The position numbers and the translations under genes are program-made. From the NCBI GenBank assembly GCA_002773795.1, contig PFAD01000008.1, forward strand, positions 280,696 through 344,695: DNA of 64,000 nucleotides, read 5' to 3'. Of the stretch, positions 1 through 64,000 are shown piece after piece. Positions within the stretch are counted from its first letter, which is position 1, and each line of letters begins with the position of its first letter. The notes below the pieces were generated by a model. The model was not told the origin of the DNA, made no database searches, and saw nothing but the letters and a program-made list of their open reading frames with translations. This DNA is from Chlamydiae bacterium CG10_big_fil_rev_8_21_14_0_10_42_34 (GTDB lineage Bacteria; Chlamydiota; Chlamydiia; Chlamydiales; SM23-39).

Positions 1-466
1 CAGGTGCATTTTTTAATTTTTCCCAAACAGGTGTTAAATAAGGGCTATCAATTACCTTTAGAGTCCAATATTCATGACCCATTGCGCCGAGAAGTTCTTT
101 TTCAGCTACATGAGAAAACGGTAGGTGACCCAGATCATGACACAACGCAGCCATCCGGATGACTCTACGCCAATATAAAAAGTCTGTTGAGCCTTTTCTT
201 GGGACAAAATGAAATACATCGGGCCTGACCGACTTACAGATTTTTTCAAACATTAAAGTAGCAAGAGACATGACCCCGAGAGAGTGTTCAAAGCGGGTGT
301 GAGTTGCCCCAGGATAAACGAGATAGGCAATTCCAAGCTGATGGATATAATGAAGACGTTGAAACGGCAACGAGTCGATTAACTCTTTTTCGAACTCGTC
401 GAAAGGGATAAACCCATGCACCGAATCATATATTTTTTTATCTGCGTATAAAAAATCTTTTACCAT
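1..466 (-). CDS. SAMHD1-like HD-domain (d)NTP triphosphohydrolase, N-terminal ~155 codons only (gene runs off the window edge)
   Basis: Not in the ORF track because no stop lies in the window. Manual translation from the ATG (complement of 464-466) gives MVKDFLYADKKIYDSVHGFIPF..LPFQRLHYIHQLG..YPGATHTRFEHSLGV..AALCHDLGHLPFSH. These blocks match the dGTPase/SAMHD1 HD family (H..HD motif). Confidence 0.7.
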   Translation of the reverse strand, partial: MVKDFLYADKKIYDSVHGFIPFDEFEKELIDSLPFQRLHYIHQLGIAYLVYPGATHTRFEHSLGVMSLATLMFEKICKSVRPDVFHFVPRKGSTDFLYWRRVIRMAALCHDLGHLPFSHVAEKELLGAMGHEYWTLKVIDSPYLTPVWEKLKNAP

Positions 467-515
467 AGGCCCCCAAAGGACCCATTATCACTAAAAGGGG
501 CATTTCTGGGCAATG

Positions 516-1526
516 CTACTCTGGTCTCGGCTTGCTTTCGTGGATATAAGACAAAGAAACTTGCACAAATTCAGCTTTTCTTTGGAGCTCTTTGAGGTTC
601 CGTGCGCCTCCGTAGGTCATACCACTTCGGATTCCTCCTAAAAGGATTGTTATCAATTCTTCAGCAGTCCCACTAACAGGTCCCCAAAAATCGATCCCCT
701 CGGCCACAGTTTTTGCTTTGAGTCCGCCATAAAATTCATTTTGGAAGTCAACAGAGGCCTGACCTCGAAACTTCGCTTCGTATCCGGATGCGTATTTGTC
801 ACTCTTGCGCTTTGGCGCGGCAGATTCTAACGTTTGCCCAAAGAGCTTTCCAACCATTACTGTGCTCGCGCCAGCAGCTAATGCCAATACAACATCGCGA
901 CTTGTCCTAATGCCCCCATCCGCAATCAGCGGAACGCGAAGCTTGTCTGCAATCCGAGCGCAGTCTTGAACAGCCGTAAATTGTGGCACGCCAAAACCTG
1001 TTACCATTCTTGTAGTACAAGCAGCCCCTGGGCCTACGCCCACTTTCACCGCATCTGCCCCAGCATTTACCAAATCGTGATATGCCATTGCTGTACAAAC
1101 ATTCCCCGCAATGACATCTTTATCCGGATGGGTTTTCTTCAATTCTTCAATATGGCGAAACATCCGATCAGAATGACCATGCGCTACATCTATGCAGACA
1201 CCAAGAGCTCCCAAATCGAGCAATTTTCTTGCTTCATCAAGCTTTTGAATCCCGCAAGACACAAATGTTTTGTCCCTAAACTTCTTCACCCACTTTTCCT
1301 GGCTCTCTAACGGAGTAAATCTATGGAAAATAGGGATGGATCCTTGATCAATGAGGATTTCAGCTAGCTCTTCGCTGATCACAGTATCCATGTTGGCAGC
1401 TAAGATAGGAATACCCACCTTCAGCTTTCTCGTCAGCCAGCTTTCTAAAGATGGCTCAGTCCTTGAGGGGATATTGTTAAATTGTGGAACTAAGGCCACA
1501 TCGTCATATGTATAGGCATGTCGCAT
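516..1526 (-). CDS. guaC: GMP reductase-type IMPDH/GMPR family enzyme, copy A
   Basis: 336 aa with no CBS insert. Catalytic Cys loop [12 protein letters not shown], plus ADGGIR and [19 protein letters not shown]. The length and C-terminal blocks fit GuaC better than GuaB. Confidence 0.7.
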
Positions 1527-1541
1527 GGCATATATGCTATG

Positions 1542-2594
1542 CTAAATGAGACATTTCATGCTAACATTATCTACAACACTACTCTTGTCTGGTCTAGGTT
1601 TGCTTTCGTGCAAATAGGACGATGATACCTGAACAAATTCCGCTTTTCTTTGGAGTTCTTTGAGATTGCGAGCACCGCCATAGGTCATTCCACTTCGGAT
1701 TCCCCCTAGAAAACTAGTGATGAGCTCTTCAGCAGTTCCGCTTACAGGACCCCAAAAATCGATCCCTTCAGGGACAGTTTTCGCTTTAAGTCCCCCAAAA
1801 AAATCACTTTGGAAATCGACTGAAGATTTTCCGCGGAATTTCGCCTCATACCCAGATGTGTGTTTATCGCTTTTGCGCTTCGGTGCGGCAGATTCTAAAG
1901 TCTGACCGAAAAGCTTTCCAACCATTACTGTACTTGCTCCAGCTGCCAAAGCTAGCACTACGTCGCGACTTGTCCTAATTCCACCATCTGCGATAAGAGG
2001 AACTCTAAGCCTTTCTGCAATCAGAGCGCAATCTCGAATAGCGGTAAATTGAGGAACACCAAAGCCTGTGACCATTCTTGTCATGCAGGCAGCACCGGCA
2101 CCTATGCCAACCTTTACGGCATCCGCGCCTGCATTTACTAGATCTTGATATGCCATTGCTGTACAAACATTGCCCGCAATGATCTGTTTTTCAGGATGAG
2201 TTTTCTTCAACTCCTCGATACACCGTAACATTCGATCCGAGTGGCCAAGCGCCACATCGACGCAGACCCCAAGAGCGCCCAAATCGAGCAATCTTTTTGC
2301 ATCATCGAACATTCGAGTGCCGCATGAGATAAAAGTTTTGTCTTTAAACTTTTTCACCCACTTCGCTTGACTTTCATATGGGGCGAATCTGTGAAAAATT
2401 GGGATACTCCCCTGTGCAATGAGAACCTCAGCCAGTTCTTCGCTAATGACTGTATCCATGTTGGCGGCAAGGATAGGAATGCCTACTTTCAACTTTTTCG
2501 TCAGCCAACTTTCTAAAGATGGCTCGGTCCTTGAAGGGACATTGTTAAATTGTGGAACTAAAGCCACATCGTCATATGTATAGGTCTGTCTCAT
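1542..2594 (-). CDS. guaC: GMP reductase-type IMPDH/GMPR family enzyme, copy B (tandem paralogue)
   Basis: Collinear with copy A over the whole length, and most residues are identical by eye. The Cys loop reads [12 protein letters not shown], and there is a 14-aa C-terminal extension. I prefer the ATG at 2594 (GGGTG lies 6 nt upstream) over the GTG at 2603 used by the ORF track. Confidence 0.7.
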
Positions 2595-2676
2595 AATTTT
2601 CACCCAATAAATAAGGTATATCTCATAATTTTCAAGCTATACAAAATAAGATATTTTGCGCTAATATAATTTCAAT

Positions 2677-3426
2677 ATGCCTATCTTCAATAAGATCACA
2701 GTGTGTATCCTTACTAAAAATGCAGAAAGCACAATTGAAGAAACGCTTGATTCGACGCATCTTTTTTCAGAAGTTTTGATTTTGGACAATGGCTCAACGG
2801 ATGCAACTCTTGCGATCGCATCGAAATATCCAAACGTAGTGATCCATAAAGCGCCCTTTATAGGGTTTGGCCCCTTGAGAAACCGTTTAGCAGAGCTTGC
2901 AACCAATGACTGGATACTTGCCCTAGATAGCGATGAAATTGTCTCCCCTCCCCTATCCCAGGAACTAGATCAGCTTACCCTTGATCCTCACTTCACCTAT
3001 AACTTCCCTCGCCATAACTTTTACGATGGAAAACAGGTCCGTGGCTGCGGTTGGGACAAAGAGTATGTGGCTAGGCTCTACAACCGTAATGCAACCCGGT
3101 TTTCAGACGCTTTGGTCCACGAATCGCTTATCACCCTCAAGCCTTTGACCCTTCAATACCCTCTTCTTCATACGCCATACAGATCAACGACCGAATTTTT
3201 AGCAAAGATGCAACACTATTCAACCCTTTTTGCAGAGCAACATCGTGGCAAAAAGAGCTCCTCATTTTCAAAAGCGCTCCTGCATGGGATCTATGCTTTT
3301 ATCAGGAGTTATTTTTTCAAAAAGGGAATTTTCTGTGGAAAAAGGGGCTTTATTATTTCTCTATACAATGCCAATACAACTTTCTATAAATATCTGAAGC
3401 TTTATGAAGTCAATAGAAACGGCTGA
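2677..3426 (+). CDS. family-2 glycosyltransferase (LPS-core type)
   Basis: N-terminal GT-A signature ITVCILTKNAESTIEETL..LDNGSTDAT..LALDSDE (DxD-like). 249 aa. Confidence 0.7.
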   Translation: MPIFNKITVCILTKNAESTIEETLDSTHLFSEVLILDNGSTDATLAIASKYPNVVIHKAPFIGFGPLRNRLAELATNDWILALDSDEIVSPPLSQELDQLTLDPHFTYNFPRHNFYDGKQVRGCGWDKEYVARLYNRNATRFSDALVHESLITLKPLTLQYPLLHTPYRSTTEFLAKMQHYSTLFAEQHRGKKSSSFSKALLHGIYAFIRSYFFKKGIFCGKRGFIISLYNANTTFYKYLKLYEVNRNG

Positions 3427-4712
3427 AGAGAAGAAAACCTTTCTAGAAGATCTTCAGCACTTGGTCGTTTAGTCGGATCAAGCTCAAGCATTGAGCGAAT
3501 GAGTGGTTCAAATTCAGGTCTTGAAGCTAGAAGTGCATCATCCAAATGAGGCTCTTTTAAATTCGCTATCGAAGCCCAAACTTCTTCGTGTGATTTTTTA
3601 TAGGATGCCCATGGAGGAGTCGTTCCGTAAAATAGCTGGTGAAACGTAACGCCCAATGCCCATATATCTGCTTTGATTCTGGTTTCATCCGCATCCAAGC
3701 CGACGAGCTGCTCTGAGCTTAGCAATAGATAATCAGGAGATAGATAATGGGAAGTTCCAACATGTTTCGCCATTAAGTAGTTCTTAGCCCTATGAGGATT
3801 ATAGCTTCCAAAATCGATGAAGTTTGCATCCCCATTTTGATCAATCAGTAGATTCTGCGGCTTTATATCTCCATGAGATCCATTTTTATGGATTCTTGTT
3901 AGCCCAACAAGGAGATCGATGGCAATCTGATTTTTTTTTCTATCACACTCTACTTTATTCTCCTTAATGCAATCCCATAGACTTAAACCTATGGGTTGAA
4001 AAATGGCTAAAGATGGACGACCCGTTTTTTTCCTATAAAATGTCTCATCTAGAACTGGTTGAATCGCTTTTCCTTTTAAACGCTTCATGACATCCACTTC
4101 CATTTTTGTTATGACATAGTCACCGAACTTGTCAGTAATGCGTGCAACCCAAACTTGTTTATTTAAGTCCCAAACTTTTTTTACCTTTTTGTTTCCACCT
4201 TGGCCAATTTTCCCTTTCGGAACACTGATATACACGTTTGCATTTTTCATAATGTGCAACCCTTTAGGGAACGGCGACTCATTTTTATGAATGCGAATAT
4301 CTTTGTCAGAATTTAAGTGGGCCAAAAGGAAACGTGCGCATTTGTGGCTATCAAAGTTTAAATCAGGTCTATTTGTTTTAAGTACCTTGAGTTTAGAAGC
4401 TAATTTTTCCATAGCTTCATGTGGTTGGGTATTTATAGGCTTGTATTGACTTAATTCACTTTGAATTTTTTTGAGAAGAACAAAACGCTTGAAACATTTA
4501 AAAATAGATCTAATGCAAGCAGAAATTCCCCAGGTGGGAAAGTCATACACCTTTATCTCCCAAAGATTTTTTAATTTAAAATGAGAAAGGGCCCGATTAG
4601 CAATTTCCCGAATTGGTGTGTCATTTGACTGAGAATTAAGTTGCACTGCAACCCATTGGCTCATTCCAGGAAACAAATAATCACAAACAACGCTCATATA
4701 ATATCCATTCAT
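3402..4712 (-). CDS. eukaryotic-like (Hanks-type) Ser/Thr protein kinase, paralogue 1
   Basis: Glycine loop GQGGNKKV, catalytic loop HGDIKPQNLL, IDFGS, GTSHYLSPDY. There is a ~165-aa N-terminal extension without a TM segment. The start codon is uncertain. Confidence 0.8.
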   Translation of the reverse strand: MNGYYMSVVCDYLFPGMSQWVAVQLNSQSNDTPIREIANRALSHFKLKNLWEIKVYDFPTWGISACIRSIFKCFKRFVLLKKIQSELSQYKPINTQPHEAMEKLASKLKVLKTNRPDLNFDSHKCARFLLAHLNSDKDIRIHKNESPFPKGLHIMKNANVYISVPKGKIGQGGNKKVKKVWDLNKQVWVARITDKFGDYVITKMEVDVMKRLKGKAIQPVLDETFYRKKTGRPSLAIFQPIGLSLWDCIKENKVECDRKKNQIAIDLLVGLTRIHKNGSHGDIKPQNLLIDQNGDANFIDFGSYNPHRAKNYLMAKHVGTSHYLSPDYLLLSSEQLVGLDADETRIKADIWALGVTFHQLFYGTTPPWASYKKSHEEVWASIANLKEPHLDDALLASRPEFEPLIRSMLELDPTKRPSAEDLLERFSSLQPFLLTS

Positions 4713-5033
4713 TATTAAATAAATATTTTAACAAACAGGCCATTAAAAAACAATATAATACGTTATATTACCCCCCCCTTAATTATCCCGTTATTAGACC
4801 AGACAGAACATGGTCGCTCAAAAAAACCACAAACCACTAATAATCAGACCATAACGCCAAGCAGATTGCGGCATTAATATATATTAAATTTATATGAGAT
4901 AATGATAGTTAATAAATTTAGCAAAAGAACGTCAAAAAATGTAATAGATTTTACTTTAGAGGGTCGTGTTAAGTTAGTGGGAATGAAACTAAGCCACCAC
5001 CAGCCACGAATGTGAGATCCAAGCTACCAAACC

Positions 5034-6428
5034 CTAGTTCGGGTCCTTCCTCACAATTGGTGGACCATTTTTCTTGAAAACAAATGAAAGCCCTTCTGGA
5101 AATATCGGCGATTTAAACATAATAGGTCGGGAGCTTCTTTGCGCTATCATAGCTATGGTTGCTAATTGTTTGGCGCAACTACATCTTTCCTCATCAGAGC
5201 AAGATTTAAATTCGAGTTTTTCTAAATAACCGGCAAGTGTCTGCTGATTATCTCTATATGTTTGTCTTTCAGGTTCTATTTCTTGCGCAGCATTATTCGC
5301 TGTAATCCTTGAATTTGGGTCGAGACGAAGCATTTCTATAATAATAGGGGCAAGGTATTTAGCGTCTAACAGGTCGTATTCAATCATCCAGTCTGCGTTC
5401 AAATTATTAACAATATCAATCTGCTGTTCTGTTGGTAAATTCGCCCAGAGTGGTTTTTTTTTACTAAAAAGCCTCAAAAGAGTTATCCCCATTGACCAAA
5501 CGTCATGTTTTTTATAGTTATTTTGGTCTGGATGATAATATTCTGGAGGAAAGTAATTACGAGTTCCTACTTGTTTATCTGAAATACTTCCGCGAAATTC
5601 GAACGTCCCAAAATCCCCAAAATAGGGATTCATTTCTTCGTCAACCAAGATATTTTCTAGCTTTATATCTCGATGGATCCCTATCTTTTCTATACGAGCT
5701 AGGTTTTTAATCAGTTTTTTTGCTAGCTCTCTTTTTTGATGCGCATTTAATTCTTCTTCAACGCTTTTCAGATCACCTGTATATAGTTTTTGAAAGATCT
5801 CAAACTTTGGAATCTCAGATTTTTTTTTATCAGAGTATTGAGTCGCCCCAATAAGTCTAACAACTCCTTTAATTCGGTTTAATTGTCTGTGGTTATAAAA
5901 CTCGTTGGCGCAGCTTTTAACACGTGTAGAAGTTAAACGGGCACAGACACTACAATCTTTCAGTCGAATTGCTTTTTTCGCTTTTTTGTAGCCCCCAACT
6001 GCGAACAATGATTTTTTTATATTTAAAAATATTTTTTCGTCTTCCAGCAAGGTGATCGTGGTAGGAAACGGGGAATTAGCAGGACGGATTCTTAAAGAAC
6101 TTTTGTTTTTTGTTAAATAAAGCCTTTTTGCGGCAAGAAATGATGAGCACCTTTCAAGATCAAAATCGGGATAGCCTAGATTCCCCTCTTTAACCTTTTC
6201 TAAACGATCTTTCGAATCGGAATAATACCATTTAAAATTACCCAAATCCAACTCAGATTCTGTAATTCTATCGTCGAACTCAACTAATCTTTTTTCAATT
6301 TTGTCAAAAAATTGATCGGCTAGCTGCTGGATTTTATCAAGTTCAGCAAAAATCGTGTCGTTTATGATTATCCCGTTATTCTCAGCAGTTTTCCTTATAT
6401 AGGGAGATGAATTGATTCCTGATGCCAT
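5034..6428 (-). CDS. eukaryotic-like (Hanks-type) Ser/Thr protein kinase, paralogue 2
   Basis: AVGGYKKA, HRDIKLENIL, GDFGT, GTRNYFPPEY. It shares an N-terminal C..FL.A...SPFP block with paralogue 1. Confidence 0.8.
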   Translation of the reverse strand: MASGINSSPYIRKTAENNGIIINDTIFAELDKIQQLADQFFDKIEKRLVEFDDRITESELDLGNFKWYYSDSKDRLEKVKEGNLGYPDFDLERCSSFLAAKRLYLTKNKSSLRIRPANSPFPTTITLLEDEKIFLNIKKSLFAVGGYKKAKKAIRLKDCSVCARLTSTRVKSCANEFYNHRQLNRIKGVVRLIGATQYSDKKKSEIPKFEIFQKLYTGDLKSVEEELNAHQKRELAKKLIKNLARIEKIGIHRDIKLENILVDEEMNPYFGDFGTFEFRGSISDKQVGTRNYFPPEYYHPDQNNYKKHDVWSMGITLLRLFSKKKPLWANLPTEQQIDIVNNLNADWMIEYDLLDAKYLAPIIIEMLRLDPNSRITANNAAQEIEPERQTYRDNQQTLAGYLEKLEFKSCSDEERCSCAKQLATIAMIAQRSSRPIMFKSPIFPEGLSFVFKKNGPPIVRKDPN

Positions 6429-6639
6429 GCTACTTAATATTAGTTAATCTAATACAGATTAACATAATTCATAATTAAACATAACAAAATTATAAAAAAA
6501 ATTCAATACAGAATGTTGCAAAGTTATCTTTTTAAAGAATGAGAGGCAAGTTTCATGGCAAGTAAACGCTACTTCATTTCCAGTTAGAGCCAGATGCAAA
6601 TCTAATTTTGAAAAATAGGAATTTTTTGAGAACTCCGGG

Positions 6640-6690
6640 GCAGTTGGCTTACTCTCCCGCCATTTTGGGAAAATGACGGTAGCCGGATTC
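6640..6690. repeat. 51-nt direct repeat, distal copy (17 nt of the tRNA 3' end plus 34 nt of its downstream flank)
   Basis: gcagttggcttactctcccgccattttgggaaaatgacggtagccggattc is identical to 6755-6805. Confidence 0.9.
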
Positions 6691-6754
6691 CGGGACTCCC
6701 GCCGATTCGTGGCGGTCAAACGCCACTTCATTTCTCATCACGGACGTAAGCCAA

Positions 6755-6805
6755 GCAGTTGGCTTACTCTCCCGCCATTTTGGGAAAATGACGGTAGCCG
6801 GATTC
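6755..6805. repeat. 51-nt direct repeat, proximal copy overlapping the 3' end of the tRNA at 6789-6862
   Basis: Identical to 6640-6690. The two copies diverge exactly inside the T-loop (gaacc versus cggga). Confidence 0.9.
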
Positions 6806-6862
6806 GAACCAGCGACACGTGGATTATGATTCCACTGCTCTAACCAACTGAGCTATACCGCC
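6789..6862 (-). tRNA. tRNA with CAT anticodon, elongator type (Met, or Ile2 if C34 is lysidinylated)
   Basis: GGCGGTATAGCTCAGTTGGTTAGAGCAGTGGAATCATAATCCACGTGTCGCTGGTTCGAATCCGGCTACCGTCA, folded by hand. The acceptor stem is 7 bp with a G1-C72 pair, D stem GCTC/GAGC, anticodon stem GTGGA/TCCAC, T stem GCTGG/CCGGC. No CCA is encoded. Confidence 0.85.
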
Positions 6863-6922
6863 ACAAGACTTAATTTGAAATTTACACTTCTTGAGGCGAT
6901 GCCTCATCAACTAAAATAATAT

Positions 6923-6995
6923 TAGCGGGGGTAGGACTCGAACCTACGGCCTTTGGGTTATGAGCCCAACGAGCTAACCACTGCTCCACCCCGCG
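6923..6995 (-). tRNA. initiator tRNA-fMet (CAT)
   Basis: CGCGGGGTGGAGCAGTGGTTAGCTCGTTGGGCTCATAACCCAAAGGCCGTAGGTTCGAGTCCTACCCCCGCTA. It has a C1/U72 mismatch and three consecutive G-C pairs closing the anticodon loop (GGG/CCC). The 5' half is close to E. coli tRNA-fMet. Confidence 0.9.
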
Positions 6996-7111
6996 ATAAA
7001 GAAAGTTAAAGCTTAGCATGATAGCCCATTTATTCCCAAAGTTTTTTTCAAACCTTTCGCATTTAGCTCCAAACTGCTATAATTCCATTAAGAAAACGTA
7101 AAGGAAATACC

Positions 7112-7438
7112 ATGTACTACGCAGATATTTTACCTTGGGTTTTGGTAGCTGGCGGAGCCATCAACGCCACCCGCTTAGTTGATCGAGGATTAAATTCTTT
7201 AGATGAACTACCTGGAAAAAATCTTGAAGGCAAAGACACCCAAGAAAAAACAATTCGAGTGGCAGCTAATGTGTTCGAGTTTATAGGACGATTTAGTTTA
7301 GCAATCGGATTAACCGTAGCCGGCCTATGGATGAATATGAAGCTGGCGCCAATTGCTGTGATTGGCAAGACCCTTCCGTGGATAATTGGAGCAGTCACAG
7401 GCCTAGTCTCAAGCGTACTAGTTCGCAAAGCCGTATAA
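7112..7438 (+). CDS. small hydrophobic protein, divergent member 1 of a 4-gene tandem family
   Basis: 108 aa. Three hydrophobic segments and a polar linker with L.GK...EK.I.VAA, as in the neighbouring genes. Confidence 0.55.
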   Translation: MYYADILPWVLVAGGAINATRLVDRGLNSLDELPGKNLEGKDTQEKTIRVAANVFEFIGRFSLAIGLTVAGLWMNMKLAPIAVIGKTLPWIIGAVTGLVSSVLVRKAV

Positions 7439-7461
7439 AATTTTGAGTTCATTTGTGTATC

Positions 7462-7503
7462 AAAGCCAATCCAAAATCTCTTTTCGGGTTGGCTTTTTTT
7501 TTT
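7462..7503 (+). terminator. rho-independent terminator
   Basis: aaagccaatcc/gggttggcttt forms an 11-bp stem (one G-U pair) with a 13-nt loop, followed by a run of 10 T. Confidence 0.7.
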
Positions 7504-7547
7504 AAGATTATATAAAATTACGACACAACTATAAATTGGAGTCAATT

Positions 7548-7904
7548 ATGTCAGCTTATATCGGTGCAGTACTTTGTCTAAGTGGTGCATTTGCAGCGCA
7601 ACGCACCTACACAAAAGGGGTAGATGCACCTAGAGGTCTCAATTTCGATGGATTGGATTTGCAAGAAAAAATCATGAAGCTTGCAGCATACACGCTCAAA
7701 CTCGTGGGTTCATTTGCCCATTCTATTGGGACTATTCTTGCTGGAGCAACTCTTTGGGGAGCTGCGCCATCAGCTGGATTTGTGGCGCTCTTTCATCAAG
7801 TCGTAACACAATCTGCGGGATGGTATTTCGCTGGATTTGCCTCTTATGCAGCAGGCATTTCTCTTGGCGAGATTGTGCAAGACATACAATTCCAAAGACG
7901 ATAA
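7548..7904 (+). CDS. small hydrophobic protein, family member 2
   Basis: 118 aa from the ATG at 7548, with TGGAG 6 nt upstream. The ORF track used the TTG at 7536. Shares ILAGATLW..FHQ..QSAGW..GFAS with members 3 and 4. Confidence 0.6.
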   Translation: MSAYIGAVLCLSGAFAAQRTYTKGVDAPRGLNFDGLDLQEKIMKLAAYTLKLVGSFAHSIGTILAGATLWGAAPSAGFVALFHQVVTQSAGWYFAGFASYAAGISLGEIVQDIQFQRR

Positions 7905-7944
7905 TAGTTTTAGGACTTGGGCGGTAGAACCTCTACCGCTCTCA
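7905..7944. repeat. 40-nt repeat, copy A, containing an 8-bp/3-nt-loop hairpin (gcggtaga-acc-tctaccgc)
   Basis: tagttttaggacttgggcggtagaacctctaccgctctca is identical to 8846-8885. Confidence 0.9.
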
Positions 7945-8028
7945 CGAAATATAATAAAGCCTCTTCCAGCCTTGTGCTAAATTTTAAGATTACATATTCT
8001 TGCCCCTCACTTTAAATTTGGAAGTTAT

Positions 8029-8415
8029 ATGGCTACTTTAGTTGGAGGGATGTTAGTATGCGGAGGCACCTGGAGTGCGCTTGACGCAGTTGTACAAGCT
8101 CCCAAACATCTCAGTACACTGAGACTAGAAGGAGTGTCATCAGGGCAAAAAACACTTAAGATTGCCGGAACGATGTTTTTTCAGCTCGGTGTATTGTTCA
8201 TGTCCGTAGGAGCTATCGCTGCAGGAGCAACTCTTTGGAAAGCTGAGCCAGCAACCCCACCTTTAACAGTCTTTCATGAAACTATTAGTCAATCACTAGG
8301 TTGGGTTGCTGGTGGGTTTGCGAGTATAATGTCTGGCGTTACCCTTTATAATAGTGGGGGGCCGTTAGCAGCAAATGCTAATGATATACAACGAATTGTA
8401 GATGATATTTGTTAA
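8029..8415 (+). CDS. small hydrophobic protein, family member 3
   Basis: 128 aa, starting MATLVGGMLVCGG. Contains IAAGATLW..FHE.ISQSLGW.AGGFAS. RBS GGAAG. Confidence 0.6.
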   Translation: MATLVGGMLVCGGTWSALDAVVQAPKHLSTLRLEGVSSGQKTLKIAGTMFFQLGVLFMSVGAIAAGATLWKAEPATPPLTVFHETISQSLGWVAGGFASIMSGVTLYNSGGPLAANANDIQRIVDDIC

Positions 8416-8488
8416 AGTAGTTTAATATCTCTTGCATTAAAATTGAAAAATAGAGACCATCATTGGTCACTTTAAATTTGGAGGTTAT

Positions 8489-29072: not shown

Positions 29073-29231
29073 ATGGCAAAAGGCGCACGAGAAAATATTA
29101 AGCTAAAAAGCACCGAGTCTAATGAGACTTATTGGACTGTCAAAAATAAACGCAATACAACAGAGAGAATTGAGCTCAAAAAGTACGATTCTACTTTGCG
29201 CAAACACGTGGTTTTCAAAGAAGCAAAATAA
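29073..29231 (+). CDS. rpmG: 50S ribosomal protein L33
   Basis: Below the ORF-track size cutoff. Manual translation gives [56 protein letters not shown] lies upstream. Confidence 0.9.
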
Positions 29232-29233
29232 TT

Positions 29234-30646
29234 TTGTTTGAGCTTTCAGTTGCTTACAAATATTTGATCCCAAGAAAAAAGTCGCTCTCAACAGCACTTA
29301 TTTCATTGATGTCGGTGTTTGTAATCTCGCTTGTGGTATGGCTGGTTTTAGTCTTCCTATCAGTCACCACAGGCATCGAAAAAAACTGGCTCACCAAGCT
29401 CACCTCCCTTCACGCTCCGATCCGGATCTCTCCTACTGAGGAGTACCATCAGTCGTATTATTACCAAATTGATGGCCTTTCTGCAGCCTCTCATTACTCG
29501 TTAAAAACAATTGGAGAAAAAGCTGAAAGCAACTTGAGCGATCCGTATGCAATTGACTTTGATGCAGAAATCCCTGCCCATTGGCCTAAAAAAGATCAAG
29601 TTGACCCAGTCAAGACCGCATTTGAAGAACTCGATGCACTTGGCTTAACAAGTCAAGACTATGAGATTAGTAGTGCGCTTTTGAGGCTCAATCGCGGAGG
29701 GGGCACAATTTTGTCACAAATGGCCTATCTCCTCTCTGAACCTTCAAAAAACCCAAGCTTCCCCTCACTTGTTTTAGAATCAACTCAGACTAAAAGCTCA
29801 GAAACGCCCATCTTACTCCCCAAAAACTATAAAGATAGCGGAGTGAAAATTGGGGACTTTGGAACACTCAACTATGCAGCGCCAACGGCAGCATCGTATC
29901 AGGAACAAAGGATCCCGATTCGTGTCAGTGGATTTTATGATCCAGGTCTTGTCTCCGTTGGGAACAAGTGCGTAATTGTCCCCAATCAGATCACACGGAC
30001 CATTCAAGCAGCGAACAAAACCTTTTCCCCAGACGGCACACCGACAAACGGGATCTTCGTCTGGTTCAACGATCTAACAGATGCCCCTGCCGTGAAAGAA
30101 AAAATAGCAAAACGTTTTGAAAAAGCTGGCATCTCCAAATATTGGAAAATTGACACCTATCGAGATTTCGAGTTTTCAAAAGACCTCATGCTCCAATTTC
30201 AAAGCGATCGAACCCTTTTCCTTCTGATTGCAGCGATTATCTTACTCGTCGCGTGCTGCAACATCATTTCCCTTCTTGTCCTTTTAGTAAACGATAAGAA
30301 AAAAGAGATCGCGATTTTGCAATCCATGGGCGCATCCTTTAAGAGCATTGCAGCCATTTTTGGTGTGTGTGGAATAGCAATGGGCGCTTTGAGCTGCCTT
30401 ATTGGTGTGGGACTTGCCATTTTCACCTTAAATCACCTAGATTCGCTCGTCCATTTTTTAAGTGCAATCCAAGGACACAATGCATTTAACCCTGCATTTT
30501 TTGGTCAAACGCTCCCGAATGAGCTGAGCACTCAGGCCCTCCTTTTTGTCCTCATTGCAACGCCCATCCTCTCGCTTGCAGCAGGTCTCATCCCTGCCAT
30601 CAAGGCGAGTCGCATTCGCCCGTCTACCGTTTTGAGGTCCGAATGA
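29234..30646 (+). CDS. LolC/LolE-type lipoprotein-release (FtsX-family) ABC permease
   Basis: TTG start. The N-terminal FELSVAYKYL..RK resembles LolC/E. Four TM segments with a large periplasmic loop. Confidence 0.75.
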   Translation: MFELSVAYKYLIPRKKSLSTALISLMSVFVISLVVWLVLVFLSVTTGIEKNWLTKLTSLHAPIRISPTEEYHQSYYYQIDGLSAASHYSLKTIGEKAESNLSDPYAIDFDAEIPAHWPKKDQVDPVKTAFEELDALGLTSQDYEISSALLRLNRGGGTILSQMAYLLSEPSKNPSFPSLVLESTQTKSSETPILLPKNYKDSGVKIGDFGTLNYAAPTAASYQEQRIPIRVSGFYDPGLVSVGNKCVIVPNQITRTIQAANKTFSPDGTPTNGIFVWFNDLTDAPAVKEKIAKRFEKAGISKYWKIDTYRDFEFSKDLMLQFQSDRTLFLLIAAIILLVACCNIISLLVLLVNDKKKEIAILQSMGASFKSIAAIFGVCGIAMGALSCLIGVGLAIFTLNHLDSLVHFLSAIQGHNAFNPAFFGQTLPNELSTQALLFVLIATPILSLAAGLIPAIKASRIRPSTVLRSE

Positions 30647-31272
30647 TCTTAAAGGCGAGAAACCTGATCAAAACGTATCCAAAAGTAAAGGTGCTATCCG
30701 ATATTTCATTATCGGTGGCTCTCGGCGATACAATTGCAATTTGTGGCAGATCCGGCGAGGGAAAAACAACACTGCTCCATATTCTCGGTGGCCTTGAAGA
30801 ACCAGATAAAGGGGAAATCGAAATCGGTGGCCACAGACTCACACGTTCCAATTGCCCACATATCAGAAACACTCAGATTGGCTTTATCTTTCAAGCCTAC
30901 AACCTACTCGAAGATTTCACCGCCCTAGAAAATGTTCTCATGCCTGCTAAAATTGCCCGCAAAGCAACGACCAGACAAAAAGGGCTCGATCTCTTGTCTC
31001 TTGTCGGCCTTGAAGATCGAGCCGATTTTCCTGCAAAACTTCTCTCTGGCGGAGAAAGACAAAGAGTGGCCATAGCAAGAGCGCTTTGCAATGACCCAAA
31101 TCTCATTTTAGCGGATGAGCCAACGGGGAATCTCGATCGCGCCAATGCAAAAAAAATTGGGGAACTTCTTATCTCGTTGAAGAAAAGTCTCATCTTAGTC
31201 ACACACGATCCCGACTTAAGTGCACTTTGCCAAAAGCAATATGTTCTCAAAGAGGGAAATCTATTATTATAG
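30643..31272 (+). CDS. lolD: lipoprotein-release ABC transporter ATP-binding protein
   Basis: Walker A GRSGEGKTT, signature LSGGERQR, Walker B ILADEPTGNLD. ATGA overlap with the permease gene. Confidence 0.8.
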   Translation: MILKARNLIKTYPKVKVLSDISLSVALGDTIAICGRSGEGKTTLLHILGGLEEPDKGEIEIGGHRLTRSNCPHIRNTQIGFIFQAYNLLEDFTALENVLMPAKIARKATTRQKGLDLLSLVGLEDRADFPAKLLSGGERQRVAIARALCNDPNLILADEPTGNLDRANAKKIGELLISLKKSLILVTHDPDLSALCQKQYVLKEGNLLL

Positions 31273-31392
31273 CCATCGTAATTTTAACATTGGCTTAGAT
31301 ACAGCACACTCGCTCAACTCTGCAAGCTGATTTGGGTGGAAAAGAAATACCGTTTTCTGCTACGAATATCGTCTTAATTATTGGAGAATGTC

Positions 31393-32730
31393 ATGCAGAT
31401 TTTAATGGTGGGTACTGGATATGTTGGATTGGTTACTGGGGCATGCTTTGCCGAAATGGGACACACTGTCACATGTTTAGATATCGACTCTGAAAAAATC
31501 AGCAAATTAAATCAAGGCATCATCCCAATTTACGAACCGGGTCTTGAAGAGATCGTCAAGCGCAACATCAAACAACATCGACTCTTTTTTACAACAGATT
31601 ACCAAAGCGCAGTTGCAAATTCCTTGGTCTGCTTCATTGCAGTCCCAACGCCCTCTAAAGAAGATGGATCTTGCGATGTGAGTTATGTAGAGGCTGCGGC
31701 AAGAGAAATCGGGATGAATATGACAGATTATCGAGTCATTGTAAACAAATCGACAGTCCCTGTCGGAACGGCAAATCTTGTTACAAAAGTTATTAAGGAA
31801 GTCACTGACGTCCCGTTTGACGTCGTCTCGAATCCCGAATTTTTAAAAGAGGGAGCAGCTGTTCAAGACTGTTTAAAGCCAGACAGAATTATTATCGGCT
31901 CCAATGCTTCTAAACCGGCTGAAATTTTAAAAGAGATCTACTCTGCATTTACGTTGAATCACGAAAGGATGATCGTAATGGACACACTCTCTGCCGAGAT
32001 GACCAAATACGCAGCCAATGCCATGCTTGCAACTCGCATCTCGTTCATGAACGAGATAGCAGACATCTGTAAGCGAGTTGGCGCTAATGTGAACGAAGTG
32101 AGAAAAGGGATCGGCTCAGATTCCAGAATTGGATATAGCTTCCTTTATCCGGGAGTAGGCTATGGTGGCTCATGCTTTCCGAAAGATATTCGCGCCCTCA
32201 TCGCAGTGGCAAAAAATGCAGGGGCAGAGCCCACTCTTTTAGAAGCTGCAGATTCTGTGAATAACCGGCAGAAAAAGATCCTCGCAGAAAAAATGCTGAA
32301 GTATTTTGCCAAAAAAGGGGGCCTCAAAGGGAAAACGATCGCCGTTTGGGGACTTTCCTTTAAGCCGGATACCGATGATATGAGAGAGGCCCCTTCTTTG
32401 AACTTGATCGAAGATCTGATCAAGCAAGGAGCCTCTTTACGCCTGTTCGATCCAGTTGCTATGCCAAATGCAAAAAAGGTCTTGGAGGGATTGCCTAACA
32501 TTTCTTGGTGCGAAGATGAGTTCGATGCAGCAAAAGGGGCCGATGCAATCGCATTATTAACAGAGTGGAAACAGTTCCGTCTCGTCGACTTCAAGCCAAT
32601 TCAAGGCGAAATGAAAGGGTTTGCCTTCTTTGACGGCCGCAACCAGTACAAACCTTTGGACATGAAAGGCAAAGGGTTTGATTATATCTCTATTGGCGTA
32701 CCCGATCAGATGCATGATAAGAAAAATTGA
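31393..32730 (+). CDS. ugd: UDP-glucose 6-dehydrogenase
   Basis: MVGTGYVGL and GGSCFPKD. The ATG at 31393, preceded by GGAG, is preferred. Confidence 0.9.
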   Translation: MQILMVGTGYVGLVTGACFAEMGHTVTCLDIDSEKISKLNQGIIPIYEPGLEEIVKRNIKQHRLFFTTDYQSAVANSLVCFIAVPTPSKEDGSCDVSYVEAAAREIGMNMTDYRVIVNKSTVPVGTANLVTKVIKEVTDVPFDVVSNPEFLKEGAAVQDCLKPDRIIIGSNASKPAEILKEIYSAFTLNHERMIVMDTLSAEMTKYAANAMLATRISFMNEIADICKRVGANVNEVRKGIGSDSRIGYSFLYPGVGYGGSCFPKDIRALIAVAKNAGAEPTLLEAADSVNNRQKKILAEKMLKYFAKKGGLKGKTIAVWGLSFKPDTDDMREAPSLNLIEDLIKQGASLRLFDPVAMPNAKKVLEGLPNISWCEDEFDAAKGADAIALLTEWKQFRLVDFKPIQGEMKGFAFFDGRNQYKPLDMKGKGFDYISIGVPDQMHDKKN

Positions 32731-33553
32731 AGAAAGGCTCAAAGAGCTCATCCCAACAAAAGATGAAACGATTTTTGAAGCAGGACGCTACTCTCTTCTT
32801 TCGACAGGAAAGAGAATCCGTCCCCTTCTAACAATGGCAACAGCTGCAACCTTTGGGGTAGATCCCCTCATAGCACTGGATCCTGCCTGTGCAATTGAGA
32901 TGATCCATAGCTATTCGCTCATTCATGACGATCTTCCGTGTATGGACAATGACGATCTTCGAAGAGGCAAGCCAACACTTCACAAAGTCTACGGAGAATC
33001 GATGGCCCTTCTTGCAGGAGATTATCTTCTTACCTATGCCTTTGAGGTGATTGCAAATGCTTCTATTTTGGGGCGCGAGCAACGGCTGCAAATGATCAAA
33101 ACTGTCGCAATGCGGGCTGGGGCTCCAGGAATGATCGGGGGGCAAGCTTTTGATATTGAGTCAAAAGGGAAAGAGATTGATGAAGAAGCCCTTTTACAAA
33201 TGCACTATGGAAAAACCGCAGCTCTTCTCACAGCTTGTCTTGAATGCGGAAGCTTAGCCGCTGGATACCCACCCACCGACCTACTGCAATCTATTGGGTT
33301 AGAGCTTGGGCTTGCTTATCAGTATCAAGACGACCTATTAGACGCCACTTCAACAACTGCAATTTTAGGAAAAACGGCAGGATCAGATGCTGCTGAAGAC
33401 AAGCCAACTGCAGTTTCACTTTTTGGAATTGATGGCACGCAAGAAAGACTTGCGCACATGAATCAATCAATCAATCATAAGCTTTCTTGTTTGCCGAAAA
33501 ATGGAGGAGAACTTGCAACTGTAATTTCCGCCATTTTACAAAGAAGTTCGTAA
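32714..33553 (+). CDS. ispA: (E)-polyprenyl diphosphate synthase (FPP/GGPP synthase type)
   Basis: Two Asp-rich motifs, HDDLPCMDNDDLRRG and YQDDLLD. Confidence 0.85.
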   Translation: MIRKIEERLKELIPTKDETIFEAGRYSLLSTGKRIRPLLTMATAATFGVDPLIALDPACAIEMIHSYSLIHDDLPCMDNDDLRRGKPTLHKVYGESMALLAGDYLLTYAFEVIANASILGREQRLQMIKTVAMRAGAPGMIGGQAFDIESKGKEIDEEALLQMHYGKTAALLTACLECGSLAAGYPPTDLLQSIGLELGLAYQYQDDLLDATSTTAILGKTAGSDAAEDKPTAVSLFGIDGTQERLAHMNQSINHKLSCLPKNGGELATVISAILQRSS

Positions 33554-33619
33554 ACTTTAAATCACTGCATATTGACACACAAATCGAAATTGCTTACCGT
33601 ATTCGTTTAGTGTGAACCT

Positions 33620-34621
33620 ATGAAAGAAACAATCTTAGTAACAGGTGGCGCAGGTTATATTGGCAGCCACACATGCAAGGCTTTAGCAAAGGCTGGATAT
33701 ACTCCCGTAGTTTTCGACAACTTATCCACTGGACATGCATATGCAATAAAGTGGGGCCCGTTTGTTCAAGGAGATCTCTCTGACAAGACAAAGTTGGATG
33801 AGGCCTTTTCAAAGTTTAAGCCCAAAGCTGTCATCCATTTCGCAGCCGATGCTCTCGTTGTTGAATCGATCAATAACCCAGGCAAATATTATCGAAACAA
33901 CATAGCTGGCACGATCTCGTTATTGGAAGCAATGCGCGATCACGAGGTAAAAAAACTCGTTTTTTCTAGTAGCTGCGCAACCTACGGTCAACCTCAATTT
34001 AATCCGATTACTGAAAAACATCCGCAATCCCCTATCAATCCTTATGGGCGCACAAAGCTAATGGCTGAGCAGATATTTGCAGATTTTGAAGCAGCTCATG
34101 CAATTCAAGCGATCAACTTACGCTATTTCAATGCTGCAGGCGCAGATCTTGAGACGCAAATCGGAGAAAACCATGCACCTGAAACGCACCTGATTCCCGT
34201 AGTGATTCAAGCAGCTTTGGGTTTAAGGGAAGAAGTTGTCGTCTACGGGACAGATTTCGAAACAAAAGATGGCAGCGCTGTTCGCGATTACGTCCATGTA
34301 CAGGATTTAGCAAATGCTCACGTATCTGCACTTAAATGTGAAAAAAGCGCTTCGATCAACTTAGGCACAGGTACGGGCCACTCTGTTTTAGAGATCATCG
34401 ACGCCGTGCAAAAATATTGCGGCAAAGAGATTTCTGTTCGTCTAGAAGCGAGACGCTTGGGCGAGCCTGGAATCTTAACTGCAGACAACTCAAAAGCAAA
34501 AGAGCTATTGAACTGGGTGCCAGAAACATCAGACCTACCCACGTTGATTGAATCTGCCTGGAAGTGGCATCAACTCCTATTTGAAAATGCACATCTCGTT
34601 CGTACAGTTTTAAAATGTTAA
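33620..34621 (+). CDS. galE: UDP-glucose 4-epimerase
   Basis: VTGGAGYIGSH and YGRTK (YxxxK). 333 aa. Confidence 0.9.
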   Translation: MKETILVTGGAGYIGSHTCKALAKAGYTPVVFDNLSTGHAYAIKWGPFVQGDLSDKTKLDEAFSKFKPKAVIHFAADALVVESINNPGKYYRNNIAGTISLLEAMRDHEVKKLVFSSSCATYGQPQFNPITEKHPQSPINPYGRTKLMAEQIFADFEAAHAIQAINLRYFNAAGADLETQIGENHAPETHLIPVVIQAALGLREEVVVYGTDFETKDGSAVRDYVHVQDLANAHVSALKCEKSASINLGTGTGHSVLEIIDAVQKYCGKEISVRLEARRLGEPGILTADNSKAKELLNWVPETSDLPTLIESAWKWHQLLFENAHLVRTVLKC

Positions 34622-35139
34622 CTTTAGCCTTTTTACTAGCTACATTTGCTCTCATATTGCAGGGAATTTTCATTCCTAAGATCGCAATTTTAGCCTTTGC
34701 CCCTTTTCTTGCGATCACAACTTTAAAAAGTCCCTTAATTCAAGCCTTAGTGCTCAGTGCTTTTGCGGGAGCTTTTATGGATCTCCTCTCCGACGATCCA
34801 ATGGGGGTTCATGCACTCAACTATGTTACAGTAACAGCACTCCTTTATCGAATTCGGAAACATTTTTCGCATGATGAGGCGCTCCATATCACTTTATTTT
34901 CCGGTATTGTCTCTGTGCTCTCAACATTAATTCAACTTTTCCTCCTTTTTCTTTTTGACAGAAGAGTGCCTTTTGTCGGAAAATGGATTTTTGCCGACCT
35001 TATTGGCATGCCGGTGATCGACGCGCTCTATGCCTTTGTTTGGTTTGCAGCGCCTCTCACTTTAGCTGCTAAGATTCGTCGAACGTGGACATTATTTTGG
35101 TTGAAAAGAAAGAATCCCTTTCCAATATCACGCTCGTAG
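34615..35139 (+). CDS. MreD-like polytopic membrane protein
   Basis: 174 aa with about 5 TM segments. The central AFAGAFMDLLSDDPMGVHAL resembles the MreD signature (G..lDl.s...lG..al). Confidence 0.4.
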   Translation: MLTLAFLLATFALILQGIFIPKIAILAFAPFLAITTLKSPLIQALVLSAFAGAFMDLLSDDPMGVHALNYVTVTALLYRIRKHFSHDEALHITLFSGIVSVLSTLIQLFLLFLFDRRVPFVGKWIFADLIGMPVIDALYAFVWFAAPLTLAAKIRRTWTLFWLKRKNPFPISRS

Positions 35140-35903
35140 CCATCGAAGCTGCATTAGCAGCTGGAGAACTACTGAGACAAGGTTTTGGTACCAATTTTTC
35201 GATTTCTTCCAAAGAAGGGAGACACAACCTCGTCACTGAATATGATCACAAAGCAGAAAAACTAATTCTTGATTTCATCTCTCAAAACGTCCCCAACTCC
35301 CACTTTTTAGCAGAAGAGAGCGGCTTTAGTGGTAAAGATAAAGGGGGCATTTGTTGGATCGTTGACCCCCTTGATGGAACGGTTAATTTTGCCCACCAAA
35401 TTCCCACTTTTGCAGTTAGCATAGCTGCGCAAAGGCAAGGTAAAATCATAAGCGGAGTCATTTTCTTACCCATTACCCACGAGCTATTTGTTGCGGAAAT
35501 TGGTAAGGGAGCATTTCTTAATGGTCAAGAAATACGGGTGTCTCAAGTAAGATCGCTTGAAGAGTCAATTTTAGCAACCGGCTTTCCCTACGATTTAGCG
35601 AAAAATCCATTTCATTGTATCGATCACTTCACCGATATATTAAAAGTGGGCATTCCAATCCGCCGAATGGGCGCCGCAGCAATTGATCTAGCCTATACAG
35701 CAGCAGGGAGATTCGAAGGTTTTTTTGAAGTTGAATTAGCCCCTTGGGATGTTGCCGCAGGAAAATTACTCGTTGAAGAGGCAGGAGGCAAAGTCACAAG
35801 CTGGGATAATACTTTATTTGACATCCATTCGAGGGCAACAATCTTCGCATCAAACGGCCATATTCACAATTCTGTTTCTGCAATTTTAAATAGGACGGTT
35901 TAA
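35085..35903 (+). CDS. suhB: inositol monophosphatase family protein
   Basis: WIVDPLDGTVNF and WDVAAGKLLVEEAGG. The start is uncertain (ATG 35085 or TTG 35097). Confidence 0.85.
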   Translation: MDIILVEKKESLSNITLVAIEAALAAGELLRQGFGTNFSISSKEGRHNLVTEYDHKAEKLILDFISQNVPNSHFLAEESGFSGKDKGGICWIVDPLDGTVNFAHQIPTFAVSIAAQRQGKIISGVIFLPITHELFVAEIGKGAFLNGQEIRVSQVRSLEESILATGFPYDLAKNPFHCIDHFTDILKVGIPIRRMGAAAIDLAYTAAGRFEGFFEVELAPWDVAAGKLLVEEAGGKVTSWDNTLFDIHSRATIFASNGHIHNSVSAILNRTV

Positions 35904-37687
35904 TGTTGATTGATGGGAAAAAAACCGCAAATGAAATCCAAGCAGAAATTAGGTCGCAAATTGGACTCCACAAGACAAGAAAACCGGGTCTTGCTGTCCT
36001 ATTAGTTGGGGATAATCCTGCATCTCATACCTATGTAAAATATAAGAGAAAAGCGTGCGCTGAAGTTGGGATTGTCTCAACAGTCATCGAACTTGCAGGA
36101 AGCATTTCTGAATCAGACCTGTTAAAGCAGATCGAAAAGCTCAATCAAAACCCAGCGGTTGATGGGATTTTAGTTCAACTTCCCCTCCCCTCACACATCG
36201 ATGAAAAAAATATTACTTCCGCAATTGATCCGTTAAAAGACATAGACGGGTTTCACCCGATCAATGTGGGGAAAATGCTTTTAGGTATTGATGATGGGTT
36301 TTTTCCTTGCACCCCATTAGGCATTAAGGTTTTACTCGAAAAGCACAAAATTCCTGTCGAGGGTAAACACATTGTGATCGTGGGGCGAAGCAATATTGTG
36401 GGAAAGCCGTTAGCTGCAATCCTTATGCAAAAAAAGCCCCACTGTAATGCCACCGTCACGGTAGCTCACAGCCAATCTGAAAATTTACAACAACTTACAA
36501 AATCTGCAGACATTCTGATTGCAGCATTGGGACGTCCTCTTTTTATAAAAAAAGAGATGGTTAAGCCCAAATCTACCATTATCGATGTTGGAATCAATCG
36601 TATGCCTAATGGAAAACTGATTGGAGACGTCGATTTTGATGAGGTGAGTAAAGTTGCAGGCCATATAACGCCCGTTCCAGGTGGCATTGGCCCGATGACA
36701 ATTGCAATGCTTTTGCAAAATACATTTAAGGCATTTTTAAAGACGCTTCTCGTACTTTTCCTTTTTGCCTCGTGCAGTCAATCTCCTAAAGATCTCTGCA
36801 CCCATTTTGAAGGGACAGAAATGGCTCGCCCCTATCAAATTACGGTAGGTAAAATCCTTTCAGCGAAAGAAAAGCGACTCGTTGAAAAAGTGATTCAAGA
36901 GACCTTTTTAGATGCACGTACCCTTTTTGACAATAACGATCCAGGCTCTGAAATCTCAAAGTTAAATAGCGCTTCTGCAAACACATTGATTCCCCTCTCT
37001 AAGCCCCTGCAAGACCTATTAACTCTCTGTGATAAAATCGTCTCTTTGAGTGGAGGAAGATTTGACCCAACTGTTGAGCCTTTAGAAAAATTATGGAAAC
37101 AGACACCAAATCCTACTGTAGACGCGCTTCAAAACGCCTGCGATGCTACTGGATGGGAACATATCTGTATCCATAATGGGATCTTCAAAAAAGATCGGCC
37201 TGAGACTGCATTAGATCTGTTAGGAGTTTCAAAAGGACTTTGTGTTGACTGGATTGTTGAAAGACTCGAAAAATTAGGGTTTTCAGACCTGTTAGTCAAA
37301 TGGTCTGGTGAAATTCGAGGAATTGGACACCATCCGGAAAATCGCGATTGGTCTGTTGAAGTAGATCCAAGCTTGAGAGTGAACGAACAGCCCATGGCTC
37401 CACTGCCTTTACGCGATTGCGCAATTTCTACATGTGTAAACCGTGGCTATATGATCGATCCATTAACGGCAAGCCCCTTATACAATAGACGCTCCGAAGC
37501 TTGGAATTTTGAGCGCGCTATCGCGTCGGTTACCGTCATCGCACCCACGTGCGCACTCGCAGATGCATTAGCAACAGCTGCGATGGTTTTCCAAACGCGA
37601 AGTGAAGCTGAAAAATGGGCGCAAGAAATTGTTGATTTATACCCAAACGTAAGCTTTTGGATCTTAAGTCATAGGGATGACAGATGA
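35903..37687 (+). CDS. folD: single 594-codon ORF joining FolD (methylene-THF dehydrogenase/cyclohydrolase) to ApbE (FAD:protein FMN transferase)
   Basis: Residues 1-~275 are FolD (VGDNPASHTYVKYKRKAC, VGRSNIVGKP, PVPGGIGPMTIAMLL). Residues ~265-594 are ApbE (GGRFDPTVEPL, DLLGVSKGLCVD, SVTVIAPTCALADALATA). No stop codon separates the two parts. Confidence 0.85.
   Translation: MLIDGKKTANEIQAEIRSQIGLHKTRKPGLAVLLVGDNPASHTYVKYKRKACAEVGIVSTVIELAGSISESDLLKQIEKLNQNPAVDGILVQLPLPSHIDEKNITSAIDPLKDIDGFHPINVGKMLLGIDDGFFPCTPLGIKVLLEKHKIPVEGKHIVIVGRSNIVGKPLAAILMQKKPHCNATVTVAHSQSENLQQLTKSADILIAALGRPLFIKKEMVKPKSTIIDVGINRMPNGKLIGDVDFDEVSKVAGHITPVPGGIGPMTIAMLLQNTFKAFLKTLLVLFLFASCSQSPKDLCTHFEGTEMARPYQITVGKILSAKEKRLVEKVIQETFLDARTLFDNNDPGSEISKLNSASANTLIPLSKPLQDLLTLCDKIVSLSGGRFDPTVEPLEKLWKQTPNPTVDALQNACDATGWEHICIHNGIFKKDRPETALDLLGVSKGLCVDWIVERLEKLGFSDLLVKWSGEIRGIGHHPENRDWSVEVDPSLRVNEQPMAPLPLRDCAISTCVNRGYMIDPLTASPLYNRRSEAWNFERAIASVTVIAPTCALADALATAAMVFQTRSEAEKWAQEIVDLYPNVSFWILSHRDDR
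36695..37687 (+). CDS. apbE: ApbE moiety, possibly expressed separately as a lipoprotein from an internal in-frame start
   Basis: In-frame ATGs at 36695 and 36707. AGGTGG lies 10 nt upstream of 36695. The peptide M(TIAM)LLQNTFKAFLKTLLVLFLFASC looks like a lipoprotein signal, with Cys at 36773-36775. Confidence 0.5.
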   Translation: MTIAMLLQNTFKAFLKTLLVLFLFASCSQSPKDLCTHFEGTEMARPYQITVGKILSAKEKRLVEKVIQETFLDARTLFDNNDPGSEISKLNSASANTLIPLSKPLQDLLTLCDKIVSLSGGRFDPTVEPLEKLWKQTPNPTVDALQNACDATGWEHICIHNGIFKKDRPETALDLLGVSKGLCVDWIVERLEKLGFSDLLVKWSGEIRGIGHHPENRDWSVEVDPSLRVNEQPMAPLPLRDCAISTCVNRGYMIDPLTASPLYNRRSEAWNFERAIASVTVIAPTCALADALATAAMVFQTRSEAEKWAQEIVDLYPNVSFWILSHRDDR

Positions 37688-38295
37688 TTAAAACGGTCTA
37701 TTTTGATCTCGGAAATGTACTGGTGTTTTTCAGTTTTCCAAAAATGCTTGGACAAATGAGTCGCTGTACAGGCCTTTCTCTAGAGCAAATACAAAAACTT
37801 CTTATTCATACAGAGCTCAGAGAGCAATATGAAAAAGGACTGATTAATACAAAACAGCTTTATGAAACATTTCTCAAGCAAGCCCCTCACCCCTTTACGT
37901 TGCCTGAGTTCACCCATGCATTTTCCGATATTTTCACCCCCAATACAGATCTTTGGCCTTTAATTGAAGATCTTAAGAAAAATGGGATCAGGCTCGTCCT
38001 TTTGTCGAATACATCACAATGCCACTTTGACTTCGCAAAGAAACACTACCCCATTCTCGATGTATTTGATCACAAAGTCCTTTCCTATGAACTCGGCGTA
38101 TGGAAGCCTGATATACAAATATTTGAAAAAGCTCTCATTCATTCCCAATGCCAATTGGATGAATGCTTCTATACCGACGATATCGCAGAATTTATCGAAA
38201 GTGCAAGGAAAGTGGGGCTTCAAGGGGAAATATTTACCGATGTCCCTAAACTAAGACAAGATCTGATCCTTCGAGGCTGTACATTTCTTAAATAG
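37684..38295 (+). CDS. HAD-superfamily hydrolase (subfamily IA)
   Basis: N-terminal VYFDLGNVL, LLSNTS, and a C-terminal DD motif (YTDDIAEF). Confidence 0.7.
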   Translation: MIKTVYFDLGNVLVFFSFPKMLGQMSRCTGLSLEQIQKLLIHTELREQYEKGLINTKQLYETFLKQAPHPFTLPEFTHAFSDIFTPNTDLWPLIEDLKKNGIRLVLLSNTSQCHFDFAKKHYPILDVFDHKVLSYELGVWKPDIQIFEKALIHSQCQLDECFYTDDIAEFIESARKVGLQGEIFTDVPKLRQDLILRGCTFLK

Positions 38296-38340
38296 ATTAA
38301 AACTCTTGTACCATATCTGCCCCTCTTCTATCATGAAGCT

Positions 38341-40470
38341 ATGACCTTTAAAAAACGAAAAGGGAGCTCTAGGCAGCCCAAAGTTGCCTCCAATCTGACA
38401 AGGACCCTCACCCAATATATCCGTGGCAAACGCTATAGCCCGTCATCATTTTCTGAATTAATTACACAACTTGATATTGCAGAAGTTCACAAACCTCTTT
38501 TCAAAGAGATCCTTGATGGCCTCGTCCATAAGGGAGAGCTCGCAATTAAAGCTGAAAAATACGTAATCCCTTCCTCAGCTGAGCTAGTCACAGGCACAAT
38601 TAGTGTCCATAAGAAAGGCTTTGGCTTTGTCCGATGTCCCGTGGGACCTGACGTTTTTGTCCCCAAGCACTGCATGATGAACGCCGTAGATGGAGATACA
38701 GTCGAAGTTGAAGTGAATCCTGTCGTCTCGGCTAAAGGCCCAGAAGGTGTAGTGGTTGCAATCATCAAAAGAAGTCGAACTCACCTAGCTTGCATAATCA
38801 TTGAAAAAACCCAAAGACACTATGTAGCCTATGCTCCTTTGCTCGGGCCTACAAAGCCGGTCAAGATCCTTTCCAAAACTACGCTCAAAAATGGCGATAG
38901 AATCATTTGCAAAGTCCTCGACTGGAAAACAGATGCAGACGTTGTTAAAGGGGAAATGACTCGTCTTATCGGCCATATCTCAGACCCTTCAATCGATGTA
39001 AAAGCAGCCATTGAGGAGTTCGAGCTCCCTGATGGATTTAGCAAAGAGGCGATCAGTGAGGCAAAAGCATGGGGTAAAAAAGTAACCCCTGAAGGGCGAA
39101 AAGACATCACCGATTGGGAAGTTGTGACAATCGACCCCGACACGGCAAAAGACTACGATGATGCAATCTCTCTAACGAAAGATGAAAGGGGCCATTTTTT
39201 CCTCGGTGTTCACATTGCTGATGTGAGTCACTATGTAAAGCCTGCAAGTCATCTAGACCAAGAAGCATTTTTACGATGTAATTCTACCTATTTCCCTGGC
39301 TGCTGTGTTCCGATGCTGCCGGAGGAACTATCGAATGAGCTTTGCAGTTTAAAGCCAAAAGTTGAGAGGTTAACGCAATCTGTTTTTGCCGAGTTTAATC
39401 CTGCTGGGGACTTAGTTAACTACAAAATCGAAAGAGCTTGCATTAAGAGTAAAAAGCGCTTCACCTACAAAGAAGCATTAGCCGTCATTGAGAAAAAGAA
39501 AAAAAGTGTCCATGCGGCCCTGCTTGATCGAATGGTGGAACTTTGCCTACTTCTCAAGAAAAAGCGTTTTGAAAGAGGCAGTATCGACTTTTCAATGCCT
39601 GATGATGTGATCATAGTCGATGATAAAGGCGTTCCTTTAAAAATTGAGCGCGTTGAGTACGATATTACCCATCAAATGATTGAAGAGTTCATGCTCAAAG
39701 CAAATGAAATTACAGCTAAACACCTAGCAGATCAGGGGAAAACCCTCATCTACCGGGTTCATGAAAATCCAACGGAAGAATCGTTTCAAGACTTTTATAC
39801 GTTTGCAAGATCACTTGGATTTCACCTGCCGGCAACACCAACACACCACGACATTCAAAAAATGTTCCTAAATGCAAAAGACTCTCCTTTTTTGCCGCAG
39901 TTATCGGTCAGCTTTATCAGAAGCATGCGTTTGGCCGCCTATTCGTCAGAAAATTTAGGTCACTACGGTCTTGCTTTGGAGCATTATTGCCACTTTACAA
40001 GCCCAATCCGCAGATATACCGACCTCATCATCCAGCGCCTCCTTTTTGACGAGCTGCCACCTGATACAGATGTCGATGCAATTGCAGCTGCCTGCTCTGA
40101 AAAAGAGAGGGTCTCTTTTAAAGCGGAAAGTTCAGTGGTTATATTGAAAAAACTGCGCTTGGCAAATACCCATTTTGAAGCAGACCCAGAAGTCGTTTAT
40201 CCAGCGACCATCACTCGAGTCAAGCCTTTCGCCCTCTTTTTTGAGGTGCCAATGTTTGATCTTGAGGGAAATATTCATGTCTCTAAACTGGGGGGCGATT
40301 ACTATGAGTTCAACCCAAAAAAGATGTCCTTTCGAGGATCTCGCACTGGAAAAACCTTTATTGCAGGCCAGGAAATTTTTGTCCGTCTTGTAAAAATCGA
40401 CTACATCCTTTTACAGTCCGAATGGGCCATTGTTTCCCCGCCGGCGACGAAAGCCAAAAAGAAAAAGTAA
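38341..40470 (+). CDS. rnr: ribonuclease R
   Basis: DPDTAKDYDDAIS, HFTSPIRRYTDLI, and a C-terminal S1-like domain with a Lys-rich tail. Confidence 0.92.
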   Translation: MTFKKRKGSSRQPKVASNLTRTLTQYIRGKRYSPSSFSELITQLDIAEVHKPLFKEILDGLVHKGELAIKAEKYVIPSSAELVTGTISVHKKGFGFVRCPVGPDVFVPKHCMMNAVDGDTVEVEVNPVVSAKGPEGVVVAIIKRSRTHLACIIIEKTQRHYVAYAPLLGPTKPVKILSKTTLKNGDRIICKVLDWKTDADVVKGEMTRLIGHISDPSIDVKAAIEEFELPDGFSKEAISEAKAWGKKVTPEGRKDITDWEVVTIDPDTAKDYDDAISLTKDERGHFFLGVHIADVSHYVKPASHLDQEAFLRCNSTYFPGCCVPMLPEELSNELCSLKPKVERLTQSVFAEFNPAGDLVNYKIERACIKSKKRFTYKEALAVIEKKKKSVHAALLDRMVELCLLLKKKRFERGSIDFSMPDDVIIVDDKGVPLKIERVEYDITHQMIEEFMLKANEITAKHLADQGKTLIYRVHENPTEESFQDFYTFARSLGFHLPATPTHHDIQKMFLNAKDSPFLPQLSVSFIRSMRLAAYSSENLGHYGLALEHYCHFTSPIRRYTDLIIQRLLFDELPPDTDVDAIAAACSEKERVSFKAESSVVILKKLRLANTHFEADPEVVYPATITRVKPFALFFEVPMFDLEGNIHVSKLGGDYYEFNPKKMSFRGSRTGKTFIAGQEIFVRLVKIDYILLQSEWAIVSPPATKAKKKK

Positions 40471-40482
40471 TCTAATTATATT

Positions 40483-40502
40483 AGCGGCAAAATCTTGCCG
40501 CT
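40483..40502. terminator. hairpin between convergent genes (possible bidirectional terminator)
   Basis: agcggcaa-aatc-ttgccgct forms a perfect 8-bp stem. The flanks are A/T-rich but lack a clean T run. Confidence 0.45.
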
Positions 40503-40508
40503 TAGGAT

Positions 40509-40883
40509 TCATCTCTTCATTGAAATCAGATTGCTAAATTGTGTGTAGGCTACTTGACACCCAAGTCCTACAAGGCTAATTCCTGCAATATTCATTAAGG
40601 CAGCAGAAAAGCCTAAACTAGCAATCGCTATAGCTGCTACAGCGTGTGATGCAAAAAATATTACTGCTGCTCTATTTGTTTTATTAGCAGAACTTACCCC
40701 CTCTTCGCTCGGAAAATGTTTATCTAGTACTAACTCGAAAACATAACGGGCTGTTCCAAAAATAGCTCCACCAATAAGCCCAATCGGATTTGCACTTATC
40801 ACCGAGGCACACGAATAAATCCCAGCCTGAACTACACCTCGTGCAAACTCATCATTTTGTGTAACTCCTTTGATTGCCACCAT
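40509..40883 (-). CDS. small Gly/Ala-rich hydrophobic protein, paralogue a
   Basis: Contains AGIYSCASVISANPIGLIGGAIFG and LGFSAALMNIAGISLVGLGC. The ATG at 40883 (AGGTGG upstream) is preferred over the GTG at 40892. Confidence 0.55.
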   Translation of the reverse strand: MVAIKGVTQNDEFARGVVQAGIYSCASVISANPIGLIGGAIFGTARYVFELVLDKHFPSEEGVSSANKTNRAAVIFFASHAVAAIAIASLGFSAALMNIAGISLVGLGCQVAYTQFSNLISMKR

Positions 40884-40928
40884 AAAATCCACCTACTTTT
40901 AAATTTCGCAAACACTTTAATCAATTCT

Positions 40929-41297
40929 TTACTTTCCAGACAAGTAGGAAAAAAGTGAGGCAAATGAACACGTGAAATGATAGCAAGCTATACTACATCC
41001 ATTTCCGGCAAGAGAGAGCAAGACTACATTTGCCAAACTAGCAGGAAACCCTAAGGTTGCAACGGCCGCGCCAGCAAGCACATATTTTGCAAAAAATTTG
41101 AGGGCGATAGCACGCACTTTATTTTGAGAACCTTCAAGTGTGTATGAGATCAAGCGATCTGTAGCGCCCGCAACGGCTCCAAATACAGCCCCACCGGCAA
41201 TCCCAATCGGATTTGCGATAATTGTCGTAGATCCTGCATAAATTCCGGCATGAATTGCAACGCTTGCCAAAATCATATTAGGACTGATTGCTCTCAT
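40929..41297 (-). CDS. small Gly/Ala-rich hydrophobic protein, paralogue b
   Basis: Contains AGIYAGSTTIIANPIGIAGGAVFG and LGFPASLANVVLLSLAGNGC, collinear with the neighbouring gene. Confidence 0.55.
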   Translation of the reverse strand: MRAISPNMILASVAIHAGIYAGSTTIIANPIGIAGGAVFGAVAGATDRLISYTLEGSQNKVRAIALKFFAKYVLAGAAVATLGFPASLANVVLLSLAGNGCSIACYHFTCSFASLFSYLSGK

Positions 41298-41420
41298 ATC
41301 TTTCCTTCCCCAATTTAAATTTGAGGTGAAGTTTTACTATATCTTTAGGTTTTTCGGCTAGAAATACAAAACAGATCATCGATTCTTGCGAAATAACTCT
41401 CTTCAAGCCATTATGTACTT

Positions 41421-42035
41421 ATGAAGAAATATTTCATTACTGGCCTTGTCACATTGCTGCCCCTTGCGGTAACGACATGGGTCGTCCATTTCTTTATGAA
41501 TTTCCTCACTAAACCATTTATCGGATTTGTCTACGTCCTCACAAATCAAATCCCCATCGCATCACCGCAGCTTATCCGAGTCATCAGTCAAATTTGCATC
41601 CTTATCACTTTGGTCATTTTCACCTGGTTTCTTGGTTTCGTCGCTAGAAAATTCTTCTTTAATCACCTTATCCGATTTGGCGATGCAATTTTAATCAAGA
41701 TCCCCCTTGTTAACAAAGTCTATAAAACGTCTAAAGAAATAGTGAGTGCGCTCTTTGGAGCAAAAGAAAAATCCTTTAAACAAGTTGTTCTGCTCCCCTT
41801 TCCCTATCAAGGGTCCTACTGCATCGGCTTGATTACGCGAGATGCCCCTCACACTTGCTCTGAGGCAGAAAAAAGCGAATTACTCTCTGTGTTCATCCCC
41901 ACAACTCCCAATCCATCTACCGGATTTTTAGTCATGTCGAACCGCTCAGAGCTGATCAACCTCGACATGAGCACAGAAGAGGCTATCAAATATGTAGTTT
42001 CTTGCGCGGTCATCCAGCCTGAGGAGAAGAAATGA
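41421..42035 (+). CDS. DUF502-family membrane protein, copy 1
   Basis: Two N-terminal TM segments, then VFIPTTPNPSTGFLVM, the characteristic DUF502 block. Confidence 0.7.
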   Translation: MKKYFITGLVTLLPLAVTTWVVHFFMNFLTKPFIGFVYVLTNQIPIASPQLIRVISQICILITLVIFTWFLGFVARKFFFNHLIRFGDAILIKIPLVNKVYKTSKEIVSALFGAKEKSFKQVVLLPFPYQGSYCIGLITRDAPHTCSEAEKSELLSVFIPTTPNPSTGFLVMSNRSELINLDMSTEEAIKYVVSCAVIQPEEKK

Positions 42036-42688
42036 AAAAACAACTCATCACGGGCGTGATCATCTTGCTTCCCGTTGCACTAACTCTGATGGTCATCATC
42101 TTTCTTTTCGATCTATTCACTGAGCCATTTATCAATATAGTTGGGCCGCTTATCGATCTCATTCAAAGCAAAATCCACATTCATTTTCCGCCTGGGTTTA
42201 CTTTATTTTTGTCTCGCCTTTTTTCCCTTATTTTTCTTTGCACGTTTATCTTTTTCCTCGGAGTCATCACCCAGCTATTTTTAGTCAAAACCTTGATTGG
42301 ATGGGGCAATCAAATCCTTTACAAGATCCCATTCATTAAGACAGTCTATAAGGTGAGTCGCGATATTTTTGCCGCTCTATTTTCAGCCGATGGAAAAAAA
42401 GCCTTCAAAAGACCGGTCATGGTTCCTTTTCCAGGAAAGCCCAATTATTGCCTCGGATTTGAGGCCGGCGATGTCTCTAAAGAGATTCAAGAGAAAACAA
42501 AAGCTGACTTAACTGCTGTTTTTGTTCCAACAGCCCCCCACCCAATCTCTGGATTTCTCTTTTTGATGCCTAAAACCGATGTACATCAGATTGACATGAG
42601 CAATGAAGAGACTGTAAAATATCTCGTTTCATGCGGAATGATTCTCCCCAAATCTGAAACTAAAGAGACAGATGAGCGCCCCTTCTAA
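42032..42688 (+). CDS. DUF502-family membrane protein, copy 2
   Basis: ATGA overlap with copy 1. Contains VFVPTAPHPISGFLFLMP and has the same architecture. Confidence 0.7.
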   Translation: MKKQLITGVIILLPVALTLMVIIFLFDLFTEPFINIVGPLIDLIQSKIHIHFPPGFTLFLSRLFSLIFLCTFIFFLGVITQLFLVKTLIGWGNQILYKIPFIKTVYKVSRDIFAALFSADGKKAFKRPVMVPFPGKPNYCLGFEAGDVSKEIQEKTKADLTAVFVPTAPHPISGFLFLMPKTDVHQIDMSNEETVKYLVSCGMILPKSETKETDERPF

Positions 42689-43100
42689 TCACCCCAGAGT
42701 CATTTTTTTTCAAGTTCGCGATAATGGGACCAAGCTCAAAAAAATTGTTGAAACAGCACATTTGCATTTTGAAAAAAAAGAGCCCTTCCTCATTTTGGTA
42801 GAGGATTCTAAAGCTCAAGACTTTGTAGATGAGCTCCTCTGGAAACTGCCCCAAACGAGCTTTTTCCCCCACATTGCAACGGACGAAGAGACAAAGGAAT
42901 GGGTAGCCATCAGCAAATCAAAAAAAAATGTGAATAGCGCAAAGGCTGTCTTCAACCTCTGTTCCACCCCCCTTTTGATCGACTCCCCCTTCAAAATGAT
43001 CTACGAATTTGAGGATTTAACCGCTCCTAACAAAAAAAATCTTTCTTCGCTCCGGTTTGATGCCTATAAACAAGCGGGCTTTTCCTTTGAGGCTCGATAA
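42672..43100 (+). CDS. holC: DNA polymerase III chi subunit
   Basis: 142 aa. FFQV...KL..IVETAHLHFEKKEPFLILVED..AQDFVDELLW......FFPH matches the HolC pattern (..LW.....F.PH). Confidence 0.6.
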   Translation: MSAPSNHPRVIFFQVRDNGTKLKKIVETAHLHFEKKEPFLILVEDSKAQDFVDELLWKLPQTSFFPHIATDEETKEWVAISKSKKNVNSAKAVFNLCSTPLLIDSPFKMIYEFEDLTAPNKKNLSSLRFDAYKQAGFSFEAR

Positions 43101-43166
43101 AAACCCTTGCCCTTTGCCATCTATTTCTATATAATTTCTTGTTTTGAAAGCTATTGGAGAAAACTC

Positions 43167-43340
43167 ATGACACGGATAAGCAAGCAGGGCAGAAGACGCG
43201 CGGTTTCCCGACGCAGACCTCGAGCGCCAGGAATTAAAACTGGTTCAAAAAAAGACGCATTAGAATTCGGCTTTAAACCACATGAAAATTTGGTTATTGC
43301 TGAATCTACACCTAACCGATTCATCCCTAAAATTGGATAA
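43167..43340 (+). CDS. small, highly basic protein (57 aa), hypothetical
   Basis: MTRISKQGRRRAVSRRRPRAPGIKTGSKKD... GGAGA lies 6 nt upstream of the ATG at 43167. Confidence 0.45.
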   Translation: MTRISKQGRRRAVSRRRPRAPGIKTGSKKDALEFGFKPHENLVIAESTPNRFIPKIG

Positions 43341-43347
43341 TTAAAAA

Positions 43348-43506
43348 ATGACAAGACACGGCAGTTACGGAAAAAGCACGAAAGGCGCAAAGAAACGCAA
43401 CGTTCTCAAACGATTTGAAAGAGTCGATGTTCTCCGCAAATTAGGTAAATGGGTTGATGGCCAAAACACGAAAGTGACAGGTCTTCCCAAAACACCAAAT
43501 ATTTAG
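43348..43506 (+). CDS. small basic protein (52 aa)
   Basis: Below the track cutoff. Manual translation gives MTRHGSYGKSTKGAKKRNVLKRFERVDVLRKLGKWVDGQNTKVTGLPKTPNI. It resembles, from memory, the ~50-aa small basic protein family of PVC bacteria (unverified). Confidence 0.5.
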   Translation: MTRHGSYGKSTKGAKKRNVLKRFERVDVLRKLGKWVDGQNTKVTGLPKTPNI

Positions 43507-43940
43507 TGATCATCAGAATCTATAATCACCAAAAAGATTTAAAAATTGACAAGAGCTTGACTAAAGCTCTTGTCAATTCTGTATTGACTCATCTCAAAGT
43601 AAACTGCGATGAAGTATCTATCTACTTTGTGAACCAGAAAAAAATCACAGACCTCCACGAAGCGTTTTTCGACGACCCTACCCCCACCGATTGCATCTCG
43701 TTTCCCTTAGATGATAAAGAGTTAGGCGAAGTATTTGTCTGTCCAGCAGTTGCCATACAATATGCCAGCAAAAAAAAACTTGATCCCTACGATGAGACCG
43801 CTCTCTACGTGATCCATGGCCTGCTCCACCTCATTGGATTCGATGATTTAGAGCCCAAAGAAAGAAGAACCATGCGTAAAAAAGAAAAAAGCTGTATGCA
43901 TCATCTTAAAGAGCAAAGGATCTCCTTAGGACCTCAATGA
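43506..43940 (+). CDS. ybeY: endoribonuclease YbeY
   Basis: HGLLHLIGFDD (HxxxHxxxxxH-type zinc motif). 144 aa. GTG start. Confidence 0.85.
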   Translation: MIIRIYNHQKDLKIDKSLTKALVNSVLTHLKVNCDEVSIYFVNQKKITDLHEAFFDDPTPTDCISFPLDDKELGEVFVCPAVAIQYASKKKLDPYDETALYVIHGLLHLIGFDDLEPKERRTMRKKEKSCMHHLKEQRISLGPQ

Positions 43941-45274
43941 CAACCTTTTTCATAGAAAGCCCCCTGTTCCCTATCCTATTTCTTATCGGCTCACTCCTTA
44001 TGACAACTTGCATTAGCGCTTTATTGCATCTAGGCAAATTCAAGTCGAAAGAACTTTTAAAAGCGCCCAATGGGCCTATCCTTTTTTTCAGACCGATCTT
44101 AAAAAAGTTCTTTAAACTACACGAGTGGGAAAACATCTATTTTTGCATTTCAGTCAGCAAACATATCTATGAGCTTGCCTATGCGATCTCCGCATTTTTT
44201 TTCCTCATTTCATCAATGCCTCAACTTCACCATCTCCTTCACTTCGAAGCTACAGGCGAAGATTGGCCGCCTCTCTTTCTTCTAGGTGCTGCTATCATCA
44301 TTGTTACCGTCTTTCTCGATTTTATCGTCCGTCTCCTCGCCAATCTATGGAGCAAGCCCCTTTTAAAAATCATCGCCCCCTTTGCCTCCATCTACCTGCT
44401 CATCCTCTTCCCTCTGGTCGGGCTCCTTTTGCAACTCACACGTGCCCTCATTAAAAAGACCCATCTTGAAAACGAAGGTGAACTTGTCACAGATCGATCG
44501 AAGCTAAGGGAGATGATTCGTGAATCAGAACTGCAAAACCACCTCGATTCAAGCGATCAAAAATTGATCAGCTCATTTGTGAACTTTAAGGAAAGAGTTG
44601 TCAAAGAGATTATGGTGCCAAGGGTTGATGTCTATAGCTTATCTGGCGATACCCCAATCAATGAAGCCGCAAAACTTTTTGTAACCGAAGGCTACAGCCG
44701 AATCCCTATCTACAATGAAACGCTCGATCAAATTCTAGGTGTCGTCCTTTACAAAGACTTGCTAAAATACTTTGCAACGCCAGATCAAAACCTCAAAGCC
44801 CCGATCGAATCGATCGCAAAACCTGTCATCTACTCACCTGAAAACAAAAAAGTTGCACAACTATTACAAGAGTTCCGCAACAAGCAGATCCACATGGCAA
44901 TCATCGTCGATGAATATGGCGGCACGGAAGGGATCGTTACGATCGAAGATATTTTAGAAGAGCTGGTTGGGGAAATTGAAGATGAATATGATGTGGATGA
45001 AGCCGATGATTTTTGGGAACTTCCCGATGGCGGCTGGATTGTGGATGCAAAAATGACGCTCCATGACATCGAAAATCAACTCGGAGTTCGCATTCCAGAA
45101 AACCCAGAATATGAAACAATTGGTGGCTACGTCTTTCACTGCGCAAGAACCATCCCATCAAAAGGATGGCGCCTCTCTCACGATGAGTTTGATCTTGAAG
45201 TATTGAGCTCAACGGAGCGCTCCTTACAAAAGATCAAGATCAAACCCCGAATTAAGCCAAATCCAGACGCCTAA
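43937..45274 (+). CDS. DUF21/CBS-pair/CorC_HlyC domain protein (TlyC/CorC family)
   Basis: N-terminal TM region, a CBS pair (IMVPRVDV...GYSRIPIY; HMAIIVDEYGGTEGIVTIEDILEELVGEI), and a CorC C-terminal domain. Confidence 0.8.
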   Translation: MTTFFIESPLFPILFLIGSLLMTTCISALLHLGKFKSKELLKAPNGPILFFRPILKKFFKLHEWENIYFCISVSKHIYELAYAISAFFFLISSMPQLHHLLHFEATGEDWPPLFLLGAAIIIVTVFLDFIVRLLANLWSKPLLKIIAPFASIYLLILFPLVGLLLQLTRALIKKTHLENEGELVTDRSKLREMIRESELQNHLDSSDQKLISSFVNFKERVVKEIMVPRVDVYSLSGDTPINEAAKLFVTEGYSRIPIYNETLDQILGVVLYKDLLKYFATPDQNLKAPIESIAKPVIYSPENKKVAQLLQEFRNKQIHMAIIVDEYGGTEGIVTIEDILEELVGEIEDEYDVDEADDFWELPDGGWIVDAKMTLHDIENQLGVRIPENPEYETIGGYVFHCARTIPSKGWRLSHDEFDLEVLSSTERSLQKIKIKPRIKPNPDA

Positions 45275-46005
45275 TTCTCCTTACACTCGTGATCACCAAA
45301 TAGGATCTGATTTTTTACTTCCTCAATTTTAGAGTGATAAGTCAATTGGCCCTTATAATTAATTGGTTTTTTAAATTCGACAATGTCCACATCTTCGCTT
45401 GTCGCATATTTGATTGTTCCTTCAATCTCACATGTGAGTAAAAACTCATCTTCTTTTATCGACTTTAATCGAATTACAACTCTTTCAAAATCTTTACCTA
45501 AGACCGGCAGCAGATCATGATAATCTTTAAATTGACTCATGAGTTCACTGACTAAAGTCATTTTGGGCCGATAGCTCCAAATTTCTGTCCAAGTTCTAAC
45601 CAAGTCCTTATTGCCCTTCGCTGTTTCTAAAAGTTTTGCGAGAAGACTTTGGATCTCTTCTTCCGTTTTCGGCGGCGTTTCAACCTTAAAGTCATCAATA
45701 TAAAACTCATCCGGATTCCCAATTCGCGCAATATCAGTAATCCATGTTTTCGCAACTGAAATCTCAGACCCATCACTTAATTTGAGCTCGCTGGTTGGAT
45801 AGTGTCTACTTGCATCATTTAAGTACTCAATAACTTTTCCTGGCCAGACATACCCATCGACAACAGTGCTTGGATCGTTTCTTTGGGATTGATTTATTAC
45901 CCTCTCGTAAAACAAGTTCTTTAAAGTAGACGCCAACCTTACAGGATTTGGTAGATGCCAAAATGCAAAATATTTTCCTACATCTAATGGCGGGATTAAA
46001 TTCAT
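45271..46005 (-). CDS. hypothetical protein
   Basis: 244-aa ORF with no motif I recognise. Its stop codon overlaps the stop of the convergent gene. Confidence 0.4.
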   Translation of the reverse strand: MNLIPPLDVGKYFAFWHLPNPVRLASTLKNLFYERVINQSQRNDPSTVVDGYVWPGKVIEYLNDASRHYPTSELKLSDGSEISVAKTWITDIARIGNPDEFYIDDFKVETPPKTEEEIQSLLAKLLETAKGNKDLVRTWTEIWSYRPKMTLVSELMSQFKDYHDLLPVLGKDFERVVIRLKSIKEDEFLLTCEIEGTIKYATSEDVDIVEFKKPINYKGQLTYHSKIEEVKNQILFGDHECKEN

Positions 46006-46140
46006 AGTACCTCTTGATTAAAAGGGGAAAAACATACACGAAGGGGACATAAAAAACACCCAAGAACCTACCCAAATTTAGCCCCTTGCAAAACAATCGC
46101 AATTGAGGCACAATTAGGCGCTTACTTTGAGGAGATATTC

Positions 46141-48039
46141 ATGCGCCGATCGATCTGTTTTTGTGAGCCAAACGCTGCTTTAGCCGGGGACACATCTACC
46201 TGGAAATTCGTATATACCACTGCAAGCCATCTCCCAAAAGGAGCAAAACTACGCTTTGACCTAGAGAGCAAAGGGCGCCCCATTGACTGGCAAGTTCCAG
46301 CGACCAGCACTAAAGAAAAAAGTAATGTAATTTGGGGCGAATTGCCGAACGGTAAAACAGTGAGCGCGTCTCAAGTACAGCACCCCCAGAATATGACCGT
46401 CTCTTTTGAGTTTACCCTCCCATCTGAGCTCAAGCCAGGGGATAACTTTGTCATCGTTATGAAAGATAACGCCTCGCAAAAAGGGGTTCAAAGAAGACGC
46501 CCTTTCCAACTACATATCGATGCAAAAGGTAAGGGAGACTACAAAGAAAGCGAAACATTTTATCTCGATGTTCGCGGGAACCACCTTAAAAACCTTCGAA
46601 TCATCGCTCCCTCATTGGTAGGAAGAAACAAAAGATTTGATGTTATCGTCCGTTTTGAAGATGTTTTTGGCAACCTGACATCTAACGCTCCTGAGGGGAC
46701 TTTAATCGATTTAAGCTATCAACACCTCAGAGAGAATCTTAGTTGGAAGCTATTTGTCCCTGAAACAGGCTTTATCGCCCTTCCCAACCTATATTTTAAT
46801 GAACCGGGCATTTATCGAATCCAGCTCAAAAACTTAAAGTCTAAAGAGCAGTTTTTCTCTCCCCCCATCAAGTGTCTTCCAGAAGGCGCATTGAGCCTAT
46901 ATTGGGGAACTTTGCATGGTGAATCAGAACGAATTGACTCTGCTGAGCATATCGAGACTTTTTTACGCCACATGAGAGATGATAAAGCTCTCCAATTTTT
47001 CGCCACCTCATCCTTCGACACCGAAGAAGAGACCTCGAACGACGTCTGGAAAGGGATCATTCAACAAGTGGCAGAATTCAACGAAGAAGACAGATTCGTT
47101 GCCATGGCTGGATTTCAATGGCAAGGAGAAGCAAAAGAAGAGGGCGTGCGCCAGTTTATCTACTCCAAAGATAGCAAGCCGATCATGCGTCGTAAAGACA
47201 CAAAAAACAACTCCCTAAAAAAGATCTATAAGACAAACAATCCCAAAGAGCTCATTGCAATCCCGACCTTTACAATGGGGAAAACAACATCGTATAACTT
47301 TGACGACTTCAACCCTGAGTTTGAGCGCGTTGTCGAAATTTATAACGCATGGGGCTCTTCAGAATGCACAGCAAAAGAAGGAAACCTCCGCCCAATTCAA
47401 GGAGGCAAAAATGGAATTGCAGAATCTGCTGAAGGTTCAATCCAAAAAGCCTTGAATAATGGCTGCAGGTTTGGTTTTGTCGCGGGTGGTTTTGATGATC
47501 GAGGTCCTTATAGCGGACTTTTCGACTCGAATCAATCGCAATACACAGCAGGACTTACTGCGATCCTTTCAAAAGAGCACAATAGGTCCTCACTTTTTGA
47601 AGCGCTTCAAAATCGTTCTTGCTATGCAACAACTGGCGAAAGGATGATCCTCGGACTTCACATTGCAGGCCGTTCGATGGGCTCGGAATTGGAAACTAAA
47701 GAAAAACCAGGCCTAGAATTCAATCGACATATCACTGGCTACTGCATTGGGACAAGACCTCTTACAGAAGCTACTCTCATCAGAAATGGAAAAGTGTTCC
47801 GCACGCTTGAAATTAAAGATGACATGGTCGAATTTGAGATCGACGATATGGACCAGCTCGGACAAATTGCCTTAGAGCAAAAAGATGAGCGCCCTGCATT
47901 CGTCTACTACTATCTACGCGTTATTCAAGACGATGGGCATATCGCATGGAGCTCACCGATATGGATCGATCTCACATCGCGCACAGCACCTATTGCAACA
48001 GGCAAAAAGAATAAGAAGAAAATCAAAGAAAGCGATTAA
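46141..48039 (+). CDS. hypothetical protein, C-terminal ~370 aa DUF3604/PHP-like
   Basis: WGTLHGESERIDSA, GLTAILSKEHNRSSLFEALQNRSCYATTGERM and the terminal IAWSSPIWIDL resemble DUF3604 blocks as I remember them. GAGGAG RBS. Confidence 0.35.
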   Translation: MRRSICFCEPNAALAGDTSTWKFVYTTASHLPKGAKLRFDLESKGRPIDWQVPATSTKEKSNVIWGELPNGKTVSASQVQHPQNMTVSFEFTLPSELKPGDNFVIVMKDNASQKGVQRRRPFQLHIDAKGKGDYKESETFYLDVRGNHLKNLRIIAPSLVGRNKRFDVIVRFEDVFGNLTSNAPEGTLIDLSYQHLRENLSWKLFVPETGFIALPNLYFNEPGIYRIQLKNLKSKEQFFSPPIKCLPEGALSLYWGTLHGESERIDSAEHIETFLRHMRDDKALQFFATSSFDTEEETSNDVWKGIIQQVAEFNEEDRFVAMAGFQWQGEAKEEGVRQFIYSKDSKPIMRRKDTKNNSLKKIYKTNNPKELIAIPTFTMGKTTSYNFDDFNPEFERVVEIYNAWGSSECTAKEGNLRPIQGGKNGIAESAEGSIQKALNNGCRFGFVAGGFDDRGPYSGLFDSNQSQYTAGLTAILSKEHNRSSLFEALQNRSCYATTGERMILGLHIAGRSMGSELETKEKPGLEFNRHITGYCIGTRPLTEATLIRNGKVFRTLEIKDDMVEFEIDDMDQLGQIALEQKDERPAFVYYYLRVIQDDGHIAWSSPIWIDLTSRTAPIATGKKNKKKIKESD

Positions 48040-48053
48040 AAAGTAGATGATAG

Positions 48054-48073
48054 CCGCAGGAGCATTCCTGCGG
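48054..48073 (+). terminator. hairpin downstream of the 46141-48039 gene
   Basis: ccgcagga-gcat-tcctgcgg forms a perfect 8-bp stem. The T run is displaced about 20 nt downstream. Confidence 0.4.
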
Positions 48074-48080
48074 CGATCGA

Positions 48081-48197
48081 TTATAATTCGATTTTTTTAA
48101 ACATGTCATCTGTTAAAGAATTGCTTCTTGGACTCACCGATCTTCTTGCTTCTTGAATCAAGTTATCTGCCGCAGTTTTTGGATCGTGAGCTGCGTG
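48081..48197 (-). pseudogene. C-terminal fragment (38 codons plus stop) of a small ORF split by the IS element
   Basis: Manual translation gives HAAHDPKTAADNLIQEARRSVSPRSNSLTDDMFKKIEL*. It joins in frame with 49874-49990. Confidence 0.5.
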
Positions 48198-48258
48198 CCA
48201 TTTTTTATCCCTGACGCCGTAAAACCCAGTCCTTCAGGGCGGGGATATAAGCCGCCTC

Positions 48259-48678
48259 TTAAATTTCTGGGGATGCCTGTTGTTCAATGTACTGTTTGAT
48301 CACGTTCAAAGGCGCTCCTCCGCAAGCACCGGCAAAATAGCTCGGAGACCACAAACTTTTCCCCCACAAAGCTTTTTGAATGCTGGGATAGTTTTGTTTC
48401 CGCAGCAGCCGTGAAGATACCCCTTTGAGGCTGTTGACCAGTTTGGAAATACTGACCTTGGGCGGATACTCGACTAGTAAATGGACATGATCCATTTCTC
48501 CATCAAATTCCACTAGATTGGCTTCAAAATCGGAGCACACATCTTTGAGAATCGCTTTAAGATGTTCCAAGATCGCTTTTGTGAATACAGGACGACGATA
48601 TCTTGTTACAAAGACCAAATGCACGTGCATGAGAAAAACACATGTTCTTCCTCTTCTTAAATCAGTTGACAAATTCAT
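48259..48678 (-). CDS. tnpA: IS200/IS605 family Y1 (HUH) transposase
   Basis: 139 aa from MNLSTDL. HUH motif HVHLLV, catalytic Tyr region SPSYFAGACGGAPLNVIKQYIEQQ. The longer track ORF (to 48855) is an upstream extension overlapping tnpB. Confidence 0.9.
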   Translation of the reverse strand: MNLSTDLRRGRTCVFLMHVHLVFVTRYRRPVFTKAILEHLKAILKDVCSDFEANLVEFDGEMDHVHLLVEYPPKVSISKLVNSLKGVSSRLLRKQNYPSIQKALWGKSLWSPSYFAGACGGAPLNVIKQYIEQQASPEI

Positions 48679-48701
48679 AGACCAAACAATAGCATGGCTG
48701 C

Positions 48702-49823
48702 ATGTTTGTTCGAAAGGCATTTCAATTCCGACTCCATCCGACAAAAGCGCAAGCCAAGTTGTTACAGGCGCAATTAGATGAATGTCGATGGCTATACAAT
48801 GAACTGCTCTCGCAGAGGAAGATGGCTTACGAGGAATTAGACATGTCTCTCTCAAAGTATCAGCAACTTATGTTTTTGCCGATCCTCAAGGAAGAACGGA
48901 CCTCCTTAAAGACAGTACATTCTCAAGTATTGCAAAACATTGTCGATCGCTTGGATAAGTCATTTCAAGCGTTTTTTCGTAGATGCAAAACAGAAGAAAA
49001 GCCCGGGTTCCCCAGATTTCGTGGAATGCACCGTTACGACAGTTTTTGCTATCCACAGAGTGGATTTCTTGTGCTTGGCAAAGAAATCACTTTCTCTAAA
49101 GTCGGTCGGATTCGGATGAAGATGCATCGTCCCATTGAGGGAGAGGTCAAAACTTGCACGATTAAAAAGACACCCTCGGGGGCGTGGGACGTTACTCTTT
49201 CCTGCGAAGTCAAAATCACTCAATTAGAACCTTTGGCAGAAGCAATTGCAATAGATGTGGGACTTGAATCCTTTGCCACCTTGTCGAGTGGAGACAAGAT
49301 TGCAAACCCTCGATTTTTCAAAAAGGGAGAGAAGGCTCTTGCAAAAGCGCAGAGAAAGCTAAGTAAACTGCAAAAAGGCACTAAAGAGCGTCGCAAGACA
49401 GGGAAGGCTGTGGCTAAAATCCATGAACGGATTAAAAATCAGAGGAGGGATTTTTGTCACAAGCAATCTAGAAAAATTGTCGATCAATATCAATATATCT
49501 GCATAGAAGATCTGAACGTCAAAAAGATGATAGAAGGATCTCATTTTGCAAAAAGCATAGCGGATGCGAGCTGGAATCAGTTTCGTCAATTCCTCACCTA
49601 CAAAGCGGCAGAAGCTGGTAGGAAGTTGGGACTGGTGAACCCTGCATATACAAGCCAAATCTGCTCACAATGTGGACATTTGGAGCCGAAGAAATTAGCC
49701 GAAAGAGAGCACAAATGTTCCCAATGTGGGTATACGGCGCATAGGGATATCAACGCAGCACAAAATATTTTGGCCCTTGGATTGGATGGCCTGGGAGAAA
49801 TCCCTAGAAGCCTTCGCCTTTAG
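48702..49823 (+). CDS. tnpB: TnpB (IS605 OrfB-type RuvC-like, RNA-guided endonuclease family)
   Basis: 373 aa. RuvC triad candidates are AIDVGL (D), ICIEDLNV (E) and HRDINAAQNI (D). Zinc finger CSQCGH..CSQCGY. Confidence 0.9.
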   Translation: MFVRKAFQFRLHPTKAQAKLLQAQLDECRWLYNELLSQRKMAYEELDMSLSKYQQLMFLPILKEERTSLKTVHSQVLQNIVDRLDKSFQAFFRRCKTEEKPGFPRFRGMHRYDSFCYPQSGFLVLGKEITFSKVGRIRMKMHRPIEGEVKTCTIKKTPSGAWDVTLSCEVKITQLEPLAEAIAIDVGLESFATLSSGDKIANPRFFKKGEKALAKAQRKLSKLQKGTKERRKTGKAVAKIHERIKNQRRDFCHKQSRKIVDQYQYICIEDLNVKKMIEGSHFAKSIADASWNQFRQFLTYKAAEAGRKLGLVNPAYTSQICSQCGHLEPKKLAEREHKCSQCGYTAHRDINAAQNILALGLDGLGEIPRSLRL

Positions 49824-49873
49824 GCGAGGGAGCAGTCACGATACGAACATCCTTGAGGAAGTGTAGGTTCACT

Positions 49874-49990
49874 CCACTTGGTCTTGTAAAAAATTACCTC
49901 TGCCGCTTCAACGACTTTTTGGGTTAGAGGTTTTTTAGAAAGTATATGTTGGATCTGAAAAAATGGGTCCATACCATCATCAACAGACAT
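49874..49990 (-). pseudogene. N-terminal fragment (39 codons) of the small ORF split by the IS element
   Basis: AGGAGAGG RBS, then MSVDDGMDPFFQIQHILSKKPLTQKVVEAAEVIFYKTKW. The reading frame then runs into IS sequence and stops at 49820. Confidence 0.5.
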
Positions 49991-50035
49991 ACCTCTCCTT
50001 TCTATAGGAATTGCCATAATTATTTCCTTTTATAT

Positions 50036-50587
50036 TTAATTGCGATTTGCCTCTTGAGAGACTTTATTAATTAAGTGTGCTAAAACCAAACGAGGATCTT
50101 TCTGAACCATAGCGTTGCCTATCTCTTCAGAAGATTGAAAAACTAGATCACGCAAGCACCAAGGTGCCGCACGTCCAATTTCAGCATAGACTTCCTTCCT
50201 TTCAGCTTCTGAAAAATATTGCGCGAAATAGTTAATAATCTCATCGCTATTTTGCATCTGAGGAAGACGCCCTAAAAGCTCTTGATGCGGATTTGGCTGA
50301 TCGATCTCTTGGGGAAGTGGTTCTGCTGGACCTCTTAAAACAGCAGGCTCGCGATATGGCGGTTGATTTGGCAGAGATAAACCTTTAAAAAAAGTATAAA
50401 TCTTATCAAAAAGTAATAGAGCTAGATCCCTTAAAGCAAGAACTCCAAGCTCCACAAAACCTTTTTGCTTTTGAGGTGCAGGACTGATTGAGTCTCGTGG
50501 CCGCGCTCGCGGAAGAGCCCGACCTACATCAACAGGTGGGATAAAAGGGGGCGCTGCATGATCTACATTGCTTATTGGATCAATCAT
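50036..50587 (-). CDS. hypothetical Pro-rich protein
   Basis: 183 aa. Pro-rich N-terminal half (APPFIPPVD, NQPPYREPA, PEPLPQEIDQPNP) and one hydrophobic stretch. Confidence 0.45.
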   Translation of the reverse strand: MIDPISNVDHAAPPFIPPVDVGRALPRARPRDSISPAPQKQKGFVELGVLALRDLALLLFDKIYTFFKGLSLPNQPPYREPAVLRGPAEPLPQEIDQPNPHQELLGRLPQMQNSDEIINYFAQYFSEAERKEVYAEIGRAAPWCLRDLVFQSSEEIGNAMVQKDPRLVLAHLINKVSQEANRN

Positions 50588-50658
50588 AAAAATATCCTTT
50601 GGCCATATATGATAACTTCATCCATAATTCATTTCTTCTAGAAATAATTACTTGTACG

Positions 50659-51246
50659 ATGCAACTCATTTTAGGCTCAAGCTCACCTAGACGAAGAGAA
50701 ATTCTCAATTTTTTCTCCGTCCCCTTTCAACAGGCAAATCCCGACTTTGATGAAACCCAAGTCGTTTTTAATAAAGATCCAGTAGCTTTTGTCACGGAAG
50801 TGGCTAAAAGAAAAGCCCTTTGTCTTGTCGACAAATACCCCGAGGATGTCATTTTGACTGCAGACACCGTGGTCTTTAGAGAAAATCGGATTTTTTTAAA
50901 GCCAGAAAGCCTTGAAGAGGCCCACGCAATGCTCAAAGAGCTCTCGGGAAAAGAGCATCAAGTCTTCACAGGAATCTGTGTTATTAAAAAAAACAAGACG
51001 TTGATCGACAGCGAAGAGAGTCGTGTATTTTTTCACGAACTCACTGATTCTCAGATCCGTGCCTATCATAACCACTTTCTCCCTTTAGACAAAGCTGGCG
51101 GCTATGCAATTCAAAAAGGTGGAAGTCTCATTGTCAAAAGAATCGAAGGGTGCTATTACAACATCATGGGGCTGCCCATCCATACGGTGCGCAGTTTGCT
51201 TTTGAAAGTGGGGATCGATCTATGGGATTATCTAAAGTCCATCTAA
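50659..51246 (+). CDS. maf: Maf-like nucleoside triphosphate pyrophosphatase
   Basis: LILGSSSPRRREIL, GGYAIQ. The ATG at 50659 is preferred over the longer track ORF. Confidence 0.85.
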   Translation: MQLILGSSSPRRREILNFFSVPFQQANPDFDETQVVFNKDPVAFVTEVAKRKALCLVDKYPEDVILTADTVVFRENRIFLKPESLEEAHAMLKELSGKEHQVFTGICVIKKNKTLIDSEESRVFFHELTDSQIRAYHNHFLPLDKAGGYAIQKGGSLIVKRIEGCYYNIMGLPIHTVRSLLLKVGIDLWDYLKSI

Positions 51247-52901
51247 TTCTTTTATGCTCAGCGTCTTTGCTTTTCGCAGCCAATGAAGTCGAAGAGATTA
51301 AACTCCACTCACTATATCTCATGCAGCAAAACCAAATTGCAGAATCCATTGAAAAATACCGCGAATTTGCAGAAATATCGGGCAGGCATGACTTTGAAGC
51401 CTTGCAGCAAATGGGACTTATTTTGTTGCAAAAAGGGATACAAAGTGAAGATAGCCAAACCTTTATGATGACCCTTTTCGGGGCGGGACTCTCCGGCTCT
51501 GCGAATGCGCTTGAAATTTTAGAAAGGGGCGTATCTCACCCAGATCCTCAAGTACAACTCCTCTCTTTGCACTTTATCGCAAAGTTTGAAGATGATAGAG
51601 CCTCCGAGATCTTTCACCGTGCGATGAGCTCAGACTTTTTAGCCATTCGGATGGAGGCTGCTTTTTATATGGCGCAGAGAAAGCATCCCCATGCAGTGGG
51701 TCAAATTGAAGGACTCATGTATCGCCTCCCCCCCGCTTTCAAGCCCTACTTCCCCTCGCTCTTTGCTCTTCTAGGGACAAGCGATGCAACTCATACACTA
51801 AAAAGACTCATTGAAGATATTGACCCGCAAACGCGTATCGAATCGATCCTCAATGTAGCAAGACTTGGCAGAGACGATTTTCTTCCCCTTTTGAGAAAAC
51901 GACTTACGCACACCCACATCGCAGAACTTGAAGCAACAACTTTTGCCATTGGCGCTTTAAAAGATAGCAACTCAATCCCAAGACTTAAAAAGCTAACCGA
52001 TTCTCCAACTGACACCATCCGCATTGCAGCAGCGATTGCCCTTTTCCACCTCGGAGATCGGTCTCATGTTCCGATGATTGTAGAACTTGCTGAACAATCC
52101 AACCTTTTTGCCATCTCTGCGCTAGGGCCAATCTCTGGGACAGAAGAGACTCTTGCAGCCCTCATTAAGTCAGATGATTTTCAAGTGCGCCTCAATGCCG
52201 CAATTGCCCTTTTGCAAAGACGTGACAATAGATGTATCCCTGTGATCTCAGAAATGCTGATTGAAGATGCCCGTAATTTAGCCTTTCACCCATTTAACTC
52301 CCTGGGAAGAACTCTATCAGCTTTCAAAGCGGTCCCATCTGCTGAACTTCGAGCCAAAGATCCCACATTGAATCTGAGCTACTCTCTTGCTATTAGAGAG
52401 CATATGCTTCGCGAGACCATCCACTTACCCGAAGCTGATTTCCTTAAACTTGCTAAAAAAATCCTCACCTCTGGTCAAGGAGATCTCGTTCCAACCACCA
52501 TTGCTCTTTTAGAGAGTCTGCAGACAGACGGAGCCATCGAGGTTTTGAAAAATGGGGCTGAGAAAATCTCCTATCCTCTGATTCGGGACTACTGTCATCT
52601 AGCTCTATATCGTCTTAAGCAAGATGGCCCCTACGAGGAGTACGTCAATCATTGGATCATGAATCAAAAAGAGGCAGAGTTGATTCAGTTTCGACAGCTT
52701 TTGCCTTGGAAATACCGTCTTGAGCAATCGGACTACACGCTAAGTGCGGAAGAGACCTCTCGTCTTCTGATTGAAACGTATCTTTCTATCGCGAGTCGAA
52801 GGGATGAAAAAAGCATCGCGTTTATTCTCGAGGCCATTCAAAAAGGCAATCCCCAAAATCGGTACGCTCTCATGGGTCTACTCATGAAAGCCACTGAGTA
52901 G
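51222..52901 (+). CDS. secreted HEAT-repeat protein
   Basis: Signal-like N-terminus MGLSKVHLILLCSASLLFAANE. Repeated D.x.R..A..AL units (DPQVQLLSLHFI, DFLAIRMEAAFYM, DTIRIAAAIALFHLGD, DFQVRLNAAIALLQ). Confidence 0.65.
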   Translation: MGLSKVHLILLCSASLLFAANEVEEIKLHSLYLMQQNQIAESIEKYREFAEISGRHDFEALQQMGLILLQKGIQSEDSQTFMMTLFGAGLSGSANALEILERGVSHPDPQVQLLSLHFIAKFEDDRASEIFHRAMSSDFLAIRMEAAFYMAQRKHPHAVGQIEGLMYRLPPAFKPYFPSLFALLGTSDATHTLKRLIEDIDPQTRIESILNVARLGRDDFLPLLRKRLTHTHIAELEATTFAIGALKDSNSIPRLKKLTDSPTDTIRIAAAIALFHLGDRSHVPMIVELAEQSNLFAISALGPISGTEETLAALIKSDDFQVRLNAAIALLQRRDNRCIPVISEMLIEDARNLAFHPFNSLGRTLSAFKAVPSAELRAKDPTLNLSYSLAIREHMLRETIHLPEADFLKLAKKILTSGQGDLVPTTIALLESLQTDGAIEVLKNGAEKISYPLIRDYCHLALYRLKQDGPYEEYVNHWIMNQKEAELIQFRQLLPWKYRLEQSDYTLSAEETSRLLIETYLSIASRRDEKSIAFILEAIQKGNPQNRYALMGLLMKATE

Positions 52902-52907
52902 CCCACT

Positions 52908-55427
52908 TTATGGTTTATTCTTCAGAACCATTAGCCAATGCGAGGCCCACTTTCTAAGTTCGACTGCAAAAAATGCAATCAGAAAACAGATAGCAGGAAA
53001 GATCCACTGCTCGATTGTTAAAGGTACAGTATGAAAAATGCGAGGGAGCAAGTAGATGGCTATACATTGAAGTGAAACGCCAACTGCAAAGCCTACAAGA
53101 ATTAACGGATTTATAGTAAAGCTACTTCTGATGTTTTTGAAAAATGGTTCCAATTCTTTTTGCGCCTGAACACCATTTGCCCATTGAGAGACGACGACAG
53201 AGGTGAAAATAATGGTCGAGACCACTTCGAATGAATAGATATCTAAAAGATACACATATAAGAAAAATGTAAGCACTCCCATAATCAGTCCGAAATATAA
53301 AATGCGCCCGATTTGACTCATGTTAAAAAACTGCCTCTCCGGTTTCATCGGCTTTCGACTCATCACATCGCCCTCTTCTTTGATTAAAGCAAAGGTTTTA
53401 TCCAAAACCCCATCCGTCACGATGTTAATCCATAGAATCTGTATGGCTGAAAGAGGAAGCGGCAAGGATCCAAAAATTGAAAGCGAAATTAATATAATCT
53501 CTTGAGTGGACGTAGAGATAAGGTAGTAGATCACCTTTCTGATATTGTCTGATATCACCCTCGCATTTCTTATTGCTTCCGTAATAATTCTTAAATTATT
53601 ATCCGTAATCACCATTTTTGATGCACTTTTTGCCGCCTCAGTTCCTCCTCCCATAGAAATGCCAATATCAGCAGCCTTTAAAGCTGGGATATCATTCACT
53701 CCATCTCCAGTAACTGCAACAATATCCCCCACTCCTTGTAAAAGTTTTACAATTCTATATTTATGCTCTGGGATAATCCTTGCAAACACCGTTGTTTTTT
53801 TACATGCTTCAAGAAGATTTTCATCAGATAAAGTCTCTAGTTCCTTCCCGCTTAAAACAAGGTCACCCTCGTTCCAAATCCCCACTTCATGCGCAACAGC
53901 TCTTGCGGTCATCGGGTGATCTCCAGTAATCATCAACACGCGAATTCCTGCTTTTTTTGCAGAAGTAACAGCCTCTTTAACCCCTTTTTTTGCAGGATCA
54001 AAAAAACCAACCAAACCAACTATTTGCAGTTTCCACAAGTCAGGGTCTTCACTGGCAAAGGGTCCAATCCCAAATGCCAGAACGCGAAGACCCCGACTTA
54101 CTAGCAAATCAAATTCTGCATCAAGTTTTTCCAAATTTTGTTGATTGCTCGCCCTTTTTCGAAGTGATTCATAAGCACCTTTTACAAATAGTTGTTCGGC
54201 AGAGTCAGTTTTGTTTGCAGTTGCCATGAGAAGCTGTCTGGTATCAAAAGCATAGGTCCATTTTCTAGGAAACTGAAGCCGTAATTGGTCGTAATCTGTA
54301 ACCCAACCAGCAAGTGCAACTTCAAGAGGATCTCCCGTACCGCGATCTGAATCATTACAAAGGGCTGCAATGAGTTTAAGCTTTTCTACATCGTCACCAT
54401 AATGTTCTTTAACGATGAGTTTGCCTTCAGTAATTGTTCCCGTTTTATCCGACGCAATTACAGTCGCGCTCCCCAAAGTCTCTACGGAGGGAAGATATCT
54501 AACCAAGGCCTGTTTTTTACTTAATAAAACAGCTCCAACAACCATCACTAAAGTCATAACGATGGGGAGTCCTTCAGGGACAGCTGAAACTAAACTGACG
54601 AGCAAAACATAACTAAGATCTAAGACAGAACGACCCTGAAAAAACCCAATAATCCCCACAAAAGTGAAAAGAATAATTAGTAAAACTACATACCTTTTTG
54701 CGAAAAAACTGAGAGCTCGAATCAAAGGAGTTTGAGGAGATGCTTCCTTTGATTTTTCTGCAATTTTTGCAAAGTAGGTTTGATTGCCCGTCTTTACAAC
54801 GATCCCCTTACCCGTCCCTCTAACAATTACAGTTCCCGCAAGAAGCATATTAGACATTTCATATGCAAGGGCAGATTCGGCAACTGTTGCTGTGTGGTCC
54901 TTCATTACAGGCATTGACTCCCCAGTAAGTGAAGACTCATCAACCATAAGACCCCTTCCGTCGACAAGGCGAACATCGGAAGTAACTATTTCACCTTCAT
55001 GAAAAACTATTAAGTCACCAGGAACAAGCTCTGAAGAACTTATTAAGCCAAGCTGACCATCACGGACCACATTATTCTTGCTCTCGGTAAGTTTTTTTAA
55101 GGCGGCAATTGAGTTTTCTGCCTTAATTTCCTGCCAAAAACCAATAAGACCATTAAATAAGATGATAAAATTGATTACGAAAAAATCGGTCCATTCACCT
55201 ATTGACAAACTGATTAAAGAGGCGGCAAAAAGAATGTAAATTAATACATTATTAAACTGCCGTACGAACAGTTTTATTTTGCTGACTTTTTCCTCAGCAA
55301 TTACATTCTTTCCGTATTGAATCTTACGTTTTGCAACCTCTTCTGCGCTTAATCCATGAAGTGATGTTTCTAAGGATTTAAATGTTTGATCAATTGACGT
55401 GGAATGGAAAGGTCTTTCTTCAATCAT
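52908..55427 (-). CDS. P-type cation-transporting ATPase (type II, Ca2+/Mg2+-like)
   Basis: DKTGTIT phosphorylation site, MITGDH, TGDGVNDIPALK, and the N-terminal LSAEEVAKRKIQYGKNVI. The ATG at 55427 is preferred over the track start at 55571. Confidence 0.9.
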   Translation of the reverse strand: MIEERPFHSTSIDQTFKSLETSLHGLSAEEVAKRKIQYGKNVIAEEKVSKIKLFVRQFNNVLIYILFAASLISLSIGEWTDFFVINFIILFNGLIGFWQEIKAENSIAALKKLTESKNNVVRDGQLGLISSSELVPGDLIVFHEGEIVTSDVRLVDGRGLMVDESSLTGESMPVMKDHTATVAESALAYEMSNMLLAGTVIVRGTGKGIVVKTGNQTYFAKIAEKSKEASPQTPLIRALSFFAKRYVVLLIILFTFVGIIGFFQGRSVLDLSYVLLVSLVSAVPEGLPIVMTLVMVVGAVLLSKKQALVRYLPSVETLGSATVIASDKTGTITEGKLIVKEHYGDDVEKLKLIAALCNDSDRGTGDPLEVALAGWVTDYDQLRLQFPRKWTYAFDTRQLLMATANKTDSAEQLFVKGAYESLRKRASNQQNLEKLDAEFDLLVSRGLRVLAFGIGPFASEDPDLWKLQIVGLVGFFDPAKKGVKEAVTSAKKAGIRVLMITGDHPMTARAVAHEVGIWNEGDLVLSGKELETLSDENLLEACKKTTVFARIIPEHKYRIVKLLQGVGDIVAVTGDGVNDIPALKAADIGISMGGGTEAAKSASKMVITDNNLRIITEAIRNARVISDNIRKVIYYLISTSTQEIILISLSIFGSLPLPLSAIQILWINIVTDGVLDKTFALIKEEGDVMSRKPMKPERQFFNMSQIGRILYFGLIMGVLTFFLYVYLLDIYSFEVVSTIIFTSVVVSQWANGVQAQKELEPFFKNIRSSFTINPLILVGFAVGVSLQCIAIYLLPRIFHTVPLTIEQWIFPAICFLIAFFAVELRKWASHWLMVLKNKP

Positions 55428-55533
55428 GCTTGCTCTCTCAGTGCAACTCTTTTTTTTACCAACAACCAAATAGAAGTTAAAGACAAAAGAACAAAAACCC
55501 ATTTTGCCCCTCCCTAAATTCTTCATTTCTTGT

Positions 55534-57621
55534 ATGATTTCTCCTGTTATGAAATCGCTGCCCATATTCATTGCTGCTCTTTCTCTTTTTTCTGAAGAAG
55601 TTCAGGTCGATCTTCGAAATCCTGTCTATAAGCATGGAGTATTATACACCAACCAAGGAGGTGTGATTCAAAATGACGATATCCGAATCCAGGCGAAACA
55701 CATTCAGTACTTCCACAGGATGGAAGAGGGAAAGATGGTTCAAAAGATTGAAGCGGAAGGGGACCTTTTGATTCAATACAAAGACCATGTGTTTGTCGGC
55801 TCTGAGCTCGAGTTTGATTTTGGAAAAAAATCGGGCATTGTCTATGACGGGAAAACAGCATCGACCATGTGGTATGTCGGAGGAGACAAAATCCAACTCA
55901 ATGCCGATGGAAATTATCGGGTGACAAATGCCTTTGTCACAACGTGTGAAAACAAAGATAGCACCTGGGAATTTCGGGCAAAAAAAATCAATGTCATTAA
56001 AGATCAGCTCTTAGAGGCAAAAAAGGTCCGCTTTAAGTTCTTCAAAGCTCTTTCCCTTTGGCTCCCCTCATTTAAGATGAACCTGAAAAAATTTAAAGGG
56101 CCCGTTTTTCGCTACTATGTAAATTGGAATAAGGGACCCAAAGTGGGCTTTCGTTACCAGCTCTACTCTTGGCAAAATTTTGCCCTCTATGGAAGGCTTG
56201 AATACCGGTGGGCAAAAGGTTGGGGCGGGGCCATTGAGACAGAGTATTTGCCAACAGATCACCTAACTTCATTTGTCACGAGAAATTACGTTGGAACCGA
56301 TCGCCTTTTCAATGCAGAAAATGTCCACAGAAGATATCGCGTGCAAGGCGCCTTTCACTCTCAAAGTCGCAGCGGAAAGACTCATACGACACTGACTTGG
56401 GATAAATATAGCGATGTAAGGATGCCCGGGGACTTTAAAAGCGAAGACTTTGAGGTCAATACAGCTCTTCGGACAATTTTTCACATCCATCATATAGAAA
56501 AAGATATCGTCACCTATTTTAAAGTAAGACCCCGAGTCAACACATTTGAATCGATCAAACAAGATCTGCCGACAGGTTTTGTCCTAACACGCCCAATTGA
56601 AATTAAAAACACAGGGGTGATCTCTTCAAACTTCGTTAAAGCCTCCTACCTCAATTTCAAATATTCGGACAAACTTGTCACTACGTTGCAAGATTTCCAC
56701 TCTCCAAGAATAGAGATCTTTGAAAACCTATATCGTCCGATCCACATGGGACCGATCACAGTTACCCCCCATTTTGGGGGTAGGGCAATCCTTTATGGCA
56801 CGAGCCAAGATCATGAGACAAAATGTCTAGGTCTTTTGGACTATGGCGTAAGAGCCAATATGCATGGACGGCAACAATTTTCCCGATATAAGCACGTCAT
56901 TGAACCCTACATGCAATATTCTGCGCTGACCCGTCCCACAGTGAGCCCAGATTCTCATTACATTTTCTCCATTCAAGACGGGTATCAAAAAATTCAACAG
57001 GTTGAAATTGGAGTGCGCAATCTCCTTTTTTCAAACAGGCGCCCTCTCAAAGAGGCAAGTTTTACTGCAGATCTTTATGCCAATGCATTTTTCTCAGATC
57101 CTGTAATTCCTCAAATGATCCCACGGCTGTATCTGAAGATGAATTGGAAACTCCCCTCTGTCTTTTTTAGCTGGAACAACTGCTACAATTTCAGACATCA
57201 ATTAATGGACTTTTCCAATGCGTGGTTGAAGTGGACGGTTAACGAAAACGTCGCGATGTGTCTGGAGGGACGCTACCGCTCAAAATATGACTGGAGAAAA
57301 GCAGATCACGACAACTTCATCCTAGATGTATCTAGATCCGAAAATGAGCTACTCGAATCCCCTCTGTCGGATAGAAGAATTACGCTTCTCTCAAATGTCT
57401 TTATCCGCCTCAACCCATTTTGGGAGCTTAAGTTCGAATCGCATCATGGGTTTCATCGCCTTTACAAAAACCACATCAAAGAAAAACCTTACAATGAATT
57501 CAAAATCCATTTATATACATGGATTAGCTCGGCGTGGAAACTTGATCTCTACTACGGCTACACATTGAATAACCACTTCGATTGGGGTATTAACGTCCAA
57601 TTGATCAAGAAGAGTTTTTGA
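55534..57621 (+). CDS. lptD: LPS-assembly outer-membrane protein LptD/OstA
   Basis: Signal-like M(ISPVM)KSLPIFIAALSLFS, an OstA-N-like beta-jellyroll region (..AEGDLLIQYKDHVFVGSELEFDF..NAFVTTCENKDSTWEFRAKKI), and a long beta-barrel-like C-terminus ending in F. Confidence 0.7.
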   Translation: MISPVMKSLPIFIAALSLFSEEVQVDLRNPVYKHGVLYTNQGGVIQNDDIRIQAKHIQYFHRMEEGKMVQKIEAEGDLLIQYKDHVFVGSELEFDFGKKSGIVYDGKTASTMWYVGGDKIQLNADGNYRVTNAFVTTCENKDSTWEFRAKKINVIKDQLLEAKKVRFKFFKALSLWLPSFKMNLKKFKGPVFRYYVNWNKGPKVGFRYQLYSWQNFALYGRLEYRWAKGWGGAIETEYLPTDHLTSFVTRNYVGTDRLFNAENVHRRYRVQGAFHSQSRSGKTHTTLTWDKYSDVRMPGDFKSEDFEVNTALRTIFHIHHIEKDIVTYFKVRPRVNTFESIKQDLPTGFVLTRPIEIKNTGVISSNFVKASYLNFKYSDKLVTTLQDFHSPRIEIFENLYRPIHMGPITVTPHFGGRAILYGTSQDHETKCLGLLDYGVRANMHGRQQFSRYKHVIEPYMQYSALTRPTVSPDSHYIFSIQDGYQKIQQVEIGVRNLLFSNRRPLKEASFTADLYANAFFSDPVIPQMIPRLYLKMNWKLPSVFFSWNNCYNFRHQLMDFSNAWLKWTVNENVAMCLEGRYRSKYDWRKADHDNFILDVSRSENELLESPLSDRRITLLSNVFIRLNPFWELKFESHHGFHRLYKNHIKEKPYNEFKIHLYTWISSAWKLDLYYGYTLNNHFDWGINVQLIKKSF

Positions 57622-64000: not shown

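Follow-up and report, generated by a model that had tools for sequence, protein, structure and literature searches.

The 64,000-nucleotide stretch of DNA analysed here (the window; Chlamydiae bacterium CG10_big_fil_rev_8_21_14_0_10_42_34, GCA_002773795.1, PFAD01000008.1:280696-344695) carries two protein kinase genes in tandem, here termed K1 and K2. An initial annotation made from the sequence had described them as paralogous kinases, and profile searches bear this out. Both pass the curated gathering cut-off of Pfam Pkinase (PF00069; 31.7 bits), K1 with 96.4 bits (E 2e-27) and K2 with 85.3 bits (E 6e-24), and they are 28% identical to each other across 311 amino acids (E 5e-29). Public annotations start K1 at Met6, giving a product of 431 amino acids, and list K2 (NCBI COT85_02550) as a "hypothetical protein". 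The genes and their distinguishing N-terminal element are as follows:

3402..4712, minus strand: K1, a 436-amino-acid ORF whose disordered N-terminus is followed by a pre-kinase module of helix and beta-strands and then by the ePK domain
4215..4358, minus strand: pre-kinase module of K1, residues 119-166 (C..FL.., RI and SPFP, then strands leading into beta1), a hallmark of the family
5034..6428, minus strand: K2, a 464-amino-acid paralogue of K1-like architecture with a C-terminal tail of about 80 amino acids
6012..6167, minus strand: pre-kinase module of K2, residues 88-139

The AF2 model of K1 has pLDDT >90 for approximately residues 101-430 and <50 for residues 1-63; the N-terminus of K2 is likewise below 50. 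Within the confident part (pLDDT >90), the pre-kinase module of K1 forms a helix (122-132) and strands at 139-141, 152-154 and 160-171. The N-terminal block (C..FL..., SPFP) that had been recognized as common to K1 and K2 is present throughout the whole family, with a consensus of LPRxIQxxxDGxVFIHFNK in its wider membership. Pfam scans and hydropathy (maximum KD19 value 1.14 for K1 and 0.87 for K2) found no transmembrane (TM) segment or sensor domain in either protein, in agreement with the initial annotation.

The att-like repeat at a tRNA, cited earlier as part of the setting, is real: a 51-nt exact direct repeat lies at 6640-6690 and 6755-6805 and includes the 3' 18 nt of tRNA-Met. However, only 64 nt lie between its copies, both of which fall to one side of the kinases, that of the tRNA, and so do not flank them; the window contains no further copy. 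The DNA had also been called visibly AT-rich, and the GC content of K1 (0.380) and K2 (0.363) is indeed under the window ORF mean of 0.428, but the deviation is modest: among 43 ORFs, K2 ranks third lowest (z = -2.2) and K1 fifth (z = -1.6), three further ORFs besides K2 lying below K1. The eight neighbouring ORFs that were scanned comprise an IMPDH-like pair, a GT2, four small membrane proteins and waaA, with no integrase or recombinase among them. The argument for a tRNA-integrated island therefore fails, given the placement of the repeat, the absent integrase and the modest GC shift. An anti-phage assignment was likewise rejected: NCBIfam MAD6 (mad6 of MADS) scores 58/51 bits against a cut-off of 460, PADLOC matches to MADS mad6 and PD-T4-6 span the generic kinase domain only, and none of the same eight ORFs is a MADS or PD-T4-6 partner gene.

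An exhaustive HMMER search recovered about 40 divergent relatives, which have the pre-kinase module in common. Those bearing names are Chlamydiae, Parachlamydiales or Chlamydiales MAGs, the contigs of relatives carry chlamydial marker genes (for example the TLC nucleotide transporter and F-box/LRR proteins), and the genome of K1 and K2 holds at least four paralogues. A literature search found no description of a bacterial family of such kinases; the family is previously undescribed, and its named members and examined gene contexts are all chlamydial.

Both proteins have a kinase fold and retain the HxD aspartate, the asparagine, the DFG aspartate and the alphaC glutamate, and the motifs and residue numbers quoted in the initial annotation all proved correct:

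4098..4100, minus strand: alphaC glutamate E205 of K1, in helix 199-211 and nearly invariant across the family
3852..3875, minus strand: catalytic loop HGDIKPQN of K1, with H280, D282 and N287 family-invariant
3807..3815, minus strand: DFG motif of K1, with D300 family-invariant
5901-5903, minus strand: alphaC glutamate E176 of K2, the equivalent of K1 E205
5652..5675, minus strand: catalytic loop HRDIKLEN of K2, with H252, D254 and N259
5607..5615, minus strand: DFG motif of K2, with D272 family-invariant

In a 26-sequence alignment of the family, whose mean column identity is only about 21%, G172, H280, D282, N287, D300, P326, W351, G354 and R416 (K1 numbering) are invariant, with conservation of 90% or more at A190 and E205. 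An independent, K2-led alignment of 33 sequences gives the same picture. Such conservation of catalytic residues against so divergent a background would be unexpected had catalysis been lost. Degenerate relatives do exist, namely P0028, P0040 and P0054, which are without D166, N171 or D184 (PKA numbering).

The unusual feature of both kinases lies in the glycine loop and strand beta3:

4182..4205, minus strand: glycine loop GQGGNKKV of K1, residues 170-177
4188-4190, minus strand: K175 of K1, in the column of WNK1 K233 and PKA G55, the proposed ATP-phosphate lysine
4137..4145, minus strand: A190-R191-I192 of K1 in beta3; A190, almost family-invariant, matches PKA A70, R191 the x of VAxK, and I192 the column of PKA K72 and WNK1 C250
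5979..6002, minus strand: glycine loop AVGGYKKA of K2, residues 143-150
5985-5987, minus strand: K148 of K2, in the column of WNK1 K233
5934..5942, minus strand: A163-R164-L165 of K2 in beta3, with L165 in the K72 column

Neither loop conforms to GxGxxG, the third glycine being lysine in both, and that of K2 is further weakened by alanine at the first glycine and at the valine position. K175 and K148 co-align with WNK1 K233 and PKA G55 in MAFFT and profile alignments alike (the WNK1 comparison sequence is identical to PDB 5w7t), and in the same alignments neither K1 nor K2 has a lysine in the beta3 column of PKA K72. The proposal that these lysines stand at the relocated WNK position in kinases devoid of the beta3 lysine thus agrees with both sets of columns. 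The accompanying claim, that R191 and R164 occupy the site of the VAIK lysine, needs correction: the arginine falls one residue earlier, and I192 and L165 hold the K72 column. The glycine-loop valine and the beta3 alanine (PKA V57 and A70) stand 13 residues apart in each of K1, PKA and WNK1. The family profile aligns its "ivAra" to "EFAVK" of PhK-gamma, "ECAVK" of CDPK1, "YAMK" of PKA and "VAWC" of WNK1. AF2 places beta2 and beta3 at residues 175-182 and 187-194 of K1 and at 149-155 and 160-167 of K2, strand ranges from which V177 would pair with I192 and A150 with L165. From spacing, profile alignments and AF2 register together, it follows that I192 and L165 are the K72 equivalents and the arginine is the outward-facing x of VAxK. 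A single pairwise alignment of K1 with TTK (HMMER) dissents, setting R191 on the lysine of TTK, and there is a small chance of a one-residue register error in the beta3 assignment.

Comparison across the family separates the two positions further. The sample comprises about 38 domains that are strongly non-independent phylogenetically. All 30 domains with lysine at the G55 column have a residue other than lysine (I/L/A/G/S/T/V) at the K72 column. Conversely, at the G55 column the six with lysine at K72 (P0098, with GAFGKV/VAKK, and P0066, P0060, P0051, P0135 and P0014) carry G, C, A or R, and two domains combine arginine at G55 with the absence of K72. The two lysines are mutually exclusive in the family (Fisher test, raw and with kinship ignored, p = 1e-5). 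A neighbour-joining (NJ) tree hints that the lysine position switched separately two or more times. Of the six domains with K72, five group in a single clade; the sixth, P0014, is partly degenerate: it has DIG in place of DFG, its activation segment is short, and nothing in it aligns at the alphaC glutamate column. A further kinase in tandem with P0060 combines a beta3 lysine with a glycine loop of canonical form, NEGTFGEV. Lysine at the G55 column exceeds chance expectation, because none of 49 unrelated, non-family kinase domains from the same hit list carries it. The initial annotation had seen in the conserved pair of substitutions a sign of selection; what stands is lysine at G55 without K72, a hallmark of the family, whereas the arginine is not a replacement of the beta3 lysine. 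These comparisons strengthen the case that the relocated lysine has been kept by selection and is not a product of decay.

We consider it probable, at roughly 0.6, that K1 and K2 are active Ser/Thr-type kinases whose ATP-binding lysine moved from beta3 to beta2, convergently with WNK. The phosphate-anchoring lysine would have passed from the K72 position of PKA to the third-glycine site, at G55, as in the WNK solution. From beta2, K175 and K148 would face the nucleotide pocket on the same side as the adenine-contacting valine or alanine two residues on and would pair with the retained alphaC glutamates E205 and E176, leaving the old lysine site to the small hydrophobic I192 or L165. The geometry of this putative contact with ATP is taken solely from strand register, and catalytic activity is predicted from the pattern of conserved residues.

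A rival to this reading is that the proteins are pseudokinases, in which phosphotransfer was lost with the beta3 lysine and the loop lysines merely form a basic beta2 surface on scaffolds or nucleotide-binding switches. The missing lysine itself, the degradation of the K2 loop at its first glycine and valine, and the three clearly degenerate relatives are what one might expect in that case, and DLHK-type bacterial families, with basic beta2 residues and no K72, are now classed as pseudokinases (PMC12599244). DLHK, with its conserved basic beta2 residues, and ActPs2 and DYD, with arginine at beta3, resemble the chlamydial family as bacterial Hanks-type domains without a beta3 lysine (PMC12599244). 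However, those families, from Actinobacteria, Firmicutes and Proteobacteria, also lose HRD, DFG, the asparagine or the alphaC glutamate, whereas the chlamydial family keeps its other catalytic residues intact and has its basic residue at the exact WNK position. That lysine is present in 30 K72-less domains and gone whenever K72 is present, D166, N171, D184 and the alphaC glutamate are (near-)invariant, and WNK shows by analogy that kinases arranged in this way can be active (Kannan et al. 2007, PMC1821047), so that loss of activity appears unlikely. A further documented relocation, in which the positive charge leaves position 72 for 55, is found in CAK-chloro, a group of choline/aminoglycoside-kinase-like ELKs (Kannan et al. 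2007, PMC1821047). These are, however, ePK-like small-molecule kinases outside Pfam Pkinase, with Arg55, Met72 and the charge of E91 lost, while the chlamydial family has Lys55 and keeps E91.

It is also conceivable, though quite improbable, that the kinases are active with K175 incidental and another basic residue (R191/R164, or K176/K178) doing the work of the lysine. The A-R pair is invariant within the K1 subfamily, the pairwise TTK alignment favours R191, and the bacterial kinase-like ActPs2 and DYD have arginine at the beta3 site (PMC12599244). Against this, by profiles, hairpin spacing and AF2 register the arginine precedes the lysine column by a single residue and lies on the other face of the strand; its position is often V, S, I or L in the wider family while the G55-column lysine persists; and "VARK" or "VAKK" members combine arginine or lysine at x with lysine at K72. 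K176 fares no better, its column being variable (K, R, T, N, E, I, V or A) and far less conserved than that of K175.

The likeness to WNK (WNK1 K233; PDB 5w7t, 6cn9) extends beyond the third-glycine lysine on beta2 and the lysine-less beta3. The alphaC glutamate, HRD aspartate, asparagine and DFG-type aspartate are kept in both, and the glycine loops (GxGSFK.V in the family, GRGSFKTV in WNK1) are almost identical. In contrast, WNK has DLG and a cysteine at the old lysine site where the chlamydial family has DFG and Ile/Leu/Ala, and the bacterial proteins lack CCT or autoinhibitory domains, carry an N-terminal module of helix and beta-strands that is their own, and have a lysine that switches between beta2 and beta3 within the family. 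The family profile scores PhK-gamma2 at 169 bits, TTK at 139, CDK2 at 121, WNK1 at 111 and PknB at 85; WNK is not among its 60 best PDB sequence hits, and WNK3 ranks 49th in Foldseek. Among solved structures its best matches are CAMK-group kinases (phosphorylase kinase gamma, CDPK1, CaMKII, Rad53/Chk2 and MELK; E 1e-48 to 1e-40), which share the generic ePK fold but at about 20-25% identity, all with canonical GxGxxG and beta3 lysine and without a comparable pre-kinase module. The resemblance to WNK is read as convergent because the nearest relatives are CAMK-like. Chlamydiae and eukaryotic hosts exchange genes, and the glycine loops nearly match, but inheritance of the arrangement from a host WNK gene is highly implausible in view of these rankings, the DFG motif, I/L in place of cysteine at the K72 column, the family-specific N-terminal module and the absence of WNK C-terminal domains by Pfam.

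As to function, we lean towards host-directed effectors, probably type III secreted, over regulators of bacterial physiology, although the call is finely balanced. The leaning derives from a family that is confined to the Chlamydiae, which are obligate intracellular bacteria, and is multicopy and fast-diverging, with predicted disordered N-termini and no TM segments, and from the four putative membrane proteins that adjoin K1 and K2. Non-secreted kinases that govern the physiology of the chlamydiae themselves (their developmental cycle, for instance), in the manner of Pkn1/PknD-type Hanks kinases, are a real if less favoured possibility. The housekeeping neighbours (GT2, IMPDH-like, waaA, leuS and tRNAs) and a PP2C phosphatase gene near one relative fit such a role, and no chaperone or T3SS gene was seen next to the K1/K2 locus. 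The absence of TM or sensor domains, the adjacent membrane proteins, an F-box/LRR gene beside a relative elsewhere and profile scores that favour eukaryotic CAMK-like kinases over PknB all point away from it, as do the patchy, multicopy distribution, the divergence of even tandem paralogues and the lack of conserved genomic context. Legionella LegK1-4/LegK7, Salmonella SteC, Yersinia YpkA and Chlamydia Pkn5 are likewise eukaryotic-like kinases of intracellular bacteria, lineage-specific, multicopy and without TM or sensor domains; unlike in these translocated kinases, secretion in the chlamydial family is a prediction. Identity with LegK1 itself was rejected (NCBIfam NF043056: K1 28.3 and K2 46.9 bits, C-lobe only, against an equivalog cut-off of 550). 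The kinase-dead mutants used for LegK proteins target the beta3 lysine.

The fullest version of this account, in which host-injected chlamydial kinases independently reinvented the WNK active site and the lysine changed repeatedly between beta2 and beta3, is tentative and on balance doubtful. If true, the family would constitute a natural series of "swapped" enzymes revealing how an essential catalytic residue can migrate, and the emptied beta3 site might let an anion or other small ligand regulate the enzyme much as in WNK.

The two kinase-like genes lie head-to-tail on one strand, with 321 nt between them:

3402-4712, minus strand: K1, an ORF of 436 aa
5034-6428, minus strand: K2, an ORF of 464 aa

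In public gene calls K1 begins at Met6 and the protein has 431 aa. K2 is identical to COT85_02550, annotated at NCBI as a hypothetical protein of Chlamydiae bacterium CG10_big_fil_rev_8_21_14_0_10_42_34. Both match Pfam Pkinase far over threshold (E = 2.4e-27 for K1 and 6e-24 for K2), and their 28% identity across 311 residues (E = 5e-29), in an alignment that starts ~50 residues ahead of the glycine loop, identifies them as paralogues. The AF2 models have a mean pLDDT of 81.7 for K1 (>90 at about residues 101-430) and 80.5 for K2, with the first 25-60 residues of each disordered; neither protein has a TM segment. A GT2 glycosyltransferase gene on the plus strand (2677-3426) converges on K1, and the two overlap by 25 nt at their 3' ends (3402-3426).

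The initial annotation proposed that both proteins carry a lysine at the position used by WNK kinases and lack one in beta3. Its motifs and residue numbers were all correct on re-checking, and by alignment the proposal stands for K1 and K2. When K1, K2 and one metagenomic relative were aligned with PKA, CDK2, PknB, TTK and WNK1 (the last identical to the sequence of PDB 5w7t), GQGGNKKV of K1 and AVGGYKKA of K2 fell on GRGSFKTV of WNK1 and GTGSFGRV of PKA, with K175 and K148 occupying the column of WNK1 K233 and PKA G55, the third glycine of the loop. Since the K176 column is variable, K175 is the constrained residue of the Lys-Lys pair.

The same annotation placed R191 (K1) and R164 (K2) at the site of the VAIK lysine (PKA K72), which proved to be one residue off. 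The glycine-loop Val and the beta3 Ala are 13 residues apart in K1, as in PKA and WNK1; the family profile aligns its "ivAra" with "EFAVK" of PhK-gamma2, "ECAVK" of CDPK1, "YAMK" of PKA and "VAWC" of WNK1; and when unrelated kinase domains were aligned to the family HMM, the column of K1 I192 took the lysine of 31/49. The AF2 hairpins (beta2 175-182 and beta3 187-194 in K1; 149-155 and 160-167 in K2) imply the cross-strand pairs V177-I192 and A150-L165. Spacing, profile alignments, unrelated domains and model register thus identify A190 and A163 as the VAIK alanine. On the modelled strands R191 and R164 are then the outward-facing x of VAxK, and the lysine site is predicted to be filled by I192 and L165, as it is by Cys250 in WNK1. 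A pairwise alignment of K1 with TTK was the sole one to support the arginine register. R191 of the "A-R" motif (4137-4145) and K178, the Lys that follows the glycine-loop Val (loop at 4182-4205), are both conserved; we infer that they sit next to each other across the strands of the beta2/beta3 hairpin, on its outer face, in the vicinity of which a family-specific N-terminal module is expected to pack.

This module defines a family. Word-indexed searches, queried with the two kinases and with the family alignment, returned almost nothing besides the queries themselves, P0002 and P0144, as generic kinases filled their limit of 8000 candidates; only an exhaustive HMMER search, with a three-sequence profile against 1.84 billion representatives, revealed about 40 proteins that also align upstream of the kinase domain. 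Their common pre-kinase module (consensus LPRxIQxxxDGxVFIHFNK) leads into the glycine loop GxGSFKKVK and had no match in the PDB by Foldseek. The additional C-terminal tail of K2 (residues about 386-464, window 5034-5270), modelled by AF2 as two helices and three short strands at pLDDT 55-74, bears a weak resemblance to it (ERCSCAKQLA...SSRPIMFKSPIFPEGLSFVFKKNG in the tail, ERCSSFLAAK...SSLRIRPANSPFPTTITLL in the module). With an E of 0.095 in a tiny search space the match is too weak for the tail to be called a copy, and by sequence it may be what is left of a second module.

Taxonomic placement of the family draws on four named MAG proteins and on gene context. Two further paralogues (COT85_01785 and COT85_05340) are found in the same MAG, some other members come, by annotation, from MAGs of Parachlamydiales and Chlamydiales, and the remainder are metagenomic proteins. 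By gene content (TLC, DUF5399, dcw-cluster genes, F-box/LRR, serpin, PP2C), the contigs of another three members appear chlamydial or symbiont-like, one of them again with a tandem kinase pair. A search of genome contigs with the generic pattern [IL]H[RK]DIK[PL][EDA]N retrieved unrelated bacterial kinases only. Several copies per genome are observed, and tandem gene pairs or two-domain fusions are frequent (positions 6703-9311 and 8001-10529 of two member contigs, L087 and L088; proteins P0156 and P0012); P0035, P0058 and P0054 are fusions of two kinase domains.

Across the family, the two lysine positions exclude one another. We tabulated the G55 and K72 columns (PKA numbering) in about 38 domains from the best 150 matches of one search. 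All 30 domains with Lys at G55 carry I, L, A, G, S, T or V at K72, and all six with Lys at K72 carry G, C, A or R at G55, as in P0098 ("GAFGKV...VAKK") and P0051 ("GSFCKV...VARK"); in two domains the G55 residue is Arg and K72 is absent, and the P0060 tandem neighbour is canonical at both sites. Lys at G55 was found in none of 49 non-family kinase domains. A Fisher test of this exclusivity gave a raw p = 1e-5, which overstates the support because the sequences are non-independent. In an NJ tree five K72-bearing members form one clade nested within the family and the sixth, the partly degenerate P0014, stands apart in the K1 subfamily, a placement which suggests that the lysine position switched at least twice. 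In the clade with a regained beta3 Lys, the catalytic-loop Lys (PKA K168) is often N, S or T instead.

Over 26 members with a mean column identity of ~21%, G172, H280, D282, N287, D300, P326, W351, G354 and R416 are invariant, and conservation reaches 90% or more at A190 and at E205, the alphaC Glu. Another alignment, with 33 members, showed the same. Such a pattern would be expected of selection for phosphotransfer and argues against decay. Three relatives that lack these residues (P0028, P0040 and P0054) are probably true pseudokinases.

Membership of K1 and K2 in LegK1 and an identity as defence-system kinases were both tested and rejected. The nearest solved relatives of the family profile belong to the CAMK group: PhK-gamma2 (1e-48), followed by CDPK1, Rad53, CaMKII, MELK and Chk2, with WNK not among the best 60 PDB matches. 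PhK-gamma2 scored 169 bits, and in direct comparison TTK scored 139, CDK2 121, WNK1 111, PKA 98 and PknB 85; Foldseek against the PDB returned generic kinase folds only, with WNK3 at rank 49. Moreover, the family has DFG where WNK has DLG, lacks the WNK accessory domains, and has Ile, Leu or Ala at the old lysine site where WNK has Cys. The lysine geometry common to the family and WNK is therefore best read as convergence.

The genes flanking the kinases fit Chlamydiae (TLC nucleotide transporters, Kdo transferase, leuS), and tandem paralogues of IMPDH/GMP-reductase occur at 516-1526 and 1542-2603 (both minus strand; Pfam IMPDH E about 1e-87 each); at 336 and 353 aa, both are short forms. Beyond K2 the following features are found:

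6788-6863, minus strand: tRNA-Met gene
6922-6996: tRNA-Met gene
7112-7438, plus strand: small paralogue
7536-7904, plus strand: small paralogue
8029-8415, plus strand: small paralogue
8489-8848, plus strand: small paralogue

The initial annotation had pointed to an att-like repeat at the tRNA beside the kinases. This 51-nt exact direct repeat (6640-6690 and 6755-6805) takes in the final 18 nt of the first tRNA and the 33 nt that follow, has no further copies in the window, and encloses only 64 nt between the tRNA and K2; it fails to flank the kinases, no integrase was found among eight neighbouring ORFs scanned, and the tRNA-island reading was rejected. The repeat resembles a scar left by integration/excision, or a locally duplicated segment. 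Next to it is a weaker repeat (6552-6580 and 6706-6734, 79%), and across the region runs a spurious 90-aa ORF (6459-6731, minus strand). The kinase genes, described as AT-rich, do have a lower GC content (0.363 for K2, 0.380 for K1) than the mean of 0.428, but the deviation is modest; they rank third and fifth lowest among 43 ORFs, like other accessory-looking genes. A promoter/terminator scan of 3300-7100 gave nothing over shuffled expectation.

The four tandem paralogues just beyond the tRNAs (108-128 aa, GC3 0.30-0.38, no Pfam match) each combine an N-terminal hydrophobic segment with a long central/C-terminal hydrophobic block, a layout similar to the bilobed hydrophobic domains seen in chlamydial Inc proteins. 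At their 5' ends the last two have a 77-nt repeat in common (8007-8083 and 8467-8543, 90% identity). The second and fourth genes are each followed by a copy of a 40-nt exact direct repeat (TAGTTTTAGGACTTGGGCGGTAGAACCTCTACCGCTCTCA; 7905-7944 and 8846-8885), which contains a GC-rich hairpin (GGCGGTAGA...TCTACCGC) and may be a common terminator or a duplication boundary.

K1 and K2 lack TM segments, have N-termini modelled as disordered and lie near small hydrophobic proteins, and their family occurs in multiple copies, evolves fast and is restricted to obligate intracellular bacteria. Taken together, these traits make it plausible, at about even odds, that the two kinases act on the host, probably as type III secreted proteins.

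Kannan et al. 2007 (PMC1821047) describe WNK as the sole functional ePK family without K72 and mention a single other case of charge moving from 72 to 55, that of the CAK-chloro small-molecule kinases. Among bacterial pseudokinases, a 2025 review (PMC12599244) lists beta3-Arg families and one family with beta2 arginines, and no family with a WNK-position lysine plus intact catalytic residues. Full-text searches of the literature library used likewise returned no description of a bacterial or chlamydial kinase family with a WNK-type lysine. If the family reached this solution independently, the WNK geometry would be a recurrent, accessible alternative and not a one-off, and the members with lysine back on beta3 would offer paired natural variants for studying the relocation of a catalytic residue. 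Automated pipelines label kinases without the beta3 lysine "pseudokinases"; if active, such proteins should not be annotated as dead. If delivered into amoebae or other eukaryotic hosts, they would form a new class among the few chlamydial effector kinases.

Follow-up and report, generated by a model that had tools for sequence, protein, structure and literature searches.

An open reading frame of 594 codons, uninterrupted from its ATG to its TGA stop (positions 35903..37687, + strand, of the 64-kb window, i.e. the whole stretch of DNA analysed here), encodes a FolD enzyme joined through an internal lipoprotein-type signal to an ApbE-fold domain, and is a real fusion of two genes that has become fixed in the evolution of one clade of uncultured Chlamydiota. 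Our reading, to which we attach a probability of about one half, is that this fixed fusion gives rise to a full-length primary product whose FolD part would stay inside the cell and whose ApbE domain would be exported, probably lipidated, and cut off by signal peptidase II. Along the chain, FolD (aa 1-280) ends at Lys280 and is followed by 10 hydrophobic residues, a lipobox cysteine (Cys291) and the ApbE-fold domain, all in the one unbroken frame that the first-pass annotation had described as carrying both enzymes. The gene sits in an operon on the + strand between a SuhB-like inositol-monophosphatase gene (35085..35903), the TAA of which overlaps the fusion ATG by 1 nt (TAATG), and a HAD-family hydrolase gene (37684..38295), the ATG of which overlaps the fusion TGA (ATGA). 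Neither a second folD or apbE nor any nqr gene was found within the 64-kb window. No promoter-like site was detected on the + strand from 35246 to 37062, site counts were at the level of shuffled sequence, and there was no Rfam match; the idea of a promoter, a terminator or a structured RNA inside the fusion was rejected.

The FolD half (35903..36742, + strand), recognized by both Pfam and NCBIfam, matched THF_DHG_CYH at aa 3-115 (141 bits, profile 1-115/115) and THF_DHG_CYH_C at aa 118-279 (221 bits, profile 1-157/160), its C-terminal helix PMTIAMLLQNTFKAFLK runs to Lys280, and the corresponding part of an AF2 model aligned in Foldseek with solved FolDs over ~282 columns with a TM(target) of 0.92-0.96, bearing out the earlier description of FolD as complete. 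Residues Y44-x-x-x-K48, Q92 and D115, the last two corresponding to Q98 and D121 of the E. coli enzyme, are present and near-invariant in an alignment of the fused homologues, and we take YxxxK, Q92 and D115 to be the catalytic residues of FolD. As judged from its sequence, this bifunctional methylene-THF dehydrogenase/cyclohydrolase is complete with its catalytic residues intact. The AF2 model of the whole 594-aa protein (pLDDT 93, pTM 0.56) predicts that the FolD and ApbE domains fold independently and are linked by a single continuous helix spanning aa 262-291.

The identical 594-aa protein occurs on eight contigs from at least five independent assemblies or samples, and a further body of ~55 protein clusters at 42-70% identity carries the same three Pfam domains, all from Chlamydiota where an organism is named. 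Fused loci numbered 10 from the genome and metagenome scans, the sole new one from the metagenome scan being L081, and eight more were located protein by protein; in a 50%-identity representative library, which carries no taxonomy, one full-length two-domain representative was present among the best 150 matches. Annotation pipelines label the fused protein with just one of its two enzymes, either FolD or ApbE. The first-pass annotation had considered a sequence error at the junction; an artefact of this kind, whether a lost stop codon or an indel in the contig, is refuted for the window, since the same protein recurs in at least five independent assemblies and dozens of diverged homologues keep the same single frame. 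We regard such an artefact as having a negligible chance of explaining the fusion, with nothing in its favour for the window clade; it has some purchase only on P0046 and P0055, whose fusions are singletons from automated assemblies and could be indel errors.

In a neighbour-joining tree of the ApbE domains, the fused groups P0047/49/51 and P0050/52/53/54 and the singletons P0046 and P0055 fall among unfused lineages, each with its own junction sequence, and on this evidence the FolD-ApbE fusion arose independently at least three times, possibly five. The same tree places the unfused L082 (= P0062) inside the fused clade, with an insertion between its genes and the canonical active-site loop kept; this position may be a tree artefact or may reflect secondary separation of the genes.

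Comparison with related genomes accounts for how the window fusion formed. In ~45 of 52 chlamydial loci folD lies directly 5' of apbE, and in the unfused ones the two genes overlap by 4-8 nt, typically 4 nt (ATGA), the apbE product beginning with M-K/R, an h-region and a lipobox. At the unfused apbE starts a Shine-Dalgarno (SD) sequence is almost lacking (median -1.1 kcal/mol), as would be expected if translation were coupled to that of folD. Such overlap of an upstream stop with a downstream start is present in most unfused chlamydial relatives and absent from the window, where a single 13-nt gap lies at the folD/apbE overlap in 10 of 10 aligned clade members when set against L011 and L112, their unfused sisters. 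Lysine, 10 residues and cysteine follow each other at the same spacing in both groups. Ancestrally, folD and apbE were adjacent and translationally coupled, the folD stop lying over the apbE ATG and apbE beginning with a classical lipoprotein signal peptide, until one 13-bp deletion took out three codons at the end of folD together with its stop and, from apbE, the ATG and the first two codons. The C-terminal lysine of FolD now stands in for the signal-peptide lysine, directly before a 10-residue h-region and a lipobox that are both unchanged. Loss of the folD stop, one of the explanations put forward at first pass, is thus supported as the origin of the fusion, and the fused clade does lack the stop where unfused relatives have a stop-start overlap.

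At the junction, a positively charged n-region, FKAFLK (36725..36742, + strand; aa 275-280; K276 and K280), is supplied by the FolD tail and is followed by the h-region TLLVLFLFAS (36743..36772, + strand; aa 281-290) and the lipobox F-A-S-C (36764..36775, + strand), in which Cys291 (36773-36775) is the predicted site of lipidation and of signal peptidase II cleavage. The stretch TLLVLF-LF-A-S-C fits the PROSITE PS51257-type core pattern {DERK}(6)-[LIVMFWSTAG](2)-[LIVMFYSTAGCQ]-[AGS]-C, as do the junctions of 46 of the 55 fused homologues, with one match elsewhere in those proteins, a frequency far beyond chance that confirms the lipoprotein-signal-like stretch noticed after FolD. Each of the 39 distinct junction sequences examined has a run of hydrophobic residues and then [ASG]-Cys, and Cys291 is conserved at 90% or more in the alignment of fused homologues. 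The h-region is exactly 10 residues long in the window, in nearly all clade members and in the unfused sister L011; overall its median is 10 aa in fused and 11.5 aa in unfused proteins, with no lengthening toward a transmembrane anchor of ~20 aa. The lipobox cysteine is conserved together with small residues in positions -1 and -2, whilst the rest of the h-region varies freely. The strict conservation of the lipobox, with Cys291, and of the short h-region, and the PROSITE core in 46 of 55 junctions, show that the internal signal is under selection.

These features bear on whether the protein might simply stay whole, as an uncleaved 66-kDa protein tethered to the inner membrane by a signal anchor, with FolD on the cytoplasmic and ApbE on the periplasmic face. 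That topology is the one found in ordinary N-in/C-out bitopic proteins, and both the continuous helix predicted between two independent domains and the recurrence of the fusion in several lineages are consistent with it. However, the uncharged stretch after Lys280 has only 10 residues, too short for a bilayer-spanning helix, no fused lineage has an h-region longer than unfused signal peptides, and a plain anchor would not need the lipobox cysteine and small -1/-2 residues that are conserved amid a freely varying h-region. We therefore consider a permanent tether unlikely. The first-pass annotation had also pointed to two enzymes of different compartments on one chain and did not expect a signal peptide to work in mid-polypeptide; the different compartments are no paradox, as N-in/C-out bitopic membrane proteins normally use an internal hydrophobic signal placed after a cytoplasmic domain.

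A further explanation offered at first pass was an internal translation start (candidate region 36679..36709, + strand) at ATG-265 or ATG-269, from which a separate pre-ApbE would be made (MTIAMLLQNTFKAFLK- or MLLQNTFKAFLK- followed by the h-region); in such a reading the full-length chain would serve as FolD only. The elements are exactly where they had been reported: an SD-like AGGTGG (36679-36684), formed by the codons of Pro259-Gly260-Gly261, lies 10 nt 5' of the in-frame ATG of M265 (36695-36697), and the ATG of M269 follows at 36707-36709. The SD:anti-SD energy before M265, which averages -7.2 kcal/mol in fused genes, is appreciable, and counted from M265 or M269 the lipobox cysteine would be residue 27 or 23, inside the usual lipoprotein range. 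All three elements lie within the universal FolD motif PGGxGPMTIAM, however, which dictates both the methionine codons and GGNGG and renders them uninformative. We compared 18 fused with 65 unfused folD genes for SD:anti-SD energy, the choice of Gly-Gly codons and the entropy of third positions. SD energy before M265 did not differ (-7.2 in fused versus -7.7 kcal/mol in unfused folD, p=0.28), GGAGG was not enriched in the fused genes (3 of 14 clade members versus 23 of 65 unfused), half of the clade having the weak GGCGG, and no codon constraint was seen around the internal start, third positions varying freely. The first glycine of the motif is replaced by Asn in P0050 and P0052 and by His in P0053, destroying it, and M269 has no SD (-2.5). 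With no fused/unfused difference in any of the three measures, a dedicated internal ribosome-binding site was rejected. Moreover, the first lysine would be residue 12 or 8 of the two products, leaving no K/R within the first seven residues of either, and the fate of a full-length chain bearing the same hydrophobic signal would be left unexplained. As the domains have no stop codon between them, any ribosome translating FolD goes on to make the full-length protein, and internal initiation cannot explain everything; some initiation at ATG-265 is possible given the cryptic SD-like GGNGG 10 nt 5' of it, whilst a separately initiated pre-ApbE as the source of the exported protein seems to us rather unlikely.

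The ApbE half (36776..37684, + strand; aa 292-594) has a complete ApbE/Ftp fold, with Pfam ApbE matching aa 310-574 (149.9 bits, cut-off 25.6; profile 4-256/266), ApbE structures in the PDB matching at 1e-17 to 1e-18 and an AF2 pLDDT mostly above 90. Its active site is altered, however, such that the earlier description of a complete ApbE domain stands for the fold and fails for the catalytic His257 and the active-site loop, both of which are absent. In the window Tyr516 occupies the position of V. cholerae ApbE His257, a residue replaced in ~28 of 36 window-clade proteins, Cys511 occupies that of Ser241, which is variable within the clade, and a 12-20-aa active-site loop (SGDY...YxH) between these two positions is deleted in the window clade, whilst the equivalent of Asp285 is kept as Asp554. 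The His257 mapping was checked through the canonical sister P0067 against V. cholerae structures 6nxi (WT) and 6nxj (H257G). His257 has been called absolutely conserved and its replacement in H257G abolishes the activity of V. cholerae ApbE (PMC5655446), and an Asp285-Ser241-His257 triad has been proposed for ApbE (PMC12052999), a proposed mechanism on which the loss of His257 in the clade bears. In addition, Asn345 is found at the position of E. coli Tyr60, the aromatic residue that stacks on the isoalloxazine (PMC4767422). Unfused sisters and other fused lineages all keep His257, Ser241 and the loop.

Because the catalytic histidine is absent in the clade, the exported domain may not be a working flavin transferase, and its loss suggests a changed function of this ApbE-fold domain; it also makes it harder to argue that the signal is maintained by selection on ApbE function. 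The same substitutions and deletion could mean that the domain is a decaying passenger, having lost flavin transfer and being either unexported or kept in a non-catalytic or structural role, with the lipobox a slowly eroding relic. Against this, GRFDPT, GHHP, VIAPTCALADALATAA and the Asp285 equivalent are retained at a clade identity of 60-70%, the lipobox cysteine is essentially invariant across that divergence and the predicted fold is of high confidence. The pattern looks like purifying selection rather than decay, and we find a passenger quite improbable.

How the fused product may work, in the reading that we prefer, is as follows. Since no stop codon separates the domains, the 594-aa chain would be the obligatory primary product. 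Once FolD has been made, the internal signal would emerge and engage Sec as an N-in/C-out start-transfer sequence, FolD remaining cytoplasmic and the ApbE-like domain being exported. Given the conserved lipobox cysteine and the short h-region of signal-peptide length, Cys291 would probably be lipidated by Lgt, after which signal peptidase II would cut the chain, leaving FolD with a short tail of hydrophobic residues and releasing the lipoprotein in mature form. Several points count against export and cleavage. The PROSITE rules place the cysteine at precursor residues 15-35 and K/R within the first seven, and the signal here, lying 280 residues inside the chain with its cysteine at residue 291 of the ORF, breaks these positional rules of the predictors; the fusion also ties the synthesis of a metabolic enzyme that is abundant to that of a maturation factor at 1:1. 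In the literature that we searched, no bacterial case of an internal lipobox processed by signal peptidase II came up. More tentatively, and at somewhat less than even odds, the protein may be a bacterial 'polyprotein' resolved through the lipoprotein pathway: Sec, Lgt and signal peptidase II would still recognise the internal signal, and the single ORF would give a tail-anchored cytoplasmic FolD and a periplasmic lipoprotein. Such an arrangement would have evolved repeatedly in Chlamydiota from overlapping genes and in the window clade would carry an ApbE fold that lacks the catalytic histidine and may have changed in function.

Bitopic membrane proteins and fusions of overlapping neighbour genes are both common, whereas it is uncommon for a soluble housekeeping enzyme to be fused in front of a lipoprotein signal peptide that is intact. 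We know of no functional link between FolD and ApbE, and the ApbE reviews and surveys that we searched make no mention of their fusion. Having arisen several times and persisted through 30-55% sequence divergence, the fusion amounts to a natural test of an internal type II signal peptide, and one that is viable. If cleavage takes place, the substrate range of Lgt and LspA would be extended and one ORF would offer a compact route to two differently localised proteins. Predictors of signal peptides and lipoproteins check N-termini only and so miss the junction, and the fused proteins will be misclassified in any survey of 'extracytosolic ApbE' that selects by N-terminal signal.

Amongst known systems, bitopic inner-membrane proteins of N-in/C-out topology whose cytoplasmic N-domain is large, such as ToxR, RseA and PknB-type kinases, resemble the window protein in that a folded cytoplasmic domain is followed by a single hydrophobic segment, positively charged on the N-side, and by an exported C-domain; their anchors are of ~20 residues and have no lipobox, whereas the window has a 10-aa segment of signal length ending in a conserved lipobox. 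The Bradyrhizobium japonicum FbcH cytochrome b-c1 precursor, which was reportedly cleaved at an internal signal sequence (work attributed to Thony-Meyer et al. in 1991), is likewise a fusion of two adjacent genes with a signal peptide kept in mid-ORF. FbcH yields two proteins, cleavage being a prediction for the window, and differs in that its upstream part is a membrane protein and its peptidase of type I, against a soluble enzyme and a predicted type II peptidase here. The ApbE/Ftp lipoprotein flavin transferases (ApbE of S. enterica, E. coli and V. cholerae, and T. pallidum Ftp) share with the window the fold, a lipobox cysteine just before the domain and the Mg-site aspartate; the window differs from them in that the signal is internal, 280 residues in, His257 and Ser241 are replaced, the loop is shortened and Tyr60 has become Asn345. 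[quoted passage not shown] Finally, the unfused folD-apbE pairs of Chlamydiota (L011, L012, L014, L033, L035 and the Chlamydiaceae MAG L051) share gene order and strand with the window and encode the same kind of h-region and lipobox, the h-region of the sister L011 also being of 10 aa; these pairs give two polypeptides, whereas in the window, with both stop and start deleted, there is one ORF.

The reading of this locus as FolD, a lipoprotein-like signal and ApbE in one frame was borne out: the folD::apbE ORF (35903-37687, forward strand) comprises 594 codons with no interrupting stop, Pfam assigns two FolD domains (aa 3-115 and 118-279) and an ApbE domain (aa 310-574) with scores far above cut-offs, and the NCBIfam FolD models span aa 1-281. 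At the junction (...PGGIGPM265TIAM269LLQNTFKAFLK280-TLLVLFLFAS-C291SQS...) the universal C-terminal helix of FolD continues unbroken into ten hydrophobic residues and the lipobox. The AlphaFold model, built from 39 homologues, was confident (pLDDT 93; pTM 0.56) and placed the two domains independently, linked by a single helix (aa 262-291), the FolD half superposing on solved FolDs over their full length (TM(target) 0.92-0.96). A sequence error at the junction, one of the explanations initially offered, is refuted, since the identical protein occurs on 8 contigs from at least 5 separate assemblies, always with a suhB-like gene on one side and a HAD hydrolase gene on the other, and a search through 5.8 billion protein clusters turned up ~55 with the same three Pfam domains at 42-70% identity (515-632 aa, most 570-630). 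All 39 distinct junctions examined run from a basic residue through a short hydrophobic run to [ASG]-Cys, and the strict PROSITE lipoprotein core pattern lies at the junction in 46 of the 55 proteins, occurring elsewhere in them once only. The FolD-ApbE architecture is rare, given that only one full-length two-domain representative was found among the best 150 matches in a 50%-identity representative library.

The fused gene sits in a tightly packed operon (33620-40470) of overlapping stops and starts, in the order epimerase, 174-aa membrane-like ORF, suhB-like gene, folD::apbE, HAD hydrolase and RNase R. The suhB-like gene overlaps folD at TAATG and folD::apbE overlaps the HAD hydrolase gene at ATGA; the order through the HAD gene is kept in three members of the same clade (L170, L171 and L173). 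ORFs 34615-35139 and 35085-35903 overlap by 55 nt, which casts doubt on the GTG start assigned to the suhB-like gene, and in one assembly this gene was called from a later start (268 aa).

The ApbE half, used to scan a single genome for each species, yielded ~52 chlamydial loci, including Parachlamydiales, Waddliaceae and a Chlamydiaceae MAG among others; in ~45 of these folD is the immediate upstream neighbour of apbE, in the same orientation. Eight loci carry a single folD-apbE frame and the remainder separate genes. In separate pairs the overlap between the folD stop and the apbE ATG is usually 4 nt long (ATGA), though overlaps of 7-17 nt also occur, and the apbE products bear textbook lipoprotein signal peptides, e.g. 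MRKFLALLLFAAAC and MIRLLLVLLLFASC. These genuine apbE starts have essentially no Shine-Dalgarno (SD) sequence (median -1.1 kcal/mol, equal to background), which fits termination-reinitiation coupling to folD. A stop-free stretch of 582 aa in the apbE frame of a high-GC relative (L009, 2024-3772) reaches back through folD; it was rejected as a fusion because the FolD motif lies in another frame, and is a false positive for screens using a mechanical ORF finder. A separate lineage of ApbE paralogues (L013, L029, L030, L100 and L115) lacks a folD neighbour, and its N-terminal hydrophobic segment has no lipobox Cys; since L030 shares one MAG with the folD-linked L041, some chlamydiae carry two ApbEs.

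Loss of the folD stop codon, also suggested in the first-pass annotation, is the origin of the fusion. Aligned with the unfused sister loci L011 and L112, all 10 members of the window's clade share one 13-nt gap that takes out the last three codons and stop of folD as well as the first three codons of apbE, ATG included, and, as 13 = 3n+1, also mends the frame offset. Lys280 of FolD now occupies the former place of the signal peptide's Lys, and the 'K + 10 residues + Cys' spacing is identical in L011 and the fused clade. A neighbour-joining tree built on 102 ApbE domains from chlamydiae groups the window's clade (clade A) together, with one unfused sequence provisionally inside it, and places four more fused lineages (P0047/49/51, P0050/52/53/54, P0046 and P0055) among unfused ones, each with a different junction sequence. 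Three of these apparent fusion origins rest on several diverged sequences each, whilst the other two each rest on a single sequence from an automated assembly and may reflect indel errors; a gene pair with a 4-nt overlap is one small indel from fusion. That such fusions persist shows that their product is viable. The unfused sequence provisionally placed within clade A (L082/P0062) has ~150 nt rich in GCAGAG-like repeats (~1475-1640) inserted between the folD stop/apbE ATG overlap and the apbE h-region, so that the encoded ApbE (387 aa) has a long extension at its N-terminus; it retains the canonical active-site loop despite its position in the tree.

It had also been proposed that ApbE is produced from an in-frame start within folD, at ATG 36695 (Met265) or ATG 36707 (Met269), with AGGTGG (36679-36684) 10 nt upstream of the first. 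On re-inspection these positions were exact, but the internal start itself is an unsupported and less likely alternative: selection on a ribosome-binding site would be expected, and none was found in SD energy or codon choice across 18 fused and 65 unfused folD genes. AGGTGG encodes Pro-Gly-Gly of the FolD motif, and predicted anti-SD pairing averaged -7.2 kcal/mol in fused versus -7.7 kcal/mol in unfused genes (p=0.28). GGAGG is present in 3/14 clade-A versus 23/65 unfused genes, seven clade-A genes have a weak GGCGG, three fused proteins replace the first Gly of the motif by Asn or His, and third codon positions vary freely. Met269 has no SD at all, the conservation of both Met codons is uninformative because they are invariant in every FolD, and the ORF was found to contain neither a promoter-like site nor a terminator nor any known RNA element. 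More generally, the universal motif Pro-Gly-Gly-x-Gly-Pro-Met unavoidably encodes an SD-like GGNGG with an in-frame ATG 10 nt further on (36679-36697 in the window; mean ~-7.5 kcal/mol against the anti-SD over all folD genes examined), a predicted built-in cryptic start near the folD 3' end in every lineage.

The ApbE half has altered active-site residues. In Vibrio cholerae, flavin transfer is abolished by H257G, a change at a His termed absolutely conserved (PMC5655446), and a review lists Ser241, His257 and Asp285 as the sole conserved active-site residues (PMC12052999). Mapping through P0067, a canonical chlamydial sister, onto PDB 6nxi (wild type, ...YSHIIDP...) and 6nxj (H257G, ...YSGIIDP...) placed Tyr516 at His257 and Cys511 at Ser241 (both within 37433-37450, forward strand), with Asp285 kept as Asp554. 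Among clade A proteins (within P0002-P0045) the His is replaced in ~28/36 (by Q, N, Y, R, G, P and others), 12-20 residues of the SGDY...YxH loop are missing in 36/36 and the Ser241 position is variable, whereas unfused sisters and the other fused lineages retain both His and loop. E. coli ApbE Tyr60 stacks on the isoalloxazine (PMC4767422) and Y60N turns that enzyme into a FAD hydrolase; the window has Asn345 (36935-36937) here, where most relatives have Trp. An insertion, YNRRSEAWNFER (aa 527-538; 37481-37516), occurs in no other clade member. Because it is otherwise well conserved and predicted with high confidence, the domain appears to be under selection. A second Cys, Cys299 (36797-36799, motif DPCTHF), eight residues past the lipobox Cys, is conserved in the fused clade and unfused sisters, not in more distant chlamydial ApbEs, and could be a disulphide or metal ligand.

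As no stop codon intervenes, ribosomes making FolD must run on through the signal and ApbE domain, so the full-length chain is the primary product whatever else happens. Lys276 and Lys280 precede the hydrophobic segment and the ApbE-fold domain follows it, the standard order of an N-in/C-out membrane protein with charges, hydrophobic segment and predicted exported domain. At ~10 residues (unfused signal peptides have 11.5), the uncharged stretch is not long enough to cross the membrane as a stable helix, and the Cys is conserved along with the small residues at -1 and -2 whilst the remaining h-region drifts; together these argue that the segment is still a lipoprotein signal, not a plain anchor. 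The most likely working model is thus a full-length precursor that would leave FolD intracellular and place an ApbE-fold lipoprotein outside the cell. From the sequence features we favour a route in which the ApbE-fold domain would be exported through the retained internal signal, Cys291 lipidated by Lgt and the chain then cleaved there by signal peptidase II. A literature search did not turn up any earlier case of an internal lipobox in bacteria. The nearest known analogue is the B. japonicum cytochrome b-c1 precursor, reportedly cleaved at an internal signal of type I, whereas type II is predicted for folD::apbE. The fused protein is a variant combining known kinds, a gene fusion and a signal-anchored protein, and, as a natural experiment that evolution has repeated, puts internal type II signal peptides to the test.

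Follow-up and report, generated by a model that had tools for sequence, protein, structure and literature searches.

A two-gene IS605-type insertion sequence in an environmental chlamydia, with ends defined by its relatives and a predicted TnpB guide RNA

Results

Divergent tnpA and tnpB genes

A 64-kb stretch of DNA (the window) from the uncultured environmental chlamydia Chlamydiae bacterium CG10_big_fil_rev_8_21_14_0_10_42_34 was analysed. It contains, at positions 48209–49839, a 1631 bp insertion sequence of the IS200/IS605 family (IS605-type) with divergent tnpA and tnpB genes. Neither a second copy nor fragments of the element were found within the 64-kb window. The G+C content of the element (0.40–0.45) is the same as that of its surroundings, and composition thus gives no indication that the element is foreign.

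The tnpA gene is intact and lies on the minus strand (48259–48678). It encodes a 139-amino-acid Y1 HUH transposase, which matches Pfam Y1_Tnp (7e-44) and NCBIfam transpos_IS200 (2.4e-43; 147 bits, cut-off 55). The best match among solved structures was TnpA of IS608 from Helicobacter pylori (E 3.7e-23). The HUH motif, H64-V-H66 inside DHVHLLV, and Tyr130 align with the HUH motif and Y127 of IS608, confirming the motif and the catalytic tyrosine named in the original prediction. An alternative start at Met17 (48630), which is called on three contigs, was rejected because the family profile alignment begins at residue 8 and the relative L019 has CTG at that position. Both observations support the start at 48678, and with it the predicted spacing of 23 nt between the tnpA and tnpB start codons (48678 versus 48702).

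The tnpB gene (48702–49823, plus strand) is complete and free of frameshifts, and would encode an RNA-guided nuclease of 373 amino acids. The domains HTH_OrfB_IS605, OrfB_IS605 and Cas12f1-like_TNB were matched, as was NCBIfam guided_TnpB (1e-102; 344 bits, cut-off 100), and residues 3–360 align with TnpB of ISDra2 from Deinococcus radiodurans (8H1J/8EXA; E 5e-60). D185 of the RuvC triad is aligned with ISDra2 D191, a residue that was tested experimentally and is needed for cleavage (PMC8612924). The remaining residues of the triad, E269 and D349, and the zinc finger cysteines C321, C324, C339 and C342 align with identical ISDra2 residues. These matches uphold the assignment to the IS605 type with divergent genes and an apparently complete TnpB, including its RuvC D/E/D residues and both cysteine pairs.

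A sigma-70-like tnpB promoter (TTGACA, 18 nt, TAGCAT; 10/12 consensus matches) is located at 48666–48695 on the plus strand. Nearly all relatives conserve it, and in copies that lack tnpA it directly follows the left end. The −10 box and the ATG are 6 nt apart, which makes a leaderless tnpB mRNA probable. Each promoter had been expected to lie inside the other gene. This holds for tnpB, whose conserved −35 box falls in the first tnpA codons, but no convincing tnpA promoter was found.

Related copies define the ends

Over 70 related copies of the element were found, most of them in metagenome bins of Chlamydiota, and the family comprises more than 120 clusters at at least 73% identity, with several copies per bin. 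An intact tnpB ORF of 372–373 codons is kept in 13 of 14 relatives. The family is under purifying selection and mobile. Inside single metagenomes, near-identical ends are found with many different flanks, a pattern that would fit single-strand excision and integration. No target-site duplication was seen in related copies, whose right flanks are unrelated and do not repeat the left flank, and no terminal inverted repeat was found at the element ends. A Y1 HUH TnpA, subterminal palindromes at both ends, a fixed target and 4-nt guides are all present, and the element is an unnamed new member of this well-known family.

Similarity among the related copies ends directly after ...GGGAGCAGTCAC, which places the right end at 49839. 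The same boundary, after the tetranucleotide TCAC, was observed at 18 genome loci, in five closer copies (L026–L030; 89–96% nucleotide identity) and in 53 metagenome contigs with approximately 45 different unrelated flanks, while Logan contigs L002, L028 and L030 terminate exactly at the base matching 49839. The right end (RE; 49807–49839, plus strand) is made up of the guide tetranucleotide GR GAAG (49807–49810), the imperfect palindrome CCTTCGCC-TTTA-GGCGAGGG (49811–49830), a linker AGCAG and the right cleavage tetranucleotide TCAC (49836–49839), which forms the last bases of the element. It is identical to the family consensus, and four pairs of its palindrome are compensated among relatives. 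As the original prediction noted, the hairpin at 49811–49830 spans the tnpB stop codon (49821–49823).

The left end (LE; 48209–48258, plus strand) consists of a linker, an outer stem arm, the guide tetranucleotide GL AAAA (48221–48224), the imperfect palindrome CCCAGTCC-TTCA-GGGCGGGG (48225–48244) and a 3′ arm, and is degenerate in the window copy. The LE profile matches all relatives. Its two-tier fold is conserved, and the outer stems covary (CGCGA/TCGCG, GGCG/CGCC, CGCC/GGCG and CGAGC/GCTCG). The guides pair with the cleavage sites, AAAA with TTAT on the left and GAAG with TCAC on the right; in copy L075 the left cleavage site reads TTAA and GL reads AAAT, so that the change at the −1 position is compensated.

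The left cleavage site TTAT lies within the pentanucleotide TTTAT (48204–48208, plus strand). Of 31 distinct copies, 28 have this pentanucleotide directly before the left end, and the rest have ATTAT, TGTAT and TTTAA; the bases upstream of it vary between copies. TTTAT is the target and, by analogy with characterized systems, the predicted TAM for TnpB; the element therefore starts at 48209. Comparison with the relatives suggests that the window copy inserted at TTTAT/G. A boundary after TTTATC was rejected: the guide ends in A, which pairs with T and not with C; the position covaries in L075; and in L038 the element begins with T in place of C.

These ends replace the anatomy first proposed for the locus, in which an element at 48198–49876 had a guide cttggtcttgtaaaaa... 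and a TAM ending in gcgtgcca, and cleanly split a host ORF at a K-W junction. Joining 48200 to 49877 does leave a minus-strand frame open (86 aa), but one junction in three keeps the frame, and the corrected junction also does so (101 aa). Positions 49840–49876 have no counterpart in any of the more than 70 related copies, which lose similarity after 49839, so that the right end had been set 37 nt too far out. TTTAT had been counted inside the element, although it is a conserved flank motif, and it is this motif, rather than gcgtgcca, that would be the TAM. The earlier anatomy is already contradicted and has a negligible probability of being correct.

The flanking reading frame

To the right of the element lies the 5′ part of a small ORFan frame (49840–50017, minus strand), with a Shine-Dalgarno-like AAGGA 9 nt before its ATG. 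Its annotated form is a 65-aa hypothetical protein, of which the last 6–7 codons and the stop (49820–49839) are derived from the RE. A possible 3′ part of the same ORF (48081–48208, minus strand) is in frame over the corrected junction, and the resulting 101-aa ORF is a possible, unproven gene. A search of 5.8 billion proteins with the reconstructed ORF matched only the 65-aa fragment of this genome; the neighbouring 183-aa protein is also an ORFan. Because both are ORFans, no orthologous empty site could be obtained, and because the host ORF is one, its clean interruption cannot be shown. The junction on which that claim relied joined two coincidental K-W codon pairs. A 27-nt piece of the right flank, scanned against a metagenome collection, gave 0 matches, the collection evidently lacking contigs of this organism, and neither an empty site nor an excision junction was found for the window copy. 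From the corrected ends, the empty site would read ...CCATTTTTTAT/GATACGAAC...; the earlier ends imply an allele ...GCGTGCCA/CTTGGTC....

A predicted omega-RNA at the tnpB 3′ end

The predicted omega-RNA scaffold extends from approximately 49700 to 49839 on the plus strand and includes three conserved hairpins (49772–49791, 49793–49804 and 49811–49830). In an alignment of 19 copies (RNAalifold and pair counts), 99.1% of the cells in these hairpins were paired and 8 of 18 hairpin pairs showed compensatory change, a result equalled by none of 500 shuffles. Third-codon-position identity climbs from approximately 0.45 through 0.62–0.67 to 0.91 at the tnpB 3′ end, with constraint reaching about 400 nt upstream. 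Long-range pairs proposed by RNAalifold (columns 16–26 with 107–112 and 217–220) were discarded, as they lack covariation and some are broken. The covariation of the hairpins and the suppressed synonymous variation are consistent with an omega-RNA and a right-end signal. Covariation alone is no proof of an RNA, since coding sequence extends into the hairpins and one hairpin is also a DNA signal for TnpA.

The guide would be the host flank immediately after the RE, GATACGAACATCCTTG (49840–49855, plus strand), its length of about 16 nt being set by analogy with ISDra2 (PMC8612924). This sequence, also the predicted donor-joint target, occurs once in the window. The general logic of the scheme put forward originally is retained by analogy: the omega-RNA would come from the right end together with the 3′ part of tnpB, the guide from the right flank and the TAM from the left. 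Its specifics are not: with the family-defined right end the guide would start at 49840 with GATACGAAC... and not with cttggtc... beyond 49876, and the TAM differs likewise.

The same hairpins could instead reflect single-stranded DNA signals for TnpA together with constraint on the protein, in which case there would be no functional omega-RNA and TnpB would be inactive or have another role. The third hairpin is indeed the RE palindrome required by TnpA. Searches of Rfam returned only two tRNAs, both for the entire window at the gathering threshold and for 48100–50000 at E≤1, and the single-sequence RNA fold of 49700–49855 does not exceed its shuffles in stability (z −0.44). However, a single palindrome with its guide and cleavage bases suffices for IS608-type TnpA (PMC3201880), whereas the two hairpins further upstream (49772–49804) also carry compensatory changes and the third-position constraint extends well beyond them. 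The full RuvC triad and zinc finger, and the similarity to the biochemically proven TnpB of ISDra2 (PMC8612924), also argue against this reading. We regard this explanation as improbable.

Discussion

Mechanism expected of the element

We conclude with high confidence that the locus contains a single two-gene IS605-type element, situated 3′ of a TTTAT target and expected to use the transposition and omega-RNA mechanism of its family. As inferred from the family, TnpA would recognize the subterminal imperfect hairpins on the top (plus) strand of single-stranded DNA and cleave directly 3′ of TTAT at the left end and of TCAC at the right end, each site being placed by its pairing with the four bases 5′ of the hairpin (AAAA and GAAG). 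The excised single-stranded circle, with an expected junction ...GCAGTCAC/CCCTGACGCC..., would insert at other TTTAT sites without target duplication. Excision would leave a donor joint of TTTAT and flank, expected to read ...GCCATTTTTTAT/GATACGAACATCC.... TnpB, bound to an omega-RNA transcribed from the 3′ part of its own gene and the RE, with the first ~16 nt of right flank as guide, would cut this joint, and recombination would then restore the element.

Status of the window copy

The original prediction took the element to be recent and possibly active. This status is doubtful, and no finding speaks for it: the surrounding frame is an ORFan, this insertion is the one context observed for the exact TnpB, and the left end has two stem-breaking substitutions. 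Four same-subtype LEs have GACGGCG and CTGGG where the window copy has GACGCCG and CGGGG. These private changes, GGCG to GCCG (48222 region) and CTGGG to CGGGG (48241), each disrupt a stem for which relatives show covariation. The DNA fold of the window LE is non-canonical (−6.3 kcal/mol, z −0.11), as compared with −10.7 and −10.3 kcal/mol (z −2.9 and −3.0) for the LEs of L027 and L038. Because this structure is broken, excision of the window copy may be impaired.

The window copy could accordingly be an immobilized relic, a fixed single-copy insertion with intact genes, a broken LE and a TnpB/omega-RNA that is either idle or expressed. The exact TnpB occurs on seven contigs, and the four distinct places shown are all at the same site; the element is also single-copy, a count that covers the 64-kb window only. 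Against this, tnpA and tnpB are intact and the RE matches the consensus, family palindromes are naturally imperfect and TnpA may tolerate such mismatches, and two stem changes among just three substitutions in the 50-nt LE are not statistically striking. We consider immobilization a serious possibility, at somewhat less than even chance. A broader reading joins several propositions. A large TnpB lineage would currently be mobile across environmental Chlamydiota; its nuclease would be compact at 373 aa, its TAM T-rich (TTTAT) and its tnpB transcript leaderless, and many of its intact derivatives would lack tnpA. The window copy, whose left end is damaged while its TnpB and right end are intact, would be retained through TnpB and not through transposition. 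Taken jointly these are unlikely; if true, the locus would show, in nature, a TnpB that has outlasted its transposase.

Relation to known systems

IS200/IS605 elements and their TnpB/omega-RNA systems are already well characterized, and the window copy fits them feature by feature. Its TnpA resembles that of ISDra2 (~140 aa; E 2e-20). IS605 also has divergent tnpA and tnpB, whereas in ISDra2 the two genes are co-directional and overlapping. The ISDra2 target is TTGAT rather than TTTAT, and its TnpB has 408 aa as against 373, with omega-RNA and nuclease activity predicted for the latter. In ISDra2 the pentanucleotide target also serves as TAM and the guide derives from the flanking sequence that follows the right end (PMC8612924), as is predicted here.

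As in IS608, a 4-nt guide stands 5′ of each palindrome. Measured from the palindrome foot, the cleavage site lies 16 nt to the 5′ side at the LE and 9 nt to the 3′ side at the RE, as against 19 and 10 nt in IS608. In IS608, GL AAAG acts with CL TTAC and GR GAAT with CR TCAA (PMC5934647, PMC3201880). IS608 and IS605 differ from the window element in target and cleavage sequences and in host phylum, and their palindrome sequences are unrelated to those described here.

The chlamydial family of the window copy also includes tnpB-only (IS1341-type) derivatives (L008, L009, L015–L018, L033 and L075), in which LE, promoter, tnpB and RE are shared at 70–85% identity. They are ~1.21–1.26 kb long and lack tnpA, and L013, L014, L021, L038 and L062 carry internal tnpA deletions, whereas tnpA of the window copy is full. 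The findings have little weight for biology at large. The practical value of the corrected ends is that an experiment on the earlier guide, TAM or 3′ RNA end would have failed, while the family-defined ends give a testable TnpB system with TTTAT as predicted TAM, a TnpB of 373 aa and a scaffold whose last bases are TCAC. Chlamydiota have been stated to be TnpB-poor (PMC10691335), a statement modestly qualified by the abundance of this family in environmental members of the phylum.

Ends of the element

The main result of the analysis is a corrected set of ends for the IS605-type element and, with them, a corrected prediction of the guide and target motif (TAM) for its TnpB. All 18 related loci that reach the right end (RE) were similar to the window up to ...GGGAGCAGTCAC and lost similarity abruptly thereafter. 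The bases 3' of this point were unrelated in every window-versus-locus pair, and five closer copies (89–96% nucleotide identity) lost similarity at the same base. Three de Bruijn contigs of these closer copies, and L002, one contig of the window's own locus, end exactly at the final C of the RE; among the Logan contigs, L002, L028 and L030 stop exactly at the last RE base (TCAC) and L029 one base later. Such contig ends are the signature of a repeat boundary, and branching of the assembly graph locates that boundary without recourse to alignment. Scanning metagenomes with the terminal 38 nt of the element yielded 53 contigs carrying this sequence exactly, with right flanks of ~45 kinds and no base preference after TCAC among the 53. 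As similarity loss, contig ends and unrelated flanks all fall at TCAC, we place the right end at 49839, 37 nt inside the 49876 of the original prediction.

On the left side, alignments began at ~48203. Of 31 distinct copies, 28 have TTTAT (48204–48208 in the window) next to the left end (LE); the other three have ATTAT, TGTAT and TTTAA, and the bases upstream of this pentanucleotide are variable. Conserved bases just outside the LE are the insertion target in this family (PMC3201880, PMC8612924), so that the element proper extends from 48209 to 49839 (1631 bp) instead of from 48198 to 49876, as had been proposed before further copies were sought.

In IS608, each cleavage site is read by the tetranucleotide on the 5' side of a palindrome foot: the left site (CL) TTAC, located 19 nt upstream of the left foot, pairs with the guide (GL) AAAG, and the right site (CR) TCAA, 10 nt downstream of the right foot, pairs with GR GAAT (PMC3201880, PMC5934647). 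In the window element, AAAA (48221–48224) precedes the left palindrome and faces TTAT 16 nt upstream, while GAAG (49807–49810) precedes the right palindrome and faces TCAC, with cleavage 9 nt past the palindrome foot. The last guide/site position is canonical in both elements, being C:G and A:T in IS608 and T:A and C:G here. The tnpA-less relative L075 has the target TTAA instead of TTAT and the guide AAAT instead of AAAA, which is the compensatory change that the IS608 rule predicts. This pair argues for a cut after TTTAT and against one after the C that follows; the relative L038 has T as its first element base.

In L075 (about 160–260), the outer stem is CGAGC/GCTCG. On the contig of locus L071, an LE at about 11330–11430 lies 11 kb from the RE and is either an orphan or a second element; it has TGTAT in front and CAAA at the guide position, which may be a sign of decay or of a G:C change elsewhere in the guide/target pairing.

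Predicted guide, TAM and omega-RNA

The guide of ISDra2 is the flank directly 3' of the RE, and its TAM is the transposon target (PMC8612924). By analogy, the predicted guide of the window element is GATACGAACATCCTTG (49840–49855), which occurs once in the window, and the predicted TAM is TTTAT. The guide put forward originally, cttggtc..., begins 37 nt too late, and the TAM proposed with it, gcgtgcca, sits 5' of TTTAT.

In an alignment of the 3'-terminal 220 nt from 19 copies, RNAalifold revealed three local hairpins, at 49772–49791, 49793–49804 and 49811–49830. Paired cells amounted to 99.1%, and compensatory double changes occurred in 8 of the 18 pairs; none of 500 column shuffles matched these values, and slid-partner controls were only 35–62% paired. 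Third-codon-position identity over 15 full tnpB copies was ~0.45 across the 5' two thirds of tnpB, 0.62–0.67 from 49422 and 0.91 in the last 40 codons, with first and second positions steady at about 0.8–0.9. The hairpin at 49811–49830 doubles as the RE DNA signal for TnpA. Because an IS608-type TnpA can do without the two upstream hairpins, these more likely reflect an RNA scaffold.

The predicted omega-RNA (the guide RNA of TnpB) had no match in Rfam, its single-sequence fold was no better than shuffles (z −0.44), and no internal promoter-like site was found before the predicted scaffold. Certain TnpB proteins generate omega-RNA by processing their own mRNA, and such processing would fit here.

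tnpA, tnpB and predicted expression signals

Two divergent ORFs, both intact, occupy the element region, and the genes and motifs originally assigned to them were borne out by family profiles and by alignment with IS608 and ISDra2. The tnpA gene (48259–48678, minus strand) encodes a 139 aa protein that matches Pfam Y1_Tnp along the entire profile (7e-44) and also NCBIfam 'IS200/IS605 family transposase'. In the alignment with IS608 TnpA (2A6M; E 3.7e-23), its HUH motif, H64-V-H66 of DHVHLLV, and its catalytic tyrosine, Y130 of KQYIEQQ, face their counterparts. The tnpB gene (48702–49823, plus strand) encodes a 373 aa guided_TnpB protein (NCBIfam, 344 bits) with HTH_OrfB_IS605, OrfB_IS605 and Cas12f1-like TNB zinc ribbon domains. 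It aligned with ISDra2 TnpB (8H1J/8EXA) over residues 3–360 (E 5e-60), with D185 at the position of D191, whose mutation abolishes cleavage by ISDra2 TnpB (PMC8612924); E269, D349 and C321/C324/C339/C342 face identical residues in ISDra2. The top solved structure in the PDB search was an 'AI-designed RNA-guided nuclease' (9YYG, E 3e-72), which outscored the natural ISDra2 enzyme.

Judged by sequence, the element has every testable defining feature of IS200/IS605, with a gene arrangement resembling IS605 and a typical ISDra2-like TnpB. The element, itself unnamed, belongs to a known family, and its proteins are already deposited under the generic names 'transposase' and 'RNA-guided endonuclease InsQ/TnpB family protein'.

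The start codons were said to lie 23 nt apart, and this holds. The tnpA start at 48678 is preferred, since family profiles begin aligning at residue 8 and the relative L019 has CTG where Met17 would be; the 123-aa call found on some contigs, which starts at Met17, is disfavoured on the same grounds. A sigma-70-like promoter (TTGACA 48666–48671, 18 nt, TAGCAT 48690–48695; 10/12 consensus matches) precedes tnpB and is kept in almost all relatives. Its −10 box stops 6 nt short of the ATG and tnpB lacks a Shine-Dalgarno sequence, so the mRNA is likely to be leaderless. Of the proposal that each promoter lies inside the opposite gene, the tnpB half stood, the −35 box falling in tnpA codons 3–5; no convincing tnpA promoter was found. 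The promoter-to-ATG spacing of the window (48666–48704) recurs in relatives.

Relatives of the element

With one genome per species searched, 21 loci encode a TnpB 67–91% identical to that of the window. Nearly all lie in metagenome bins of Chlamydiota (Parachlamydia, Parachlamydiales, Simkania and Ca. Acheromyda of Rhabdochlamydiaceae). More than 120 protein clusters show at least 73% identity, several bins hold 2–3 copies each, 13 of 14 relatives have an intact tnpB ORF of 372–373 codons, and near-identical ends are joined to many differing flanks inside single metagenomes. The element family is, on this evidence, plainly mobile and subject to selection. In a survey of complete genomes, Chlamydiae rank among the TnpB-poor phyla (PMC10691335), a status modestly qualified by the abundance of TnpB in environmental chlamydial bins.

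Two TnpB matches labelled Verrucomicrobia and Thermodesulfobacteriota may reflect binning errors or transfer. Full-length copies measure 1.63–1.64 kb. Relatives with internal tnpA deletions (L013, L014, L021, L038, L062) measure 1.34–1.50 kb, and those lacking tnpA (L008, L009, L015–L018, L033, L075), in which the LE directly abuts the TTGACA promoter, ~1.21–1.26 kb from LE to RE. tnpB is intact in nearly all of them. L019 (3001–4137, from a Simkania sp. bin) is a decaying copy: its tnpB lacks 1 nt and is frameshifted, with 19 in-frame stops, and its ends and tnpA region are still recognizable.

The window copy and its insertion site

The window copy itself had been called recent and possibly active; the evidence on this is neutral to negative. 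The exact TnpB sequence was present on seven contigs (ENA, Logan, JGI and NCBI assemblies), and the four distinct places shown were all the window's site. No other copies or fragments were found within the 64-kb window, and the G+C of the element equals that of the host. LEs of the same subtype (L027, L028, L038 and L056) read GACGGCG...GG[G/T]CTGGG...GCCGCC, and that of the window GACGCCG...GGGCGGGG...GCCGCC; the window substitutions break a pair each, so that the outer stem and the palindrome both lose one. Across the family, the outer stem takes the covarying forms CGCGA/TCGCG, GGCG/CGCC, CGCC/GGCG and CGAGC/GCTCG. Folded as single-stranded DNA, the L027 and L038 LEs adopt the canonical two-tier shape (−10.7 and −10.3 kcal/mol; z −2.9 and −3.0), and the window LE a non-canonical one (−6.3 kcal/mol; z −0.11). 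The window LE is degenerate, and excision of this copy might, tentatively, be impaired; with only three substitutions in 50 nt, the LE evidence is suggestive, short of proof.

Together, the two private LE substitutions also produce a new GC stem at 48225–48256, immediately beyond the tnpA stop codon, in which GGCGG (in GGGCGGGG) pairs with CCGCC (in GCCGCC). The stem may be fortuitous, or it may form a new hairpin at the 3' end of tnpA.

The host ORF was described as cleanly interrupted. The proposed junction was wrong; the interruption itself is neither confirmed nor refuted, the ORF being an ORFan. The RE supplies the last codons and stop of a small minus-strand ORF (49820–50017; 65 aa, hypothetical protein COT85_02790). 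Across the corrected junction this ORF is in frame with 48081–48208, giving 101 aa in total, and the earlier junction is also in frame (86 aa); frame is kept by one in three junctions, and an open 41-codon continuation has a chance of ~0.1. The reconstructed 101-aa protein had no homologue except its own fragment among 5.8 billion proteins, and the adjacent COT85_02795 (50036–50587, minus strand, 183 aa) is an ORFan matching only itself in the same set. The element sits in a lineage-specific patch. Two features visible in the sequence itself count for a real small gene: a Shine-Dalgarno-like AAGGA before the COT85_02790 ATG, and a GC-rich hairpin (48053–48074, GCCGCAGGA-GCAT-TCCTGCGGC) that separates the convergent DUF3604 gene (ending at 48039) from the small minus-strand ORF (ending at 48081) and, with T-runs on either side, resembles a bidirectional terminator.

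COT85_02790 and COT85_02795 both come from Chlamydiae bacterium CG10_big_fil_rev_8_21_14_0_10_42_34. Elsewhere in the window, two tandem tRNA-Met (CAT) genes lie about 60 nt apart on the minus strand (6788–6996).
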